A stretch of 64,000 bases of DNA from an uncultured Clostridia bacterium (GCA_944360115.1 CALVTH010000004.1:3330-67329); one strand, 5' to 3'; positions 1 to 64,000 are shown, counted from the stretch's first letter. The notes: generated by a model from the letters alone, not told the origin. Numbers and translations: made by a program.

Positions 1-1032
1 ACTCTCGGCGTGGGCATGTTCGTCGTTATGTTGCTGTTTATGGCGTGGTCGCTCACCACTTCGATATTCACCGACTACACCGCGGAATTCGAGGACATAG
101 TGCTGGTCACCAATGTGCCCGCCAATGTGGACACCGACTCTTTCGCCGCCCAGTCCGACAGCGTACGCGAAGCCTATCTTATGGTGTGGCGGCAGGCGCA
201 GCTTTCCGGCGAGGGATTCGACGGCATGACAATGAACATACTCGGCTCGGCGGAAGCCGTCAATCTCGTCGATTTCGGTTATATAACCCCGCGCGAGGAG
301 GTGGTCGCGGCGCTCGGGTCCGACGATTGCGTGGTGCTGGACTATTCCATGGCGCAGTTGTACGGGGTGAGCGTCGGCGACAAGGTAACGCTTGCGGTCG
401 ACGGCGTGCAGCACGAATTTACGGTGGGTGGACTGGTGTCGCACGAACTGTTCACGGGACACTATGTCATAGTTTCGCACGAGACCCTCACCGCGGCGTA
501 CGGCATAAACCCCGACACCGTCGTCCTGCGCGTGACGGGCGACGCGGGCTTTGCCGCCGAGGAAATAAGGAGCGTTTTCGCGCAGTACAACTACTACGCC
601 GTGCCCGCGCTCGAAGCGTACAGGTGGGATTTGCAGTCGCTGGACAGCGTGTTCAACCTCATCGGGGCGTTGGCGTTCATTCTCGGCGCGTTGACTTTCG
701 TGATAGCGGCGGCGGGAGTGGTGCTGGGCAGGACGCACTCCGAAAACGCGCGTTCGTCGTTGATGTGCGCGGGTATGTCGAAGAGAATGTTGCTGGCTTC
801 CGAGACGGCGGAGCAGGGCGTGGCGAGTCTTTCGGCGTTCCTGCTGGCTCTGCCGCTTTCGGCGCTGGGCGCGCTCAGTCTCGTCAACGCGCTGCAACTG
901 TTCGGTCAATATTTCGGATATATGTACGAAGCGTGGGTGACGGTGACCTCGGGCGCCGTGCTTGCGCTGTTGTTCGTCGCCGTACCCGCGTTGTTCGGGT
1001 TCGCGCGGCGTTACGGAATGAGGAGAATGTGA
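1..1032 (+). CDS. ABC transporter permease, FtsX/MacB-like, C-terminal part (5-prime end outside window)
   Basis: Reading frame of the 10..1032 ORF stays open to base 1. C-terminal cluster of hydrophobic helices (ALAFILGALTFVIAAAGVVLG, SAFLLALPLSALGALSLV, AVLALLFVAVPALFGF) fits an FtsX-type permease domain. Confidence 0.55.
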   Translation, partial: TLGVGMFVVMLLFMAWSLTTSIFTDYTAEFEDIVLVTNVPANVDTDSFAAQSDSVREAYLMVWRQAQLSGEGFDGMTMNILGSAEAVNLVDFGYITPREEVVAALGSDDCVVLDYSMAQLYGVSVGDKVTLAVDGVQHEFTVGGLVSHELFTGHYVIVSHETLTAAYGINPDTVVLRVTGDAGFAAEEIRSVFAQYNYYAVPALEAYRWDLQSLDSVFNLIGALAFILGALTFVIAAAGVVLGRTHSENARSSLMCAGMSKRMLLASETAEQGVASLSAFLLALPLSALGALSLVNALQLFGQYFGYMYEAWVTVTSGAVLALLFVAVPALFGFARRYGMRRM

Positions 1033-1033
1033 T

Positions 1034-2914
1034 ATGACGGAGAAGGATTCCGCCGTGAAGAAAACGGGCAGACGCGCCGCGGGGAAGGCGGCGTTGCTCG
1101 TCGTCACGCTGTTGCTCGTGACGGCGATTGCGGCGACGGCGCTCGTCGCCTGCAAACCCAAAAATCCGCCTTCCGCCGACCGGATAACGCGAGAAGAGGC
1201 GGTCTCCGCTTTCGTCAACAACGCCGTCGCGGCGGCGGGAGAGGGGTGGAAAACGGATATGTCCGCCGCCGAAGCCGCCGCGCTTGACAGTCCGTCGGCT
1301 TATATCGTGGCTTCGGCGTGGATAGAACGCGCGGGCGCGCTGATGTCCGGTATGTCGACGCTTTCCACCGGCAAAATCAAAGCGCTTTCCGACTATATGA
1401 CGACCGACGACGCGAAATCACTTCTGCGCTCGTCGTTCGACTTCGAGAAACTGGTGAAAGCGTTTTCCGACAGCGGTCTGACCTCCGCCGACACGCAGGA
1501 AATAATCTTCGCCCTGCTCAGGGAACTTGCCGACGGCGAGGAGATATTTGCCGCCATAGGCGACTCACTCGACGCGGCCGCCGCCTGCGCGTCGGGCACT
1601 CGGCTTGCGGACATAGAAAACACCCGCACCGCCGTAAGCGCCTTGCTCTCCGCGTATTCCGGCAACGACGGCATTGCCGACAGCATACAGGAGGCAAAGA
1701 CGGGGATATGTGCCCTGGTGGATATGGCTTATCAGGGAATGTATATGTTCGGCAGCGGCGAGACGGGCGACGGACTTTACGCCATAATCGACGCGATGAA
1801 CGCGGGCGCGCTTTCCGACATAAGCAATGCCGACGCGTACACCTATCTTACATCGTTCCTTTCTCAGGCGGCGGCGTTGCGCGACAAGTTCACCGCCGAC
1901 GAGGTGGCGTTGCTTTCGGACACGCTGGGCAAACTCGACGACGCTTTCGGCGGACTCGCGTTGCCTTCGTCGCTGGGTATCGGCGGAATGCTCGGATATT
2001 TCGGAGAGATGAAATTTGCCGTGGACTGGATGTACTATTCGCTCGACACCGTGTACAACGCGGGCAATGCGCTGCTCAACGAAAGGGACGGGCAGGGCGC
2101 CTACCGTTTCATAGACAGGCTGTTCGATTACGCCGCGGCAAACGGAGAACTCGAGGACGAGACGGCGAAGGAATACAATTCCGCAATACTTTACGCCGAA
2201 CTGGTGCTGGCGGCGGAGAGAGAGGGCGCCTTCGGGAAGAAACTCGCCGCACAGCTTGCCCGTTACGCTTCCGAGACGGATATGGACAATCTCATCAACC
2301 TGTTCGCCTGTTCGGCATTGCTGGACATCTGGGTGTACGAGGGACAGGCGACCGCCATTGAGAATATGATTGAGCCGGAGCAGTACCGCGCCATTTCGAT
2401 AGTGGTGGCGGGCATATATGTCAACAGTTTCAAGAACGCTTATGCGCAGGGACTGGTCAGCGGCAATCACACCAAGACAAAGACGCGCTACAACCAACTG
2501 CGGGAGCGCGCGAAGTCGTTGTGTGAGGAATTCGGTCTCGAAGTGCCGTCGTGGGTGAACAAAGAAGCGCCGTCGTGGGGGAACGAAGAAGAGCCCGCTT
2601 CCGTTTCCGATTGGTACAAAACCGTCGTCGTAAGCGCGGAAAGCCTTGTCAACGACGCCGCCTCTTCCGTTGCGGACGAGACCGTGGACTACAGGCAGGA
2701 CGCCGTGGAGCACATAACGGATGCCGTCGGAAGATTCCTTGCCAGAGACAGCGTGCGCGCTGCGCTGGAGTCGCTTGCCGCCGCGGACTTCGCCACCGCG
2801 GACATGACGGCGGAGGAGCTGGCTGCGTGGACGAAGACGATGGAAGGGTACAAGGACGCGTTCATGCCGTTGTGGAATTATAAAGGCAACGCGTCGGCGG
2901 CGCAAAACGCTTGA
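1034..2914 (+). CDS. hypothetical lipoprotein (626 aa), function unknown
   Basis: AGGAGA RBS before ATG 1034, 1 nt after the upstream stop. Signal peptide ends in the lipobox LVAC. GC3-rich codons. No family recognised. Confidence 0.6.
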   Translation: MTEKDSAVKKTGRRAAGKAALLVVTLLLVTAIAATALVACKPKNPPSADRITREEAVSAFVNNAVAAAGEGWKTDMSAAEAAALDSPSAYIVASAWIERAGALMSGMSTLSTGKIKALSDYMTTDDAKSLLRSSFDFEKLVKAFSDSGLTSADTQEIIFALLRELADGEEIFAAIGDSLDAAAACASGTRLADIENTRTAVSALLSAYSGNDGIADSIQEAKTGICALVDMAYQGMYMFGSGETGDGLYAIIDAMNAGALSDISNADAYTYLTSFLSQAAALRDKFTADEVALLSDTLGKLDDAFGGLALPSSLGIGGMLGYFGEMKFAVDWMYYSLDTVYNAGNALLNERDGQGAYRFIDRLFDYAAANGELEDETAKEYNSAILYAELVLAAEREGAFGKKLAAQLARYASETDMDNLINLFACSALLDIWVYEGQATAIENMIEPEQYRAISIVVAGIYVNSFKNAYAQGLVSGNHTKTKTRYNQLRERAKSLCEEFGLEVPSWVNKEAPSWGNEEEPASVSDWYKTVVVSAESLVNDAASSVADETVDYRQDAVEHITDAVGRFLARDSVRAALESLAAADFATADMTAEELAAWTKTMEGYKDAFMPLWNYKGNASAAQNA

Positions 2915-2938
2915 CTGTTCCGCGCGCCGTGTTATAAT
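2911..2938 (+). promoter_or_regulatory. sigma-A-type promoter (TTGACT, 16 nt, TGtTATAAT)
   Basis: TTGACT at 2911-2916 overlaps the upstream stop codon. Extended -10 TGTTATAAT ends at 2938. Confidence 0.5.
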
Positions 2939-3003
2939 TGAATCGTTCCCATACGATGACCGCAGGTCGGAGTGCAAGACGATTATCGCCGTAATGCAAT
3001 CAC

Positions 3004-3032
3004 CGCCATTCCGTAGGGAGTGGCGTTTTTTT
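3004..3032 (+). terminator. intrinsic terminator/attenuator hairpin immediately upstream of the RBS of the next gene
   Basis: CGCCATTCC-GTA-GGGAGTGGCG stem (9 bp, one bulge) followed by T7. GGAG RBS at 3033 and ATG at 3042 follow directly. Confidence 0.55.
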
Positions 3033-3041
3033 GGAGAAAAT

Positions 3042-3290
3042 ATGAAAAGAATAGGCGTTGTGGGAATCGTCGTCACGGGCGGCAAGGAAGTCGTTCTCGA
3101 AATGCAGAGCGTGCTGAGCGACTTCGCCGACATCATCATCGGGCGTATGGGCGTGCCGAGAGCGGAAGGCAACGCAATCGCTCTCATAGTCGAAGGCGCG
3201 ACGGAAAGAGTGTCGGCGCTCACGGGCAGACTGGGGCAGTTCCCCTCCCTCACCGTGAAATCCGCTATGACCTCTTTCGAAGTGGAATAA
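3042..3290 (+). CDS. small ACT/NikR-C-like protein of the TM1266 ('iron-only hydrogenase system regulator') family
   Basis: 82 aa starting MKRIGVVGIVVTGGKEVVLEMQSVLSDFADIIIGRMGVPRAEGNAIALIVEGATERVSALTGRLGQFPSLTVKSAM. This matches my recollection of the TM1266/TIGR03959 pattern (IGVIGIIV...GRMGIP...ALIVDG...GALTGKLG...VKVKSA). GGAG RBS. Confidence 0.6.
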   Translation: MKRIGVVGIVVTGGKEVVLEMQSVLSDFADIIIGRMGVPRAEGNAIALIVEGATERVSALTGRLGQFPSLTVKSAMTSFEVE

Positions 3291-3391
3291 TCCGCAAAAC
3301 ACCTGTTTAGATCGCGGAAAAGTTCTTCTGCCTTTCGCGTCGCGCGGCAGCGATACGGAATAAATTTGCGCCATCGCGGCGCGGAGGTTTT

Positions 3392-4396
3392 ATGAACGAC
3401 ATTCTGAAAAAGGTTTTCGTTGTGGCAACCGTCGCGGCATTGATTGCCGCGCTGGCGGTCGGGCTTGCCGCCTGCAATCCCGACGGGAAGGAAGACGGCG
3501 ACGGCGACGCGTCCGTCACCGTGAAATATTACGCCGACGGCGCCGCCGTGCAAGCCGCGCTCACCGCGGGACAAATCGACTACGGCATAGTGGGCGAGCC
3601 CGCCGCAACCGCGGGACAGGGCAAGGGTTTCTCCGTGGTCATGGACCTGCAAAGCGAGTTTGACAAGGCGACTGGCGGCACGAGCGGATTCCCGATGTCC
3701 AGCACTTTCGTCAGGAGCGAGCTTGCCGCCGACAAGACATTCGTCGACGCCTTTCTCGCCGTGCTCGAAGACAACCTCGACTATATTTCCGCGCACGCGT
3801 CCGAGATGACCGCGCTTCTGAAGGCGGCGGGCAGCGCTTCGGCGTATCCTGCGGCAAGCGTGCCCAAATGCAATGTCGGAGTGTATATGGACGACGCGCT
3901 GAAAGCCACCGTCGCCGATATGCTCGCCACGCTCAATTCCGTGAGCAATGTGCCCGACAGCGTCTATTACGACGAGGCGGCGGCGACCGAACAGGGCGGC
4001 GGCAGCGGCACTCTCGAACTTTATGTGCCCGACGGCGCACCCGTGCTCGCGGTTGCCAAACTCATCGCCGAAGCCGACACGCTGACTGTTGCGGGCTACA
4101 AAATCAATGTCAACATCGTGTCCGCCACCGAGATAGCGGGCAAAATAGCCACGAGGGCGGGCGACATCGTCATCATGCCCGCAAACGGCGGCGCAAATCT
4201 CGTGGTCAAGGGAGAGCCGTACAAATTTCTTTGCTCCAACACCAAGGGCATACTCTATATGATTTCCGATTCCGCGGGTACCGTCACCCCCGCCGACCTC
4301 AAGGGCAAGACCGTGGGGTGCATAGGGCAGGGCGCCGTGCCGCAGTACGCTTTCGAGAAAATCCTTTCCGCAAGCGGACTCACCGTGGGAAAATAA
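3392..4396 (+). CDS. ABC transporter substrate-binding lipoprotein, NMT1/SsuA (NitT/TauT) type
   Basis: GGAGG RBS and lipobox LAAC. SsuA/NMT1-like motifs present (AALTAGQIDYGIVGEP, DLKGKTVGC, YAFEKILSASGL). Followed by a cognate permease and ATPase. Confidence 0.75.
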   Translation: MNDILKKVFVVATVAALIAALAVGLAACNPDGKEDGDGDASVTVKYYADGAAVQAALTAGQIDYGIVGEPAATAGQGKGFSVVMDLQSEFDKATGGTSGFPMSSTFVRSELAADKTFVDAFLAVLEDNLDYISAHASEMTALLKAAGSASAYPAASVPKCNVGVYMDDALKATVADMLATLNSVSNVPDSVYYDEAAATEQGGGSGTLELYVPDGAPVLAVAKLIAEADTLTVAGYKINVNIVSATEIAGKIATRAGDIVIMPANGGANLVVKGEPYKFLCSNTKGILYMISDSAGTVTPADLKGKTVGCIGQGAVPQYAFEKILSASGLTVGK

Positions 4397-4476
4397 GCCA
4401 AAAAGCGTTCGCTCCGCCGTCGCCGCGCCCGTCGCGGACGACGGGGCGGGCGCAACCGAACGGAGACGGACGGACA

Positions 4477-5247
4477 ATGACCGACAAAAAGGCTGTCGCC
4501 AAAAAAGTAATCGCCAACATCCTGTATCCCGTCGCGGCTTTCGCGGCGGTGCTCGGCATGTGGGCGATTGTCGCGGCGGTCAAGGATTTGCCCCTCGTGT
4601 TCCCGTCCGTGGGAGAGATTTTCCGCGCCCTCGGACAACTGCTCGGCAGCGGAGCAAAGTGGCTGGCGATAGGCAACACGCTCGGGCGCATAATCGCCGC
4701 GTTCCTGCTGTCGGCGGCGTTCGGCGTCGCGCTGGCGGTACTGGGGCAGGCGTGGCTGCCCGTGCGGAAGTTCATGCGTCCCGTCGTCACCGTGTTGCAG
4801 TCCGCGCCCACAATGGCAGTCATACTGCTCGCCGTGGTGTGGCTGGACGATTCCGAGGTGCCTTTGCTCGTCGGATTTCTGGTGTGTTTCCCTTTGCTGT
4901 ACAACACCTGCTGCGACGCGCTCGACAGTGTGGACGGCGAACTGCTGGAAATGGCGAAAGTCTACGGCGTCAGAAAGCGCGACAGGCTGACGGGCATATA
5001 CATTCCCACCATGTTCCCCGTGTTCGTGGACGGGTCGCGCAGCGCGGTTTCGCTGTGCGTGAAGGTGGTCATCGCCGCCGAGGTGCTGGCGCAGACGACG
5101 AGGAGCATAGGCGTCGAAATGCAACGCGAAAGCGTTATGTTCGAAATCGCCGATTTGCTGGCGTGGACGGTGGTGGCGATTGTGCTAAGTTTCCTTATGG
5201 AAGGACTGGTGACTCTGGTGGGCACGCTCTGGGAGAAAAGACGGTGA
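4477..5247 (+). CDS. ABC transporter permease (NitT/TauT family, BPD_transp_1)
   Basis: Start MTDKKAV at 4477. The upstream 203 codons of the 3868..5247 ORF overlap the binding-protein gene out of frame. Six hydrophobic segments, including VVIAAEVLAQTTRSIG. Confidence 0.85.
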   Translation: MTDKKAVAKKVIANILYPVAAFAAVLGMWAIVAAVKDLPLVFPSVGEIFRALGQLLGSGAKWLAIGNTLGRIIAAFLLSAAFGVALAVLGQAWLPVRKFMRPVVTVLQSAPTMAVILLAVVWLDDSEVPLLVGFLVCFPLLYNTCCDALDSVDGELLEMAKVYGVRKRDRLTGIYIPTMFPVFVDGSRSAVSLCVKVVIAAEVLAQTTRSIGVEMQRESVMFEIADLLAWTVVAIVLSFLMEGLVTLVGTLWEKRR

Positions 5248-6005
5248 GAGAACTGCGCGACATAACGGTGAAAGGGCTTGCCGTGGCATACGGCGACAGG
5301 GTGGTGTTCGACGGATTCGACGCGGCGTTCGCGGGCGGAAAGGTGTCCGTGGTGCTGGGCGGGTCGGGCGTAGGCAAAACAACGCTGCTCAACGCCGTGG
5401 CGAAGCTGATTCCGTACGGCGGCGAGGTGAACGGCGCGGACGGCGATGTGTCGTACATTTTTCAAAAAGACAGGTTGATACCGCATTTAAGCGTGTATAA
5501 AAACCTTGATTTGGTGCTGAGAGCCAAAATCTCCGACAAAAACGAACGCAGGAAACGCATAGACGAAATGCTTGCGCGGCTGGAGATTATGTCGGAGCGT
5601 GACAAGCTGCCGAGGGAACTTTCGGGAGGGCAGGCGCAACGCGTCGCGCTGGCGCGGGCGTTCCTTTATCCGTCGGAAATCCTGCTTATGGACGAGCCTT
5701 TCCGCGCCCTCGATTACGCGCTCAAACTGCGCCTGTTCGAGCAGTTTTCCGCACTTGAGAAAGAGTCGCCCCGCACGGTGATTTTCGTCACGCACGACAT
5801 AGAAGAGTGCCTGTTGCTCGCCGATGATTATTATGTCCTCGGCGGGTCGCCCGCGCGCATTACGCTGTCGGGCTCGGCGGACATTCCGCGGGAGGAGCGC
5901 AAGGCGGGCGACACCGCCGCGGGCGAGGTGCGCGCCGCGCTGTACGACGCCCTTTCCGACAAAGGCGGCGAAGTGTCGCAAATCCCCGCGGGCGAAAACG
6001 CTTGA
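5244..6005 (+). CDS. ABC transporter ATP-binding protein
   Basis: GTG 5244 overlaps the permease stop (GTGA). Walker [10 protein letters not shown], signature [14 protein letters not shown], Walker B LLMDEPF. Confidence 0.9.
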
Positions 6006-6030
6006 CAGCGGGGAGCGCGCTTTATATAAT
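6002..6030 (+). promoter_or_regulatory. consensus promoter for rpmE (TTGACA, 17 nt, TATAAT)
   Basis: TTGACA at 6002-6007 overlaps the ATPase stop codon. TATAAT at 6025-6030. Confidence 0.55.
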
Positions 6031-6102
6031 AAAGAAACTTTATGTCATATACGCGTGAATCGCTGCGCGTGTGGGTGTAAAAATACGAAACAGGAGTCAG
6101 AC

Positions 6103-6309
6103 ATGAAAGAGGGCATCCATCCGGATTATCATACCGTGACGGTTCAATGCGCGTGCGGGCACACTTTCCAGACGGGTACGACCAAAAAGACGGACATTCT
6201 CAAGGTCGAAATCTGCTCGAAGTGCCACCCCTTCTTCACCGGCAAGCAGAAGCTCGTTGACACCGGCGGCCGCGTTGACAAGTTCAAGAAGAGATACAAC
6301 CTCGACTGA
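6103..6309 (+). CDS. rpmE: 50S ribosomal protein L31
   Basis: [27 protein letters not shown]...[28 protein letters not shown] is the canonical L31 sequence with Zn-type cysteines. AGGAG RBS. Confidence 0.95.
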
Positions 6310-6316
6310 CACGGAT

Positions 6317-6346
6317 ACAGACTGCCGCTGTGCAGTCTGTTTTCTT
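6317..6346 (+). terminator. rho-independent terminator after rpmE
   Basis: ACAGACTGC / GCAGTCTGT 9-bp stem, 6-nt loop, then TTTTCTT. Confidence 0.7.
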
Positions 6347-6389
6347 ACGCGCGCGAGCGCGATTGCGCCGACGGGCGCGTGCACCGCGT

Positions 6390-8519
6390 ATGCAGGATAA
6401 ACTCGATGAAAAGTTTTCGGTGACGGAACACGGTTCCGTCGAAAAGGAGAGTTCTCCCGCGCCGACCGCGGAAGCGGCGGGGGAGAGATTCTCCGTGCCG
6501 TCCGTTTGCGTACAACCGCAGACGGATGTTTGCGCGCGTGTTGATGCATGCGCCGAAAGCGGAAACGCGGACGCGGGCGACAGCCCGATCGCGAGCGTGG
6601 GCGCGGACGAAACGGCGCGCACCGAAAACGGAGACGGGAACGCGTGCGGGAGCAAAGACGGCAAGACGAAGCGCGGCAAGGACGGTTGCGGAGCGGTCAG
6701 GCGCACATCCATAGGCGGGCAGGCGGTGCTCGAAGGCGTCATGATGAAGAGCGCCACCACCGTCGCGACAGCGGTGCGCACGGCGACGGGCGCAATCACC
6801 GTGGAATCCAGACGGTTGAAGCCGCTCTCCGAGAAAAGCGTCTTTTTCAGACTGCCTTTCGTGAGGGGAGTGGTCAATCTGGTGTCGCAGCTGGCTCTGG
6901 GCACGGGAATACTCATGCGTTCGGCGGAGGTGTACGGCGATTTCGCGGAGCCGTCCGCCGCAAGCGAGAAGACCGCGAAGAAACTCAGGATAGACCCCAT
7001 GAAAGTGGTGACGGCGGTGTCGTTGCTGTTGGGACTGGCTCTTGCGATAGGGCTTTTCGTGTTCCTACCCAATTTCCTTGCGGGGCTTATATTCGAGATA
7101 CCCGGGGCACATTATCATCCCGCGTTGTACAGCCTGACGGAGGCCGCCATAATGCTCGCGATATTCGTGGCGTACGTCCTGTCAATCACGCTGATGAAAG
7201 ACATCAGGCGCGTGTTCATGTATCACGGGGCGGAGCATAAGGTCATCAACTGTTACGAGCGCGGGCTCGACCTGACGGTGGAGAACGCGCGCGGGTGTCC
7301 CAAGGCGCACAGCCGTTGCGGGACGACATTCATGTTCATAGTCATCGTCGTCAGCATAGTGGTGTTCGCCCTCGTCAACTGGATGCTGGACGCCGTGGGC
7401 TGGGTGACGGATTCGAGCGTGCTGAACGCACTCATAAAACTGGGCGTCAAACTGCTGTTCCTGCCCGTGGTGGCAGGCATAGCCTACGAGGCGTTGAAAC
7501 TGCTGGCGAAGTCCGACTGTCTGCTGTTCCGCGTGCTTCGCGCGCCGGGAATGTTGTTGCAGAAACTCACCGTCAAAAACCCGACGGACGATATGCTGGA
7601 AGTCAGCATAAAGGCGTTCACTACGGTTATGGCAATGGATGCGGACCCCACGCTGCCGGAGACAAAATTCGTCGTGGAAATGCCCGTGGCGGACGCGCGC
7701 GCCAAACTCAGGGCGATTGCGAAATCGGCGGACGAAAGCGACATCGACTGGATACTCGTCGAGGTGACGGGCAAGAAGCGCGGCGAACTGCCCGCGTTGA
7801 AGGTGCTGTCCAGGGAAGAGTATTTCGCGGCGAAAGCCGTTGCCGAAAAAATGAAAGACGGCGCGCCCCTGCAATACGCCCTCGGCTATACGGAATTTTA
7901 CGGACTGAGACTCGCCGTCTCGCCCGAGGTGCTCATACCGCGCCCCGAGACGGAGGAACTCGCCGAGAAAGTCATAGAGGAAGTGCGCGCGCGCGGCGGA
8001 GGCAGGGTGCTAGACCTTTGCACGGGCAGCGGCGCCGTTGCCGTAGCCGTGGCGGCAAAGACGACGGCGACGGTCACCGCGACGGACATCTCGCCCGCGG
8101 CGGCGGAGACGGCGAGGGCAAACGCTCTGAACAACGGCGTCGCGCTCAGGGTGCTCGTCGGCGATATGTTCGCGCCCGTGGCGGGCGAAGAATTTGACAT
8201 AGTGGTGTCCAATCCGCCGTATGTGACGAGCGCGGAGATGAGGACGCTGGACGAAAGGGTGGCGAAATTCGAGCCGCGTCTCGCCCTCGACGGGGGAGAG
8301 GACGGGCTGAAGTTTTACCGCATAATCGCCGCCGAAGCCGCGCGGCACCTTGCGGACGGCGGAGCCGTTTTCGTCGAAGTGGGAGCGGGGCAGGCGGCGG
8401 CTGTCGCAGCCATGTTCGACGGCTTCGACACGGCGGTGTACAAGGATACGGAAGGAGTGGAGCGCATTGTGGCGGCGCGGTTGTCCGCGGCGTCCGCGAA
8501 GGAAGGAGAGAACAGATAA
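6390..8519 (+). CDS. prmC: fusion protein: DUF1385 membrane domain + release-factor glutamine methyltransferase PrmC/HemK (start uncertain)
   Basis: DUF1385 signature IGGQAVLEGVMMKS plus membrane helices and HGAEHKVINCYE. C-terminal half has LIPRPETE, LDLCTGSGAVAV and the NPPY motif (VVSNPPYV). One uninterrupted frame. The GTG at 6330 lies inside the rpmE terminator, so ATG 6390 or a later GTG is more likely. Confidence 0.8.
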   Translation: MQDKLDEKFSVTEHGSVEKESSPAPTAEAAGERFSVPSVCVQPQTDVCARVDACAESGNADAGDSPIASVGADETARTENGDGNACGSKDGKTKRGKDGCGAVRRTSIGGQAVLEGVMMKSATTVATAVRTATGAITVESRRLKPLSEKSVFFRLPFVRGVVNLVSQLALGTGILMRSAEVYGDFAEPSAASEKTAKKLRIDPMKVVTAVSLLLGLALAIGLFVFLPNFLAGLIFEIPGAHYHPALYSLTEAAIMLAIFVAYVLSITLMKDIRRVFMYHGAEHKVINCYERGLDLTVENARGCPKAHSRCGTTFMFIVIVVSIVVFALVNWMLDAVGWVTDSSVLNALIKLGVKLLFLPVVAGIAYEALKLLAKSDCLLFRVLRAPGMLLQKLTVKNPTDDMLEVSIKAFTTVMAMDADPTLPETKFVVEMPVADARAKLRAIAKSADESDIDWILVEVTGKKRGELPALKVLSREEYFAAKAVAEKMKDGAPLQYALGYTEFYGLRLAVSPEVLIPRPETEELAEKVIEEVRARGGGRVLDLCTGSGAVAVAVAAKTTATVTATDISPAAAETARANALNNGVALRVLVGDMFAPVAGEEFDIVVSNPPYVTSAEMRTLDERVAKFEPRLALDGGEDGLKFYRIIAAEAARHLADGGAVFVEVGAGQAAAVAAMFDGFDTAVYKDTEGVERIVAARLSAASAKEGENR

Positions 8520-9608
8520 ATGAAACTCAGCGAGGGTTTATCCGCACGACTTGACAAGATAAAGTGCCGTTACGCCGAACTCGGCGAACTTTTGTCGCGC
8601 CCCGAAGTCATCTCCGACCAGAACCTTTTCAAGACCTGTTCCAAGGAACATTCCGAAATCGAGCCCGTGACCGAGTGTTATGACACATACCTCGGGCACA
8701 AGCGGGAATACGAGGATTGCGCCGCGCTTCTCGAGGGCGAGAAAGACCCCGAAATGCGGGATATGCTGAAGGACGAACTCGAGACCCTCAAGGACACTCT
8801 CGAGAGAGATGTGGAGGAAATCAGGATTGCTCTGCTTCCCCGCGACCCCAACGAGGACAACAATGTCATCATGGAAATCCGCGCCGGGGCGGGCGGCGAC
8901 GAAGCCGCGCTTTTCGGCACGGAACTGATGAAGATGTACCGCCATTACGCCGACCGCAACCGCTGGAAGGTGGAGGACATCAACATGAATTTCACCGAAC
9001 TCGGCGGCGCCAAGGAACTGGTGTTCATGGTGACGGGCAAGGGCGCGTGGGGCAAACTCAAGTTCGAGAGCGGCGTGCACCGCGTGCAGCGCGTGCCCGA
9101 GACCGAGTCGCAGGGCAGAATACACACCTCGACGGTGACGGTGGCGGTGCTGCCCGAAGCCGAGGATGTCGAGGTCAACATCAACGAGACCGACCTCAAA
9201 ATCGACACCTACCGCAGCGGCGGCGCGGGCGGACAGCATGTCAACAAGACGGAATCCGCAATCCGCATTACGCACCTGCCCACGGGCATAGTGGTGGAGT
9301 GTCAGGACGAGCGCAGTCAGATAAAGAACCGCGAAAAGGCGATGAAAGTCCTGCGCAGCAGGCTTTACGATTTTTACCGTTCGCAGGCGGACAAGGAATA
9401 CGCCGAAACCCGTCGCGCACAGGTGGGCACGGGCGACCGCAGCGAGCGCATACGCACCTACAATTTCCCGCAGGGCAGGGTGACCGACCACCGCATAGGT
9501 CTCACCCTCTATTCCCTCGACAGGTTTATGCTGGGGGATATGGACGAAATGGTGGCGGCGTTGCAACTGGCGCTGCGCAATAAACTTCTGGAATCCATAG
9601 GCGACTGA
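8520..9608 (+). CDS. prfA: peptide chain release factor 1
   Basis: GGQ motif ([26 protein letters not shown]) and PxT-type RF1 body. ATG directly follows the prmC stop, with a GGAAGGAG RBS. Confidence 0.97.
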
Positions 9609-9620
9609 GGAGGTACCGCC

Positions 9621-11012
9621 GTGATTATAAAGTACAACAAGATACATCATGTCATCGAAGAGCACGCCTACAAGCCTAATCTTCAGGATGTCGATCACCC
9701 CAATCTTCACCGCAAGATATTCACCTACGGCGAAATTCCCAAGACGACATTCAACATGCGGCATGTGCCTATGGAATGTCCCCGCGACATCTACATGACG
9801 GACACCACTTTCCGTGACGGACAGCAGGCGTGCAAGCCGTTTTCCGTCAGGAACATAGTGGACCTTTACAAGATGTTGCACCGTCTCGGCGGTCCCAACG
9901 GGCTGGTGAGACAGAGCGAGTTCTTCCTCTACAGCGACAAGGACAAGGAAGCCGTGACCAAGTGCCTCGACCTCGGCTACGAATTCCCCGAAATCACCTC
10001 GTGGATAAGGGCGAACGAAAAGGACTTCGAGCTGGTCAAGCAGTTCGGGCTCAAGGAGACGGGCATACTGGTCAGCTGCTCCGACTATCACATCTTCAAG
10101 AAGATGAATCTCACCCGCGGGCAGGCCATGGAGAAATATCTCACCATAGTCAAAAAGGCGCTCGAACTGGGTATCGTGCCGCGTTGCCACTTCGAGGACA
10201 TCACCCGCGCGGACTATTTCGGATTCGTCGTGCCCTTTGCGATCGAACTGATGAAACTGTCCCGCGAGAGCGGTATTCCCATCAAAATCCGCGCCTGCGA
10301 CACCATGGGTTACGGCGTGACCTATCCCGGCACCGCGCTCCCGAGGAGCGTGCAGGGCATTGTCTACGGGTTCCGCTATTACGCCGAAATCCCGTCCGAG
10401 CAACTGGAATGGCACGGACACAACGATTTTTACAAGGCGGTCGTCAACTCGGCGACGGCGTGGCTGCACGGTTGCTCGGCGGTCAACACCACGATGCTGG
10501 GCATAGGCGAGAGAACGGGCAACACCCCCCTCGAGGCAATGGCGATAGAGTACACCTCGCTGCGCGGCACGGCGGGCGGAATGGATCTGTCCGTCATCAC
10601 CGAAATCGCCGAATATTTCGAACACGAAATGGGGATGGACATCCCCGAGAGGACGCCTTTCGTGGGCAAGAATTTCAATGTCACAAAGGCCGGCATCCAC
10701 GCCGACGGAATGCTCAAGGATCAGGAGATTTACAACATCTTCGACACCGAGAAAATCCTCAACCGTCCCGCGCGCGTCATAGTGGATTCCTTCAGCGGAC
10801 TGGCGGGCATAGCGTTCTGGATAAACTCCTATTACAATGTGCCCGAGGAAATGAAAATCGACAAGAAAGACGCGCTCATAGCCGCCATAAGGGAAAAGGT
10901 GGACGAGCAGTACGCCGCGGGCAGGACGACGGCAATCGCCGATGAGGAGCTGGACGCGATGTTCCTTGCTCTCGACGCCGAAAGGCACGCCGCTTTCTCG
11001 GCTTATCTGTGA
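9621..11012 (+). CDS. HMGL-like (pyruvate carboxyltransferase) family synthase: homocitrate / isopropylmalate / Re-citrate synthase-like
   Basis: DTTFRDGQQ motif after an N-terminal extension of about 60 aa, HxH-type motif (EWHGHNDF), TIM-barrel-length body, 463 aa. GAGGAGG RBS before GTG 9621. Confidence 0.75.
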   Translation: MIIKYNKIHHVIEEHAYKPNLQDVDHPNLHRKIFTYGEIPKTTFNMRHVPMECPRDIYMTDTTFRDGQQACKPFSVRNIVDLYKMLHRLGGPNGLVRQSEFFLYSDKDKEAVTKCLDLGYEFPEITSWIRANEKDFELVKQFGLKETGILVSCSDYHIFKKMNLTRGQAMEKYLTIVKKALELGIVPRCHFEDITRADYFGFVVPFAIELMKLSRESGIPIKIRACDTMGYGVTYPGTALPRSVQGIVYGFRYYAEIPSEQLEWHGHNDFYKAVVNSATAWLHGCSAVNTTMLGIGERTGNTPLEAMAIEYTSLRGTAGGMDLSVITEIAEYFEHEMGMDIPERTPFVGKNFNVTKAGIHADGMLKDQEIYNIFDTEKILNRPARVIVDSFSGLAGIAFWINSYYNVPEEMKIDKKDALIAAIREKVDEQYAAGRTTAIADEELDAMFLALDAERHAAFSAYL

Positions 11013-11093
11013 GAGGGGAGCGGCGCGGGGCGCGGCGCAAAATGGGTCTTGTTTTTCGCCCGCGTTTTATATAAAATATAATCGGAGGTTGTT

Positions 11094-11522
11094 ATGATAA
11101 AACTCATCACCGGAGCCAAGGGCACCGGCAAAACCAAGATTATTATAGACATGGCGAACGACAATGTCGAGACCGCAAAAGGCGATATAGTTTTTATCAC
11201 CGACACCGACAGGTATATGTATTCCCTGCGTTACCAGATCCGCGTCATCAACACCGAGTGCCTGAAAAAGGTCAGGGGCGCGATTGACGAGCGCGAACTG
11301 ATGGGTTTCATCAAAGGCATACTCGCAGGCAATCACGACATAGAGACCCTTTACATCGACGGCGCGCACAGAATGCTCAACCGTCCCGTCTCCGAGATGG
11401 AGGACTTCTTCACCGACATCTACGCGGTGGCGACCACGACGGAGACGCGCTTCGTGCTCACCGTCAGCGAAAACGAGGAGAATTTCCCCGATTTCCTGAG
11501 GAAATATCAAGGAGCAGAATGA
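11094..11522 (+). CDS. small stand-alone P-loop NTPase-like protein (142 aa), function unknown
   Basis: Walker A GAKGTGKT at residues 7-14. Candidate Walker B at DIVFITDTD or LYIDGA. GGAGG RBS and an upstream TATAAT-like box. Stop overlaps the thrC start (ATGA). Confidence 0.6.
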   Translation: MIKLITGAKGTGKTKIIIDMANDNVETAKGDIVFITDTDRYMYSLRYQIRVINTECLKKVRGAIDERELMGFIKGILAGNHDIETLYIDGAHRMLNRPVSEMEDFFTDIYAVATTTETRFVLTVSENEENFPDFLRKYQGAE

Positions 11523-13000
11523 AATACATCAGCACTAGAGATTGCTCCCGCGTCTACACGGCGGCGGAAGCAATCGTCAAAGGTATCTCCGATGACGGCG
11601 GACTTATTGTTCCGTCGTCTTTCCCGCTTATCGACGGGAAAATGCTGGACGAACTCATCGAAGCCGACTATCCCGAGCGCGTGGCGAAAGTGCTGTCCCT
11701 GTATATGGACGAATTTTCCTACGAAGAACTTCTCGGCTACGCTCGCGCGGCGTATTCGCGTTTCGACGGCGACCCCTGTCCCGTCGTCAAAATAGAGGAC
11801 GGCGAGTATATCATGGAATTGTGGCACGGCCCCACCTGCGCGTTCAAGGATATGGCGCTCACCGTGCTTCCCCACCTCATGACGGCATCCAAACGCAAAC
11901 TCGGCGACGACAGCCGCACCCTCGTGCTGGTGGCGACGAGCGGCGACACGGGCAAAGCCGCGCTCGAAGGCTTCCGCGATGTCGAGGGCACCGAAATCAT
12001 AGTGTTCTATCCCGAGGGCGGCGTCAGCCCCATGCAAAAACTGCAGATGATCACGCAGGCGGGTGGCAATGTCCATGTGGCGGGCATAAAGGGCAATTTC
12101 GACGACGCGCAACGCGCAGTCAAACGCATTTTCACCGACGCGTCCGTCGTAGCCCGCATGAAAGAGAAGGGCATAGAGATGTCGTCGGCGAACTCCATAA
12201 ACTGGGGCAGGCTCGCTCCGCAGATTGCCTATTATGTGTCGGCGTACTGCGACCTGGTCGCAAGCGGCGAGATCGAGAAGGGCGACAAGATAAACTTCGC
12301 CGTACCGACGGGCAACTTCGGCAACATTCTGGCGGGCTATTACGCCTACCGCATGGGCATACCCGTGGGCAAACTCGTCGTGGCGAGCAACCAGAACAAC
12401 ATCCTTTACGATTTCTTCTCGACGGGCGAATACGACTCCAACCGCAAATTCTTCAAGACCATGTCGCCGTCCATGGACATTCTCGTGTCCAGCAACCTCG
12501 AACGGTTGCTCTTCGAGGTGTCGGGGCGCGACGACGGCAAGATGAGGGAGATATATTCTTCGCTTGCCGAGACCGGCAAATTCACGCTGGACACCTCCTC
12601 GCTGTCCCTCGGCGTATTCGAGGCGGGGTGGCTGGACGAGGACGAGACCCGCGAGACGATGTTCAATTACTTCGACCTCGAAGGGTATGTGCTCGACCCG
12701 CACACGGCGGTCGCGGTCGGCGTCTACGACGACTATTCCTCGGAGACGGGCGACGACACTCCCGCCGTAATAGTGTCCACGGCAAACCCCTACAAATTCC
12801 CCTGCGATGTCTACAACGCCGTCGCGGAAGCCAGGGAAACCGACCCCGTGAAAGCCGTCAGGAAACTGCACGCCTACACCGCGGCGGAGTGCCCCGACAA
12901 TATTCTCGGGCTTGCTTCCTTGCCCGTGCGTCACACCACGGTCATCGAGAAAGACGAGGCGGAAAAGGCGGTCTTCGACTTCGTGGAAGGCAGACGCTGA
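11519..13000 (+). CDS. thrC: threonine synthase
   Basis: MKYISTRD N-terminus, PLP-lysine context TCAFKDMAL, and ATSGDTGKAA. Length (493 aa) fits a long-form ThrC. Confidence 0.93.
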   Translation: MKYISTRDCSRVYTAAEAIVKGISDDGGLIVPSSFPLIDGKMLDELIEADYPERVAKVLSLYMDEFSYEELLGYARAAYSRFDGDPCPVVKIEDGEYIMELWHGPTCAFKDMALTVLPHLMTASKRKLGDDSRTLVLVATSGDTGKAALEGFRDVEGTEIIVFYPEGGVSPMQKLQMITQAGGNVHVAGIKGNFDDAQRAVKRIFTDASVVARMKEKGIEMSSANSINWGRLAPQIAYYVSAYCDLVASGEIEKGDKINFAVPTGNFGNILAGYYAYRMGIPVGKLVVASNQNNILYDFFSTGEYDSNRKFFKTMSPSMDILVSSNLERLLFEVSGRDDGKMREIYSSLAETGKFTLDTSSLSLGVFEAGWLDEDETRETMFNYFDLEGYVLDPHTAVAVGVYDDYSSETGDDTPAVIVSTANPYKFPCDVYNAVAEARETDPVKAVRKLHAYTAAECPDNILGLASLPVRHTTVIEKDEAEKAVFDFVEGRR

Positions 13001-13031
13001 AAAGAGAGATTTCACCTAAAAAGGACTTTAT

Positions 13032-14057
13032 ATGGCAGAAACGACCGATAAAACTCCGATCGAAAGAAAAAAGATAGTCCTCAGCGGCATACAGCCGACG
13101 GGCACGATCACGCTCGGCAATTATCTCGGCGCGGTGTCCAACTGGGGCAAAATGCAGCAGGACTACGACTGCATATTCTTCATTGCCGACCTGCACGCGC
13201 TCACCGTGCGCCGCGAGCCAGCCGAATTCAGGCAGGCGTGTCTCGGCTTTTTCGCGCAGCTGCTCGCGTGCGGCATAGACCCCGCGAAATCCCTGCTTTA
13301 CTTCCAGTCTCATGTGCCCGAGCACGCCGAACTGCAGTGGATTCTCAACTGCAACACCTATGTCGGCGAGGCGTCCAGAATGACGCAGTACAAGGATAAA
13401 AGCGCAAAGCACGCCGACAATATAAACATGGGGCTTATGGACTATCCCGTGCTCATGGCGGCGGACATACTGCTTTTCCGTTCCGACCTCGTGCCCGTGG
13501 GCATAGACCAGAAGCAGCACCTCGAACTCACCCGCGACATCGCGGTGAGGTTCAACAACCGTTACGGCGACACTTTCACCGTGCCCGAGCCTTACATCCC
13601 GCGCACGGGCGAAAAGATATGTTCGTTGCAGGACCCCACGGCCAAGATGTCCAAGTCCGATCCCGACGCCAACGCGACGGTGTCCGTCATCGAGGACGAG
13701 GCGACCATAGTGCGCAAGTTCAAGCGCGCCGTCACCGACAGCGGCAACGAGATAGTCGCCCGCGCCGACAAGCCCGGCATAACCAATCTGCTCACCATTT
13801 ACGCGGCGATTACGGGCAAGACGGTGGCGGAAGCCGAGAAGGAATTCGCGGGGAGCGGTTACGGCACTTTCAAAGTCGCCGTCGGCGAAGCCGTCGCCGC
13901 GGCTTTTGCGCCCATACGCGCCGATTACGCCCGCTATCTCGCCGACAAGGCGTATATGGCGGAGGTGGCGAAGGACTGCGCTCAGAAGGCGTCCGCTTTC
14001 GGCAGGCGCACCCTCGACAAGGTCAAACGCAAGGTCGGGCTCGTGTCCTTCAAATGA
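13032..14057 (+). CDS. trpS: tryptophan--tRNA ligase
   Basis: Class I motifs: HIGH-like TLGNYLGA, KMSKS, and DQKQHLELTRDIA. Confidence 0.95.
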   Translation: MAETTDKTPIERKKIVLSGIQPTGTITLGNYLGAVSNWGKMQQDYDCIFFIADLHALTVRREPAEFRQACLGFFAQLLACGIDPAKSLLYFQSHVPEHAELQWILNCNTYVGEASRMTQYKDKSAKHADNINMGLMDYPVLMAADILLFRSDLVPVGIDQKQHLELTRDIAVRFNNRYGDTFTVPEPYIPRTGEKICSLQDPTAKMSKSDPDANATVSVIEDEATIVRKFKRAVTDSGNEIVARADKPGITNLLTIYAAITGKTVAEAEKEFAGSGYGTFKVAVGEAVAAAFAPIRADYARYLADKAYMAEVAKDCAQKASAFGRRTLDKVKRKVGLVSFK

Positions 14058-14112
14058 GCGTGTTTCAACGGAAGTTTAAGGTACGGCGGGTATAACTGCG
14101 GAGGATTGCGAA

Positions 14113-14973
14113 GTGTTCGGGTATGTCATTCCGGATAAGGACAATATGTACATCAAGGACTTCAATGTCTTTCAGTCGTACTATTGCGGGCTTTGCAAAA
14201 CCCTCGCGCGCACGGGCGGACCGCTCACGCGGCTGTGCACCAACTACGATGTGACATTCTATAACGCGTTGCTCCATTCCGTCGCCGACATCCCCGTCGC
14301 TTTCGAGCGCAGGGTGTGCCTTGTCAATATGCGGAAGAAGCCCGTCGTCGTGCCCGACGACCTCACCCGCAAGACCGCAGACATCGCCGTGTTGCTGGTG
14401 TACTATAACGCCGACGACGATGTCAGGGACGGCAGGAAATCGCGGTGGTTCGTCAAGGCTCGGCTGAGACTGAGAAAGCGCGCCGCGGCAAGACGCCTGC
14501 CAGAAATAGACGCCCTTATGAAAGGCAGCTTTTCGAGGCTGGCGAGGCTGGAGGAGAGCGGGTGCGACAACATCGACGAAGCGGCGGACTGTTTCGCTTC
14601 GCTCATGCGAGACATAACCCGCGCCCTCGTCGCCACCGACGAGAACACCGACGCGTTCACCTACAACCTCGGGCGGCTGGTCTACCTTTTCGACGCGGTG
14701 GACGATGTCGGCGAGGATATGAAAAAGGGCAGATACAACCCGCTCGTCGCCGCATACGGCAAGTGCGGGAGCAAGAGTCAATTTCTTGCGGAACACGGCG
14801 AAGACCTCGACTTTTTGCTGCGTTCCACCTATAATAAACTCGTGGGCGCCTACAACGCCATGCACATAGTGGTGTCCGAGGGGATGTTGTCCAACACCGT
14901 TTACCTCGGGCTGATGACGCAGATGAACCGTCTGCTGAAAGGAGAAGACAAATGCCAACTGACCCGTTTGTGA
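14113..14973 (+). CDS. DUF5685-like protein (CxxC-containing, function unknown)
   Basis: N-terminus MFGYVIPDKDNMYIKDFNVFQSYYCGLCKTL matches my recollection of the DUF5685 family. GGAGGA RBS before GTG 14113. Confidence 0.7.
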   Translation: MFGYVIPDKDNMYIKDFNVFQSYYCGLCKTLARTGGPLTRLCTNYDVTFYNALLHSVADIPVAFERRVCLVNMRKKPVVVPDDLTRKTADIAVLLVYYNADDDVRDGRKSRWFVKARLRLRKRAAARRLPEIDALMKGSFSRLARLEESGCDNIDEAADCFASLMRDITRALVATDENTDAFTYNLGRLVYLFDAVDDVGEDMKKGRYNPLVAAYGKCGSKSQFLAEHGEDLDFLLRSTYNKLVGAYNAMHIVVSEGMLSNTVYLGLMTQMNRLLKGEDKCQLTRL

Positions 14974-15629
14974 TTCTGGGCATATCCAAGGAATCGTCGC
15001 AGAGCGAGATACTCGAGGCGTACAAGAAAAAGCGCGAGTATTATCAGGCGCATGTGTTCGACGAGGGCGACGCGGGCGCGGAAGCCGCGCGTATGCTCGA
15101 AGTGCTCGACAACGCTTATCAGGACGCGATGACCTATTCTCACGAACACGCCGTGGTGCAGGGCGAGGGCAACAGCGACTTCGACCTCGTCAAATCCGCC
15201 ATATCCGCAAAGGATTTCGTGCAGGCGCAGACCCTGCTCGACGACATGTATTACCGCGGCGGCGAATGGCACTATTATCAGGCTATCGTCTTCTACGAAA
15301 AGAACTGGCTCAACGAGAGCAAGAAGCAGCTCGAACTTGCCGTCAATCTCGACCCCGACAACGCCAAGTACAAGCGCGCGCTCGAGAATATGAAGAAGAA
15401 AATCGACGGCACCAACGCGTTCAACGCCAACAAGGGCGAGAGTTTCCAGAACGCGCAGGCGGGCGGCAAATCGCAGGGCTACAATCCCCAGCAGGACGCC
15501 GCCACCCACCGCACCTATCAGCAACAGCAGGCCAGCGCCGCAGACGGCTGCTGCACGGCTTGCCAGTGCGCGATATGCGCCGACTGCTGCTGCGAATGTA
15601 TGGGCGGCGACCTCATCCGCTGCTGCTGA
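14952..15629 (+). CDS. J-domain-like / TPR-like protein with C-terminal cysteine string
   Basis: DPFVILGISKESSQSEILEAYKKKREYYQAH aligns to J-domain helices I-II, but HPD is replaced by HVFD. TPR-like block WHYYQAIVFYEKNWLNESKKQLELAVNLDPDNAKYKRAL. The last 26 aa, CCTACQCAICADCCCECMGGDLIRCC, contain 11 Cys. The start lies 22 nt inside the preceding gene. Confidence 0.7.
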   Translation: MPTDPFVILGISKESSQSEILEAYKKKREYYQAHVFDEGDAGAEAARMLEVLDNAYQDAMTYSHEHAVVQGEGNSDFDLVKSAISAKDFVQAQTLLDDMYYRGGEWHYYQAIVFYEKNWLNESKKQLELAVNLDPDNAKYKRALENMKKKIDGTNAFNANKGESFQNAQAGGKSQGYNPQQDAATHRTYQQQQASAADGCCTACQCAICADCCCECMGGDLIRCC

Positions 15630-15630
15630 A

Positions 15631-16485
15631 ATGAAGGGCAGGGGCGGACACCCTAACGGAAAAAGAACGGCTTACGCGCTGGCGCTGGCGGGCATATCCG
15701 CCGCGCTCGCGCTTTTGTTTGTGTGGCTGGGCGTCGTCACGCGTTATGTGACGGTGGCGTTTTTCGCGGCGGCGGGACTTGCCGTCAGCATACCGCTTTG
15801 CAAGAGATATTACGCTTCGGGCGTTTTCGCCCTGCTGGTGTCGGCGGGACTGTCCTTCCTCGTCGGCGATGTGTCGGCGGTGGCGGGTTACGCAATCTAT
15901 TTCGGACCCATGGCTCTCATCTCCGCGGTTATGTGGGAGAAGAAAGTCAAATGGTACATCTCCTATCCCGTGAAAATCGTGTGGATAAACGGCGCGATAG
16001 CCGCGCTGTATTTCGGCTTGCAGGCGATAGAAGTGCTTGCTCCCGACCTTGCCGCCGCGCTTCCGTACTGGGCGATTGCAATCGTCGGCACCGTAGGCCT
16101 GTTGCTCATAGACCTGCTGATGAATTTTGCCTACCGCAACCTCAGGACGGTGGCGGCAAAGGTGATACGCGACGGCGGGGAAGGGGGAGTCACCGCCGAG
16201 GAATTCGCCGCAGAGTCGGACGACGACCCTTTCGGGAGAGACGACGACGGAAGGCTTTCCGAGGGCGACGAGCCCGCGCCCGCACACGAAGAAAATGCCG
16301 CGGACGCACCCGAGGACGATGCCGCGCACCCCTGCGACGACCTCGCCCCGCAAGCCCGCGAAAACGGTGGCGGAAACAGTCGTTCCGACTCCCGTTCCAA
16401 CGCCGTTCCGGACGCTCCGTCGGGCGCGGACGCCGGCAACGACGACGCTTCCGCGGAGGACAGTCGGCCGCGTCCGAAGTCCTGA
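15631..16485 (+). CDS. polytopic membrane protein with acidic disordered C-terminal tail, function unknown
   Basis: ATG 1 nt after the upstream stop. Five to six hydrophobic helices, then a D/E-rich tail of about 100 aa. Confidence 0.6.
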   Translation: MKGRGGHPNGKRTAYALALAGISAALALLFVWLGVVTRYVTVAFFAAAGLAVSIPLCKRYYASGVFALLVSAGLSFLVGDVSAVAGYAIYFGPMALISAVMWEKKVKWYISYPVKIVWINGAIAALYFGLQAIEVLAPDLAAALPYWAIAIVGTVGLLLIDLLMNFAYRNLRTVAAKVIRDGGEGGVTAEEFAAESDDDPFGRDDDGRLSEGDEPAPAHEENAADAPEDDAAHPCDDLAPQARENGGGNSRSDSRSNAVPDAPSGADAGNDDASAEDSRPRPKS

Positions 16486-16526
16486 CCGCAATCCGATAAA
16501 ATCGCCGTAAAAGCAGTTTACAATTC

Positions 16527-16553
16527 AAAACCGCGCCGTAAAGGCGCGGTTTT
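16527..16553. terminator. bidirectional rho-independent terminator
   Basis: AAAA-CCGCGCC-GTAAA-GGCGCGG-TTTT lies between convergent genes. Confidence 0.7.
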
Positions 16554-16589
16554 GCATAAGGGAGAGAGTGTTGGGGATGTTGACGAAAA

Positions 16590-16922
16590 TCACAGATTGA
16601 GGAATTGCACCCCCGCAAACATCACATCCTCAATCTTCCTGTTTTTGAGGGAGTAGTAGACGATTTTGCCTTCCCGTCGGGCGCGCACTATGTCCGCCGC
16701 GCGGAGCAGTCGCAGCTGGTGCGAGCAGGTGGTCTGATTCAGCCCCAGCACGCGGGATATGTCGCCCACGCACATCTCGGATATGGACAGCGCGCATATT
16801 ATCTTCGCCCGCGTTACATCGCCGCACGCCGAAAAGAATTCCGTCAGCGCGTGCAGGGTGGCGTTGTGCGGCACATAGTCGCGTATGAGTTCCACCGTTT
16901 CTTCGTCGAGCAAACATTCCAT
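16590..16922 (-). CDS. ArsR/SmtB family metalloregulator
   Basis: Winged-helix block MCVGDISRVLGLNQTTCSHQLRLLRAADIVRARREGKIVYYSL. ATG at 16922 is preferred over the TTG at 16952. Confidence 0.85.
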   Translation of the reverse strand: MECLLDEETVELIRDYVPHNATLHALTEFFSACGDVTRAKIICALSISEMCVGDISRVLGLNQTTCSHQLRLLRAADIVRARREGKIVYYSLKNRKIEDVMFAGVQFLNL

Positions 16923-17031
16923 AGCCGCATTATAATTCGGTGCACCCCGCAAAAAACGGCGGTCTTTGACCTATTCCCGCGCAATTTGTCATTGCGTCCG
17001 CGGACAACGAAAAAGTCCGCGGGGTGCGGAC

Positions 17032-17232
17032 TCAACGGTTGCAGAAGCAGTTGCGGGTGTCGTCGGCGTCGCCGTCCGACGCGTCGCGGGAAACGAGAGT
17101 GGGGCCCGCCACGGTGAGGGCGAAAAGTATGGCTATCATAACGGCGGTCTCGGTGGTGGACACCGTGCCGTCCGAAGCAAAGACCGCCATTACGATGAGC
17201 AAGAACAAGAACCAATTTTCGTTGAAAACCAT
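17032..17232 (-). CDS. candidate small membrane protein (66 aa) ending in CFC
   Basis: GGAGAGGG RBS 2 nt (GGAG core 6 nt) before ATG 17232. Two hydrophobic segments (WFLFLLIVMAVFA, AVMIAILFALTVAG) and C-terminus DDTRNCFCNR. Lies directly upstream of arsR on the same strand. Confidence 0.45.
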   Translation of the reverse strand: MVFNENWFLFLLIVMAVFASDGTVSTTETAVMIAILFALTVAGPTLVSRDASDGDADDTRNCFCNR

Positions 17233-17386
17233 ATCCCTCTCCGCGTTTGTACCACGATATGCGCGGCGGCGGGGAAAGGTGACAGGCGCGACGCTCGGGG
17301 ACGGGGCGGCAAGCAGGGAGGGTGACTCGGCGACTCTCCGCACCGTCGCGGACGGCGGAGCGCACTAAAAGTGTACTTCTTTTATA

Positions 17387-17415
17387 TTTACTATTTTTGC
17401 GCGGGCGGGTATAAT
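17387..17415 (+). promoter_or_regulatory. promoter-like element (TTTACT, 17 nt, TATAAT) directly abutting the uvrC start
   Basis: TTTACT at 17387-17392 and TATAAT at 17410-17415. GTG 17422 follows 6 nt later. Confidence 0.45.
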
Positions 17416-17421
17416 AAGCGC

Positions 17422-19326
17422 GTGGACTTCAAGGCGAAACTCAAGGATGTGCCCGAGTTGCCCGGCGTGTATATCATGTCGGACGGGAGCGGCGAAATAA
17501 TCTATGTCGGCAAGGCGAAGAATCTGCGCGCGCGGCTCCGTCAGTATTTCTACGAGTCGGGCAACCGCACCGCAAAGGTTATGGCAATGCTCGAGCATGT
17601 CGCCGATTTCCGTTACATCATCTGTCCGAGCGAGGTGGACGCGCTTCTCACCGAGAACAATCTCATCAAGAAGCACAAGCCCCGCTACAACATTCTGCTC
17701 AAGGACGACAAGGCGTATCCTTTCCTGCGTATAGACCTGCACGAGGATTTTCCGCGCATACAGCTTGTCAGGAAACTGCGCAACGACGGGGCGAAGTATT
17801 TCGGGCCGTATATGCAGTCCGTCAACATACGCGACATATTCGACCTCATACACACGGCGTTCAGGGTGCGGGACTGTTCGCGCGATATGTCCAAACCCTC
17901 GCGCCCCTGTCTCAACCTTCATCTGGGCAGATGTCTTGCGCCGTGCTCGGGCGATGTCACCCGCGAGGAATACGCCGAAGAGATAAAAAAGGTGATTTCT
18001 TTCCTGCGCGGCAACGACAAGGAAGTGGAGAGGGTGCTCACCGAGCGAATGGAGAAATTCGCCGCGGAAGAGAACTTCGAGGTGGCGATAAAATACCGCC
18101 ACAAACTCAAGGTGCTGGACAATCTGGTGCGCAAGCAGGTCAGCGCCCTGCCTCAGGACCTCAACCTCGACATATTCGCGTACGAAACCAACGGCGTGCT
18201 GGGGGCGGTCAATATGCTCGTGGTGCGCGGCGGCAAACTCGTGGGCGGTGACAACAGGGTGTTCGGGGCGGCGGACAACGACCTCGACTCTTTCCTGTAT
18301 CAGCATTACTCGGCGACTTTGCCCGTCGCCGACGAAATAGTCACCGACAATGTCACGGACTCCGACTCGCTGGAGCGCGCGCTTTCGGCGCTGGCGGGCA
18401 GGACGCTGCGAGTGGTCACCCCTCATCAGGGCGTGCGCAGACAACTGCTCGACCTGTCGCACTCCAACGCGCGCGACGCGCTGGAGAAGCACGGCAGCGA
18501 GGAAGAGCGCAAGGCGTTGCGCACGGAAGGCGCCGTCGCGCAGCTTGCGGAATTGCTCGACCTGCCCGTGTTGCCCAACAGAATCGAGGCATACGACATA
18601 TCGCACATCTCGGGCACGGACAAGGTGGCGAGCATGGCGGTGTTCGAGGGCGGCGCGCCGCGCAAGGCGCATTACCGCAAATTCCGCATAAAGACGGTGG
18701 AGGGCAACAACGATTTCGCCTGCATGAAAGAGGCGTTGACGAGACGGCTCAGACGACTGGAGGAGGGAGAGGACGAGAGTTTTGCCACTCCGCCCGACCT
18801 CATACTCATAGACGGCGGCAAAGGACAACTCGCCTACGCGCTGGAAGCGCTCGACGAGTGCGGACGGCGCGACCTCGAGATACTGTCTCTTGCAAAGCGC
18901 GAGGAAGAGGTGTTTCTCGGCTCGCAACCGAAGAAGAGCATAATGCTGCCGCGCGACAGCGTGGCGTTGCAGATGTTGCAGAGGGTGCGCGACGAAGCGC
19001 ACCGCTTCGCAATCACCTATCACCGCAATCTCCGTTCTTCGCACATTTCGGAGTCGGTGTTGCTGGGCATAGACGGCATAGGCAAGAAACGCGCCGCGGC
19101 GTTGCTGCGCGCGTTCGGCTCGGCGGAGAATGTCAAACGGGCGCGGAGAGAGGACATCGCCGCGCTGGAAGGTTTTTCGGAAAAGACGGCGGACGACATT
19201 CTCGCGGCGTTGAACGGCGCCGCGTTGTCGCAGGACGGCGCGGAGGACGGCGGAAACGGCGGGGACACGCCCGAGGCAATGCAAAGCGGCGCGTCGGTCG
19301 GCACGACGCCGACGGAGGAGGAATGA
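17422..19326 (+). CDS. uvrC: excinuclease ABC subunit C
   Basis: GIY-YIG N-terminus (LPELPGVYIMSDGSGEIIYVGKAKNLRARLRQYF), UvrBC-interaction region and C-terminal HhH. The homologous N-terminus begins at VDFKAKLKDVP (GTG 17422). An alternative GTG at 17371 would add an implausible MYFFYIYYFC leader. Confidence 0.92.
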   Translation: MDFKAKLKDVPELPGVYIMSDGSGEIIYVGKAKNLRARLRQYFYESGNRTAKVMAMLEHVADFRYIICPSEVDALLTENNLIKKHKPRYNILLKDDKAYPFLRIDLHEDFPRIQLVRKLRNDGAKYFGPYMQSVNIRDIFDLIHTAFRVRDCSRDMSKPSRPCLNLHLGRCLAPCSGDVTREEYAEEIKKVISFLRGNDKEVERVLTERMEKFAAEENFEVAIKYRHKLKVLDNLVRKQVSALPQDLNLDIFAYETNGVLGAVNMLVVRGGKLVGGDNRVFGAADNDLDSFLYQHYSATLPVADEIVTDNVTDSDSLERALSALAGRTLRVVTPHQGVRRQLLDLSHSNARDALEKHGSEEERKALRTEGAVAQLAELLDLPVLPNRIEAYDISHISGTDKVASMAVFEGGAPRKAHYRKFRIKTVEGNNDFACMKEALTRRLRRLEEGEDESFATPPDLILIDGGKGQLAYALEALDECGRRDLEILSLAKREEEVFLGSQPKKSIMLPRDSVALQMLQRVRDEAHRFAITYHRNLRSSHISESVLLGIDGIGKKRAAALLRAFGSAENVKRARREDIAALEGFSEKTADDILAALNGAALSQDGAEDGGNGGDTPEAMQSGASVGTTPTEEE

Positions 19327-19327
19327 T

Positions 19328-20290
19328 ATGACTACTCAGGTCAAGGGCGTCAAGCCCGTGGAAGTGAAGATAAGCGCGGACAAATTCGCCGCCGACCTCG
19401 GACTGGAGGTGGTATGGGCGCCCGAGGGCGACATCGCTTTCCGTTCGGCGGCGGTCAACCGCCCCGGTATGCTTTTTGCGGGATTCGAGCCGCATTTTCC
19501 CGCCAACAGGGTGCAGGCGCTCGGCAACGCCGAGACGGCGTATCTCGACAGCCTCGACCGCTCGACGCGCGCGCACCAGCTGGACAGACTGTTTTCCAAG
19601 CGCGTGCCGTGCGTGATAGTGTCGCAGGGGCACGCCGTCGACGAGGAAACGAAAGCGATGGCGGAGGCATACGGCGTGGCATTGTTCGTCAGCAAAGCGG
19701 CGACCGCCACCGTGGAGAGCGACTGCGTGCAGTATCTCACTACTGCGCTCGCCGAGACCGCCGTCATTCACGGCGAACTGCTGGACATCAGCGGAATAGG
19801 TGTGTTGCTCATCGGCGAGACGGGCATAGGTAAATCGGAGACGGCGCTGGAACTGGTGCACCGCGGACACATGCTCGTCGCCGACGACCTCGTCGAGGTC
19901 AAGCGCATAAAGAACAAGATTTACGGCTACCCCAACAAGACCACGGCAAACCTGCTGGAAGTCAGGGGAGTGGGGCTCATAGATGTCGAAGCCATGTACG
20001 GCGTGGGCGGCGTGCTCAACCAGAAGAGGATTCACCTCGTCATCGAGATGGAGAAGTGGGACAACAGCAAGAGTTACGACCGTCTCGGCAACGACAATCT
20101 CACCTACGACATACTGGGCGTGAGTTTTCAGCGCATAGTCGTGCCCGTGTCGGCGGGCAGAAACCTCGCCGTCGTCATAGAAGCGGCGAGCCGCAACTTC
20201 CGACTCAAGAGAATGGGCAGGGACGCCCTCGACGAGCTTTCCCTGCGCCTTATGGAAAAGAACAGACCGAGCGAGGAAGAGGACTGGTGA
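19328..20290 (+). CDS. hprK: HPr kinase/phosphorylase
   Basis: P-loop GETGIGKSETALELVHRGHMLVADD and the signature LEVRGVGLIDV. GGAGGAGG RBS. Confidence 0.95.
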   Translation: MTTQVKGVKPVEVKISADKFAADLGLEVVWAPEGDIAFRSAAVNRPGMLFAGFEPHFPANRVQALGNAETAYLDSLDRSTRAHQLDRLFSKRVPCVIVSQGHAVDEETKAMAEAYGVALFVSKAATATVESDCVQYLTTALAETAVIHGELLDISGIGVLLIGETGIGKSETALELVHRGHMLVADDLVEVKRIKNKIYGYPNKTTANLLEVRGVGLIDVEAMYGVGGVLNQKRIHLVIEMEKWDNSKSYDRLGNDNLTYDILGVSFQRIVVPVSAGRNLAVVIEAASRNFRLKRMGRDALDELSLRLMEKNRPSEEEDW

Positions 20291-20291
20291 A

Positions 20292-20360
20292 CCCGAGCGC
20301 CGACGGGCGTGTTCCCGAGCGACGGAGCGGCAGTATCCGAGCGACGGCGGGCGTGTATTA
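20292..20360. repeat. three degenerate tandem copies of a 22-23 nt unit (CCGAGCGaCGGnGGGCGTGTaTT)
   Basis: CCCGAGCG recurs at 20292 and 20314, and CCGAGCG at 20337. The copy tails CGGGCGTGTT and GGGCGTGTATT also match. A weaker fourth copy may follow. Confidence 0.7.
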
Positions 20361-20491
20361 AGGCGACGGGCAGGAGCGGACGATTCCGCAGAACGTCGGC
20401 GCGCCCCGCACGCGAGCGCGGCGCGGAGTCGGACGGAAATCGTGGGAAAGAAAAGCGCGCCCGCGCGGCATAACGCGGCATATTATGTCGT

Positions 20492-21436
20492 GTGGAAAAG
20501 AAAAGGCGCGGACGGTACGACCAAGGAACGGGCGAAGGCACGGCGGAAGCGGCGGCGGCACTGGGAGTGCGGGTCGTGCGCGACGCGGACGGAGCGACGC
20601 TGTCGTCCTATCGGGGCGGCGGCAGGATAGCGCGGATGTATGTGCCCGACACTCCGCAACTGTTTGCCGCATTGTACGCGGCGGCGGTCGGATCGGGCGA
20701 GCAACCCTTCCTGCTCGGCGGCGGGTCAAACACGCTGATCGACGACGGCACGGTCAACCGTCCCGTGATATGGACGCGCGGAATGAGAAAAGTGCGCGCG
20801 GAAGACGACGGCAGGGTGTACGCCGAATGTGGGGCGACCCTGCGCGAAGTGTCGGCGGTCGCGGCGCGAAAAACAATGGGCGGGCTGGAATTCCTTGCGG
20901 GAGTGCCTGCGACGGTGGGCGGCGCGCTTGCGATGAACGCGGGAGCGTTCGGAACGGAAATCGCCGATTATGTGAGTGAAATATGCGTATTAAACCCTGT
21001 TTCGGGTGAGATGCGCTGGATAGACCGCGACGATGTGTCTTTCGGACACCGCATGGGTGTGCGCGGGGCGGTGGCGGCGGCGCGATTCGTTCTGCCGTGT
21101 GTGACGGCGACGGAAAGCGCGGAGAGGAGAGCGTATTTTCTCTCCGAAAGGCGGCGCAGACAGCCTGCCGCACCCTCGCTCGGAAGCGTATTCACGGGCG
21201 AAGCGGGCGCGGCGGGGATATACGCGGACGCCGCGGGGCTCAAGGGAGTGCGCGCGGGCGGAGCGGAGATTTCGCCCGTGCACGCCAATTTCATAGTCAA
21301 TCTCGGCGGGGGCACCGCGAGCGAGTTCCGTTTTCTGGCGCGGCTGGTGCGGGATACCGTGCGCGATTTCTACGGGGTGAACCTGACCGCCGAAGTCGCG
21401 CTGTTGTCGGACGGCGGCACGCTTCTCGGCGATTGA
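20492..21436 (+). CDS. murB: UDP-N-acetylenolpyruvoylglucosamine reductase (start uncertain)
   Basis: FLLGGGSNTLIDDG, GLEFLAGVPATVGGALAMNAGAFG, LGSVF, and PVHANFIVN near the C-terminus. Confidence 0.85.
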   Translation: MEKKRRGRYDQGTGEGTAEAAAALGVRVVRDADGATLSSYRGGGRIARMYVPDTPQLFAALYAAAVGSGEQPFLLGGGSNTLIDDGTVNRPVIWTRGMRKVRAEDDGRVYAECGATLREVSAVAARKTMGGLEFLAGVPATVGGALAMNAGAFGTEIADYVSEICVLNPVSGEMRWIDRDDVSFGHRMGVRGAVAAARFVLPCVTATESAERRAYFLSERRRRQPAAPSLGSVFTGEAGAAGIYADAAGLKGVRAGGAEISPVHANFIVNLGGGTASEFRFLARLVRDTVRDFYGVNLTAEVALLSDGGTLLGD

Positions 21437-21507
21437 CGGGGCTGAACGGCAGCCGATGACGGCAGTGCGGTCGAACGGAAACACAAGGCAGGGGGACTAA
21501 AGAGGAT

Positions 21508-22305
21508 ATGGACATTTTCGCCGATTATCACATCCATACGCACGCCAGCGACGGGCAGGGTACCGTGGGCGATAAGTTCGCCTGCGCGAGCGCCCGCGGT
21601 CTGAAAACCATTGCCGTGACCGACCACGGTCCCGCAAGCATTATCTTTCATCAGAACGAAAGGAAATTCGCCGCCGAGCACGCGGACATTGAAAAGGCAA
21701 ACCGTATGAATTCCGTCAGGGTGTTGCAGAGCATAGAGTGCAACATCCTCGGCGACGACGGCGAACTGGATGTCCCGCTCGGCATAATGAGCCGTTGCGA
21801 CATACTGCATTTCGGTTTTCACAGGCTGATAAGCGCGTCCTATGTCAGGCGCGCGCCCCGCTATTTCCTCGTCAACGGGTGGGGGCTTGCCGCCGCCCGC
21901 AGGGAGGAGGATATGGTGGACTACAACACCCGCGCGGTGATTGCGGCAATGAAACGCTATCCCGTCGATGTGCTTTGCCACCCCTGCCACAGGGCGATTC
22001 TGGATATGCGCAAGGTTTGCGCGGCGGCGGAGGAGCTGGGCGTGCACATCGAACTCAACGAAAAACACATCGACACAATGGAGGAGTGCATTGACACCGT
22101 GCTGGAGTCGGGGGTAAAATTCATACTCGGCTCGGACGCGCACGCCACGCGCGATGTCGGCAGGTTCGACAAGGTGAAATCGTTCATCGCGGCGCACCGC
22201 ATACCGCCCGACAGGATATGCGGGCTGGGCGTCGAACCCGTGTTCCGCGACAAGAGCGCATTGCGGGCGGAAGCCGCGTCCCGCGGCGAAGGAGGAAAGA
22301 AATGA
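21508..22305 (+). CDS. PHP-domain phosphoesterase
   Basis: DYHIHTHASDG N-terminal metal motif, with later GFHR, CHP and GSDAH histidine motifs typical of the PHP fold. Confidence 0.8.
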   Translation: MDIFADYHIHTHASDGQGTVGDKFACASARGLKTIAVTDHGPASIIFHQNERKFAAEHADIEKANRMNSVRVLQSIECNILGDDGELDVPLGIMSRCDILHFGFHRLISASYVRRAPRYFLVNGWGLAAARREEDMVDYNTRAVIAAMKRYPVDVLCHPCHRAILDMRKVCAAAEELGVHIELNEKHIDTMEECIDTVLESGVKFILGSDAHATRDVGRFDKVKSFIAAHRIPPDRICGLGVEPVFRDKSALRAEAASRGEGGKK

Positions 22306-23249
22306 GCGGCACTTTCAAGGAAAAGGCCGTGGGCGAACTGCTCACGGTGTTGCCGTCGGACAGACGCGAAATCGAAGCGTTCGTCGCGGGTGTGGCGCGC
22401 GCCGCGGGGTCGTTGCACCTCAGCAACCGCCACAGGAATCTCGTGTTCACGCTGTCGTCCTACGGCGAATGTCTCGCGCTCGTGGATTTGCTCAAGAAAC
22501 TGTACCCCGCCGAATTCGAGGTGTCGGCGGAGCACATCCGCTCGGGGGTGCGCAAGGGCAGCACGGAATACACCGTCGCCGTCCCCACGGGGTTCACGGC
22601 GCAGGCTCTCGCCGACACGGGAATGTTCGGCGAAGAGGGCAGCGAGCCGTTGCCCGAGAGCGTAATCACCGAACGCGGCGCAGCGGAAGCCTTTCTCAAA
22701 GGACTTTTTCTCGGGTGCGGAAGCGTGTATGTGCCTTCCGCCGCCGAGGGTGAAAAGCGCGACGGATACCACTTCGAATTCGCGCTGGATTCCGAGCCTC
22801 TCGCCGACAGCGTCGCGGCGTTGCTGCGCAGTTTCGGCATAAACGCCAAACTGAGCGAAAGGGGAGCGGCTTCCCTCGTCTACCTCAAGGACAAGGAAGA
22901 GATATTGCGTATGCTCGCCCTGCTCGGGCTTGCCGACTGCGTGCTGTCGCTCAAGTCTCTCATCGACGAGCGAGAGACCGCCAACAGCATAAACAGGGTT
23001 ACGATATGCGAGACAGCCAACCTCGACAAGAGTCTGACGGCGGCAAGCGCCCAGGTGGCGGCGATAACGAAAATCCGCGATACCGTGGGACTGAGCGTTC
23101 TTTCGCCCGCGCTCCGGGCGACCGCGGAGGCGAGGGTGGACAACAAGCTGCTGACTCTTGCGGAGCTTGCCGAAATGCTCGGCGTGACAAAGAGTTGTCT
23201 CAACCACCGTCTGCGCAAAATCAAAGAAATAGCGGACGGATTGCAATAA
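22302..23249 (+). CDS. whiA: DNA-binding protein WhiA
   Basis: MSGTFKEKAVGEL start overlaps the PHP gene stop (ATGA). LAGLIDADG-like middle region and C-terminal HTH LTLAELAEMLGVTKSCLNHRLRKI. Confidence 0.9.
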   Translation: MSGTFKEKAVGELLTVLPSDRREIEAFVAGVARAAGSLHLSNRHRNLVFTLSSYGECLALVDLLKKLYPAEFEVSAEHIRSGVRKGSTEYTVAVPTGFTAQALADTGMFGEEGSEPLPESVITERGAAEAFLKGLFLGCGSVYVPSAAEGEKRDGYHFEFALDSEPLADSVAALLRSFGINAKLSERGAASLVYLKDKEEILRMLALLGLADCVLSLKSLIDERETANSINRVTICETANLDKSLTAASAQVAAITKIRDTVGLSVLSPALRATAEARVDNKLLTLAELAEMLGVTKSCLNHRLRKIKEIADGLQ

Positions 23250-23453
23250 AGAGGGTTGAGCGGACAAACAACGCGCATAAAGCGCCGTTTGCGCGAAACC
23301 GACCGAACACGACCGAACAACGGACGGGTTGCGACAGAGCGTCGAACGGACAGGCGACGCGCATAATGTGGCTTTTGCGAATATCCGACGAAACAGCGGA
23401 CGGAGGGAATCGCGGCGCGGGAGCGTCGCGGAAGTAAACGACGGGAGAAGAAG

Positions 23454-26400
23454 ATGAGCGATTTCGTACATCTGCATCTGCACACCGAATACAGCCTGCT
23501 CGACGGGGCGGTGCGTCTCAAGAGCGAGACGGCGTTCACCGAGACCAACGAGAAAGGGGAGCCCGAGGACAAGACTAAGGCGGGCTATCCTCTTTGCGAG
23601 GCGCTCAAGAAACGCGGAATGACCGCCGCCGCAATCACCGACCACGGCAATCTTTACGGCGTGCACACCTTTGTCGCGGCAATGCGCAAGAACGGACTCA
23701 AGCCCATTATCGGCAGCGAGTTCTATGTCGCCGACGATATGTATGTCAAGACTCCCGAGGTGCTCCACAAGCGCGAACACCTCATTCTGCTCGCCAAGAA
23801 TCAGAAAGGCTACGAAAATCTCATGCGGCTGTCCACCGAGTCCTATGTGGACGGATTTTACATGAAGCCGCGCATCGACCTTAAGTTGCTCGAGAAATAT
23901 TCCGAGGGGCTCATCTGCTGCTCGGCGTGTCTTGCGGGGCACATTCCGTCGGCGCTTCTGCGCGGCGATTACGATGACGCCAGGGCGTACGCGCTCCGTC
24001 TCAAGGGTATGTTCGAGGAGGGCGACTTTTACATCGAACTGCAGGACCACGGTCTCGAAGGGGAGAAGCGCATACTCAATCCGCTGGTCGCGCTCGCGCG
24101 CGACATCGGCGTCAAGGTGGTCGCCACCAACGATGTGCATTACATCGAGCGCGAGGACGCCGACACGCAGGACACCATGATGTGCATCACTCTCCAGTGC
24201 AAAAAGACGGAGAAGGTGGGCGTGCGCTTCGAGAACGACAATTTCTATCTCAAGAGCGGCGAGGAAATGGAAGAGCTGTTTTCGTGGATACCCGAAGCCA
24301 TTGCTTCCACCAAGGAAATCGCCGACAAAATCGACGGGGACTATTTCGTCGTCGAGCACAAGACCACATACATTCCGCGCTACGACACCGAGGATATGAA
24401 CGGCAGGACGGCGCAACAGTACCTGCACGACCTCGCGTGGGAGCGTATTCACACGCGGTATCCCGTCATCACCGACGAAATCAGGACGCGTCTCGACTAC
24501 GAACTCGGGGTTATCGACCAGTGCGGGTTCAACGACTATTTCCTCATCGTGTGGGACTTCGTCAACGCGGCGCGCAAGAAGGGCATACCCGTCGGCCCCG
24601 GCAGGGGAAGCGGCGTGGGAAGCATAGTCGCGTATTCCATAGGCATAACCGATGTCGACCCGCTCCGTTACAGCCTGCTGTTCGAGCGTTTCCTCTCCCG
24701 CGAGAGGGTGTCCAACCCCGACTTCGACATCGACTTCTGTTTCGTGCGCCGTCCCGAGATAATCGAGTATGTCGTGGGCAAGTACGGTGCGCCCAATGTG
24801 TCGCAGATAATAGCCTATTCCACGATGAGCGCGAAGCAGGCGATAAAGGATGTGGGCAGGGTGTACGACATCCCATACACCGAGGTCAACAACTGGGTGA
24901 AGTGCATACCCGGCGGCAAGGTCAAGCTGGACAGATGTCTCACCCGCGGCGCGCAGTTCTATTCCGAGGACTTCGCGCGGCTGTACGCCGAGAATCCGCA
25001 GGCGCGCGCCGTCATCGACACGGCGATAGCCCTCGAGGGTATGCCGAGACAGGCGTCCATGCACGCGGCGGGCGTGGTCATCTGCCGCGACCCCATTGTC
25101 GAGCATGTGCCCCTTTCCAGGAACGGCAACGACATCGTCACGCAGTTCGACAAGGGCATGGTGGAGGCGCAAGGGCTTCTCAAAATGGACTTTCTCGGAC
25201 TCAAGACCCTCACCGACATCAGCGAGGCGCTCAAATACATCAAGGAGGACAGGGGCGTCGACATCGATTTCGACAAACTGGGTTACGAGGACCCCAAGGT
25301 CTACGAAATCATAGCCAGCGGCGACTGCGAAGCCATATTCCAGCTTGAAGGCGGCGGCATAAAGAAGTTCATGATGCAGATGCAGCCCGCTTCCCTCGAG
25401 GATGTCATGGCAGGCATTTCCATGTACCGTCCCGGTCCCATGCAGTTCCTCAACCTCTTTCTTGAGGGCAAGCGCAACCCCGAAGCCGTGCATTACGACC
25501 ACCCGTGGCTCAAGGAAATCCTCGCCACCACTTACGGGTGCATCGTGTATCAGGAGCAGGTCATGCAGATTGCCCAGCGGCTTGCGGGCTATTCCTTCGG
25601 CGGCGCGGACATAATGAGACGCGCTATGGCGAAGAAGAAAGCCGATGTGCTGAGCAAACAGAAGGAGATATTCCTGCACGGCGGGCAGCTCGACGGCGAC
25701 AAGACCAACAAGCAGATTCCCGGCGCGGTTGCGCTCGGCGTGCCCGAGGAAGTGGCGAGCAACCTCTTCGACAAGATACTCGAGTTCGCCAAATACGCGT
25801 TCAACAAGTCGCACGCGGCGGCGTACGCCGTCATTTCGTACAGGACGGCGTATCTCAAGTGCTATTATCCCAACCACTACATCACCGCCGTCATCAACAA
25901 CCGCATAACCAACGCCGACGAGGTCAAGCACTACATCAACTATCTGCGTCGTCGCGGGGTGAAGATACTGCCCCCCGACATCAACCTGTCCAAGACGCAT
26001 TTCTCCATTGACGACGACAATGTGCGTTACGGGCTCATGGGCATCAAGAATGTGGGTGAAAACGCCGTCGAATACATTCTGCGCGAGCGCGAAGCGCACG
26101 GGCCTTTCGCCGACCTGCGCGATTTCATCGAAAGGTGCTCGGAGCAAATCAACAAACGCCTTGTGGCAAGTCTCATCAAGGGCGGCGCGTTCGACTCTTT
26201 CGGCAAGACGCGCGCCACGCTCACGGCGTCCTACGAAAAGATAATGGACGGCGTGGCTTCCGACAAGAAAAAGAGAATGACGGGGCAGATTTCGTTGTTC
26301 GACGAACTCATCGAGGACACCGCCGTCACCTATACCGAACTGCCCGAGTACGACAAGGCGCAGGTGCTGTCGGGCGAAAAAGAGGTGCTCGGGATGTATG

Positions 26401-27077
26401 TCAGCGGACATCCGCTCGCCGATTATCCTTATGCGGCGGACGGCATAACCTTCCACACATCCGAGCTGTTCGCCACGGGCGACTCCGACGAGGAGTCGGG
26501 GCAGGGGGAGGCCGAGGAATCCGCCGAAGAAAGTCATCCCGCGTTCGACCGCACTCTCGACGGCAAGAGGGTGTGCATGGGGTGCGTCGTGGAAGCGTAC
26601 GAACGCAAGACCACGGGCAAACAGCAGGCTTTCGCGGTCGGCAGGCTGGAAGACTGGGACGGGGCAATCGCTTTCACCATGTATCCGCGCGTGTACGAGC
26701 AGTATGCGTCGTTGCTTGCCGCCGACACTCCGCTCAGGGCGTACGGCAGGATCGATCTGCGCGACGAAGCCGAGCCCAAGATCGTGGTCGAGAAGCTCGA
26801 AGTGTGGTCGGGTGCGGATTCGCACGCGACGGGCGCGGCGGGCAGAAACGGCGGCGGAGTGGTGTATGTGCTGGTCGAAAGCGAAGCGCACGCGTCGGCG
26901 GTGACCGCCGTGCTTTCGCTCTATCCCGGCGACACTCTGGTCAGGGCGCAGATTGCCGACAAACACAAACCGTATCTGCGCAATTTCCGTCAGCGCGTCA
27001 CGCCTTGCGAAGAACTTTTCGAGAGATTGCGTAACCTTGTGGGGGACAGAGGCGTTATATACCGTGAAAGGGGTTGA
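23454..27077 (+). CDS. dnaE: DNA polymerase III alpha subunit (DnaE type)
   Basis: N-terminal PHP motif FVHLHLHTEYSLLDGA, polymerase core (PDFDIDF, GRGSGVGS), HhH and OB regions. 1207 aa. Confidence 0.97.
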   Translation: MSDFVHLHLHTEYSLLDGAVRLKSETAFTETNEKGEPEDKTKAGYPLCEALKKRGMTAAAITDHGNLYGVHTFVAAMRKNGLKPIIGSEFYVADDMYVKTPEVLHKREHLILLAKNQKGYENLMRLSTESYVDGFYMKPRIDLKLLEKYSEGLICCSACLAGHIPSALLRGDYDDARAYALRLKGMFEEGDFYIELQDHGLEGEKRILNPLVALARDIGVKVVATNDVHYIEREDADTQDTMMCITLQCKKTEKVGVRFENDNFYLKSGEEMEELFSWIPEAIASTKEIADKIDGDYFVVEHKTTYIPRYDTEDMNGRTAQQYLHDLAWERIHTRYPVITDEIRTRLDYELGVIDQCGFNDYFLIVWDFVNAARKKGIPVGPGRGSGVGSIVAYSIGITDVDPLRYSLLFERFLSRERVSNPDFDIDFCFVRRPEIIEYVVGKYGAPNVSQIIAYSTMSAKQAIKDVGRVYDIPYTEVNNWVKCIPGGKVKLDRCLTRGAQFYSEDFARLYAENPQARAVIDTAIALEGMPRQASMHAAGVVICRDPIVEHVPLSRNGNDIVTQFDKGMVEAQGLLKMDFLGLKTLTDISEALKYIKEDRGVDIDFDKLGYEDPKVYEIIASGDCEAIFQLEGGGIKKFMMQMQPASLEDVMAGISMYRPGPMQFLNLFLEGKRNPEAVHYDHPWLKEILATTYGCIVYQEQVMQIAQRLAGYSFGGADIMRRAMAKKKADVLSKQKEIFLHGGQLDGDKTNKQIPGAVALGVPEEVASNLFDKILEFAKYAFNKSHAAAYAVISYRTAYLKCYYPNHYITAVINNRITNADEVKHYINYLRRRGVKILPPDINLSKTHFSIDDDNVRYGLMGIKNVGENAVEYILREREAHGPFADLRDFIERCSEQINKRLVASLIKGGAFDSFGKTRATLTASYEKIMDGVASDKKKRMTGQISLFDELIEDTAVTYTELPEYDKAQVLSGEKEVLGMYVSGHPLADYPYAADGITFHTSELFATGDSDEESGQGEAEESAEESHPAFDRTLDGKRVCMGCVVEAYERKTTGKQQAFAVGRLEDWDGAIAFTMYPRVYEQYASLLAADTPLRAYGRIDLRDEAEPKIVVEKLEVWSGADSHATGAAGRNGGGVVYVLVESEAHASAVTAVLSLYPGDTLVRAQIADKHKPYLRNFRQRVTPCEELFERLRNLVGDRGVIYRERG

Positions 27078-27128
27078 GCGTATTCCCGCCGTCGCGCGCT
27101 CCGTCGCCGCCCGCGGGAAAATCACCAC

Positions 27129-27158
27129 TTTACAAGTGAACGGTTTTTACACTATAAT
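27129..27158 (+). promoter_or_regulatory. promoter for pfkA (TTTACA, 18 nt, TATAAT)
   Basis: TTTACA at 27129-27134 and TATAAT at 27153-27158. Confidence 0.45.
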
Positions 27159-27221
27159 AACAAATGCGCGGCGGGCGTAAGCCGCCGCAATACCCGCACC
27201 TTGCGGGACGAGAGGTCGGAT

Positions 27222-28211
27222 ATGGCAAAGAACAATGTCGAAAACAACAGGAAACTCGCCATTCTCACGAGCGGCGGAGATTCGTCGGGCATGAACGCCT
27301 GCATAAGAACCGCCGTGCGTTACGCGATGAACAAGGGTTACGAGGTCTACGGCGTCAGACACGGTTATGTGGGGCTGCTCTCGGACGACATCTTCCAGAT
27401 GCAGTACAACAGCGTGTCCAACTGCGTGCATACGGGCGGCACCATTCTCCGCACGGGCAGAACGGACGAGTTCAAGAAAGTGGCCGTGCAGAAAGAGGCT
27501 GCCAAGAACCTCACCAAGCGCGGAGTCTACAATCTCATCGTCATCGGCGGCGACGGCTCTTTCCGCGGTATAGAGGATCTGCACCAGAACACCAACCTCA
27601 ATGTCATAGGTATCCCCGGCACCATAGATAACGATATGGGCTACACCGACTACACAATCGGTTTCGACACCGCCTGCAACACCGTGCTTGACGCAATGCT
27701 CAAACTGCGCGACACCATAACTTCGCACGACAGAATAATGATACTCGAGGTCATGGGCAGGCTGTGCGGCGACATCGCCCTGAAGACGGCGGTCGCGGGC
27801 GGCGCGGAATATGTCATTCTTCCCGAAGCCCCCGCCGATGTCGACGCCATTGCGGCGAGCGTGAAAAAGGGTTTTGACAAGGGCAAGACTTCCACCATCA
27901 TCGTGCTTGCCGAGGGCAGAAACGACATCAAGGAAGAACTGCGCGAAAAGGTCAAAATCTCCACGGGCAGGACGGTCAACCATGTCGCGCTCAGCTACAT
28001 TCAGAGGGGCGGCACGCCGTCCATGTTCGACAGGGTGCTGGCGTCGCGTATGGCGGCACGCGCCGTCGAACTCATCGAGTGCGGACAGAGCGGCAGAGTG
28101 GTGGGCGTGCGCGGCAGCGACATCATCGACATGAATGTCATAGAGGCGCTCAATTGCCCGAAAAAATTCGACGACAGGCTTTACGCCCTCGCCACCACTA
28201 TAAGCAAATGA
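27222..28211 (+). CDS. pfkA: ATP-dependent 6-phosphofructokinase
   Basis: TSGGDSSGMNA, GGDGSF and GIPGTIDND (Gly at both ATP-type discriminator positions), MGRLCGD. Confidence 0.93.
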   Translation: MAKNNVENNRKLAILTSGGDSSGMNACIRTAVRYAMNKGYEVYGVRHGYVGLLSDDIFQMQYNSVSNCVHTGGTILRTGRTDEFKKVAVQKEAAKNLTKRGVYNLIVIGGDGSFRGIEDLHQNTNLNVIGIPGTIDNDMGYTDYTIGFDTACNTVLDAMLKLRDTITSHDRIMILEVMGRLCGDIALKTAVAGGAEYVILPEAPADVDAIAASVKKGFDKGKTSTIIVLAEGRNDIKEELREKVKISTGRTVNHVALSYIQRGGTPSMFDRVLASRMAARAVELIECGQSGRVVGVRGSDIIDMNVIEALNCPKKFDDRLYALATTISK

Positions 28212-28228
28212 TTCCGACGGAAACACAG

Positions 28229-28259
28229 CCGCCGCACCCGCAGTGCGGCGGTTCTTTTT
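28229..28259 (+). terminator. rho-independent terminator after pfkA
   Basis: CCGCCGCAC-CCGCA-GTGCGGCGG followed by TTCTTTTT. Confidence 0.7.
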
Positions 28260-28443
28260 GCTTTCAGCGACGGATAACAGCCTGCGGGCGAGCGGAAAGC
28301 CCGCGGGCGTTGCTCGTGCGCGCCGACGCATGCGCCCGTGCGCGATTTATTTCGGAAAGGGGCGATATTGCTTGCCCCCGACTGTAAAAAAAGGTATTAT
28401 ATCTGTGTTCGGTATCACCGATAAAACTTTCAGGAGATGAAAT

Positions 28444-29688
28444 ATGAAAAATCTTAAGGGTGCCTGTATGTTCGGGCAGAGCGGCGGTCCCACTTCCGTC
28501 ATCAACAGCAGCGCGGCGGGCGTCTTCGTCGAAGCCCTCCGTCAGGAGAACATCACCGCGGTTTACGGCGCGGAGCACGGCATTGTCGGTATTCTCGGCG
28601 AGAAGTTCTACGATATGTCCAAAGAGGACCCCAGGGAACTCGAACTCTTGAAGTACACCCCGTCTTCGGCTCTCGGTTCCGCGAGATACAAACTCAAGGA
28701 TGTCACCGAGGACGCCACCGATTACGAGCGTATCCTCGAAGTGTTCAAGAAATACGACATCCGTTATTTCTTCTACAACGGCGGCAACGACAGCATGGAC
28801 ACCTGCAATAAGATAAGCAAGTATCTGCAGTCCGTCGGTTACGACTGCAATATCATCGGCGTGCCCAAGACCATAGACAACGACCTCTACGGCACAGACC
28901 ATTGCCCCGGCTACGCCAGCGCGGCGAAGTATATCGCCACCACCCTTATGGAGTGCAACCTCGACGCCAAGGTGTACAACTTCGGTCTCGTTTGCATCAT
29001 CGAGGTTATGGGCAGGAACGCGGGCTGGCTCGCCGCCTCCGCCGAACTCGCCAATTTCAAGGGGCTCGGCGCCGACCTCATCTATCTGCCCGAGGTTCCC
29101 TTCGATGTCGACAAGTTCGTCGAAGATGTCGCCACCGTGTGCGAGCGCAACAACAACAAGTGCATCGCCGTCGTCTCCGAAGGTCTCAAGACCGCCGACG
29201 GCAAATATGTCGGCGACTTCAAGGCGGGCGCGAACGACCTCTTCGGTCACGCCACTCTCGGCGGGCTTGCGGGTATCCTCGGCGGCATAATCAAAGAGAG
29301 ACTCAATGTCAAGGTGCGTCCCATAGAACTCAGCCTCATGCAGCGTTGCGGCGCGCACCTCGCCTCCAAGACGGATGTCGAGGAAGCCTTCAACGCGGGC
29401 GCGTTCGCGGTGCGTTCCGCCGTCGCGGGCGAGACCGACAAAATGGTGGTCTTCGAGCGCGATTACAGCTCCGACAAGTATGTGTGCAAGAATGTGCTCA
29501 TGCCGCTGGAGCTCGCCGCCAACACCGAAAAGACCTTCCCCCTCGAGTGGATAACCGAAGGCGGCAAGGGTATCAGCGAAGAGTTCGTCAAGTACGCGTT
29601 GCCCCTCATTCAGGGCGAAGCCAAAGCGCCGCTCGAAGACGGTCTGCCGAGGTTCGCGCAGCTCAAGAAAATCTACGCACGCAAGTAA
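28444..29688 (+). CDS. PPi-type (Pfp-like) phosphofructokinase, short clostridial form
   Basis: QSGGPTSVIN, GGNDS (Asp where ATP enzymes have Gly), GVPKTIDND (Lys where ATP enzymes have Gly), MGRNAGWLA. 414 aa. Confidence 0.8.
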   Translation: MKNLKGACMFGQSGGPTSVINSSAAGVFVEALRQENITAVYGAEHGIVGILGEKFYDMSKEDPRELELLKYTPSSALGSARYKLKDVTEDATDYERILEVFKKYDIRYFFYNGGNDSMDTCNKISKYLQSVGYDCNIIGVPKTIDNDLYGTDHCPGYASAAKYIATTLMECNLDAKVYNFGLVCIIEVMGRNAGWLAASAELANFKGLGADLIYLPEVPFDVDKFVEDVATVCERNNNKCIAVVSEGLKTADGKYVGDFKAGANDLFGHATLGGLAGILGGIIKERLNVKVRPIELSLMQRCGAHLASKTDVEEAFNAGAFAVRSAVAGETDKMVVFERDYSSDKYVCKNVLMPLELAANTEKTFPLEWITEGGKGISEEFVKYALPLIQGEAKAPLEDGLPRFAQLKKIYARK

Positions 29689-29747
29689 TCCGACAAACGA
29701 AAACGGACGCCGCGGCGTTCGTTTTCTTATATGCGGAGACGGAGACA

Positions 29748-31112
29748 ATGGACAGAGTGACCGTCGGTGACATAATAGAAGGAGTCGTCGTCGACTTCGG
29801 AATGAGCGGAGAGGGTATCGTCAAGATTGGCACATACCCTGTTTTCGTTCCGTTCGCGATAGTGGGCGAAAGGATTCGCGCCAAGATAAATTATGCCAAG
29901 AAGGACTGCGCATTTGCCGACCTTATCGAGGTTTTAACACCGTCAAAAGACAGGATAAAACCCCGTTGTCCGCATTTCGGGCGTTGCGGCGGGTGCGATT
30001 TGCAGCACCTTTCGCACGACGCGCAGGAAGAAATCAAGCGGCAGGGGCTGGCGCGCGTGCTCCGCAAAAACGCGGGACTGGACATCGTCGTTCCCGAGGT
30101 GGTGTCGGGCAGACAGTGGGGGTATCGCAACAAACTCGCCCTGCCCTTCGGCAGAATGGGCAGGCACGGCAAAGTGGTGCTCGGATTCTACGAAAAACGC
30201 TCCCACCGCGTCGTGCCCATGCGGTCGTGTCCTTTGCACGGCGACTGGGCGACGGACCTCATCGCCGATGTCTCCGAATGGGCCAACGAAAACGATGTGT
30301 CCGTCTATGACGAGAACACGGGCAAGGGCTTGCTCCGTCATCTCGTCGCGCGCTTCGTCACCACGCTCTCGCTCACGCTTTCCGTCAACGGAGACAGCGT
30401 GCCGCGTCTCAACAATCTGGTCAAAAAACTCGACAGGCATTTCTCGGGGTATGCCGTCTATGTCTCGCCGCAGAAGCAGAAGAACAATGTCATTCTCGGC
30501 ACGACGGCAACCCTCGTCCACGGCAAGGAAACTCCGCAGGATTTCGGCGCGTTCCGCGCCGTGGTGTCGCCGCTTTCGTTTCTGCAGGTCAACGACGAAA
30601 TGCGCGACGCGCTCTATGCCGCCGCCTGCGGACAAATCGGCGATTGCGACGAAATCGTCGAATTGTATTCGGGGGTGGGATTGCTGACCGCAGAAATAGC
30701 TTCCCGCCTGCCGTCCGTGCGCATAACCGCCGTCGAAATCGTGCCCGAAGCCGTCGTCGACGCCCAAAAACTCACGGACAAACTGGGGCTGTCGGACAGA
30801 GTGCGCGAAGTGTGCGCCGACGCCGCGGAATTTATGCGCAACGGGTTTTCGGAGTCCGCGGAGGGGACAAGACGCGTGGTGTTGCTGGACCCGCCCCGCA
30901 AAGGTTGTGCGCCCGAAGTCGTCGCCGCCGTCAACGCTTCCGACTGTGAAAAGGTGGTCTATATCTCCTGCAATCCCGCCACGCTTTCACGCGATATCGC
31001 ATTGTTTGCCGAAGGCGGCTTCACTCTTTCTCACATACAGCCTTTCGATATGTTCCCCGAGACAATGTGCCTGGAGACCCTGGTCTCGCTGGAGCGCGGG
31101 TTGACAGAATAG
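29748..31112 (+). CDS. rlmD: 23S rRNA (uracil-5-)-methyltransferase, RumA/RlmD family
   Basis: N-terminal TRAM-like domain, Fe-S cysteines CPHFGRCGGCDLQH, SAM-MTase motifs LLDPPRKGC and YISCNPATLSRD. Real start MDRVTV at 29748 within the 28902..31112 ORF. Confidence 0.85.
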   Translation: MDRVTVGDIIEGVVVDFGMSGEGIVKIGTYPVFVPFAIVGERIRAKINYAKKDCAFADLIEVLTPSKDRIKPRCPHFGRCGGCDLQHLSHDAQEEIKRQGLARVLRKNAGLDIVVPEVVSGRQWGYRNKLALPFGRMGRHGKVVLGFYEKRSHRVVPMRSCPLHGDWATDLIADVSEWANENDVSVYDENTGKGLLRHLVARFVTTLSLTLSVNGDSVPRLNNLVKKLDRHFSGYAVYVSPQKQKNNVILGTTATLVHGKETPQDFGAFRAVVSPLSFLQVNDEMRDALYAAACGQIGDCDEIVELYSGVGLLTAEIASRLPSVRITAVEIVPEAVVDAQKLTDKLGLSDRVREVCADAAEFMRNGFSESAEGTRRVVLLDPPRKGCAPEVVAAVNASDCEKVVYISCNPATLSRDIALFAEGGFTLSHIQPFDMFPETMCLETLVSLERGLTE

Positions 31113-31163
31113 GCTCAGCCGGTATATAACTGTATCGGAATCCGTAATACGGGAGGGTACACT

Positions 31164-31898
31164 ATGAAGAAACTTCTTGCGACATTGTTGTGCGTGGTCG
31201 TGCTGGCGGTCTGCGCGGCGGCGGTACTCACCGCGTGCGGAGACGGCTCCAAGGAACAGGGAGGAGGCGGAGAGAGCAAGCCCGTCTCTTATTCCGTTTC
31301 CTGCGAAGAGGACGATGTTTTCGGAGACTATTACGATCTGAGGACCGACTACACCAAAGTCGGCGCGGGCGAGACCGTGACCGTTACCGTCGATTACGAA
31401 GATTGGAATTTTCTCGAGGCAGCCAAGGTGTACGCCAACGGCACGGAATGTGCGGCAGGCGCCGCCGAGGGCACCTATACTTTCGTTATGCCCGCCGCGG
31501 ATGTTACCGTGACTGCGGAAATGCGCGTACTCAGCGTCCCCACCGCCGAGAGCGGCATGGGTTGGACGAGAACGCACGACCTTGTGGCGGACGGACTCAA
31601 CAACTCTTTTGAGGTTACTTTCGGCACGAAAGGCGTGCAGAACACAATCGTGACGAACAGCGACGGCTATTCCACGATGATGTATGTGGAGGTTATTTCG
31701 ACCAATCGGGAAGTCATGCCGAACGAAGCCGTGACCCGCATTCAGAAGACCAGCGGCAATTCTTTGGATGCGTATGTGGCAACGGTGTCTTTCGATTCCG
31801 AGCTGCTTTCGCCGGGGCAGACCACCATCATTCTCATTGACAAGGACAACGACAGGGCAATCACCCTCGATGTCACCGTCGTGGCGAAGAATTACTGA
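31164..31898 (+). CDS. hypothetical lipoprotein (244 aa)
   Basis: GGGAGGG RBS and a signal peptide with lipobox LTAC. No family recognised. Confidence 0.6.
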   Translation: MKKLLATLLCVVVLAVCAAAVLTACGDGSKEQGGGGESKPVSYSVSCEEDDVFGDYYDLRTDYTKVGAGETVTVTVDYEDWNFLEAAKVYANGTECAAGAAEGTYTFVMPAADVTVTAEMRVLSVPTAESGMGWTRTHDLVADGLNNSFEVTFGTKGVQNTIVTNSDGYSTMMYVEVISTNREVMPNEAVTRIQKTSGNSLDAYVATVSFDSELLSPGQTTIILIDKDNDRAITLDVTVVAKNY

Positions 31899-32032
31899 GC
31901 GCGGGCGAGAACGGCGTCTCGGAAAGGAATGGGGACGGGGAGCGGAGCGCTCTCCGTCTTTTATTTTCGGTCTTGTGCGCGGGCGTGCGGCGGGGTAGAA
32001 TAAAAAGACGGGGAGTGACCCGCGGAGGAGAT

Positions 32033-32464
32033 ATGGAATACGCAAAGGCAGGCGGCGTGATTGTCGCAAGGTTGGAAGTCGGCGAGGAAATCGTGGACAG
32101 CGTGCGTGCGATTGCCCGACGCGAAAACGTAATCTTTGCCGAGGTAAGCGGAATAGGCGCGGTGAAAGAGTTCGACGTGAGCGTGTACGACGTCTCTGCA
32201 AAAAGATATTACGACAATTCGTACGCAGAGCCAATGGAACTCACGTCTCTGCTGGGCACGGTTACGCGCAAGGACGGCGAACCGTATGTGCACCTTCACG
32301 CGACGGCGGGCGGCGGCGACGGCAGGGCGTACGGCGGACATCTCAAACGCGCCGTCATAGGAGCCACTTGCGAACTGGTATTGCGCACCGCAGATATTGC
32401 GGTGGGCAGAAAAACCGACGAAGTCACGGGTCTCAATATGTTTGATTTTACGGAGGTATTATGA
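32033..32464 (+). CDS. PPC (DUF296) domain protein
   Basis: VIVARLEVGEEIVDSVRAIARRENV...SGIGAV...ELTSLLGTV...PYVHLHATAG...GGHL fits the PPC/DUF296 pattern. GGAGGAG RBS. Confidence 0.7.
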   Translation: MEYAKAGGVIVARLEVGEEIVDSVRAIARRENVIFAEVSGIGAVKEFDVSVYDVSAKRYYDNSYAEPMELTSLLGTVTRKDGEPYVHLHATAGGGDGRAYGGHLKRAVIGATCELVLRTADIAVGRKTDEVTGLNMFDFTEVL

Positions 32465-32838
32465 GCAGCGTGAAGACGATTGCGCTCATTGCGCACGACC
32501 ACAAAAAGGACGAAATGCTCGCCTGGGCGGCGGGGCACGCCGAAATTCTCAAAAAGTACAGCCTTTGCGGGACGGGCACCACTGCAAGACTCGTCTCGGA
32601 AGCCACGGGGCTTAATGTCAGACGGTATCTTTCGGGTCCGCTGGGCGGCGACCAGCAGATAGGAGCCAAGATAGCCGAAGGCGAAATAGATATGGTGGTG
32701 TTTTTCTGGGACCCGCTGGAAGCGCAGCCCCACGACCCCGATGTCAAAGCGCTTTTGCGAATAGCCGTGGTGTACGACATTCCCATTGCCACCAACAAAG
32801 CCACCGCGGATTTCGTGATACATTCCGCCCTTATGTGA
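32461..32838 (+). CDS. mgsA: methylglyoxal synthase
   Basis: IALIAHDHKKDEM, GTGTTA, SGPLGGDQQIGA and FFWDPL...PHDPDVKALLR are canonical MgsA motifs. The start overlaps the upstream stop (ATGA). Confidence 0.95.
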   Translation: MSSVKTIALIAHDHKKDEMLAWAAGHAEILKKYSLCGTGTTARLVSEATGLNVRRYLSGPLGGDQQIGAKIAEGEIDMVVFFWDPLEAQPHDPDVKALLRIAVVYDIPIATNKATADFVIHSALM

Positions 32839-32870
32839 ACGGAGCGGGGACCGACCTTTCGGAGGATAAC

Positions 32871-34436
32871 GTGACGGATAAAGAGAGATTGGAGCGGTAC
32901 ACTTCCGTTGTGCCTTCCGCGAGGCAGAAAGCCGTGCAGGAGGACTCTTTCAACATATTTATCCATTACGGTATAAACACGTTCACGGGCAAGGAATGGG
33001 GCGACGGGACGGCGCCCGCGTCGTTGTTCAATCCCACCGCGCAAAACACCGACGACTGGGTGCGGTGCGCGAAATCGGCGGGAGCAAAGGGCGTCATTCT
33101 CACCTGCAAACATCACGACGGATTCTGTCTGTGGCAGACGGATACGACGGACTACTCGGTGCGTTCGTCGCCGTACAGGGACGGGAAAGGCGACATCGTC
33201 GCGGAAGTCGCGGACAGTTGCCGCAGATTCGGGCTGAAGTTCGGCATTTATCTTTCCCCCTGGGACAGGAACAGCGAATTTTACGGGACGGACAAGTACA
33301 ACGACTTTTACGTCCGTCAACTCACCGAATTGCTCACCCGCTATGGAGATATTTTCTGCGTGTGGCTGGACGGAGCGTGCGGCTCCTATATGGACGGAAA
33401 ACCCCGTCAGAAATACGATTTCGAAAGATATTACGCCACCGTGCGCGAGTTGCAACCCGACGCCTGCATATCCAACTGCGGTCCCGATATACGTTGGGTG
33501 GGCAACGAAGCGGGAATCGCGCGGGAGAACGAAAGAAATGTCGTGCCTGCGTTCGCCTTCGACACCCAGACCATTCAGGACAACTCCCAGCAATCCGACG
33601 GCGGGCCGATGAAAAACATAGGCATAACCGCGGAGGACCTCGGAAGCCGTGCGGTTCTGGACGGGCACGACAAACTGATATGGTATCCCGCGGAAGCCGA
33701 CGTTTCCGTGCGTCCCGGCTGGTTCTATCACGCTTCGCAGGACGGGCTCGTGCGGTCGCTCAAAAATTTGTTGAGGATATGGTACGGCACCGTGGGCGGC
33801 AACTGTCTCTTGCTGCTCAACGTTCCGCCTGACAGGAGCGGCAATATCGCCGCCGCGGACAGGAAGCGGCTCGCCGAATTGGGCGAAACGCTGAAATCGC
33901 ATTTCGCGCGTCCCGTGGCTTGCACATACGAGTGTGCGGAAGAGACCGCGCAATTTCCCGCCTCCAATCTTTCCGCCGACGACGACACATACTTCGTGCC
34001 GAGGGGCGTGACGTGCGGCGTGGTTATGAAATTCGACGGCGAAAAACGCGTCGACAAGGTACTGCTCAGGGAGAACTGCGATTTCTCGGAGCGTATAGAA
34101 CGCGCGGACATTTCCGTGTTCCGCAAGGGCAAATGGAAGAAAGTCGCTTCCGTGGAATCGGTGGGATTCCGCAGGGTGGCGGTCTTCGACAGACCGAGGA
34201 AATGCACGGCAATCCGCCTGGACGTAACGGAGAGCAGATTGCAACCGCACCTGGCCTGCGCGATTCCCTACGAATACGGCGGCAGGATTCCCAAAGCGCC
34301 GTGGTACGCCCCCCTGGTCAGGCTGGTGCACAAATTGAATTACGCCGTTTACATGAGCCGCGAGAACGCCGCGAGACGCAGGGCGGAGAAGCGCGCCGCG
34401 AAAGACGGAGGCGTCGGGGGCGACGATATACGTTGA
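32871..34436 (+). CDS. alpha-L-fucosidase (GH29) with C-terminal beta-sandwich-like domain
   Basis: FNIFIHYGINTF and KHHDGFCLWQT are GH29 motifs. GGAGGA RBS before GTG 32871. An alternative GTG at 32835 overlaps the mgsA stop. Confidence 0.8.
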   Translation: MTDKERLERYTSVVPSARQKAVQEDSFNIFIHYGINTFTGKEWGDGTAPASLFNPTAQNTDDWVRCAKSAGAKGVILTCKHHDGFCLWQTDTTDYSVRSSPYRDGKGDIVAEVADSCRRFGLKFGIYLSPWDRNSEFYGTDKYNDFYVRQLTELLTRYGDIFCVWLDGACGSYMDGKPRQKYDFERYYATVRELQPDACISNCGPDIRWVGNEAGIARENERNVVPAFAFDTQTIQDNSQQSDGGPMKNIGITAEDLGSRAVLDGHDKLIWYPAEADVSVRPGWFYHASQDGLVRSLKNLLRIWYGTVGGNCLLLLNVPPDRSGNIAAADRKRLAELGETLKSHFARPVACTYECAEETAQFPASNLSADDDTYFVPRGVTCGVVMKFDGEKRVDKVLLRENCDFSERIERADISVFRKGKWKKVASVESVGFRRVAVFDRPRKCTAIRLDVTESRLQPHLACAIPYEYGGRIPKAPWYAPLVRLVHKLNYAVYMSRENAARRRAEKRAAKDGGVGGDDIR

Positions 34437-34499
34437 TTTGAGTGCCTCTTTCGCGCGGGCTGCGCGCGAGAAAACCGACATTTTCGCAAAAATTGTCCA

Positions 34500-34529
34500 T
34501 TGAACAGGATATATCCCTTGTGTTACAAT
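34500..34529 (+). promoter_or_regulatory. promoter (TTGAAC, 18 nt, TGtTACAAT)
   Basis: TTGAAC at 34500-34505. Extended -10 TGTTACAAT ends at 34529. Confidence 0.5.
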
Positions 34530-34562
34530 TTAACTAATCTAGAGCACTTCAGGAGGGTGTTT

Positions 34563-35837
34563 ATGGCTGATCTTAGCAAACTTATCAACGAAAAAGCCGA
34601 AAGTGCGCAGTATATGATCGACGGCATCACCGCCGTCATCAAGAATTGCGAAAAGCGCGCGCCCGGCAGCGAAGGCGAGAAGCAGGCGTGCGAGTATATG
34701 GCGGATGTCCTGAAGAACGATTGCGGCTGCGAAAGAGCGGATGTTGAATCGTTCAAGCTTCATCCCTATTCTTTCCTCGGTTGGATTTATTTCACCGTCA
34801 CTTTCGCGCTTGCGGGTATGATATTGTTCTTCTTTATGCCCGCGCTTGCAGCCGCGCTCATCGCGCTCGGGTTCCTCATCATGGTGGTGCAGTTCGGTTT
34901 CTACCGCAAACTCATCGACTTCGTGTTCCCCGAAAAGACCGGCCACAATGTCACCGCAATAAAGAAATGCACGGGCGAAGTCAAAGCCAGGATTTTCTTC
35001 AACGGTCACCCCGACGCCGCCTGGAACTGGCCCGTCAACAACAAGTGGGGCGGAAGTGTTTACGAAGCGCACATCGGTCTCAGCGTCGTGGGCGCTCTCG
35101 TCTCCCTCGTGCTGTGCATCGTTGCGGCGGTCAGGCTGGAAGGCGGCTATATGGAAGTCTTCACCCTCGACGCTTACACCGCGGTTTACGGCGACGCGCT
35201 CTTCTGGTGCGGCATAGCCGTGCTCGTCTTTGCGCCCCTGCTCATCGGTATGTACTGGATGTGGGATCCCAAGACCACCGTCGACGGCGCCAACGACAAC
35301 CTCACCGGTTGCTATATGGGCATCGCCATTCTCAAGGCGATGAAAGACGCGGGTATCGAACTCGAACACACCGAAGTCGGCGTCATCCTCTCCGGTTCCG
35401 AAGAGGCCGGTCTGCGCGGCGCGAAGGCGTGGGTGCAACAGCATAAAGGCGAGTTCGACGATGTGCCCACATGGATTTACAGCTACGACACCATTCACGC
35501 CAGCAAGTTCCTCGGCGTCAACTACCGCGACCTCAACGCCACCGTCAAGGCGGACAAGGAGGTCAGCGACACCTTTATGGAGAGCGCCAAAGAACTCGGT
35601 ATCAAGTGCAACAAGACCCTCGTTCCTCCTCTCGGCGGCGCGACGGATTCCGCGGCGTTTGCGCAGGGCGGATACAAGGTCACGGGTATCACCGCGCTCA
35701 ACCATGTCCTCGAGGATTACTATCACACCCTGAAGGACAGCTACGACAACCTCGACAAGGACTGCCTCGCCGACTGCTATGCAATCAGCGTCAGGTGCCT
35801 CGAGAAGTTCGACGACAAGTACGGTCAGGGCAAATAA
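34563..35837 (+). CDS. membrane-associated M28 family metallopeptidase
   Basis: AGGAGGG RBS. Internal TM segments and M28-type motifs GHPDA, NDNLTG, SGSEEAGLRGAKAW, GATDSAAF. Confidence 0.7.
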   Translation: MADLSKLINEKAESAQYMIDGITAVIKNCEKRAPGSEGEKQACEYMADVLKNDCGCERADVESFKLHPYSFLGWIYFTVTFALAGMILFFFMPALAAALIALGFLIMVVQFGFYRKLIDFVFPEKTGHNVTAIKKCTGEVKARIFFNGHPDAAWNWPVNNKWGGSVYEAHIGLSVVGALVSLVLCIVAAVRLEGGYMEVFTLDAYTAVYGDALFWCGIAVLVFAPLLIGMYWMWDPKTTVDGANDNLTGCYMGIAILKAMKDAGIELEHTEVGVILSGSEEAGLRGAKAWVQQHKGEFDDVPTWIYSYDTIHASKFLGVNYRDLNATVKADKEVSDTFMESAKELGIKCNKTLVPPLGGATDSAAFAQGGYKVTGITALNHVLEDYYHTLKDSYDNLDKDCLADCYAISVRCLEKFDDKYGQGK

Positions 35838-35851
35838 TCGCACACGCACCG

Positions 35852-35880
35852 AAAAGGCTCCCGCGGGAGCCTTTTCTTTC
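35852..35880 (+). terminator. rho-independent terminator
   Basis: AAAA-GGCTCC-CGCG-GGAGCC-TTTTCTTT. Confidence 0.7.
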
Positions 35881-35956
35881 GGCGTGTTCCGACGCCCGAT
35901 AAAACCGTTTCGACAACCGTCGCAGGTATAATGGAACCAATACCTGCGATTCGGAG

Positions 35957-37204
35957 ATGTTTGTGAAAACGAATTTCAACGACAATTTGAACGATGTGGC
36001 GGTGGCTTTTGTCGCCCGTCATCCGCTTTTGTCCTTTGCGGAAAAGGATTGCGTTGACGCGGAGCGCGCCGTCGTGCGCGAAGGCGTGTCGTTTGCCGTC
36101 GCCGTCGTCGGCGAGGGCGAGACCGCCGACGGTCTGCTTGCCGTGCTTATGACCGACAGCGTCTTCCCGTGCGGGCGTGACGGCCTTGCAAAGGTGAGTT
36201 ATTTCGTGGCCGACAACCCGTATGCGGAGTCCGACTATCGCAATGGAGCGGGGAAATACGACGAATTTCTCGCGGACGGCTCCGACCGCGCGGAAGATTA
36301 TCTTCCTTTTCCACCCGTGCCGTGGAATGTGACTTTCGGCAGCGGCGACGCGCAGACGCTTTGCGATTTCCTCGGTTGCGCGGAACGCGGCGTCTCCGCG
36401 GTTATATTCTGTGACGACGACGAGGAGAAGAACGACGCCGCGGCGGCGAGATTCGTGGCATACCGCAAAGAACGCGGCGGCGAAATGCCGACGGTGTTTG
36501 CGTATAAACGCGGCGAAGCGGAGCGCGGTGCGGTATCGTTTTTCGGTGACGATTCCGAGGAGACGGCAAACGCGGTGCGATTGCTTGCGGCGGAGCGCCA
36601 CAAGACCTATCTTGCTGAGTGGATGAGCGGTTGCACCGAAGCCGAGCTCAACGCGGCGGCGGAAAAGGACATCGCCGCCATGTCGTCCGTGATTGCGGGT
36701 TCGAATGTGCTTGCGGCGCTCAACTTGCGCACAAAGGCGTTGCTTGCGGGCTTCGACATTGCGCCGGAGGACGATGTCCGTCCGGACGAAGGCGCAGCGT
36801 TTATGGAAATTTATCGGCAAGGCGACGCAATAGTTTACGGCGATGACAAAATAAACGGCAAACCCGTCATCGTTTATCGAAACGCCGACTTCGAGAGAAA
36901 CAGCCTGCGGGTGGCTTTTGCCCGTCAGGAGCATGCGCGATGGAACGCATACATGATTTCGAGAGGTTTTTTGCCGTCTTCACTCGCGGACATCGCGAGC
37001 GATACGAAAGGCAAGGATATGGCGGGCAGGCGGCACGGCAACATCACGACATTCGACGGATTAAAAACATTCCGCAGGATCGTGGCGGAACATTTCGGCA
37101 AAAGCGAGGAATCCACGGATGTCATCAGGTACGATTTTCAGATCATGGACGACGCGGAATGGTTTGTGCGCCGCGCGGGCTGCAAAATCGTGCGAAGGCA
37201 ATAG
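35957..37204 (+). CDS. hypothetical protein with C-terminal RyR-like repeat
   Basis: Own TATAAT box (in GGTATAATGG) about 30 nt upstream. C-terminal QEHARWNAYMISRGF...KDMAGRRHGNITTFDGL...IRYDFQIMD resembles the bacterial RyR-domain pattern (EHxRW...GW...K..H..L..ff.L...yD). The N-terminal 300 aa are unrecognised. Confidence 0.55.
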   Translation: MFVKTNFNDNLNDVAVAFVARHPLLSFAEKDCVDAERAVVREGVSFAVAVVGEGETADGLLAVLMTDSVFPCGRDGLAKVSYFVADNPYAESDYRNGAGKYDEFLADGSDRAEDYLPFPPVPWNVTFGSGDAQTLCDFLGCAERGVSAVIFCDDDEEKNDAAAARFVAYRKERGGEMPTVFAYKRGEAERGAVSFFGDDSEETANAVRLLAAERHKTYLAEWMSGCTEAELNAAAEKDIAAMSSVIAGSNVLAALNLRTKALLAGFDIAPEDDVRPDEGAAFMEIYRQGDAIVYGDDKINGKPVIVYRNADFERNSLRVAFARQEHARWNAYMISRGFLPSSLADIASDTKGKDMAGRRHGNITTFDGLKTFRRIVAEHFGKSEESTDVIRYDFQIMDDAEWFVRRAGCKIVRRQ

Positions 37205-37276
37205 GGTGCGAGTCCGTCTGCGCGGAAACACACGACAAACAAGGCGGTCGTCACCGTCAAAGGCAAGGCGGAAGGT

Positions 37277-38260
37277 ATGCTTACAAAATTCGACAGGGTC
37301 TCCGCGAAGGCTGCGGAGTGGTGGTACAATTTCACCGAGTGTTTTCTCAACATAATCCTGTACAGGGGTCACAAGGGAATCGAGGTGCACAAGAATGTGC
37401 GCTACGACGAAGGCAAAAGGGGACTCCTCGACATCATCGAAAAACCCGACGGAGCGGAAGGAAAACCCGTTTTCATTTATATTCACGGCGGCGGCTTTGT
37501 GTCGGGCGAAGCGCGCAGCAGAAGGTTTTATTGTTACGATTGGGTGGATAAAGGCTTTGTTGCGGTGAATATGCGCTACGATTACGCCGCCGACGCCGTT
37601 CATCCCGAACATCTGAGACAGCTTTTCAAAGGCATAGACTACGCCCTTGACACCGTGGAGCGCGCGGGCGCCGACACGAGCAGGGTGGTGATAGCGGGCG
37701 ACAGCGCGGGCGGCTATTTTTCCGCAATGGTTTCGGCGGTCGCCGCAAAGCCCGAACTGTACGAACTTTTCGGAATAGAGTTCAGCCGCAAGGGCACTTT
37801 TTTGCCTGCGGCGTGCATAACCATAAGCGGGCTTTTCGACCCGATACGCTCGGTGGATACGAAGTTCCCCGACATGAAAAAATTCGCGCGGATTTTCCTC
37901 GGGTTGTCCTCGAAGGAATACGCGGAGAAAAAGGACGATCCCGCGCTGGTCGGGTTCGCGGCGGTAGACCCGCACATAGGGAGCAATTTCCCGCCCTCGT
38001 TCGTCATAAAATCTTCGGCGGACCCGTTGCGTACGGAGTCCGACCGTCTCGTCGAAGCCCTCGAAAAAGCGGGGGTGAAACACGGCGGATTCACTTGTAC
38101 GGGCATAAACGGAGTGCACGCGGGCGGTCTTGCCTGCCGCCTTGCCAGGAGCGGACGCGAGTGTTACGCCGAGACGGAGAAATTCGTGTTTTCCGTGCTC
38201 GACGGGTTGTCCGCGGACGCGGCGTCGCCGTCCGTCGGCGAAGCCGCCGCGACGGAATAA
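37277..38260 (+). CDS. alpha/beta hydrolase (HSL/esterase-lipase type)
   Basis: Oxyanion motif HGGGF (YIHGGGFVSGE) and nucleophile elbow GDSAGG. Confidence 0.8.
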   Translation: MLTKFDRVSAKAAEWWYNFTECFLNIILYRGHKGIEVHKNVRYDEGKRGLLDIIEKPDGAEGKPVFIYIHGGGFVSGEARSRRFYCYDWVDKGFVAVNMRYDYAADAVHPEHLRQLFKGIDYALDTVERAGADTSRVVIAGDSAGGYFSAMVSAVAAKPELYELFGIEFSRKGTFLPAACITISGLFDPIRSVDTKFPDMKKFARIFLGLSSKEYAEKKDDPALVGFAAVDPHIGSNFPPSFVIKSSADPLRTESDRLVEALEKAGVKHGGFTCTGINGVHAGGLACRLARSGRECYAETEKFVFSVLDGLSADAASPSVGEAAATE

Positions 38261-38509
38261 GGGAGGGCGACGCTCCTGCGCTTACGGGTTGCGTGTTTCA
38301 CGAAAGAGACCGCGCAAAACGCGAAGAGTGCGGGGCGCGGAGAGCAACGGACCGTCGCGGTAAAGCCCTTGCGAATTGCCGAACGACGCGATAAAGCGTT
38401 GCCGACACTTCGTGTCGCGGTCAACGGCGGGAAGCGTAACGAAATTGTAAGGTTTTTGTCAAGCGAGGGTAAGTCCTGCGCGGTAAAGTGGTAGCGTAAG
38501 GAGGCTGGT

Positions 38510-40072
38510 ATGAAAGTCAAAGTGGCACTCACGGGAGCAAGCGGCAATATGGGGAGAGAGGCCCTCAGGCAACTCCTCGAACTGGAAGATGTGGAGTTCG
38601 TGCGTATTCTGGTGCTCAAGGGCGTCAAGGACCGCGCTTTCGCGGCGGCGGCGGTAAAAAAGTACGGCAAGCGCGTGCAGGTGGTCGAGGGCGACCTTGC
38701 GGTCAAGGACGACTGCCGCGCCGTGGTGGACGGAGTGGACTATGTGTTCCACATCGGGGCGATAATCCCCCCGCTTTCCGACCACAAGCCCAAAGCAACG
38801 GATCTCGCCAACCGCATAGGCACCATGAACATGGTGGACGCCGCAATGGAGCAGGAACGCCGTCCCAAATTCGTCTACACTTCCACTGTCGCCGTGTACG
38901 GGCACAGGAATTATCTGCATCCGTGGGGGCGCGTGGGCGACCCGTTGCTGCCCAGCGTGTATGATGTGTATGCGGCGTCCAAGGTCAAGGCCGAGCGTTA
39001 TGTCATCGAGAGCGGACTGGACAACTGGGCGGTCATAAGGCAGACCGCAATGCTGCACTACAACATGATGAAGGACAACATGAGCGACGGGCTTATGTTC
39101 CACACCTGCGTCAATGTTCCTCTCGAGTGGGTGTCCTCGCGCGACAGCGGCCTGCTGGTCAAACGCATAGTCGAGCGCGACCTCGAAGGAAAGGCGGACG
39201 CCTTCTGGCGGCATTGTTTCAATATCGGCGGCGGAGAGGAAAACCGTATCACGGGCTACGACACATACGGCAAACTGCTGTCCACATTCGGAATAGAACT
39301 CGAGAAAGTGATGCGCCCCGGCTGGAACAGCATACGCAATTTCCACGGTCTGTGGTTTGCCGACGGAGACGCCCTCAACAACCTTTTCGATTATCAGCAC
39401 GACACTTTCGACGGCTTCTGCGCCGAGATACTCAAGCGTTATCCCATATACAAAGCGGCGAGCATAGTGCCGTCGTCGCTCATATCCAAAATCGGGTTTG
39501 AGCGTCTGCTCGACGACGAGAATTCGCCAATGGAATGGATAAAGAAAGGCGACAAGGGCAGGATAAGGGCGTTTTTCGGCAGCGAGGACAACATCGAGTG
39601 CATGGCCAGGAAGTGGGAAGAGTTTCCCGTGCTCGCCAAGGGCGAAATCGCCGACGGCAATGTCGACTACGACGCCATGAGAAAGACGGAAAATATCGCG
39701 AAAATGGGTTATCTGCTGTCGCACGGTTACGACGAGAGCAAGCCCGACAGCGAGCTCGACATCGAGGATATGAAGCAAGCGGCGTCGTTTCGCGGCGGCG
39801 AATGTCTGTCCGAGAACATGACGAAGGGCGACCTCTACACCCCGCTGGTGTGGCGTTGTCACGACGGTCACGAGTTCAGCGCGCGGCCGTACACCGTGCT
39901 GAAAGCAGGACACTGGTGCCCCGACTGCTGTCAGCCCGAGCCGTGGGATTTCGACAGACTTGCAAAATTTATGCCGTTTTTCGCCCAGGTGTGGTATGAT
40001 AGTCATGCCAAAGGTGAAAATACGGAGTATTTTACCAACGGCCACAAAGCATTGTTCAGACGGTACAGATGA
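38510..40072 (+). CDS. extended SDR (NAD-dependent epimerase/dehydratase-like) with C-terminal Cys/His-rich domain
   Basis: TAAGGAGG RBS. Rossmann motif LTGASGNMG, catalytic YAASK, and C-terminal WRCHDGHEF...GHWCPDCC (possible zinc ribbon). Confidence 0.75.
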   Translation: MKVKVALTGASGNMGREALRQLLELEDVEFVRILVLKGVKDRAFAAAAVKKYGKRVQVVEGDLAVKDDCRAVVDGVDYVFHIGAIIPPLSDHKPKATDLANRIGTMNMVDAAMEQERRPKFVYTSTVAVYGHRNYLHPWGRVGDPLLPSVYDVYAASKVKAERYVIESGLDNWAVIRQTAMLHYNMMKDNMSDGLMFHTCVNVPLEWVSSRDSGLLVKRIVERDLEGKADAFWRHCFNIGGGEENRITGYDTYGKLLSTFGIELEKVMRPGWNSIRNFHGLWFADGDALNNLFDYQHDTFDGFCAEILKRYPIYKAASIVPSSLISKIGFERLLDDENSPMEWIKKGDKGRIRAFFGSEDNIECMARKWEEFPVLAKGEIADGNVDYDAMRKTENIAKMGYLLSHGYDESKPDSELDIEDMKQAASFRGGECLSENMTKGDLYTPLVWRCHDGHEFSARPYTVLKAGHWCPDCCQPEPWDFDRLAKFMPFFAQVWYDSHAKGENTEYFTNGHKALFRRYR

Positions 40073-40950
40073 TGAAAGCGGCGTTCTATTGCTTTTCGGC
40101 GACGGGCAACACGAAGCGTATATGCGGACTGTTTGTCGACGAACTGAAAAAGTCGGGATACGAGACGGAATATTTTGCGATAAGGCAGGGGGCGACCTAC
40201 GCTCCTCCGTCCGATTTCGACCTCGTTTTCGTGGCGTACCCCGTGCACGGGTTCAGCGCGCCGCGCATAATGACCGATTTCGCAAAAGCATTGCCCGCGA
40301 GCGACGGACAGTCGTACTATATCGTAAAGACAAGCGGCGAACCCCTGGAAGCCAACAACGACTCTTCCGCCGTTCTGATGAGAAACATGGCGGCAAAAGG
40401 GTATACCTGCAAGGGCGAGTTCCACTATGTCATGCCGTACAATATGCTGTTCCGTCATTCCGACGCGATGGTGGCACTGATGTGGCGGGCGGCGAAGAAC
40501 ACCGTGCCTGCCGACGCGGTCATCGCCGCGAGCGGCGGCGAGAAAATGCCCGAGAAGTCCTCCAGAGCGCGCATGATACGGAGAGCGCTCGCGTTCGAGC
40601 ACGGAGGAATGAGAATTCTCGGCAAATTCTTCAGGGTGGATCGCAAAAAATGCGTGTCCTGCGGAATGTGCGTCAAACTGTGCCCGTTCGGCAACATCAC
40701 CATGGACGAGAGCGGCAGGGTGAAGTTCGGCAACAAGTGCATGGGGTGCACGGCGTGTTCCTTCCATTGCCCGCAGAACGCCATAAACATAGGCGCGATG
40801 AACCGTTTCAAGGTCAACGGGGCTTATAAGTTCTCGGACGACATAACGGGCTTTACCGCCGAGGATGTGTGCGACTATTGTCACGACGCCTATCTGCGCT
40901 ATTTCGAGGCGCACGGAATAAAGTTACCCGCCGGAGGGGATAAAGAATGA
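40069..40950 (+). CDS. EFR1-type flavodoxin-like / 2x[4Fe-4S] ferredoxin protein
   Basis: N-terminus FYCFSATGNTKRI (flavodoxin-like). Two ferredoxin motifs: CVSCGMCVKLCP and CMGCTACSFHCP. The start overlaps the upstream stop (ATGA). Confidence 0.7.
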   Translation: MMKAAFYCFSATGNTKRICGLFVDELKKSGYETEYFAIRQGATYAPPSDFDLVFVAYPVHGFSAPRIMTDFAKALPASDGQSYYIVKTSGEPLEANNDSSAVLMRNMAAKGYTCKGEFHYVMPYNMLFRHSDAMVALMWRAAKNTVPADAVIAASGGEKMPEKSSRARMIRRALAFEHGGMRILGKFFRVDRKKCVSCGMCVKLCPFGNITMDESGRVKFGNKCMGCTACSFHCPQNAINIGAMNRFKVNGAYKFSDDITGFTAEDVCDYCHDAYLRYFEAHGIKLPAGGDKE

Positions 40951-41621
40951 GGAAGATACTTATCGCAGAGGACAACACCGAACTCAACGACATGATGAGG
41001 AACTATCTCATCAAGGCGGGGCACTCGGTATATCAGGCGTTCAACGGCGCGCAGGCACTCGAATACGCCCGCAGTATGCAGCCCGACCTCGTGCTTCTCG
41101 ACATAATGATGCCCGTCGTCGACGGATACGAAGTGTGCACGGCTCTGCGCACCGAGATGAGCATCCCCGTCATCGTGGTCTCCGCCATAGTCGGCGAGGA
41201 CGAGAAACTCCGTATGTTCGAGCTCGGCGCGGACGACTATATCACCAAACCATTCTCTTTCAAGGAAATGGTGGGCAGGGTCAACGCGCAGCTGCGCAGA
41301 TACTACGAATTCAACACGCAGGACAGGGCGGAGCGCACCTACGGGAATGTCAGCATTTCCTCCACCCGCCACGAGGTCAAGGTGGACGGCGAGCTCGTCA
41401 ACCTCACCGCAAAGGAATTCGCGCTGCTGGATGTGCTGACCAAGCATCCCAACCAGCTTTTCGGCAAACAGCAACTCATCGACCTCGTGTGGGGTTATGA
41501 CGATTACATCGACGAAAACACGGTGGCGGTCACCGTGGCGCGTCTGCGCGAAAAACTCGCCAAATATTCCGTATCCAATGTGGTGACCGTGTGGGGTCTG
41601 GGATACAAGTGGCAGGATTGA
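40947..41621 (+). CDS. OmpR-family response regulator
   Basis: Receiver domain (ILIAEDN, DLVLLDIMMP, SA...D, KPF) plus a winged-helix output (LTAKEFALLDVL...VWGLGYKW). The start overlaps the upstream stop. Confidence 0.92.
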   Translation: MRKILIAEDNTELNDMMRNYLIKAGHSVYQAFNGAQALEYARSMQPDLVLLDIMMPVVDGYEVCTALRTEMSIPVIVVSAIVGEDEKLRMFELGADDYITKPFSFKEMVGRVNAQLRRYYEFNTQDRAERTYGNVSISSTRHEVKVDGELVNLTAKEFALLDVLTKHPNQLFGKQQLIDLVWGYDDYIDENTVAVTVARLREKLAKYSVSNVVTVWGLGYKWQD

Positions 41622-42694
41622 TGAAAGACAGGGGCAGAAAAAATTATGTGCTCGAAGCGGTGGAAGCGCTGTGCGCGGGCGATGTCGCCACTCCCATAAG
41701 GGAGCGGGGAGGTCCCTCGCAGAAAAAGACGCTCCGTCGCCTGGAAGAACTCCGCAAGAATATGTTGGAGAGGGAGGTGCGCGAAGCCAAAATCGTCGAA
41801 CAGAACAAGCTGGCAATCGCGTCCGTCGCCCACGACATAAAGACCCCGCTCGCGCTCATTGCGGGCTATACGGAATGTCTCGGCGACGGTATGGACGACA
41901 AGGATTATCTTGCTCTTATCGGCGAAAAGACCGAGCAGATTAATCAACTCGTCCTCAAACTCGTCGACACCTCGCAGCAGGAAATCAATGAAATTCCCAA
42001 ACTCCGCGACCTTGTCGACGCCCGCTACTTTTTCTCGGCGGTGCTGGAGAAATACGCCGACCTCGCAAAAGCCAAGAATATCACCTACAAGGTGCGCCGC
42101 ATCCCCAACGCCAAGATTTATGTCAACCGTCAGGATATGGAAAGGGTGATACAGAACCTTGTCACCAACGCCATAAAGTACACCGAGCCGGGCGGCAAAG
42201 TGGTGGTTTCCTTTACGCGTTGGGGCGTCTACCTGATGATTATGGTGCGCGACAACGGCAGGGGTATCAGCAAACGCAGTCTGCCGTATGTCTTTGACAA
42301 ATTCTACAGGGAGGATCACTCCCGCACCGACCTGCGCAGTTCGGGACTCGGGCTGTATATTGCCAAGGACATAGCCAAGAAACACGGCGGCGACATCACG
42401 GTGCGAAGCAGAGAAGGCAAGGGCTCGATGTTCACGCTGTCCATACCCGAAGTGTCCAACAGCGGCAAACTCGCCCAGCGCTTCGAGGCGTTGCCGCGCC
42501 CCGTCAAACTCGTGCTTCTGCTGTGCTTCGGGTGGATACTTTCCTTTGTGCTGAGAATGGCGCGCGTCGCCGAAAAGAAGAACATATCCACATTGCTCAT
42601 AGGCATACTTTCCCTGCCGATGTTCCTTTTCGTTTCGGCGGCGGATTTCATCAGCGAACTCGTCTACAACAAGATGACGCTGGCAATGGACTGA
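41621..42694 (+). CDS. sensor histidine kinase with C-terminal (not N-terminal) transmembrane helices
   Basis: H-box SVAHDIKTPLA, N-box NLVTNAIKYT, G-boxes RDNGRGI and GLGLYIAKD. The only hydrophobic helices are the last ~70 aa (VKLVLLLCFGWILSFVL, LLIGILSLPMFLFVSAA). The ATG shares one base with the response-regulator stop. Confidence 0.88.
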   Translation: MKDRGRKNYVLEAVEALCAGDVATPIRERGGPSQKKTLRRLEELRKNMLEREVREAKIVEQNKLAIASVAHDIKTPLALIAGYTECLGDGMDDKDYLALIGEKTEQINQLVLKLVDTSQQEINEIPKLRDLVDARYFFSAVLEKYADLAKAKNITYKVRRIPNAKIYVNRQDMERVIQNLVTNAIKYTEPGGKVVVSFTRWGVYLMIMVRDNGRGISKRSLPYVFDKFYREDHSRTDLRSSGLGLYIAKDIAKKHGGDITVRSREGKGSMFTLSIPEVSNSGKLAQRFEALPRPVKLVLLLCFGWILSFVLRMARVAEKKNISTLLIGILSLPMFLFVSAADFISELVYNKMTLAMD

Positions 42695-42695
42695 A

Positions 42696-43733
42696 GTGGA
42701 ACGCGCTCTCGTCGATTTTCCGTCTTTGCAACGGCTGGTGCTTGCCGACAAAAAAGCGCACTGCGAGGGTCTTTGCACCCTCGTTTTCCGTGCGGACGGA
42801 AAGCGCACCGAGCGGCTCGCGCCCGCGAAAGCGGGGCAGTACATCGCTCTCACGGGCGAATTCGACGGTAGTCGGGTCACCCGCGCATACACCCTTGCTT
42901 CCTCGCCCGAGGAAACGGAGCGCGACGGTGTGTATGTCGTGACGGTCAAGAAGGCAGGCATACTTTCGGGCTATCTGTGCGACCGCCTTCGCGTGGGCGA
43001 CGGCATTTCCGCAAGCGTGCCGTACGGCGATTTCGTCTATGACGCGGACACGGACGGCGACCACATCGTCGGCGTGGCGGGCGGAGCGGGCATAACCGCG
43101 CTGCTTTCCCTGGCAAAGGACGCCTGCGCGCGCGGCGACTACACGATGACGCTGTTTTACTGCGTGGAAAACTCGTACGAATTTCTGTTCGACGAGGAAC
43201 TGGACAGCCTGCCGTCGGAGCGCGTCAAGGTGGTGCGCGTCGCCGCGGACGGCGTGCGCAAAAACGCCGAAAAAGGGGTTTTCAGGCGCGAATTGATTGA
43301 TAAACACCTTGATAGGCCGTTTGCGCTGTTTGCCTGCGGCGGAGACGATTTTTACGAAAGCGTACGCAAAGAGACCGCGGGACATCCTTTGCTTGCGGGG
43401 TTCAAGACCTCGCCGAACGGCGTTTCCGACAGAGCGGCGGAGCCGTCCGCCGTGTATTCCCTCACCGTGATTGCCGACGGAGAACGACTCTCCGTTCCCT
43501 GCCGCGACAACGAGACCCTGCTGGTTGCAATCGAGCGCGCGGGGCTTGCCGCGAGGTCGGTGTGCCACACGGGCAGGTGCGGTTTTTGCAGGAGTCGGGT
43601 GCTTGCGGGAGAGTATACTGTGGAGAGCCGTCACGACACCCGCACGGACGACGACAAAGCGGCGGGAATAATTTGCCCTTGCTGTACATATCCCGAGAGT
43701 GATATAATAATGACGGTACCGGTTGCGCGGTAG
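42696..43733 (+). CDS. FNR-like FAD/NAD(P)-binding oxidoreductase fused to plant-type 2Fe-2S ferredoxin
   Basis: RAYTLAS (RxYS FAD motif), GGAGITA NAD(P) motif, and C-terminal CHTGRCGFCRSRV...CPCC cluster ligands. GTG 42696 lies 1 nt after the kinase stop. Confidence 0.8.
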   Translation: MERALVDFPSLQRLVLADKKAHCEGLCTLVFRADGKRTERLAPAKAGQYIALTGEFDGSRVTRAYTLASSPEETERDGVYVVTVKKAGILSGYLCDRLRVGDGISASVPYGDFVYDADTDGDHIVGVAGGAGITALLSLAKDACARGDYTMTLFYCVENSYEFLFDEELDSLPSERVKVVRVAADGVRKNAEKGVFRRELIDKHLDRPFALFACGGDDFYESVRKETAGHPLLAGFKTSPNGVSDRAAEPSAVYSLTVIADGERLSVPCRDNETLLVAIERAGLAARSVCHTGRCGFCRSRVLAGEYTVESRHDTRTDDDKAAGIICPCCTYPESDIIMTVPVAR

Positions 43734-43790
43734 TCGCGCGGCGCGAGGAATAGAATTCCGCCGCCGACATAAAATACGGGAGACGAAGTT

Positions 43791-44312
43791 ATGAAAATTC
43801 TGTTTGTGTGTTCGAGCAATGTGTGCCGCAGTCCGTTTGCGGAATTCGTGTTCGGGCGGCTCGTGGAGCAAAGCCCCGTGCTTTCCGCCGCGGGTATAGA
43901 AGTCGGCTCGTCGGCGGTGTTCAACCGCAGCAAATACATCTATCCCAAAGCCGTTGTCAGTCTCGAAAGAGAAGGCTTCTCCAAGGAAGCCGTGCTTGCG
44001 CACAAGCCCGCATACAAGAGCACGGACAAAAAGCGCTTCGAGGAAGCCGATGTCATCATCGGGATGAGCAAGATTCACCGTATCCTCACCCCGCACAAAT
44101 ACCGCGACAAGTTCGTCACGCTGTCGGAAGCGGCGACCGGCAAATACGCCCCCATTCCCGACCCCTTCCTGTATCCGTCCCAGAACGAATACGACAAGGT
44201 GATGAGCGTCATCAAGAAATATCTCACGCTGTACGCGGAGAAACTGGAGAGGGAACTTGCCCCCGCCGCTCCGTCGGGCGACGGAGAAGAAAAGGACGGC
44301 GCCGCCGACTGA
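43791..44312 (+). CDS. low-molecular-weight protein-tyrosine phosphatase / ArsC-like
   Basis: CX5R(S) P-loop at the N-terminus (ILFVCSSNVCRSPFAE) and a DP motif near the C-terminus (PIPDPF). Confidence 0.85.
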   Translation: MKILFVCSSNVCRSPFAEFVFGRLVEQSPVLSAAGIEVGSSAVFNRSKYIYPKAVVSLEREGFSKEAVLAHKPAYKSTDKKRFEEADVIIGMSKIHRILTPHKYRDKFVTLSEAATGKYAPIPDPFLYPSQNEYDKVMSVIKKYLTLYAEKLERELAPAAPSGDGEEKDGAAD

Positions 44313-44372
44313 CGGCCGCCGCGACGCACTCCCGAGGCGCGGGATTGCGGACGGAGCTTTGGATTGCAGTCG

Positions 44373-44404
44373 AAAAAACGCCGCGGCGAATGCCGCGGCG
44401 TTTT
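44373..44404. terminator. bidirectional rho-independent terminator
   Basis: AAAAAA-CGCCGCGGC-GAAT-GCCGCGGCG-TTTT lies between the phosphatase gene (+) and the small ORF (-). Confidence 0.75.
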
Positions 44405-44450
44405 CGATGTTCGCATATTGCGACGCGAAATTTGATTTCGCGGAATGACC

Positions 44451-44543
44451 TTATCTGCGTGCAAGCCAGAAGAGGGCTTGGCTGATAAGGCTTGCGGTGT
44501 TGTCTTTCCGCTGCGATTGTGCCACCGTCTTGTTGGTTTTCAT
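44451..44543 (-). CDS. candidate small ORF (30 aa, MKTNKTVAQSQRKDNTASLISQALFWLARR)
   Basis: Near-perfect SD AGGAGGTG 5 nt before ATG 44543. Followed by the perfect hairpin CGCGAAAT-TTG-ATTTCGCG (44424-44442) and the bidirectional terminator. Divergent from the AraC gene across an AT-rich spacer. Confidence 0.35.
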   Translation of the reverse strand: MKTNKTVAQSQRKDNTASLISQALFWLARR

Positions 44544-44682
44544 GAAGCACCTCCTGTAAAAATTGGTTTTTTCTTGCTTTCTTTTCGTCCATATAGTAAA
44601 ATCGTTTGGTGAAGAACGCATTAAAAAGCCGCATATAGTTTTCTCATTTTTTGCGGTTTTATGCGTTTTATCGGAGGGAGTT

Positions 44683-45456
44683 ATGCTTGCCGAATACGAA
44701 CTCAACCGCGAGCGCAACGAAGAACTGTTCGTCAGCGCGGGCAAGGACAATGTTTGTCCCGTGCATTTTCACCGTAAGGTGGAGGTTATGTATGTGACCT
44801 CGGGCGTCAAGAATTTCGTCGCCGCGGGCAAGGAGACTTCGCTTGCCGCCGACGGCATTTTCTTCGCCAACAGTTACGAAATGCACGGTTACACCGAGAG
44901 CGAGGGCAGCACCCAGACCGTCATCGTGTTTCCCAACAGGATGCTCGGCAACTATTACGACTGCTTCGGCGACAAAATGCCCCTCGGCAACACTGTCGAC
45001 GACAAGGATTTCTGCCGCACGCTGTTGCCGCATTTCGAGGCGCTTGCCGCGGGCGGCGGCAACAAACTGCTTGCGCAGGCGCATTGCGATTTCATCCTCG
45101 GCAGTCTTATGGAAAAACTCGGCACCGCCGAGGGCGTAAAGGAAAGACAGTCTTTCGTCGACGGACTGCTGGCGTACATAAACGAAAATTACGCCGAGGA
45201 CATCGACCTCGAAAGTATGGCGGAGCATTTCGGCTACAGCAAGTATTACTTTTCCCGAATGTTTAACGCCGCCCTCGGCACTTCGCTCACCGATTATGTC
45301 TCGGCGGTCAGGCTTATGCGCGCCCTCGATATGCTCAAACGCACGGGGTGCACCGTTTCGCAGGCGGCAATGGAATGCGGATTTTCCAGTCTGCCCACCT
45401 TCTACCGCGTGCTCAAAAAGAATTACAACTACAAGTCGGTCAAGGATTTGCTCTGA
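44683..45456 (+). CDS. AraC-family transcriptional regulator (cupin + HTH)
   Basis: N-terminal cupin-like HFHRKVEVMYVTSG. C-terminal AraC HTH region FGYSKYYFSRMFNAALGTSLTDYV...ECGFSSLPTFYRVLKK. GGAGGGA RBS. Confidence 0.88.
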   Translation: MLAEYELNRERNEELFVSAGKDNVCPVHFHRKVEVMYVTSGVKNFVAAGKETSLAADGIFFANSYEMHGYTESEGSTQTVIVFPNRMLGNYYDCFGDKMPLGNTVDDKDFCRTLLPHFEALAAGGGNKLLAQAHCDFILGSLMEKLGTAEGVKERQSFVDGLLAYINENYAEDIDLESMAEHFGYSKYYFSRMFNAALGTSLTDYVSAVRLMRALDMLKRTGCTVSQAAMECGFSSLPTFYRVLKKNYNYKSVKDLL

Positions 45457-45480
45457 CCGCCGAGGATTTGCTCTGACCGC
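45443..45480. repeat. exact 18-nt direct repeat with 20-nt period (AGGATTTGCTCTGACCGC x2) spanning the AraC stop codon
   Basis: Copies at 45443-45460 and 45463-45480. The first copy contains the last codons and the TGA of the AraC gene. Confidence 0.9.
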
Positions 45481-45563
45481 GCGCCCTCCGCACGCATTGC
45501 GCTCACGCGCTTGACAATTCCGCGCTGCGGCGTTACAACGGGACGGGGGAAAAAGAGGTCTTT

Positions 45564-46367
45564 ATGCTCATAGATTTTCACGCGCACATCTTCACGGACG
45601 CACTTGCGCCCAAAGCACGCGCCGTGCTTATGGAGAACTCGCACGGCGCCTACAAGCATTGCACCGACATGACCCTCGCAGGCTTGCTGGGGTATATGAA
45701 CGCGCACGGCGTGGACAAGTCCGTCGTGTTGCCCATAGTCACCAAACAGCACCAGACCGAGACCGTCAACCGATGGGCGGCAGATATAAACGACGGCGAA
45801 AGAATAGTCTCTTTCGGCAGTATCTTTCCTCACACCGACGACTATAAGCGCGACATCGACCTCGTCGTGTCTCTCGGGCTGAAAGGCATAAAACTGCACC
45901 CCGAATATCAGGCTTTCGACGCCGACGAAGAGGGGCTTATGCCGCTCTACGAGTACGCCGCCGAGAAAGGGCTCATCATAGTGTGGCACGCGGGATACGA
46001 CCCCATAGGCGCGCCGCCGTACAGGAGCAATCCCCACATGTTCGCGCGCATTGCCGACCGACTCAAGGGCGCAAAACTCGTCGCCGCGCACCTCGGCGGA
46101 CAGGAGCAATGGGAAGATGTCTACGATGTGCTGGCGGGCAGGGACATATACCTCGACACCTCAATGGCGTCTAAATATTGCCCGAAGGAACTCTTCAAGG
46201 CGATAGTCGACAAGCACGGCGCGGACAAGGTGCTGTTTGCTTCCGATTCGCCGTGGAGCGACGCGGCGGAGGAAGCGGCGCGCCTGCGCACCTTCGGTTT
46301 TTCCGCCGACGAACTGGAGAAGATATTCCACCTCAATGCCGAGCGGTTGCTCGGTCTGCGCGCCTGA
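45564..46367 (+). CDS. amidohydrolase-2 family (TIM-barrel metal-dependent hydrolase)
   Basis: MLIDFHAHIF N-terminal HxH motif, with later WHAGYD, AHLGG and FASDSPW motifs. TTGACA, 17 nt, TACAAC promoter at about 45511-45539. Confidence 0.8.
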   Translation: MLIDFHAHIFTDALAPKARAVLMENSHGAYKHCTDMTLAGLLGYMNAHGVDKSVVLPIVTKQHQTETVNRWAADINDGERIVSFGSIFPHTDDYKRDIDLVVSLGLKGIKLHPEYQAFDADEEGLMPLYEYAAEKGLIIVWHAGYDPIGAPPYRSNPHMFARIADRLKGAKLVAAHLGGQEQWEDVYDVLAGRDIYLDTSMASKYCPKELFKAIVDKHGADKVLFASDSPWSDAAEEAARLRTFGFSADELEKIFHLNAERLLGLRA

Positions 46368-46541
46368 CGGCGCGAGGCGGCACGGGAGACAGCCGCAAGG
46401 CAACCCCGAAACGACGGCGTTCAAAGGCAACCGTAAAGGCAAACCGTCTATCGGCGGTCGGCAAGGTACAACCGCAAACCGACAGCGACAAAGCAACTTT
46501 CGGCGGGGAATAAAATCCGTCGCCCGGCACAAATTACCGAT

Positions 46542-46847
46542 ATGAGTTTCTACGACAAGGTGTACGAGCAGGTGTGCAAAGTGCCCAAGGGCAAAGTGGC
46601 GACATACGGACAGATTGCCTGTATGTGCGGCTCGCCGCGCGCGTCGCGCGCCGTCGGGTACGCCCTGCATTTCAATCCCCGCCCCGGGGTAATCCCTTGT
46701 CACAGGATAGTCAACCGCGAAGGTTACCTCGCGCCCGCGTTCGCTTTCGGCGGTCTCGGCGCGCAGGCGGCGTTGCTTGCCGCGGAGGGAGTGGAGATAA
46801 TAGACGGCGAGAGGGTGGACCTCGAGAAATACCGTTTCCGCGGCTGA
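46542..46847 (+). CDS. MGMT-family protein (methylated-DNA--protein-cysteine methyltransferase DNA-binding/active-site domain only)
   Basis: VPKGKVATYGQIA...SPRASRAVGYAL...IPCHRIVN carries the PCHR active-site motif. 101 aa, no N-terminal Ada/Ogt domain. Confidence 0.8.
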   Translation: MSFYDKVYEQVCKVPKGKVATYGQIACMCGSPRASRAVGYALHFNPRPGVIPCHRIVNREGYLAPAFAFGGLGAQAALLAAEGVEIIDGERVDLEKYRFRG

Positions 46848-46951
46848 CCGTCGTCCGAGGAGCCCGAGTGCTTTGCGAAGCGCGACCGACCGCCCCCGAC
46901 CGAAGCGCCCGTCCTCGGGGACTCCGCCGCCAGGAAGCCTTTGAAAGCAAC

Positions 46952-46980
46952 AAAAAACCGCACCTCACGGGTGCGGTTTT
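46952..46980. terminator. bidirectional rho-independent terminator
   Basis: AAAAAA-CCGCACC-TCACG-GGTGCGG-TTTT between convergent genes. Confidence 0.75.
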
Positions 46981-47017
46981 GATTTTCGGTTTTTCCCGCC
47001 GAGGGGAAGAGAAGCGT

Positions 47018-47875
47018 TTACATCTTGGTGAGGTCTTTTTCGGGGACGCCGCACAGAGTGAAGAAAGCTTTGCTTTCGGTCACATTGAAGATGTTGTCGT
47101 AGCCCACTTCGCCCGTGCCGTCGTAGACATACTTGGTGGAGCAGGAATCGCCGTTTTCCCACGCGACCGCGATTTCGGTGACATTGTCGCTGCCGTCGGT
47201 GCGCACGGTTACGGTGCCTTTGCTCTTGGTGGAGCCGTCGCCGAAGTCGAAGGCGACGGTGTAAACCTTGCTCACCACATCCTTGCCCTTGATGTTGCGT
47301 TCCGCGGTGATGGTGCAGTCGGCACTGTTGAACGCGTTGGTAAGAGTGGTTTTCGGCGTCGCTATATCCGACTTGTATTCGCCGTGCACGGAGGTCGCGG
47401 TGGGGAAGGAAGTGAGCCCGTAAACCTCGTTGTAAATGTTGTTGTCGCCGAGGGATTCCATCGCATAGTTGTCGGCGGTCACCGCGTAGCTGTACTGCAC
47501 GGAGGAATCCGCGTTGACTATGGCGTCGCCGTAGAGAGCGGTGCGGGAGTCGATGCCGCTTGCGAGACGGTAGCGCACGGAGCCGTCGGAGCGGGAGTCC
47601 TTGATGTAGACGGAATAGCCGGCGAGCAATCCGTAATTTTCGGGCAGCTCGGAATAGTCTATGAGATACAGCTCGAACGAAGAGGTGACGCCCTGAGAGG
47701 TTTTTGCCACCTGATAGTGGGCGTAAGAAGTGGCTTCGTCTTTGCATACGGCTTCGATGTCGGCCTTGGTTGCGTTGAATGTCTCCGTCTTTTCCACGGG
47801 ATTGCAGGCGGTGAGCGCCAGGGCAAACGCCGCGACCAGGACGAATGTGAGAATAATTGCGGATAATCTTTTCAT
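47018..47875 (-). CDS. hypothetical lipoprotein (285 aa)
   Basis: AGGAGA RBS before ATG 47875. Signal peptide MKRLSAIILTFVLVAAFALALTAC with a lipobox. The longer 47018..48112 ORF start has no support. Confidence 0.65.
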   Translation of the reverse strand: MKRLSAIILTFVLVAAFALALTACNPVEKTETFNATKADIEAVCKDEATSYAHYQVAKTSQGVTSSFELYLIDYSELPENYGLLAGYSVYIKDSRSDGSVRYRLASGIDSRTALYGDAIVNADSSVQYSYAVTADNYAMESLGDNNIYNEVYGLTSFPTATSVHGEYKSDIATPKTTLTNAFNSADCTITAERNIKGKDVVSKVYTVAFDFGDGSTKSKGTVTVRTDGSDNVTEIAVAWENGDSCSTKYVYDGTGEVGYDNIFNVTESKAFFTLCGVPEKDLTKM

Positions 47876-48105
47876 ATTTCTCCTGTCTGCGCCCGAAAAC
47901 GGCTTGCGGGCGCGGGGTATTTCATAATGTAGCATAAAGCGCGCGAAAAGACAACTTAATTTTGTCGGCGGTTCAATGTGAAGCACCCCTTGTGTTCGGA
48001 CTGCGCACGGGTACACAAGGGGGAGTTTTCCGTGCGTGAAACGCCGCCGCGCCGCGCGTCGGGGGCGCGGAACGCCCGCAAAATAACGGTACAACTGTAT
48101 TATAA

Positions 48106-48134
48106 TTGACAATCGTGCGAAAAAGTCGGATAAT
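48106..48134 (+). promoter_or_regulatory. promoter for the TetR-ade operon (TTGACA, 17 nt, GATAAT)
   Basis: TTGACA at 48106-48111 and GATAAT at 48129-48134. A second TATAAT (48101-48106) abuts the -35 element. Confidence 0.5.
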
Positions 48135-48165
48135 AATACAACGGACAGACAAAACGGAGGAGAGT

Positions 48166-48735
48166 ATGGAACAGAAAGAAGACCTCAGGATAGTCAGAAC
48201 GCGCAAACTGCTCAGTTCCACGCTGCTCGAAATGATGGAGGAGGAATCCATCGAGAAAATCAGCGTAATCGACCTGTGCGCCAAGGCTATGGTCAACCGC
48301 GCGACATTCTATGCGCATTTCGAGGACAAGTATCATCTTCTGACCTATGCGCTCGAGGAACTCAAGGACAAGATTTACGCCCGTTTCACCAAGGATTTTT
48401 ACGCCGAAACCCCGCGCGATGTCATACGCGGAGTGTTGTTCATGGCGGTGTCGTATCTTGCGGACAAGCAGAGCGACATATCCCGCGTCGTGCAGTTCAA
48501 CTGCAACGAACGCGTCATGCGCACCCTCACCGATTCGCTGGCGCAGTCCATAAAATACCAGCTGGGCAAACTGCGCGGCCGTTATCCGTCTTCCGTGCCC
48601 GCTCCCATGACGGCGGCGTGTTACGCGGGGGCGCTGGTCAATCTGCTGGTGTGGCTGCTTGACAATCCCGCGGTGCTGGCTTCAACCGACCTCAACGACA
48701 AGCTCGACGCGCTCATCGCCGAGAATCTCAGATAA
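48166..48735 (+). CDS. TetR/AcrR-family transcriptional regulator
   Basis: N-terminal HTH RIVRTRKLLSSTLLEMMEEESIEKISVIDLCAKAMVNRATFYAHFEDKYHLL. GGAGGAG RBS. Confidence 0.88.
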   Translation: MEQKEDLRIVRTRKLLSSTLLEMMEEESIEKISVIDLCAKAMVNRATFYAHFEDKYHLLTYALEELKDKIYARFTKDFYAETPRDVIRGVLFMAVSYLADKQSDISRVVQFNCNERVMRTLTDSLAQSIKYQLGKLRGRYPSSVPAPMTAACYAGALVNLLVWLLDNPAVLASTDLNDKLDALIAENLR

Positions 48736-48750
48736 CAAGGAGACGCTTAT

Positions 48751-50391
48751 ATGTCGACCGTATGTCTCAAAGGCGGCAAAGTGGCGGACGGCGCCACGCG
48801 CAAAGTTTTCGACGCGGATGTGCTGATTGAGGACGGCGTAATCGTCGCCGTGGGCAAGACCGGGACCGTCGCCGACGAAGTCTACGACTGCACGGGGTGC
48901 ATAGTGACGGCGGGCTACGCCGACGCCCATGTGCATATAGAATCGGGCATGATACTTCCGCCCGCTTTCGGCGAAGCCGTGTTGCCGCACGGCACGACGC
49001 TCATAATCGCCGACCCGCACGAAGTGGTCAATGTGGCGGGCGCCAAAGGACTGGAGGAATTTCTCGAACTTGCGGCGGCGTCTCCCGCGGACATCCGCAC
49101 GGTGTTGCCGTCCAGCGTTCCCGCCACCCCTCTCGACACCAACGGCGCGGGCAAATTTCTGGCGGAGGATATGAAACCTTTCCTGTCCCGTCCCGATGTC
49201 GTGGGACTGGGCGAGGTGATGTGCTATTACGATGTCGCGGCGGGCAACCCCGACATCATGGACAAGATAGCCCTCTTTGCGGGGCGCACGGTGGACGGTC
49301 ACACGGCGGGTATGCCCGACGACCTCGTCGAAGCGTATGCGGCGGCGGGCGTGCGCAACAATCACGAGTGCACCACCGAGGAGGAGATGTTGCGCCTGTA
49401 CGACGCGGGCATGAACATCTACATCCGCGAGGGCAGCGCGGCGCGCAACGCCCGCGCCCTGCTGAAAGGCGTGCGCCGTCTCGGGCTGGACATCTCCCGC
49501 TTCGCCTTCTGCACCGACGACAAGCACCTTTCCACAATAGCGGCGGAAGGACACATAGATTACATCGTCCGCATGGCTTTGGAAGAGGGCTTCGACTTCG
49601 GCGAAGCGGCGGCAATGGCGTCGTATAATCCCGCGCGTTTTTACGGACTGAAAGGCAAGGGCAGAGTCGCCGCAGGCTACGACGCCGACATAGTGGTGAC
49701 GGACGAAAAAGCCCTCTCGCCGCGTCTGGTGTTCAAGGGTGGCAAACTGGCGGCAAAAGACGGAAAAGCGGTGTTTAATTGCGCAAAGCTGCAGGATAAA
49801 CACTTTGTTTTTGAAAATACCGTCAAAATGCGGCAGCTCTCGGCAAAGGATTTCACCGTGCCCGAAGGGCTGTCCGGCGTGGCGGTCGGACTGGTGGACG
49901 GGCAGCTGCTGACGACGAAGGAGAGCGTTGCGGACGGCGAAAGACCCAACCTGCTCGCGACGGTGGAACGCCACGGCAAGAACGGAAACATAGCCGTGTG
50001 TTATCTCAAGAATTACGGACTGCAACGCGGCGCGGTGGCGACAAGCGTTTCGCACGATTCCCACAACGTGGTGTGCGCGGGCGCCTGTGCCGAAGATATG
50101 GCAGTCGCCTGCAACCGTCTGCGCGAAAACGGCGGAGGTTACGTCGTTGCGGAGGGCGGAAAGGTGGTGGACGAACTGCCGCTTGCCGCCTACGGGCTTA
50201 TGTCGACGGCGGGCGCCGAAGAGACGGCGGCGAACATAGCGCGCCTGGAAAAGTGCGCGCACGCCCTCGGCGTGAATCCCGCCATAGACCCTTTTATAAC
50301 GCTGTCCTTCACGGCGTTGCCGGTGATTCCGCGGCTGCGGTTGCTGGACACGGGATTGTACGACACCGAGACGAGGAGTTTTATTCGCTGA
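48751..50391 (+). CDS. ade: adenine deaminase
   Basis: DVLIEDGVIVAVG, metal motif DAHVHIESGM, and LPHGTTLIIADPHEVVNVAG. 546 aa. AAGGAGA RBS. Confidence 0.9.
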   Translation: MSTVCLKGGKVADGATRKVFDADVLIEDGVIVAVGKTGTVADEVYDCTGCIVTAGYADAHVHIESGMILPPAFGEAVLPHGTTLIIADPHEVVNVAGAKGLEEFLELAAASPADIRTVLPSSVPATPLDTNGAGKFLAEDMKPFLSRPDVVGLGEVMCYYDVAAGNPDIMDKIALFAGRTVDGHTAGMPDDLVEAYAAAGVRNNHECTTEEEMLRLYDAGMNIYIREGSAARNARALLKGVRRLGLDISRFAFCTDDKHLSTIAAEGHIDYIVRMALEEGFDFGEAAAMASYNPARFYGLKGKGRVAAGYDADIVVTDEKALSPRLVFKGGKLAAKDGKAVFNCAKLQDKHFVFENTVKMRQLSAKDFTVPEGLSGVAVGLVDGQLLTTKESVADGERPNLLATVERHGKNGNIAVCYLKNYGLQRGAVATSVSHDSHNVVCAGACAEDMAVACNRLRENGGGYVVAEGGKVVDELPLAAYGLMSTAGAEETAANIARLEKCAHALGVNPAIDPFITLSFTALPVIPRLRLLDTGLYDTETRSFIR

Positions 50392-50446
50392 CCGTGCGAC
50401 GAGCGCATAGAGCGCGCGGGCGACGGGAGATTTGTCCTAAGACGAT

Positions 50447-50473
50447 AAAAGACGCGGGAATCCGCGTCTTTTT
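50447..50473. terminator. bidirectional rho-independent terminator
   Basis: AAAA-GACGCGG-GAAT-CCGCGTC-TTTTT between ade (+) and trkA (-). Confidence 0.75.
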
Positions 50474-50499
50474 CGGTAGTCGGGTGAAGCGTGTTTCGG

Positions 50500-51144
50500 T
50501 TATTTTCTCAGACGGTCGACCGCTTTGAACGGACCTGCCACTATTACGTGGTCGCCTTCTTCGAAAACATAGTCCGTCGCCATAAAAACGGTTGAGGTGC
50601 CGCCTTTTTTGACGGCGAGAACGTTGAGGTCGTATTTCTTTCTTATGTCGGCTTCGACAACGTCTTTGCCCACCCATTCGCGGGGAACGCGCACTTCGAA
50701 CACGCCGTAATCGTTGCCGAGTTTGATGAAGTCGAAGATGTTGTCGGCGTTGAACTTGACCGCCGCCTTATAAGCCATATCCATTTGCGGATAAATGACC
50801 TCGTCGGCTCCGTTGCGGAGCAGGAATTTGCTTTGGATTTCGCTGCCCGACATCGAGACGACATATTGCGCGCCCATATCCTTGAGCAGGGCGGTCACTT
50901 CGAGAGAGGGCTGGAAACTTTCGCCCATTGTGACGAAGCAGATGTCGAAGTTGTCCACGCCTATTTCGCGGAGCACCTCTTCGCAGCTGCAGTCGCCGAT
51001 GAGCGCGTCGACGAAGTAGGGCGACAGGCGGTTGATGACATCTTCGTTTTTGTCGGCTATCATCACCTGATTGCCAAGCTCCGCAAGGCGTTTGGCGAGG
51101 TAGGTGCCGAATCTTCCCATACCGATGACGAGAATGGATTTCAT
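50500..51144 (-). CDS. trkA: K+ uptake system NAD-binding subunit (TrkA/KtrA)
   Basis: Rossmann motif ILVIGMGRFGTYLAKRL followed by RCK_N and RCK_C regions. AAGGAGA RBS. Confidence 0.92.
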   Translation of the reverse strand: MKSILVIGMGRFGTYLAKRLAELGNQVMIADKNEDVINRLSPYFVDALIGDCSCEEVLREIGVDNFDICFVTMGESFQPSLEVTALLKDMGAQYVVSMSGSEIQSKFLLRNGADEVIYPQMDMAYKAAVKFNADNIFDFIKLGNDYGVFEVRVPREWVGKDVVEADIRKKYDLNVLAVKKGGTSTVFMATDYVFEEGDHVIVAGPFKAVDRLRK

Positions 51145-51178
51145 ATTGTCTCCTTTGCGGCTTTGCCGCGTGCGGCCG

Positions 51179-52597
51179 TCAGCCTATCAGTATTTTCTCG
51201 GACGGACGTTTTGTGAGGGGCTTGACCTTGCTTTCCATCATAGCCGTGGCGAGCGTCATAACCCCGAGCCTGCCCGAGAACATAAGCAGAGTGATGATGA
51301 ATTTGGAGCCTCCCGACAGGAAGGGCGTAATGCCCGTCGTGAGTCCGACGGTGCCCAGCGCTGAAATGCACTCGAACACGACGTCAGTCAGCGGGAAACT
51401 CTCCAGGGCGCATATTATCATTGTGGCGGACAGGACCAGCGCAAGATAAATCGTGAGCAAGGACATAGCCTGCTTTGCGAGCGAAAGGTCGAGCGAGCGT
51501 TTGCTGATAACTATGTCTTTCTGGTTGCGCATAGACGAATACAGCGCGAAGATGATGACCACAAGGGTAGTGACCTTGATGCCGCCGGCGGTCGAACCGC
51601 TGTTGCCGCCTATGAACATAAGTATCATAGTGAGCAGTTTGGTGCTGTCGGACAGCCCCGCCACGCTTACTGTATTGAATCCTGCCGTTCGCGGGGTGAC
51701 CGCCTGAAACAGGCAGATCAGGAATCTTTCCCACCCGTTTTTGCCCTCGAGAATGGGGGTGTTATGCTCGAAAACGAAAATGAGCAGAGTGGGGAGCGCC
51801 ACCAGAATGAGGGTTGCCCACAGGACTATGCGGGTGTGCAGGCGGAAGTGCTTGTAGCGGAAACGCTTGTCCCAGATATCGCTCCACACCACATAACCCA
51901 TGCCGCCCATAAGTATAAGTCCGCATATGGTCAGGTTCACGATGGTGTCGCCGCTGTAAGCGGTGAGGGAGGCAAACGGCGTGCCCGCAATGCCCATTAT
52001 GTCAAAGCCCGCGTTGCAGAAAGCGGCAACGGAATGGAAAAGGGCCATTCCCACGCCCACTCCGCCGAAATCGCGGCAGAACGGAATGCACAGAAGAGCC
52101 GCGCCCACGGCTTCGACGGAGAATGTGAATATGAGTATGCGTTTTATCAGCCGCACTATGCCGCCCTTGTTGAACGCTCCGGCGGACTGAACGAGAAGAG
52201 ACCTTTCAAAGAGACCTATACGCCTGCCCAAGGCGAATGAGAACAGCGTGATGAAGGTCATAAAACCCAGTCCGCCCACCTGAATGAGCAGGATTATGAC
52301 GATGATGCCGAATGTGTTCCAGTGGATGTAGGTGTCTAAGGTTATAAGCCCCGTGACGCAGGTCGCGGAAGTGGCGGTGAGCAGGGCGTCCAGAAAACCC
52401 GTCCACACGCCCTCTCTGCTGGAAATGGGAAGACAAAGGAGAAACGTCCCGAGCAGGATAACTCCGAGATAACCGAGCACGAGAATCTGCGCCGTTGAAG
52501 GCTTGTGCAGTTTTCTCTTTTTTCTGATGTCCCTTGCGGAATCCGTCGACGCGGGTTCCGCAACTATGGGGTCTTGAGCGGTGTCGCTTTGTGTCAT
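51179..52597 (-). CDS. trkH: K+ uptake system membrane subunit (TrkH/KtrB)
   Basis: Repeated M1-P-M2 pattern with selectivity-filter-like TATCVTG, FCNAGFD, TPRTAGFN and LGTVGLT. ATG 52597 is preferred because a TGgTATAAT promoter (-10 at 52632-52637, minus strand) lies inside the longer ORF. Confidence 0.9.
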   Translation of the reverse strand: MTQSDTAQDPIVAEPASTDSARDIRKKRKLHKPSTAQILVLGYLGVILLGTFLLCLPISSREGVWTGFLDALLTATSATCVTGLITLDTYIHWNTFGIIVIILLIQVGGLGFMTFITLFSFALGRRIGLFERSLLVQSAGAFNKGGIVRLIKRILIFTFSVEAVGAALLCIPFCRDFGGVGVGMALFHSVAAFCNAGFDIMGIAGTPFASLTAYSGDTIVNLTICGLILMGGMGYVVWSDIWDKRFRYKHFRLHTRIVLWATLILVALPTLLIFVFEHNTPILEGKNGWERFLICLFQAVTPRTAGFNTVSVAGLSDSTKLLTMILMFIGGNSGSTAGGIKVTTLVVIIFALYSSMRNQKDIVISKRSLDLSLAKQAMSLLTIYLALVLSATMIICALESFPLTDVVFECISALGTVGLTTGITPFLSGGSKFIITLLMFSGRLGVMTLATAMMESKVKPLTKRPSEKILIG

Positions 52598-52733
52598 ATT
52601 CACCCGATGCGACTTTTGTCGTCGCCGACACATTATACCATATTAGTAGGGCGTGCACAACTAAATTCGTACGACGCCGCACGCGCCTCCTGTTCACAGG
52701 GAAAAAAGCGCTTCCTCTGCGGAGAAAAATCGT

Positions 52734-53369
52734 TCAGGCGATGTTTTCGTCGTCTTTTCTTTCGGGGGAAGCCTGCGCTTTGAGCAGGTCGCGGATTTCG
52801 CGCAGCAGGTCTTCAGTCGTTTCGGGCGCCGAGGCCGCCTCTTCGGCTTGCTTTGCCGCGCGGATTTCTTCGAGGCGTCGTGCCAGAATTTCTTTTATTT
52901 CTTTTCTGGATTTGCCTTGCTTCCTCATTTCGGCGTATTCGTCGGAAGAGAGCATCTCGGCTTCGCTTTTCACCGCGTCGAAACCTTTCTGCAGCGACGC
53001 CACCGATTTCAGAATGAGGAAAAGCACCAACGCCGTGAGCAGGAATGTGATTATTGCCATTATGAACTCGCCCCAGTCTATGTAGACCGATTTCGACAGG
53101 TCTATGAGAGTCGGGTCGGCGTTGTAGGCCGCCATAGATATCTCGACGCCCTCGGGCGTGCGCGGGACGAGCATTGTTATGAGCCCGGACACGCCTTCGC
53201 CGATGGGTATGGCGTTTATGAGAGGCTTCAGTATGCTGTTTACCAGCGCGGTGACGATTGCGGTGAACGCCGCGCCTATTATCATACCTACGGCAAGTCC
53301 CATAACGTTGCCGCGGGTGACGAATTCTTTGAACTCGGTGAAAATCTTGGGTACTTTGGGTTTTTTCAT
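52734..53369 (-). CDS. mscL: large-conductance mechanosensitive channel with extended loop and long charged C-terminal tail
   Basis: FKEFVTRGNVMGLAVGMIIGAAFTAIVTALVNSILKPLI is the canonical MscL TM1. AGGAGGAG RBS. At 211 aa it is longer than the usual ~130-150 aa. Confidence 0.9.
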   Translation of the reverse strand: MKKPKVPKIFTEFKEFVTRGNVMGLAVGMIIGAAFTAIVTALVNSILKPLINAIPIGEGVSGLITMLVPRTPEGVEISMAAYNADPTLIDLSKSVYIDWGEFIMAIITFLLTALVLFLILKSVASLQKGFDAVKSEAEMLSSDEYAEMRKQGKSRKEIKEILARRLEEIRAAKQAEEAASAPETTEDLLREIRDLLKAQASPERKDDENIA

Positions 53370-53529
53370 GAGCTCCTCCTGTGTCGCGGCGCGCAGTTGC
53401 AGTGCGGCGACGATGTGCTCGCCGTGCGGGCGTCCGTACGACGCGGCTTTTTCCGTTTCATTATACAGGTTGTGCGCACCGAAGACAAGAGTAATGCTCC
53501 GAAACACTGCGGCGAGTGGATTTTTGTGC

Positions 53530-53559
53530 TTGACAATGCGGATACAAGGGTGCTAGTAT
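53530..53559 (+). promoter_or_regulatory. promoter (TTGACA, 18 nt, TAGTAT) driving the TPP riboswitch
   Basis: TTGACA at 53530-53535 and TAGTAT at 53554-53559. Confidence 0.5.
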
Positions 53560-53561
53560 GA

Positions 53562-53635
53562 GCGTGCTAGGGGTGCCGGAAGGCTGAGATTATACCCTTC
53601 AACTTGTGAGATAATCCTCGCGTAAGGAAGCAGAT
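53562..53635 (+). promoter_or_regulatory. TPP (THI-box) riboswitch aptamer
   Basis: CTAGGGGTGCC...GGCTGAGA..TATACCCTT..AACTTG..GAGATAATCCTCGCGTAAGGAAG matches the conserved THI-box core (GGGGUGC, CUGAGA, ACCC, AGGGAA-like closing). P1 pairs TGCT with AGCA. Hairpin+T6 (about 53657-53680) follows as the expression platform. Confidence 0.85.
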
Positions 53636-53711
53636 TTTCTAAATCCTTTTGTTGATGCCCCTGCAACCGCGGGGTTTTTTGTTGCCCCGAAAAAACACAG
53701 GGAGGAAGCAA

Positions 53712-54902
53712 ATGGATTTCGATATTCTCGTGCAGAAGATGGGCTTTGCGATGCTGTACACCGTCGTCGCGCTCATTCTCGCGTTCGGACTTGTCGCGTT
53801 GCTGTTGTACAAGTACAGGAAAGACCGCCTCAAAGACCTTGCCAAGGTCGGCATAGGCACCGTGCTCGGCGTGGCGATCATAGCCACCGCGCTGTTTGCC
53901 GCGGCAACCTTCTACGATATGGAAGCGGGCGGCGGTGCAATGGATTATTTCCCCGCCATTCTCGCCCTGGTGCTCATCGCGCTCATCGGCGCCTGCCTCA
54001 TGGGCGTGGCGTCCATGTTCAGCAAATTCCTCGTCAAAGTGGCGGCGGTCGTCACGGGTCTGGGCATGGCAGGCGGCTTCATCGCGCTCATGGTCGTGCT
54101 CACGCGTTATTTCAACGATAACATCGTCAACGACGGTTATTATTACGATTATCTCGAGCAAAACGGTCTTATCGTCGGCGTGGTCGTGATGCTGCTGATT
54201 CTGGTCGCAATCTACGCAGTCGGCAAAAAACGCTATGTCAACGATACGAAATCGGTGGTTTACGGCGCGATTGCGATAGCAATGTCTTTCGCGCTCTCGT
54301 ATGTCCGTCTGTTCAAACTGCCTCAGGGCGGCTCCGTCACATTCGCCAGTCTGCTGCCGCTCATGCTTTACTGCGCCATGTTCGGCACCCGTCGCGGCGT
54401 GCTCGTCTGCGTCGTGTACGGGTTCCTGCAGGCTCTTCAGGACACCTATATCATTCACCCCCTGCAGTTCCTGCTCGACTATCCTCTCGCCTTCGGCGCC
54501 ATTTCCGCAACGGGCATATTCTTCGAGCGTACTCCTCTCAGGAAAAACAAACTCGCGGCGTTCATCGTCGGCGCAATCCTTGCCGTCGTGCTCCGTTATG
54601 CGTCGCATGTGCTGTCCGGCACCTTTGCCTTCGGAAAATATGCTGTTGAGGAAGGATATGTCGACAAATTCCTGCTTTACGCCCTTGCGTACAACTCCTT
54701 TACTCTGGTTGACCTTGCAATCGACCTCGCGGCAGGAATACTGCTGCTGTTGTCTCCCGCGTTCAGAAGGCAGATGGACATAACTATGCAGACCCGCGTC
54801 GTCGAGGAAAACGGCGAAATATTCGTGTATGACGGCGACGACGAGACCCCCGCGGTCACCGCGCAAGCGTCCGACGACGACGCGGTCGCCGAAGAAAAAT
54901 AG
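53712..54902 (+). CDS. thiT: ThiT-like thiamine transporter S-component fused to an extra N-terminal multi-helix membrane domain
   Basis: GGAGGA RBS. The C-terminal ~210 aa (AIAIAMSFALSYVRLFKLPQGGSVTFASLLPLMLY...HPLQFLLDYPLAFG...RYASHVLSG) fit ThiT. The N-terminal ~180 aa are four to five additional TM helices in the same frame. TPP riboswitch upstream. Confidence 0.75.
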   Translation: MDFDILVQKMGFAMLYTVVALILAFGLVALLLYKYRKDRLKDLAKVGIGTVLGVAIIATALFAAATFYDMEAGGGAMDYFPAILALVLIALIGACLMGVASMFSKFLVKVAAVVTGLGMAGGFIALMVVLTRYFNDNIVNDGYYYDYLEQNGLIVGVVVMLLILVAIYAVGKKRYVNDTKSVVYGAIAIAMSFALSYVRLFKLPQGGSVTFASLLPLMLYCAMFGTRRGVLVCVVYGFLQALQDTYIIHPLQFLLDYPLAFGAISATGIFFERTPLRKNKLAAFIVGAILAVVLRYASHVLSGTFAFGKYAVEEGYVDKFLLYALAYNSFTLVDLAIDLAAGILLLLSPAFRRQMDITMQTRVVEENGEIFVYDGDDETPAVTAQASDDDAVAEEK

Positions 54903-54937
54903 TACCCTGAATCGCCTTTCGGCGTAATTTTTCCTTA

Positions 54938-54963
54938 CCCCTCCGTTGAGACGGAGGGGTTTT
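54938..54963 (+). terminator. rho-independent terminator after thiT
   Basis: CCCCTCCGT-TGAG-ACGGAGGGG-TTTT. Confidence 0.7.
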
Positions 54964-55050
54964 CCGTTAAAACAAAAGAAAAAGGAAGCCGACGCTCCCT
55001 TTTTGTTACGCCGTCGGAAAGCGGCGTTCAACACGTTTGCTTCGGTACTG

Positions 55051-55662
55051 TCAGGCGGAAGGACGGTTGATTATCAGAAAAGCCGTGCCCGCTTTGACAT
55101 TGAAAGATATTTCGTCTCTCACGGTGATGTTGGAAATCCCGCGAGTGTCCTTCGGTGTAAGCGTGAGATTGTCGAGAGGGTACTCGGTGCCTTCGGCGTC
55201 CGTTATGAGCGCGCTTCCGCCGTGAGGTATCACGGAGAAGGTGACGCCCTTGCCCGTCGTCGCGCGGAAGTGCGGGGTGAGAGAGGGGCAAAGTCCCGCT
55301 ATTTCGCAGTCCGGTTCGACGGCGCGGGTTTTCATACCGAGGTCGAGCGCAAGGTGCATTACGGCGAGGTTGCCGAGAGTGTGGTCGTATCTTCCGCCCG
55401 TCACGCCGTAAAACACGAGTTCCGTCGCGCCGAGGTCGCGCGCGAAATACACGGCGGATTCGCCGTCGGTGAAATCCTTGTGCGAGTCGTGGCGCAGGGT
55501 GGGGATGTCGTCGGGGAAAGCCGACACCGAGTCGCCGTCGCCCACGAAATAGTCGGGGCGTACGGGGCAGCGGTCGTACGCGCCGTCGCAGCATATAACC
55601 TTGTCGCATTTTTCGGGCGGCGCGAAAGGCGCGGTGCTGTTGAGATAGACGGCGATTTTCAT
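55051..55662 (-). CDS. thiN: thiamine diphosphokinase
   Basis: 203 aa with GDGDS, HKDFTDGE (KDxTD motif), GVTGGRYDHTLGN and a C-terminal thiamine-binding beta domain. The start overlaps the upstream peptidase stop. Confidence 0.88.
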   Translation of the reverse strand: MKIAVYLNSTAPFAPPEKCDKVICCDGAYDRCPVRPDYFVGDGDSVSAFPDDIPTLRHDSHKDFTDGESAVYFARDLGATELVFYGVTGGRYDHTLGNLAVMHLALDLGMKTRAVEPDCEIAGLCPSLTPHFRATTGKGVTFSVIPHGGSALITDAEGTEYPLDNLTLTPKDTRGISNITVRDEISFNVKAGTAFLIINRPSA

Positions 55663-56642
55663 TGTTTTTCTCCGTCGGGGGCGTCCTCGGGCCCTTCCCG
55701 TCCGTCGGTCGCGCTCTCGTCGAAAACTATTTCGCAATCGGCGCAGTCCGACACGGCGGCAATCACCGCCCGCTCGGCAGCGTACGCCGCGGCGGTCTGC
55801 AAAAGCAACGGATTGAGCACGGGCTTGTGCCCCGAAGCCAGACAGAAAACCGTGTCTCCGTCGTAGTCGGTGTGCACGGGGCGTATGGCGCGCGCCAGTC
55901 CGTCGTGTGCGCAGGAGGCCAGTTTGTTCGCCTGCGCCTTGTCGATTTTGGCGTCGGTTATTATGCAGCCGATAGTGGTGTTTGCGCCCGCGAACAGTTT
56001 GAGAAGACCGCCCGAGACGATGTGTTTTTCGGTGCCGATGAAAGAGCCGTCGTTGGCTTTTGCGCCCGCCGCGATTTTGCCGGTCTCGGGGTCGGTCACA
56101 TCGCCGAGGGCGTTGACGACCATTATCGCCGTCACGAAGACGCCCGCCGTTTTGACGGTGAAGGCACCCACGCCCGATTTGCAGGCGTATTTCATTCCGC
56201 GTATCTTGCCCACCGTCGCGCCCTTGCCCGCGCCGTACTGTCCGAAGCGCGGCGTCGACGAAGCGTTCGCGCAGGCTTCGTAGCCCTTGTCGGGCGTGGG
56301 GTAGTGATAGTCTTTGTCGTTGAGGTCGAATATCACGGCGGCGGGAACTATGGGCACGGTTTTGCCCGCCGTGCGGTAACCCGCGCCGCGCTCTCTGAGA
56401 TATTCCATAACGCCGCTTGCCGCGCCCAGCCCGTATGCGCTGCCTCCCGCAAGCACTACGGCGTTGATTTTGTCCATCATCTTTTCGGGGCGGAGCAGGT
56501 CCGTCTCGCGCGTGCCGGGCGCGCCGCCGCGACAGTCCGCGCCGCCCACCGCGCCCTTTTCGCACAAAACGACGGTCACGCCCGTGTATTCGTCCTGCGC
56601 TTCTCCGACTTTGAAACCTTTCGGAATGACGATTTTTTTCAT
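55659..56642 (-). CDS. P1/S58 (DmpA/BapA-like) family aminopeptidase
   Basis: GVTVVLCEKGAVGGADCRGGAPGTRETDLL and NAVVLAGGSAYGL motifs. GGGAGGA RBS before ATG 56642. The remaining 5-prime part of the 714-aa ORF is antisense to mscS. Confidence 0.8.
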   Translation of the reverse strand: MKKIVIPKGFKVGEAQDEYTGVTVVLCEKGAVGGADCRGGAPGTRETDLLRPEKMMDKINAVVLAGGSAYGLGAASGVMEYLRERGAGYRTAGKTVPIVPAAVIFDLNDKDYHYPTPDKGYEACANASSTPRFGQYGAGKGATVGKIRGMKYACKSGVGAFTVKTAGVFVTAIMVVNALGDVTDPETGKIAAGAKANDGSFIGTEKHIVSGGLLKLFAGANTTIGCIITDAKIDKAQANKLASCAHDGLARAIRPVHTDYDGDTVFCLASGHKPVLNPLLLQTAAAYAAERAVIAAVSDCADCEIVFDESATDGREGPEDAPDGEKQ

Positions 56643-56951
56643 TGATTCCTCCCTCGGCGGCGCGCGTCTCCGACGGCGCGGCGTCAATCGGGTTGTGCGG
56701 ACGGAGCCGGAGCGCCGACCGCTAAAAAACATTATACCATTTTGAGGTCGCGCGCGCAATAACGCGCGCAACAATGCGCCGCTTTTTGCGCTCGGGAGGG
56801 CGACCGCGAGTGCCGCCCGCAGTCGCGGCGCGCGGCGGCGCGGGCGCACATTTCCGCATACGCGCGAAATTTCTTTATCACTCGGCGGGAATGTGGTATA
56901 ATCATAATGTTGTGCCGCAAGGCACCTACGATAAACATCGCGGAGTGCACA

Positions 56952-57851
56952 ATGGAAGATTTCGGACAGAAAATCGTTGATTTTTTCAAAAACGCGGGCT
57001 GGGGAATACTCTTCGGAGCAATCATACTCGTTGTCGGGCTGGTTATATGCTGGGTCGTCAAGAAGATACTCAAGGCGGTTCTGCTCAAGCGTGCCAAGCG
57101 CGACGAGGCTATGGTCAATTTCGTCGCGGCGCTTGTGGATGTTATCCTGAAAATAATTGTCCTCATAACCGCGCTTGCGACTATGGGAATCAACACGGCG
57201 TCCATCATCGCGGTGATAGGAACCTGCGGCGTCGCCATTGGTCTTGCGCTCAAGGACAGCCTCGGCAACATCGCAAGCGGCATAATGATTATCTTCAACA
57301 AGCCTTTCAAAAAAGACGACTACGTCGAGATAGCGGGCGAAGAGGGCAGGATTTCCGCGATTAACCTGTTCAACACCACTTTGCGCACGGACGATAACAC
57401 CGAAATCATCGTTCCCAATTCCGAGGCGGTCAACAATCCCATAATCAACTACGACGCCTGCGGCGAACGCCGTATTGTCATCGAAATCGCCGTCGAAAAG
57501 GGCACCGACATTCAACCCGTACGCGAGACCGTGCTGGCGGTAGTGGCGGACGAGCCGCTCGTAACCGCCGACAGAGGGGTGAGCGTTTGTATGGATTCCC
57601 AGAACAGCAACGGCGTCGTGCTCAAACTGAAATGCTACGCGCCCGTTACGGATTACTGGACGGCGAAATACAACCTCACGGAAAATGTGTATACCGCACT
57701 CAAGGAAAAGGATATACTCACGCCGAATATGCAGGTCGACGTGCACGAGGGCAAGCGTCCCGCACCCATAGTGCTCCGCGGCAAAAGCAAAGCGGTCAGG
57801 CACGTCAAAGAGAACAGCAACGGCGACGAGGACGGGGACGGAGAAGAATGA
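56952..57851 (+). CDS. mscS: small-conductance mechanosensitive channel (MscS family)
   Basis: Three TM helices then GVAIGLALKDSLGNIASGIMIIFNKPFKKDDYVEI...GRISAINLFNTTLRTDDNTEIIVPNS. TGgTATAAT promoter with -10 at 56897-56902. Confidence 0.88.
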   Translation: MEDFGQKIVDFFKNAGWGILFGAIILVVGLVICWVVKKILKAVLLKRAKRDEAMVNFVAALVDVILKIIVLITALATMGINTASIIAVIGTCGVAIGLALKDSLGNIASGIMIIFNKPFKKDDYVEIAGEEGRISAINLFNTTLRTDDNTEIIVPNSEAVNNPIINYDACGERRIVIEIAVEKGTDIQPVRETVLAVVADEPLVTADRGVSVCMDSQNSNGVVLKLKCYAPVTDYWTAKYNLTENVYTALKEKDILTPNMQVDVHEGKRPAPIVLRGKSKAVRHVKENSNGDEDGDGEE

Positions 57852-58348
57852 CGGACGGCAGGACGACGGACAACGCGGTCGACCGCGCGGCGAAAGCCGA
57901 GGCGTATTTCACGGAAGGGTACAACTGCGCACAGTCGGTGGCGCTGGCGTTTGCCGACCTGCTGGGCGCGGACGAAGAGACCCTGAAAGCCGTCGCCGCG
58001 CCGTTCGGCGGTGGAATGGGCAGACTGCGCGAAGTGTGCGGCGCGGTGAGCGGAATGTTTATGGTGGCGGGGCTTGCGCTCCGTGCCGACACGCTCGACC
58101 GCAACGAAAAGAACGCCTTGTACGCTCTCGAACGCGAAATGGCGCGGCTGTTTGCCGAGCAGGCGGGCAGCATAGTGTGCCGCGAACTGCTGCTCACGCG
58201 ACCGCACGGCGACACCCACAATTCGCAGAAGCCCAAGTGCCGCGAACTGGTGGGCATAGCAGCCCGTATAGCAGAGGCGAAGATTTTCGCGGACTCCGAC
58301 GCAGGCGCGGCGGAGCGCGCAACCGAGGAGGACGGAAAAAATGAGTGA
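57848..58348 (+). CDS. C_GCAxxG_C_C family protein (putative redox-active), copy 1
   Basis: GYNCAQSVALAF, PFGGGMGRLREVCGAVSG, and later Cys at IVCREL and PKCREL. The start overlaps the mscS stop (ATGA). Confidence 0.8.
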   Translation: MTDGRTTDNAVDRAAKAEAYFTEGYNCAQSVALAFADLLGADEETLKAVAAPFGGGMGRLREVCGAVSGMFMVAGLALRADTLDRNEKNALYALEREMARLFAEQAGSIVCRELLLTRPHGDTHNSQKPKCRELVGIAARIAEAKIFADSDAGAAERATEEDGKNE

Positions 58349-58781
58349 CATCACCGCGACGACCCGCGGAGAAAAGGCGAAGCAACTTTATGCGAAAGGC
58401 TACAACTGCGCGCAGGCGGTCGCGCTGGCGTTCGTCGATGTGACGGGCGTGGACGAGGAGACCGTGGGCACGGCTTCGGCGCCTTTCGGAGGCGGCATGG
58501 GCAGGCTGGGCGAGGTGTGCGGCGCCGTGAGCGGAATGTTGATGACGCTCTCTTTCCTGCGCCGTCCCAACACGCTCGACCCCCGCGAGAAAGCCGCGCT
58601 GTACGCAGAGGAGCGCGCCCTCGCCGAGGAGTTCCGCGCCGCGGCGGACTCCATTCTTTGCCGCGACCTGCTGCTCATGCGCGCAGGCAGGAAAGAGGGC
58701 AGGGGGCTTGCCTGCCCCGATCTCGTCGCGCTGGCGGTGGGTATATTGGAAGAACACGAAAACGCGCGCTCAAACAAATAA
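58341..58781 (+). CDS. C_GCAxxG_C_C family protein, copy 2 (tandem paralogue)
   Basis: GYNCAQAVALAF, PFGGGMGRLGEVCGAVSG, ILCRDL, LACPDL. The start overlaps the end of copy 1 by 8 nt. Confidence 0.8.
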   Translation: MSDITATTRGEKAKQLYAKGYNCAQAVALAFVDVTGVDEETVGTASAPFGGGMGRLGEVCGAVSGMLMTLSFLRRPNTLDPREKAALYAEERALAEEFRAAADSILCRDLLLMRAGRKEGRGLACPDLVALAVGILEEHENARSNK

Positions 58782-58886
58782 AACTACATATAAACGCCGT
58801 TTTCGCGCAAAAGCGTGACAAAACGGAACGACGGACAAGGCGGGAAACCGCGACTTGGAAAGACTTGCAAAGGACGGAGAAAAGAT

Positions 58887-59180
58887 ATGTTGGACAGCAG
58901 ACAGAGAGCAAAACTCCGCGCTATGGCTAACGGTTTGCAGCCCTTCTTTCAGATTGGAAAGGGCGGCATAAACGACAATATGACGGCGGACATTTCCGCC
59001 GCGCTCGACGCGCACGAACTGGTCAAAATCAGCGTGCTGAGGACTGCCGACGGCACACCGCGCGAATTGCTTTCGGCGCTGGCTTCCGCGCTCGGCGCAG
59101 AGGAAGTGGCGGCGACGGGCGGCAAAATCGTCCTCTATCGCAGGAGCGACCGCGAGGGCGTCAGACACATAGAATTATGA
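58887..59180 (+). CDS. yhbY: ribosome assembly RNA-binding protein YhbY (CRM domain)
   Basis: LDSRQRAKLRAMANGLQPFFQIGKGGINDNMTADISAALDAHELVKISV...GGKIVLYR is the canonical YhbY/CRS1 pattern. Confidence 0.88.
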   Translation: MLDSRQRAKLRAMANGLQPFFQIGKGGINDNMTADISAALDAHELVKISVLRTADGTPRELLSALASALGAEEVAATGGKIVLYRRSDREGVRHIEL

Positions 59181-59356
59181 GAGACGACAAGACCAAACTC
59201 ACTCCCGTCGAGGAGCCGAAAGAGCAGCCTTCTTCGGAGGCGCTCAAACAGGCGCGGGAGGACATAAAACGGGCGAGACAGGCGACGCAGGATTACAAGC
59301 GACGCTATTTCGACTATTACGACGATGTGAAAATTTCGCACAGAGAGGACTGGTGA
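59177..59356 (+). CDS. candidate small charged protein (59 aa), below the ORF-track length cut-off
   Basis: The ATG overlaps the yhbY stop (ATGA) and its TGA overlaps the GTG of the downstream CDF gene (GTGA). Third codon positions are mostly G/C, like neighbouring genes. Sequence: [59 protein letters not shown]. Confidence 0.45.
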   Translation: MRDDKTKLTPVEEPKEQPSSEALKQAREDIKRARQATQDYKRRYFDYYDDVKISHREDW

Positions 59357-60483
59357 GAGGTATGGTCGGCGAAGAAAAGCGTTTCAGAAAAGGCATGGCG
59401 GCGGGGGTGTTCGGACTGTGCACCAACGCCGTGCTGTTCGCACTCAAAACCGCAGCCGGCGTGCTGAGCGGCAGTATCACGGTCGTTGCCGACGCCGTCA
59501 ACAACCTCTCCGACGCGGGCGGCAGCGCGGTCACTTTCACGGGGTTCAAGCTGGCTTCCCGTCCCGCCGACCGCGAACATCCCTTCGGGCACGCGCGCTA
59601 CGAGTATGTCACCACGCTGGTGCTTTCCCTTCTCATTTTCGCCGTGGGCGTCGTGCTCGGCTACACCTCGCTCACCAAGATACTGTCTCCCGAGCCGCTG
59701 TCGGCTTCGGCGTTTACATACGCGGTGCTGGGCGTTGCCATTGCCATGAAAGCCGTGCAGGCGACGGTGTATTCGTCGGTGGCGAAAAAGATCGCTTCCG
59801 ACACCCTGAAAGCGTCCGCGCTCGACAGTCTCACCGACATCCTCGCCACTTCCGCCGCGCTGGCGTCCACGCTGGTCATGCAGTTTGCCGAGGTCAACAT
59901 CGACGGCTACACCGGCGTCGCCGTGTCGCTGTTCATAATCGTGACGGCGGTGCGCACCGCGGTCGGCGCAATCAGTCCGCTCATCGGCAAGCGTCCGCCC
60001 GCCGAACTGGTGGACAACCTGAGGAAAATAATCCTGTCGCACGATGAGGTCATAGGCATGCACGACCTCGAAGTGCACAGTTACGGCGAGGGCACTTTCT
60101 TTGCCGTGGCGCACCTCGAAGTGGCGGCGAATATGTCGTTGTTCGCGGCGCACGAGATTGCCGACGACATAGAGCAGGATGTCCTGCGCGAAATGGGCGT
60201 TCATCTCACTCTGCACACCGACCCCATAGACACCGACGACGACGAACTCATCGCGGCGAAACTGCGCACCGAAAAAGCCGTCAAGGCGCTCGACGGCGGG
60301 CTTGCCATACACGACTTCCGTTTCGCACGCACCGCAAAGCAGACGAAGGTGCTGTTCGATGTCGTCATACCGTTCGAGAGCAAGGTAACGCTCGCGCAGG
60401 TGGAGAGTGCGGCGGCGGAAGCGCTGGCGTCCGACGGCAAGAATTACTCTTTCAACATCAACATCGACCGCCCGAGCGCGTGA
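59353..60483 (+). CDS. cation diffusion facilitator family transporter
   Basis: TM2/TM5 metal-site motifs ([26 protein letters not shown]) and a C-terminal cytoplasmic domain. An ATG at 59362 is an alternative start. Confidence 0.88.
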
Positions 60484-60507
60484 ATTTCGCGCGGTTTGTT
60501 CAATCGT

Positions 60508-60536
60508 TTGCCAAGCGCGAGGCGTTGTGATAGTAT
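60508..60536 (+). promoter_or_regulatory. promoter for typA (TTGCCA, 17 nt, TGaTAGTAT)
   Basis: TTGCCA at 60508-60513. Extended -10 TGATAGTAT ends at 60536. Confidence 0.5.
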
Positions 60537-60642
60537 ATTGACTTGATTTTTCGGAGCGCGGGCGCGCGGGGCGCGCGCCACGCTCTCACGCGCGGAGCTC
60601 CGCCGTCCGTCGGACGGCGCGGGCGGGGAATACGGAAAGATT

Positions 60643-62463
<1,821 letters not shown>

Positions 62464-62468
62464 TGCCG

Positions 62469-62538
62469 AAACGCGCCCCGTCACGGGGCGCGTTTTCAAC
62501 GGGAAACACGCAAAACGCGCGGTTGAGCCGCGCGTTTT
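62469..62538. terminator. two tandem terminator hairpins (the second is bidirectional)
   Basis: ACGCGCCCC-GTCAC-GGGGCGCGT-TTT at 62471-62496. AAAACGCGCGG-TTGAG-CCGCGCGTTTT at 62512-62538. They lie between typA (+) and the convergent minus-strand gene. Confidence 0.7.
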
Positions 62539-62603
62539 GTGTGTTGAAGTGGTGGTTTGTGCAATTTAAGTGTGTAGGCGCGTCAGTGCTTGTCGGCGCG
62601 GAG

Positions 62604-64000
62604 TCAGTGGCGGACGTTGGTCTTGACGAGGTGCAGCATCTCTTCCGCCGAGACGATCTCGATGTGCTCGTCCAGCAGCGAAACGAAGAGGTCCACATCG
62701 GCTATCGTCATGGACCAGGGGTGTATGTTTATGTAGGAATAGCCGTTTTCAGAGGTCGGGTCGGCGGGCATGGCATTTATTTCGTCCGCCAGTTTCTTTA
62801 TGAACTTCTCCTTGGTCAGTCCGTCGTCGGGAGTGTGCCACAGCGACTTTCTCGCGCTTATGAAGGGCTTGTCGCCGCACCATATCATCCTGCCGTCCAG
62901 TTCCCGATATCTGTCGCCGATCTGCATGAATCCGCCCGGGATGCCGTCCGTGTCGGCATATTTTTGCATCGCCCTGCCGAGTCGGTAGACGGACGTGTCG
63001 TTGTCGAGCACGGCGAGCGCGGACAGATCCGCACGCCCCATCGCCTCCGCTGTCATCCCGGCAAACGACGAAAGCAGACGGCGGGGGAATGCCGTCGGGT
63101 TGATATAGCCCATGCCCGACACTCCGCAGATGAAAGAGTCGTTTGCGTTTGCGTTGTCGTAGAGATATTTCAGCGCTTCGGGGGCGAGAGTTGCCATGAC
63201 GGGCGGCGCCGTCCAGGTCAGCTTGTAGTCTGCGGTCGAATTTTGCCTGTCTTTATAATGGTCGGTGAAGGGCAGGTTCTGGCACCATTGCAGATTGTCG
63301 CCGTCGCTCATGATGAGCGCGACATAGTGTTTCGTGCCGTCCGCGACGAGCTCTCTGTGAGCGTATTTCTGCCCGATAGGCTTGCCGCTGTCGCAGCCGG
63401 AAAGATAGCTGAGGTTGGAACTGTGGTCGGACGCGATCACGCACAGTCCGCTTCGGGTCGTCTGCTCCACATAGCCCATCTCGTCGGTGCTCCATCCGAG
63501 GACGGGCGCGTTCGGGTTTGTCTGTAAATAGACCTTTTTTCGGAACCCGACGGAGTTTTCGCTGTTCTCGTCCGTGTAGAAACAGAAAGCCCCTGCCGCG
63601 ATGCCGTAGTCGCGGAGAGCGGCAAGGTCCGGCGATTGGTGTATCAGCACGTTCTTGTTGAGGACGTCTTTATACCGCTCGTATAATGACTCGTAGGTGT
63701 TCGCATAGCTGCCGTCCCGGTTTTTCAGGGTCATATCCGCTTTGAGTTCCAGTCCGCGGCGTTCCGCCTCCTCTTGCGCCGAGCGCGGAACGGACAGCCA
63801 TCTCTCCGCGCCCGAAACGGTGGCGGCGGTGTTGACGGTGAAGCTGCCGACACCTTCGAAAAGGACGTAACCGTTGTCCGAGAGATGCTCCTTGCAGGCG
63901 AGCACCAGCTCCCATGGGTCGGAAAATTCGGTCACGGTCAGTCCTTTTTCGGCGACGAACTTTTCCGCGTAAACAAAATTGTCGGAGTCTTTTATGTAAA
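62604..64000 (-). CDS. GxGYxYP-family putative glycoside hydrolase (N-terminus outside window)
   Basis: Motif VSGMGYINP (GxGYxYP) plus IMSDGDNLQW. The frame stays open upstream of GTG 63935 to the window edge (..YIKDSDNFVYAEKFVAEKGLT), so the gene is probably 5-prime truncated here. Confidence 0.7.
   Translation of the reverse strand, partial: YIKDSDNFVYAEKFVAEKGLTVTEFSDPWELVLACKEHLSDNGYVLFEGVGSFTVNTAATVSGAERWLSVPRSAQEEAERRGLELKADMTLKNRDGSYANTYESLYERYKDVLNKNVLIHQSPDLAALRDYGIAAGAFCFYTDENSENSVGFRKKVYLQTNPNAPVLGWSTDEMGYVEQTTRSGLCVIASDHSSNLSYLSGCDSGKPIGQKYAHRELVADGTKHYVALIMSDGDNLQWCQNLPFTDHYKDRQNSTADYKLTWTAPPVMATLAPEALKYLYDNANANDSFICGVSGMGYINPTAFPRRLLSSFAGMTAEAMGRADLSALAVLDNDTSVYRLGRAMQKYADTDGIPGGFMQIGDRYRELDGRMIWCGDKPFISARKSLWHTPDDGLTKEKFIKKLADEINAMPADPTSENGYSYINIHPWSMTIADVDLFVSLLDEHIEIVSAEEMLHLVKTNVRH

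Follow-up and report, generated by a model that had tools for sequence, protein, structure and literature searches.

The stretch of DNA analysed here (64,000 nucleotides in all, hereafter the window) carries three genes, designated A, B and C, which make up one conserved module of gut and bioreactor Clostridia, and within this module A and B constitute an obligate, translationally coupled gene pair. Gene A belongs to the DUF5685 family and is predicted to adopt a class-I isoprenoid-synthase-like fold, the relationship being remote; B is a J-domain-family/TPR protein whose sole other conserved feature is a cysteine-dense extreme C-terminus. We hypothesize that S-prenylation of the tail of B by A tethers B to the membrane in the vicinity of C; there are no prenylation data, and we regard the proposal as possible, though short of probable. 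Even if it proves wrong, the strictly paired A and B genes represent a large uncharacterised system.

The earlier note on this locus described a tight operon, and the reading frames bear this out. Three open reading frames lie on the plus strand, A at 14113-14973, B at 14952-15629 (225 amino acids) and C at 15631-16485 (284 amino acids), with A and B overlapping by 22 nt (14952-14973) and a single nucleotide separating the stop of B from the start of C. The ribosome-binding signal of B is situated inside A; no Shine-Dalgarno sequence was found before C in the junction TGAAATG, where the start of C is coupled to the stop of B. The individual features of the locus are as follows.

14100-14105, plus strand: Shine-Dalgarno sequence of A, GGAGGA, 7 nt 5' of the GTG start, read from the sequence
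14113-14973, plus strand: gene A, DUF5685 protein of 286 amino acids with a GTG start (Pfam PF18937, E 7e-67; AF2)
14185-14196, plus strand: C25-G-L-C28 motif of A, from the family alignment
14317-14319, plus strand: C69 of A, invariant together with C25 and C28
14416-14430, plus strand: first of the two Asp-rich motifs in A, reading D102-D-V-R-D106 (DxxxD/DDxxD) and sitting at the C-terminal end of helix 83-105
14692-14718, plus strand: second of these motifs, reading D194-A-V-D-D198-V-G-E-D202 (DxxxDxxxD) and sitting where helix 177-197 ends
14938-14944, plus strand: Shine-Dalgarno sequence of B, AAAGGAG, within the 3' end of A, read from the sequence
14952-15149, plus strand: B residues 1-66, HPD-less J-domain fold (AF2 pLDDT >95, Foldseek, phmmer)
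15171-15428, plus strand: B residues 74-159, short TPR-like helical domain (AF2 pLDDT >95, Foldseek)
15429-15548, plus strand: B residues 160-199, Q/N-rich linker, predicted disordered (pLDDT <50)
15549-15629, plus strand: B residues 200-225 and stop, cysteine-string tail CCTACQCAICADCCCECMGGDLIRCC, 11 Cys in 26 residues
15631-16164, plus strand: C residues 1-178, polytopic membrane core with about six hydrophobic segments (hydropathy)
16186-16485, plus strand: C residues 186-284, low-complexity tail of acidic character (28 D/E, 8 K/R)
16531-16553, no strand assigned: terminator-like hairpin CCGCGCC-GTAAA-GGCGCGG, preceded by AAAA and followed by TTTT, read from the sequence

Relatives of B occur in no fewer than 591 species-level genomes, and roughly 150 loci were collected. 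Among the 84 loci fetched through B, at least 78 have A, B and C in this order on one strand, the exceptions being truncated contigs and one locus (L072) in which A lies 2.1 kb upstream. When metagenome loci are fetched through A alone, a cysteine-tailed B stands directly downstream in all 69 that have room for it, and these B proteins span all tail types, with HPD present or absent. The loci were obtained with narrower family alignments as queries; a metagenome scan with a single-protein query found none. The identical 22-nt overlap recurs in about 55 of the 84 related loci. Both the near-strict pairing, seen from either direction of fetching, and the conservation of the overlap with its internal Shine-Dalgarno sequence speak for a prenylation of B by A. 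Since tail and gene order persist down to 29% identity of B and across so many genomes, their retention is far beyond chance. Lack of conservation of the cysteine-rich tail and the trio in orthologues had been named in the earlier note as one outcome that would refute it, and both turn out to be conserved. The isoprenoid-enzyme-like fold and Asp motifs of A, the existence of HPD-bearing clades and the obligate A-B pair with a dispensable C had not been foreseen there.

In the comparison of neighbourhoods, universal neighbours are limited to A, B and C, which counts for the prenylation hypothesis; C, with homologues downstream of B in most loci, is common rather than universal. Its absence from some clades indicates that C is not essential to the core function and is dispensable in some lineages, unlike the obligate pair, and this absence weighs against the prenylation hypothesis. 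The same comparison found no isoprenoid-pathway, dnaK or sporulation genes linked to the module; the lack of the first two is likewise a point against the hypothesis.

What could be the function of A? Previously labelled a DUF5685-like CxxC protein, it proves to be a full member of the family (226 bits against a cut-off of 26.7, E 7e-67, model positions 1-271 of 272), and its C25, C28 and C69 never vary among the 42-74 DUF5685 sequences compared, which are 25-77% identical. The AF2 model is all-alpha (pLDDT 85.8, pTM 0.88), and 49 of the 50 PDB matches listed by Foldseek are polyprenyl synthases, prenyltransferases or terpene synthases, the lone other one being a UbiA homologue at rank 46. Among the matches listed the best E is 7.7e-3, with probabilities up to 1.00 and TM values of 0.5-0.59, and none attains an E of 1e-3 or better. 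MoeN5 and Ord1 are among these matches, two enzymes that alkylate acceptors different from IPP. Across the same 42-74 sequences, D102 and D106 of the first Asp-rich motif are invariant and D103 is kept in more than 85%, while D194, A195, D198 and D202 of the second are invariant and D197 is kept in at least 90%. According to the AF2 secondary structure the two motifs sit on helices 83-105 and 177-197 with three helices between them, a placement that, unconfirmed by structural superposition, appears to match helices D and H of class-I enzymes. Both the modelled fold of A and its invariant Asp motifs are those of enzymes binding and ionising prenyl diphosphates, turnover itself being inferred.

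The confident model with its isoprenoid-enzyme matches and the position of the invariant Asp motifs at class-I-like helix ends favour the prenylation hypothesis, as does a weak match of two of the 42 DUF5685 members (Pfam, E up to 10) to DUF2600, which we take to be the YtpB terpene-synthase family. Counting against it, the fold match is remote, with no Foldseek E of 1e-3, and the sequence profiles extend to no isoprenoid synthase in the PDB and to no named family of such enzymes in Pfam. No polyprenyl_synt, SQS_PSY or terpene-synthase Pfam family is matched by the 42 members at E up to 10. The 42-member profile retrieved from the PDB no isoprenoid enzyme, only designed helical repeats; the single sequence of A gave only spurious PPR matches there, and the second-motif peptide gave none. 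Alignment of the DUF5685 profile by hhalign with CrtM covers the second motif only and is not significant (E 0.06), and with IspA it yields nothing meaningful, both comparison sequences being unverified. A further DUF5685 profile search returned the same close clade without added diversity.

The best structural matches to A are the trans-polyprenyl diphosphate synthases and MoeN5 and Ord1 (TM 0.5-0.59), with which it shares two Asp-rich motifs on D- and H-equivalent helices. In enzymes of these types the two motifs are roughly 125-140 residues apart. Protein A is shorter, with its motifs about 96 residues apart; its second motif is DxxxDxxxD and not DDxxD, no IPP-binding signature is recognised, and sequence profiles failed to connect it with them.

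Another possibility suggested by these motifs is that A is itself a terpene or polyprenyl synthase, making a small-molecule or membrane isoprenoid, with B as a partner in assembly, targeting or regulation rather than a substrate and C as a membrane acceptor or partner. The fold and both motifs would fit class-I synthases and cyclases, the DxxxDxxxD of A has the spacing of the NSE/DTE triad in terpene cyclases, and the two weak DUF2600 matches are in favour of such an activity, as is a membrane protein C with weak ECF-S-component-like and DUF2232-like similarity. This explanation, however, gives no reason for the universal cysteine-dense extreme C-terminus of B and leaves the strict one-to-one, translationally coupled pairing unexplained; some clades lack C, and the neighbourhood comparison found no other terpenoid tailoring or precursor genes linked to the module. 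We consider it improbable. A scan of the window found no bona fide polyprenyl synthase.

The domain structure of B agrees in large part with what had been read from the sequence. A J-like domain was expected, and residues 1-66 are modelled by AF2 as a J-domain fold with antiparallel helices II and III, which Foldseek matches to the J domains 2ctp (TMt 0.58) and 2dmx (rmsd 1.9 A over 55 columns) and phmmer against the PDB to those of DnaJ proteins (E 0.003-0.02); the score against Pfam DnaJ (PF00226) is 17 bits, under the cut-off of 27.8, and covers model positions 1-28 of 63 only. The absence of HPD holds in the alignment, but the tripeptide is not replaced by HVFD as had been supposed: alignment with HPD-bearing family members puts the equivalent position at Q32-A33-H34 (15045-15053), with HVFD two residues beyond it. 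Of 256 family members, 50 do possess HPD (L069-L083, for example, of which L073 is from Ruminococcus). Sister clades carry a true KYHPD J domain within the same trio, and B orthologues from that trio pass as DnaJ. Because HPD is missing, stimulation of the DnaK ATPase by the B of the window is unlikely, an inference without biochemical data.

The TPR-like block described earlier finds some support in the AF2 model and in Foldseek, whose top matches to this part are co-chaperone TPR domains, mainly chaperone-binding (E 6e-3 to 0.1); Pfam TPR_2 is matched at 15.1 bits, under its cut-off of 27, and the conserved pattern is AEWHY...W...QLE.A...DP.N.KY. A J domain joined to TPR repeats, TPR-like in the case of B, is also found in DNAJC7/TPR2 and DNAJC3/p58IPK, but those proteins have many TPRs N-terminal to an HPD-bearing J domain, whereas in B the J-like domain comes first and is followed by only about two TPR-like repeats and the cysteine tail. 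In the linker, Y189, upstream of the tail, is conserved in at least 90%.

The terminal cysteine string, with the peptide stretch ...LICADCCCECMGGDLIRCC, is as dense as had been reported. It recalls the eukaryotic CSPalpha/DNAJC5, to which B was likened in the earlier note, in joining a J domain with a dense string of cysteines (11 within 26 residues) for which a lipid anchor is proposed. CSP has a functional HPD and a central string palmitoylated by DHHC enzymes. The B of the window, in contrast, has no HPD, possesses a TPR-like domain, bears its string at the extreme C-terminus and is accompanied by an isoprenoid-enzyme-like partner gene. The likeness of architecture stands, while no link beyond the J domain could be upheld: PDB searches show generic J-domain similarity only, which does not amount to DNAJC5 orthology, and nothing in the sequences suggests common descent of B and CSP beyond that domain.

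B tails differ in sequence between clades, yet their last 30 residues contain 9 Cys at the median. The final cysteine forms the very end of the protein in 158 of 235 tails and lies at most one residue from it in 220; 143 end in CC. The tails of other clades, such as CCDMIICNMLLNCCCNCR and CCDCSDCCNCCTTWLCCNCMC, have quite different spacing and share only cysteine density, hydrophobic residues and a terminal cysteine. The eukaryotic prenylation motifs CC, CXC and CaaX are C-terminal, and tails that vary and yet keep cysteines at the extreme end, as those motifs do, support the prenylation of B. In this respect B resembles the Rab proteins with their -CC and -CXC ends and the CaaX protein Ydj1/DNAJA, and the farnesylated Ydj1/DNAJA would be a parallel for the proposed targeting of a J-protein to the membrane by an isoprenoid. 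Eukaryotic prenylated proteins, unlike B with its many more cysteines, have one or two of them modified.

Could the tail instead be a metal site? It would then carry no lipid and would bind metal as a zinc knuckle, as a thiolate cluster of metallothionein type or as an Fe-S cluster; B would serve as a J/TPR adaptor responding to metal or redox state, and the Asp motifs and three cysteines of A would serve another reaction or metal handling, with A and B in a stoichiometric complex. The type-1 tail has the spacing C204-x2-C207 ... C213-x2-C216-x-G-G, which resembles CxxCxGxG, the zinc motif of type I DnaJ, and its possible zinc knuckle is a difficulty for prenylation. The string ADCCCECMGGDLIxCC is retained at 30% overall identity, a nearly residue-for-residue conservation like that of a folded site. 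Three invariant cysteines are also found in A, an ArsR/SmtB-like regulator is near 43 of the loci in varying orientation, and the hosts are anaerobes, in which Fe-S proteins are common. Against these points stand the quite different spacings in other clades and the AF2 model, which renders the tail as a low-confidence helix (pLDDT about 50-59) with no compact site; the failure of the model to show a folded domain for metal binding is in turn a point for prenylation. The ArsR link, moreover, is mostly synteny of one lineage, 39 of the 43 loci coming from the genome set, and the prenyl-diphosphate-type Asp motifs of A are left unexplained. We judge a metal site unlikely, without being able to dismiss it.

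Protein C is polytopic, as claimed before, with about six transmembrane helices by hydropathy. The family is poorly conserved (mean identity 24%, no invariant polar residues), and the acidic tail is confined to the subclade of the window. The C of the window has no match in Pfam or NCBIfam; DUF2232 is matched by 4 of 39 family members (best E 1.3e-5), and the family profile against the PDB gives weak matches to a folate S component (E 0.9, full length) and to ZMPSTE24 (E 0.1, part of the length). A CaaX protease or ICMT-like role for C was ruled out, given the lack of conserved catalytic residues and the partial ZMPSTE24 match at E 0.1.

The coupling of C to B bears on a further possibility, in which the tail is palmitoylated as in CSP/DNAJC5 or inserts by itself, C being the acyltransferase or receptor and A an accessory. 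The CSP-like combination of J domain and cysteine string, the richness of the tail in hydrophobic residues and the position of C immediately 3' of B with coupled translation would be in keeping with it. But C has no invariant catalytic Cys, His or Asp at its mean identity of only 24%, is missing from some clades, and shows no DHHC-like or other acyltransferase signature in profile searches, and the catalytic-looking motifs of A would go unused. We hold S-acylation to be very improbable.

How, then, could prenylation of B proceed? We propose that A would act as a protein prenyltransferase, an analogue of ComQ and PalQ built on the class-I isoprenoid-synthase fold. A Mg2+ cluster held by its DxxxD and DxxxDxxxD motifs would ionise an allylic diphosphate (FPP or GGPP, for instance), and C25, C28 and C69 might hold Zn2+ or a similar ion activating the substrate thiol, although their proximity to the active site is not established. 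One or more tail cysteines of B would become S-prenylated, and the lipidated tail would hold the J/TPR head to the cytoplasmic side of the membrane, where B would lie beside C or bind it. Where the lineage has HPD, B anchored in this way would recruit DnaK to the membrane, and in the HPD-less lineage of the window it would be a membrane-tethered adaptor without Hsp70 stimulation. Direct evidence for prenylation is lacking altogether, and we find it no more than possible that DUF5685 will prove to be a new family of protein S-prenyltransferases of terpene-synthase/trans-IDS fold with the J/TPR protein as dedicated substrate.

The protein prenyltransferases of eukaryotes differ from A in fold, being alpha-alpha-barrel heterodimers that use a catalytic Zn. 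A precedent for the proposed activity is offered by ComQ and PalQ, isoprenoid-synthase superfamily enzymes that prenylate peptides, PalQ requiring its target residue at the exact C-terminus (PMC10853753; PMC13290415). Like ComQ, PalQ and the P-domain of ChrPC, A has an all-alpha class-I fold, as predicted, with an Asp-rich donor motif, and its gene immediately precedes that of its polypeptide partner; the C-terminal position of what is conserved in B corresponds to that of the PalQ target. Unlike in those systems, no sequence-level relationship of A was detected in Pfam and PDB profile searches, and the presumed acceptor is a cysteine string on a folded 200-aa J/TPR protein, not a Trp on a RiPP; in comparison with ComQ, A keeps a complete second motif and adds the module of three invariant cysteines. 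A 2026 review has all characterised bacterial peptide prenyltransferases of isoprenoid-synthase fold targeting Trp, in small RiPP peptides, which argues against a Cys target (PMC13290415). The literature searched on DUF5685, PF18937, bacterial cysteine-string J proteins and bacterial Cys prenylation held nothing relevant beyond ComQ and PalQ, and the earlier statement that no function is established can be maintained, no documented function of any homologue having been found there.

Cysteine prenylation of proteins is, to our knowledge, regarded as a eukaryotic trait. If the hypothesis is true, many gut Clostridia own an endogenous bacterial system for it, in which the tail might take several prenyl groups, and which would be a bacterial counterpart of the CSP and Rab lipid anchors of independent origin and with a different enzyme fold. 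Lipidation of B on cysteine would mean a new post-translational modification in bacterial cell biology along with a new family of enzymes, give DUF5685 a function, reveal a way of tethering a co-chaperone to the bacterial membrane and supply a new biocatalyst for Cys prenylation.

The surroundings of the module reflect lineage: the trpS, thrC and small AAA-like neighbours, and mostly the ArsR-like one, are lineage synteny. No Rfam match was found in the window and the two loci searched, and so no T-box or other riboswitch accounts for the trpS link. The hairpin at 16531-16553 sits 3' of C and faces a convergent ArsR-like gene on its other side. It escaped the consensus terminator scan because its T-run is under the scan threshold; judged by its sequence, it could be a bidirectional intrinsic terminator.

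The genes A (a DUF5685 protein), B (a J-like/TPR protein with a cysteine-dense tail) and C (a polytopic membrane protein) are observed to be physically coupled, and the open reading frames found match exactly the coordinates of the three-gene layout claimed in an earlier note.

14113-14973, plus strand, gene A, open reading frame with GTG start, 286 aa
14952-15629, plus strand, gene B, open reading frame, 225 aa
15631-16485, plus strand, gene C, open reading frame, 284 aa
16531-16553, 3' of C, hairpin CCGCGCC-GTAAA-GGCGCGG followed by TTTT, read from the sequence

The final 22 nt of A also belong to B, and between the stop of B and the start of C there is only one base. In the sequence, GGAGGA precedes A and an AAAGGAG for B is located within the 3' end of A; no Shine-Dalgarno sequence is present before C, whose start codon is coupled at TGAAATG to the stop of B. 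The GC content of the window is about 58%, and no RNA families were found at Rfam gathering thresholds across its whole 64 kb, nor in the related loci L001 and L004.

The coupling extends well beyond the window. A genome scan for the tail motif, with one genome per species, recovered a B relative in at least 591 genomes. In the synteny set, composed of the best 80 of these at least 591 genomes and four additional loci, the order A-B-C on one strand, whose conservation the earlier note had left to be established, is kept even where B identity falls to 29%, with truncated contigs and one locus (L072), in which A lies 2.1 kb upstream, as exceptions; the 22-nt overlap is seen again in about 55 loci. 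The reverse test through A weighs more than this B-based count: among 80 metagenome loci collected by DUF5685 motifs alone, 69 extended for 700 nt or more downstream, and all 69 encode, immediately after A, a J/TPR protein whose tail is Cys-rich, independently of tail type and of the presence of HPD, the Hsp70-activating tripeptide of J domains. The A-B pair is obligate. Where a locus leaves room for C (54 loci), it is found in 46, unrelated genes taking its place in some clades, and clustering of all neighbouring genes yields A, B and C as the only universal neighbours.

The tail of the window B, CCTACQCAICADCCCECMGGDLIRCC, does contain the claimed 11 cysteines in 26 residues. Across 235 distinct B C-termini, cysteine accounts for 35% of the final 26 positions, with 5-12 (median 9) in the last 30; 158 tails finish on a cysteine, and in 220 the last cysteine is at most one residue from the end, with CC (143) and CR (39) among the endings. 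The tail types differ sharply (...LICADCCCECMGGDLIxCC; ...CCxMxxCNMLLNCCCNCR; ...CCDCSDCCNCCTTWLCCNCMC; and others), and the features kept across them are cysteine density, hydrophobic residues and C-terminal placement. A rival reading is that the tail binds metal or an Fe-S cluster, which we consider unlikely, though by no means negligible.

What could A contribute to such an obligate pair? In Pfam it is a full DUF5685 member (E 7e-67), with no NCBIfam model, and its AlphaFold model is confident (pLDDT 85.8, pTM 0.88). Of the 50 PDB entries listed as structural matches, 49 are class-I isoprenoid enzymes, including polyprenyl, octaprenyl, solanesyl and geranylgeranyl diphosphate synthases, FPPS, a diterpene synthase and the prenyltransferases MoeN5 and Ord1; the sole exception is a UbiA homologue at rank 46. 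The TM-scores are 0.5-0.59 and the probabilities reach 1.00, with a best E-value of only 7.7e-3, so the relationship remains remote. Over 42-74 DUF5685 sequences of 25-77% identity, G3, Y4, Y24, C25, C28, R40, D46, C69, D102, D106, G187, Y191, D194, A195, D198, D202, N209, N261 and G266 are invariant, and D103 and D197 nearly so. Class-I enzymes carry a DDxxD or DxxxD motif together with a second DDxxD or an (N/D)xxx(S/T/D)xxx(E/D) triad. The model of A places D102(D)xxD106 where helix 83-105 ends C-terminally and D194xxxD198xxxD202 where helix 177-197 ends, with three helices between them, an arrangement that matches in predicted position and order the metal-binding motifs on helices D and H. 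No sequence-level test against isoprenoid enzymes was significant; the assignment therefore rests on fold and motif pattern. On the model, A looks like a prenyl-diphosphate enzyme and belongs at the fold level to the isoprenoid-synthase superfamily, remotely and without demonstrated homology. A second rival reading makes A a small-molecule terpene or polyprenyl synthase with B as an accessory factor, and this we hold to be improbable.

The DnaJ model aligns to B over no more than its first 28 positions and with a score below cut-off, the TPR_2 match is weak, and the B sequence finds J domains in the PDB at E 0.003-0.02. An AlphaFold model built from a 44-sequence alignment gives the following make-up.

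Residues 1-66, J-domain fold, pLDDT >95
Residues 74-159, five-helix TPR-like domain, pLDDT >95
Q/N-rich linker, disordered
Cys tail, low-confidence helix, pLDDT ~50-59

Its Foldseek neighbours are co-chaperone TPR domains and J domains (2ctp, TMt 0.58; 2dmx, rmsd 1.9 Å over 55 columns). The family comprises 2085 homologues among 90%-identity clusters and 660 representatives at 50% clustering, which share a J-like head, the block AEWHY...W...QLE.A...DP.N.KY, a linker that varies apart from an almost invariant Tyr, and a C-terminus dense in cysteines. The canonical KKYHPD occurs in members from Ruminococcus, Oscillospiraceae, Acutalibacteraceae and Congzhengia, one of them recorded as a Pfam DnaJ match, and HPD is present in about 50 of 256 collected sequences; members without it, including the window B, have another conserved loop, typically RF.EGE.GA.AA. 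The absence of HPD proposed in the earlier note stands, the aligned position reading Q32-A33-H34, and its placement at 'HVFD' was two residues off. Given the fold and the HPD-bearing orthologues, B is a J-domain-family protein, of which the window copy is a J-like variant. The closest named relative is from Candidatus Limadaptatus stercoripullorum, a chicken-gut MAG (80% identity), most others being labelled Christensenellales or Clostridia. A few longer family representatives (P0140, P0184 and P0239; 327-466 aa) combine a portion of B with sequence resembling membrane proteins or ABC ATPases, and may be fusions or assembly or gene-calling artefacts.

The likeness of B to the eukaryotic cysteine string protein CSP/DNAJC5 is one of architecture only: B fails on the features of CSP membership, as HPD is absent, the cysteine string sits at the terminus and a TPR domain intervenes. 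A CSP-like S-acylation of the tail, with C as enzyme or receptor, appears very improbable to us. C itself has about six hydrophobic segments, a basic N-terminus and basic predicted cytoplasmic loops, and an acidic tail at its end, without a family match in Pfam or NCBIfam. The best PDB match of its family profile is non-significant, the CAAX prenyl protease ZMPSTE24 (E 0.1; profile positions 105-171 against residues 346-415), probably an effect of hydrophobic composition; a folate ECF S component follows over the full length (E 0.9).

As the reading we favour over its rivals, though as a possibility rather than an expectation, we tentatively propose that A prenylates one or more thiols of the B tail and that the lipidated B is anchored in the membrane near C. 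The inferred catalysis would have an allylic prenyl diphosphate held by A through a Mg2+ cluster on the Asp motifs and its prenyl group moved onto the tail, the presumed acceptor. Zn-dependent thiol alkylation is known from eukaryotic protein prenyltransferases and Ada, and by analogy the three invariant cysteines of A might form a Zn-type site, likewise inferred, activating the incoming thiol. The J/TPR head would then be localised at the membrane, beside C where C exists. Behind this scheme stand results shown for the coupling of the genes, for fold and motifs in A, for the domains of B and for the composition of the tails; localisation, like catalysis, acceptor and metal site, is inferred. 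A precedent exists in ComQ and PalQ, members of the isoprenoid-synthase superfamily that prenylate peptides encoded adjacently; PalQ requires its target to be the very last residue (PMC10853753). According to a 2026 review (PMC13290415), every enzyme of this type characterised so far acts on Trp, which would make one that modifies Cys on a folded protein new. In the literature searched there is no functional mention of DUF5685 and no description of the J/Cys family. We consider the module of high interest, since co-expression followed by mass spectrometry would by itself decide the prenylation hypothesis.

The B-C spacer, 1 nt long in the window, is enlarged to 300-1180 nt of non-coding sequence in the 'Firmicutes bacterium CAG:475' lineage. 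The enlarged spacer holds two to three copies of a ~50-nt element (...TTCATC.AAATATCGCATTTTAG..AAC.GAT.TGCGCTATT..GCGA...) without an Rfam match.

L001 (related locus), 6643-7819, enlarged B-C spacer
L004 (related locus), 6643-7689, enlarged B-C spacer
L002 (related locus), 6643-6986, enlarged B-C spacer

The trpS, thrC, small AAA-like and ArsR-like genes near the module reflect lineage synteny. Of 69 loci with room, 52-55 have trpS (13032-14057 in the window) immediately before the module, an arrangement that extends to a distant clade with type-2 tails (L086) and not to the Oscillospirales loci whose B has HPD. No terminator-like site was noticed in the 55 nt between trpS and A, and the whole window yielded no T-box. 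A 142-aa P-loop/AAA-like protein (GAKGTGKT; 11094-11522, plus strand) is encoded between an HMGL-like synthase (9621-11012) and thrC, whose start it overlaps by 4 nt; the position is kept in 51 related loci, and a homologue in L001 has only weak Pfam matches (SLFN-g3_helicase, AAA_22). An ArsR/SmtB-like HTH regulator with several cysteines (including ...SEMCVGDIS...; 16590-16952, minus strand) is convergent to C and shares with it the hairpin at 16531-16553. In 43 loci a homologue is found no more than a few kb from the module, in variable orientation and in one case (L138) on the same strand after B with C missing; such proximity might be no more than synteny, or might point to control by metal or redox state.
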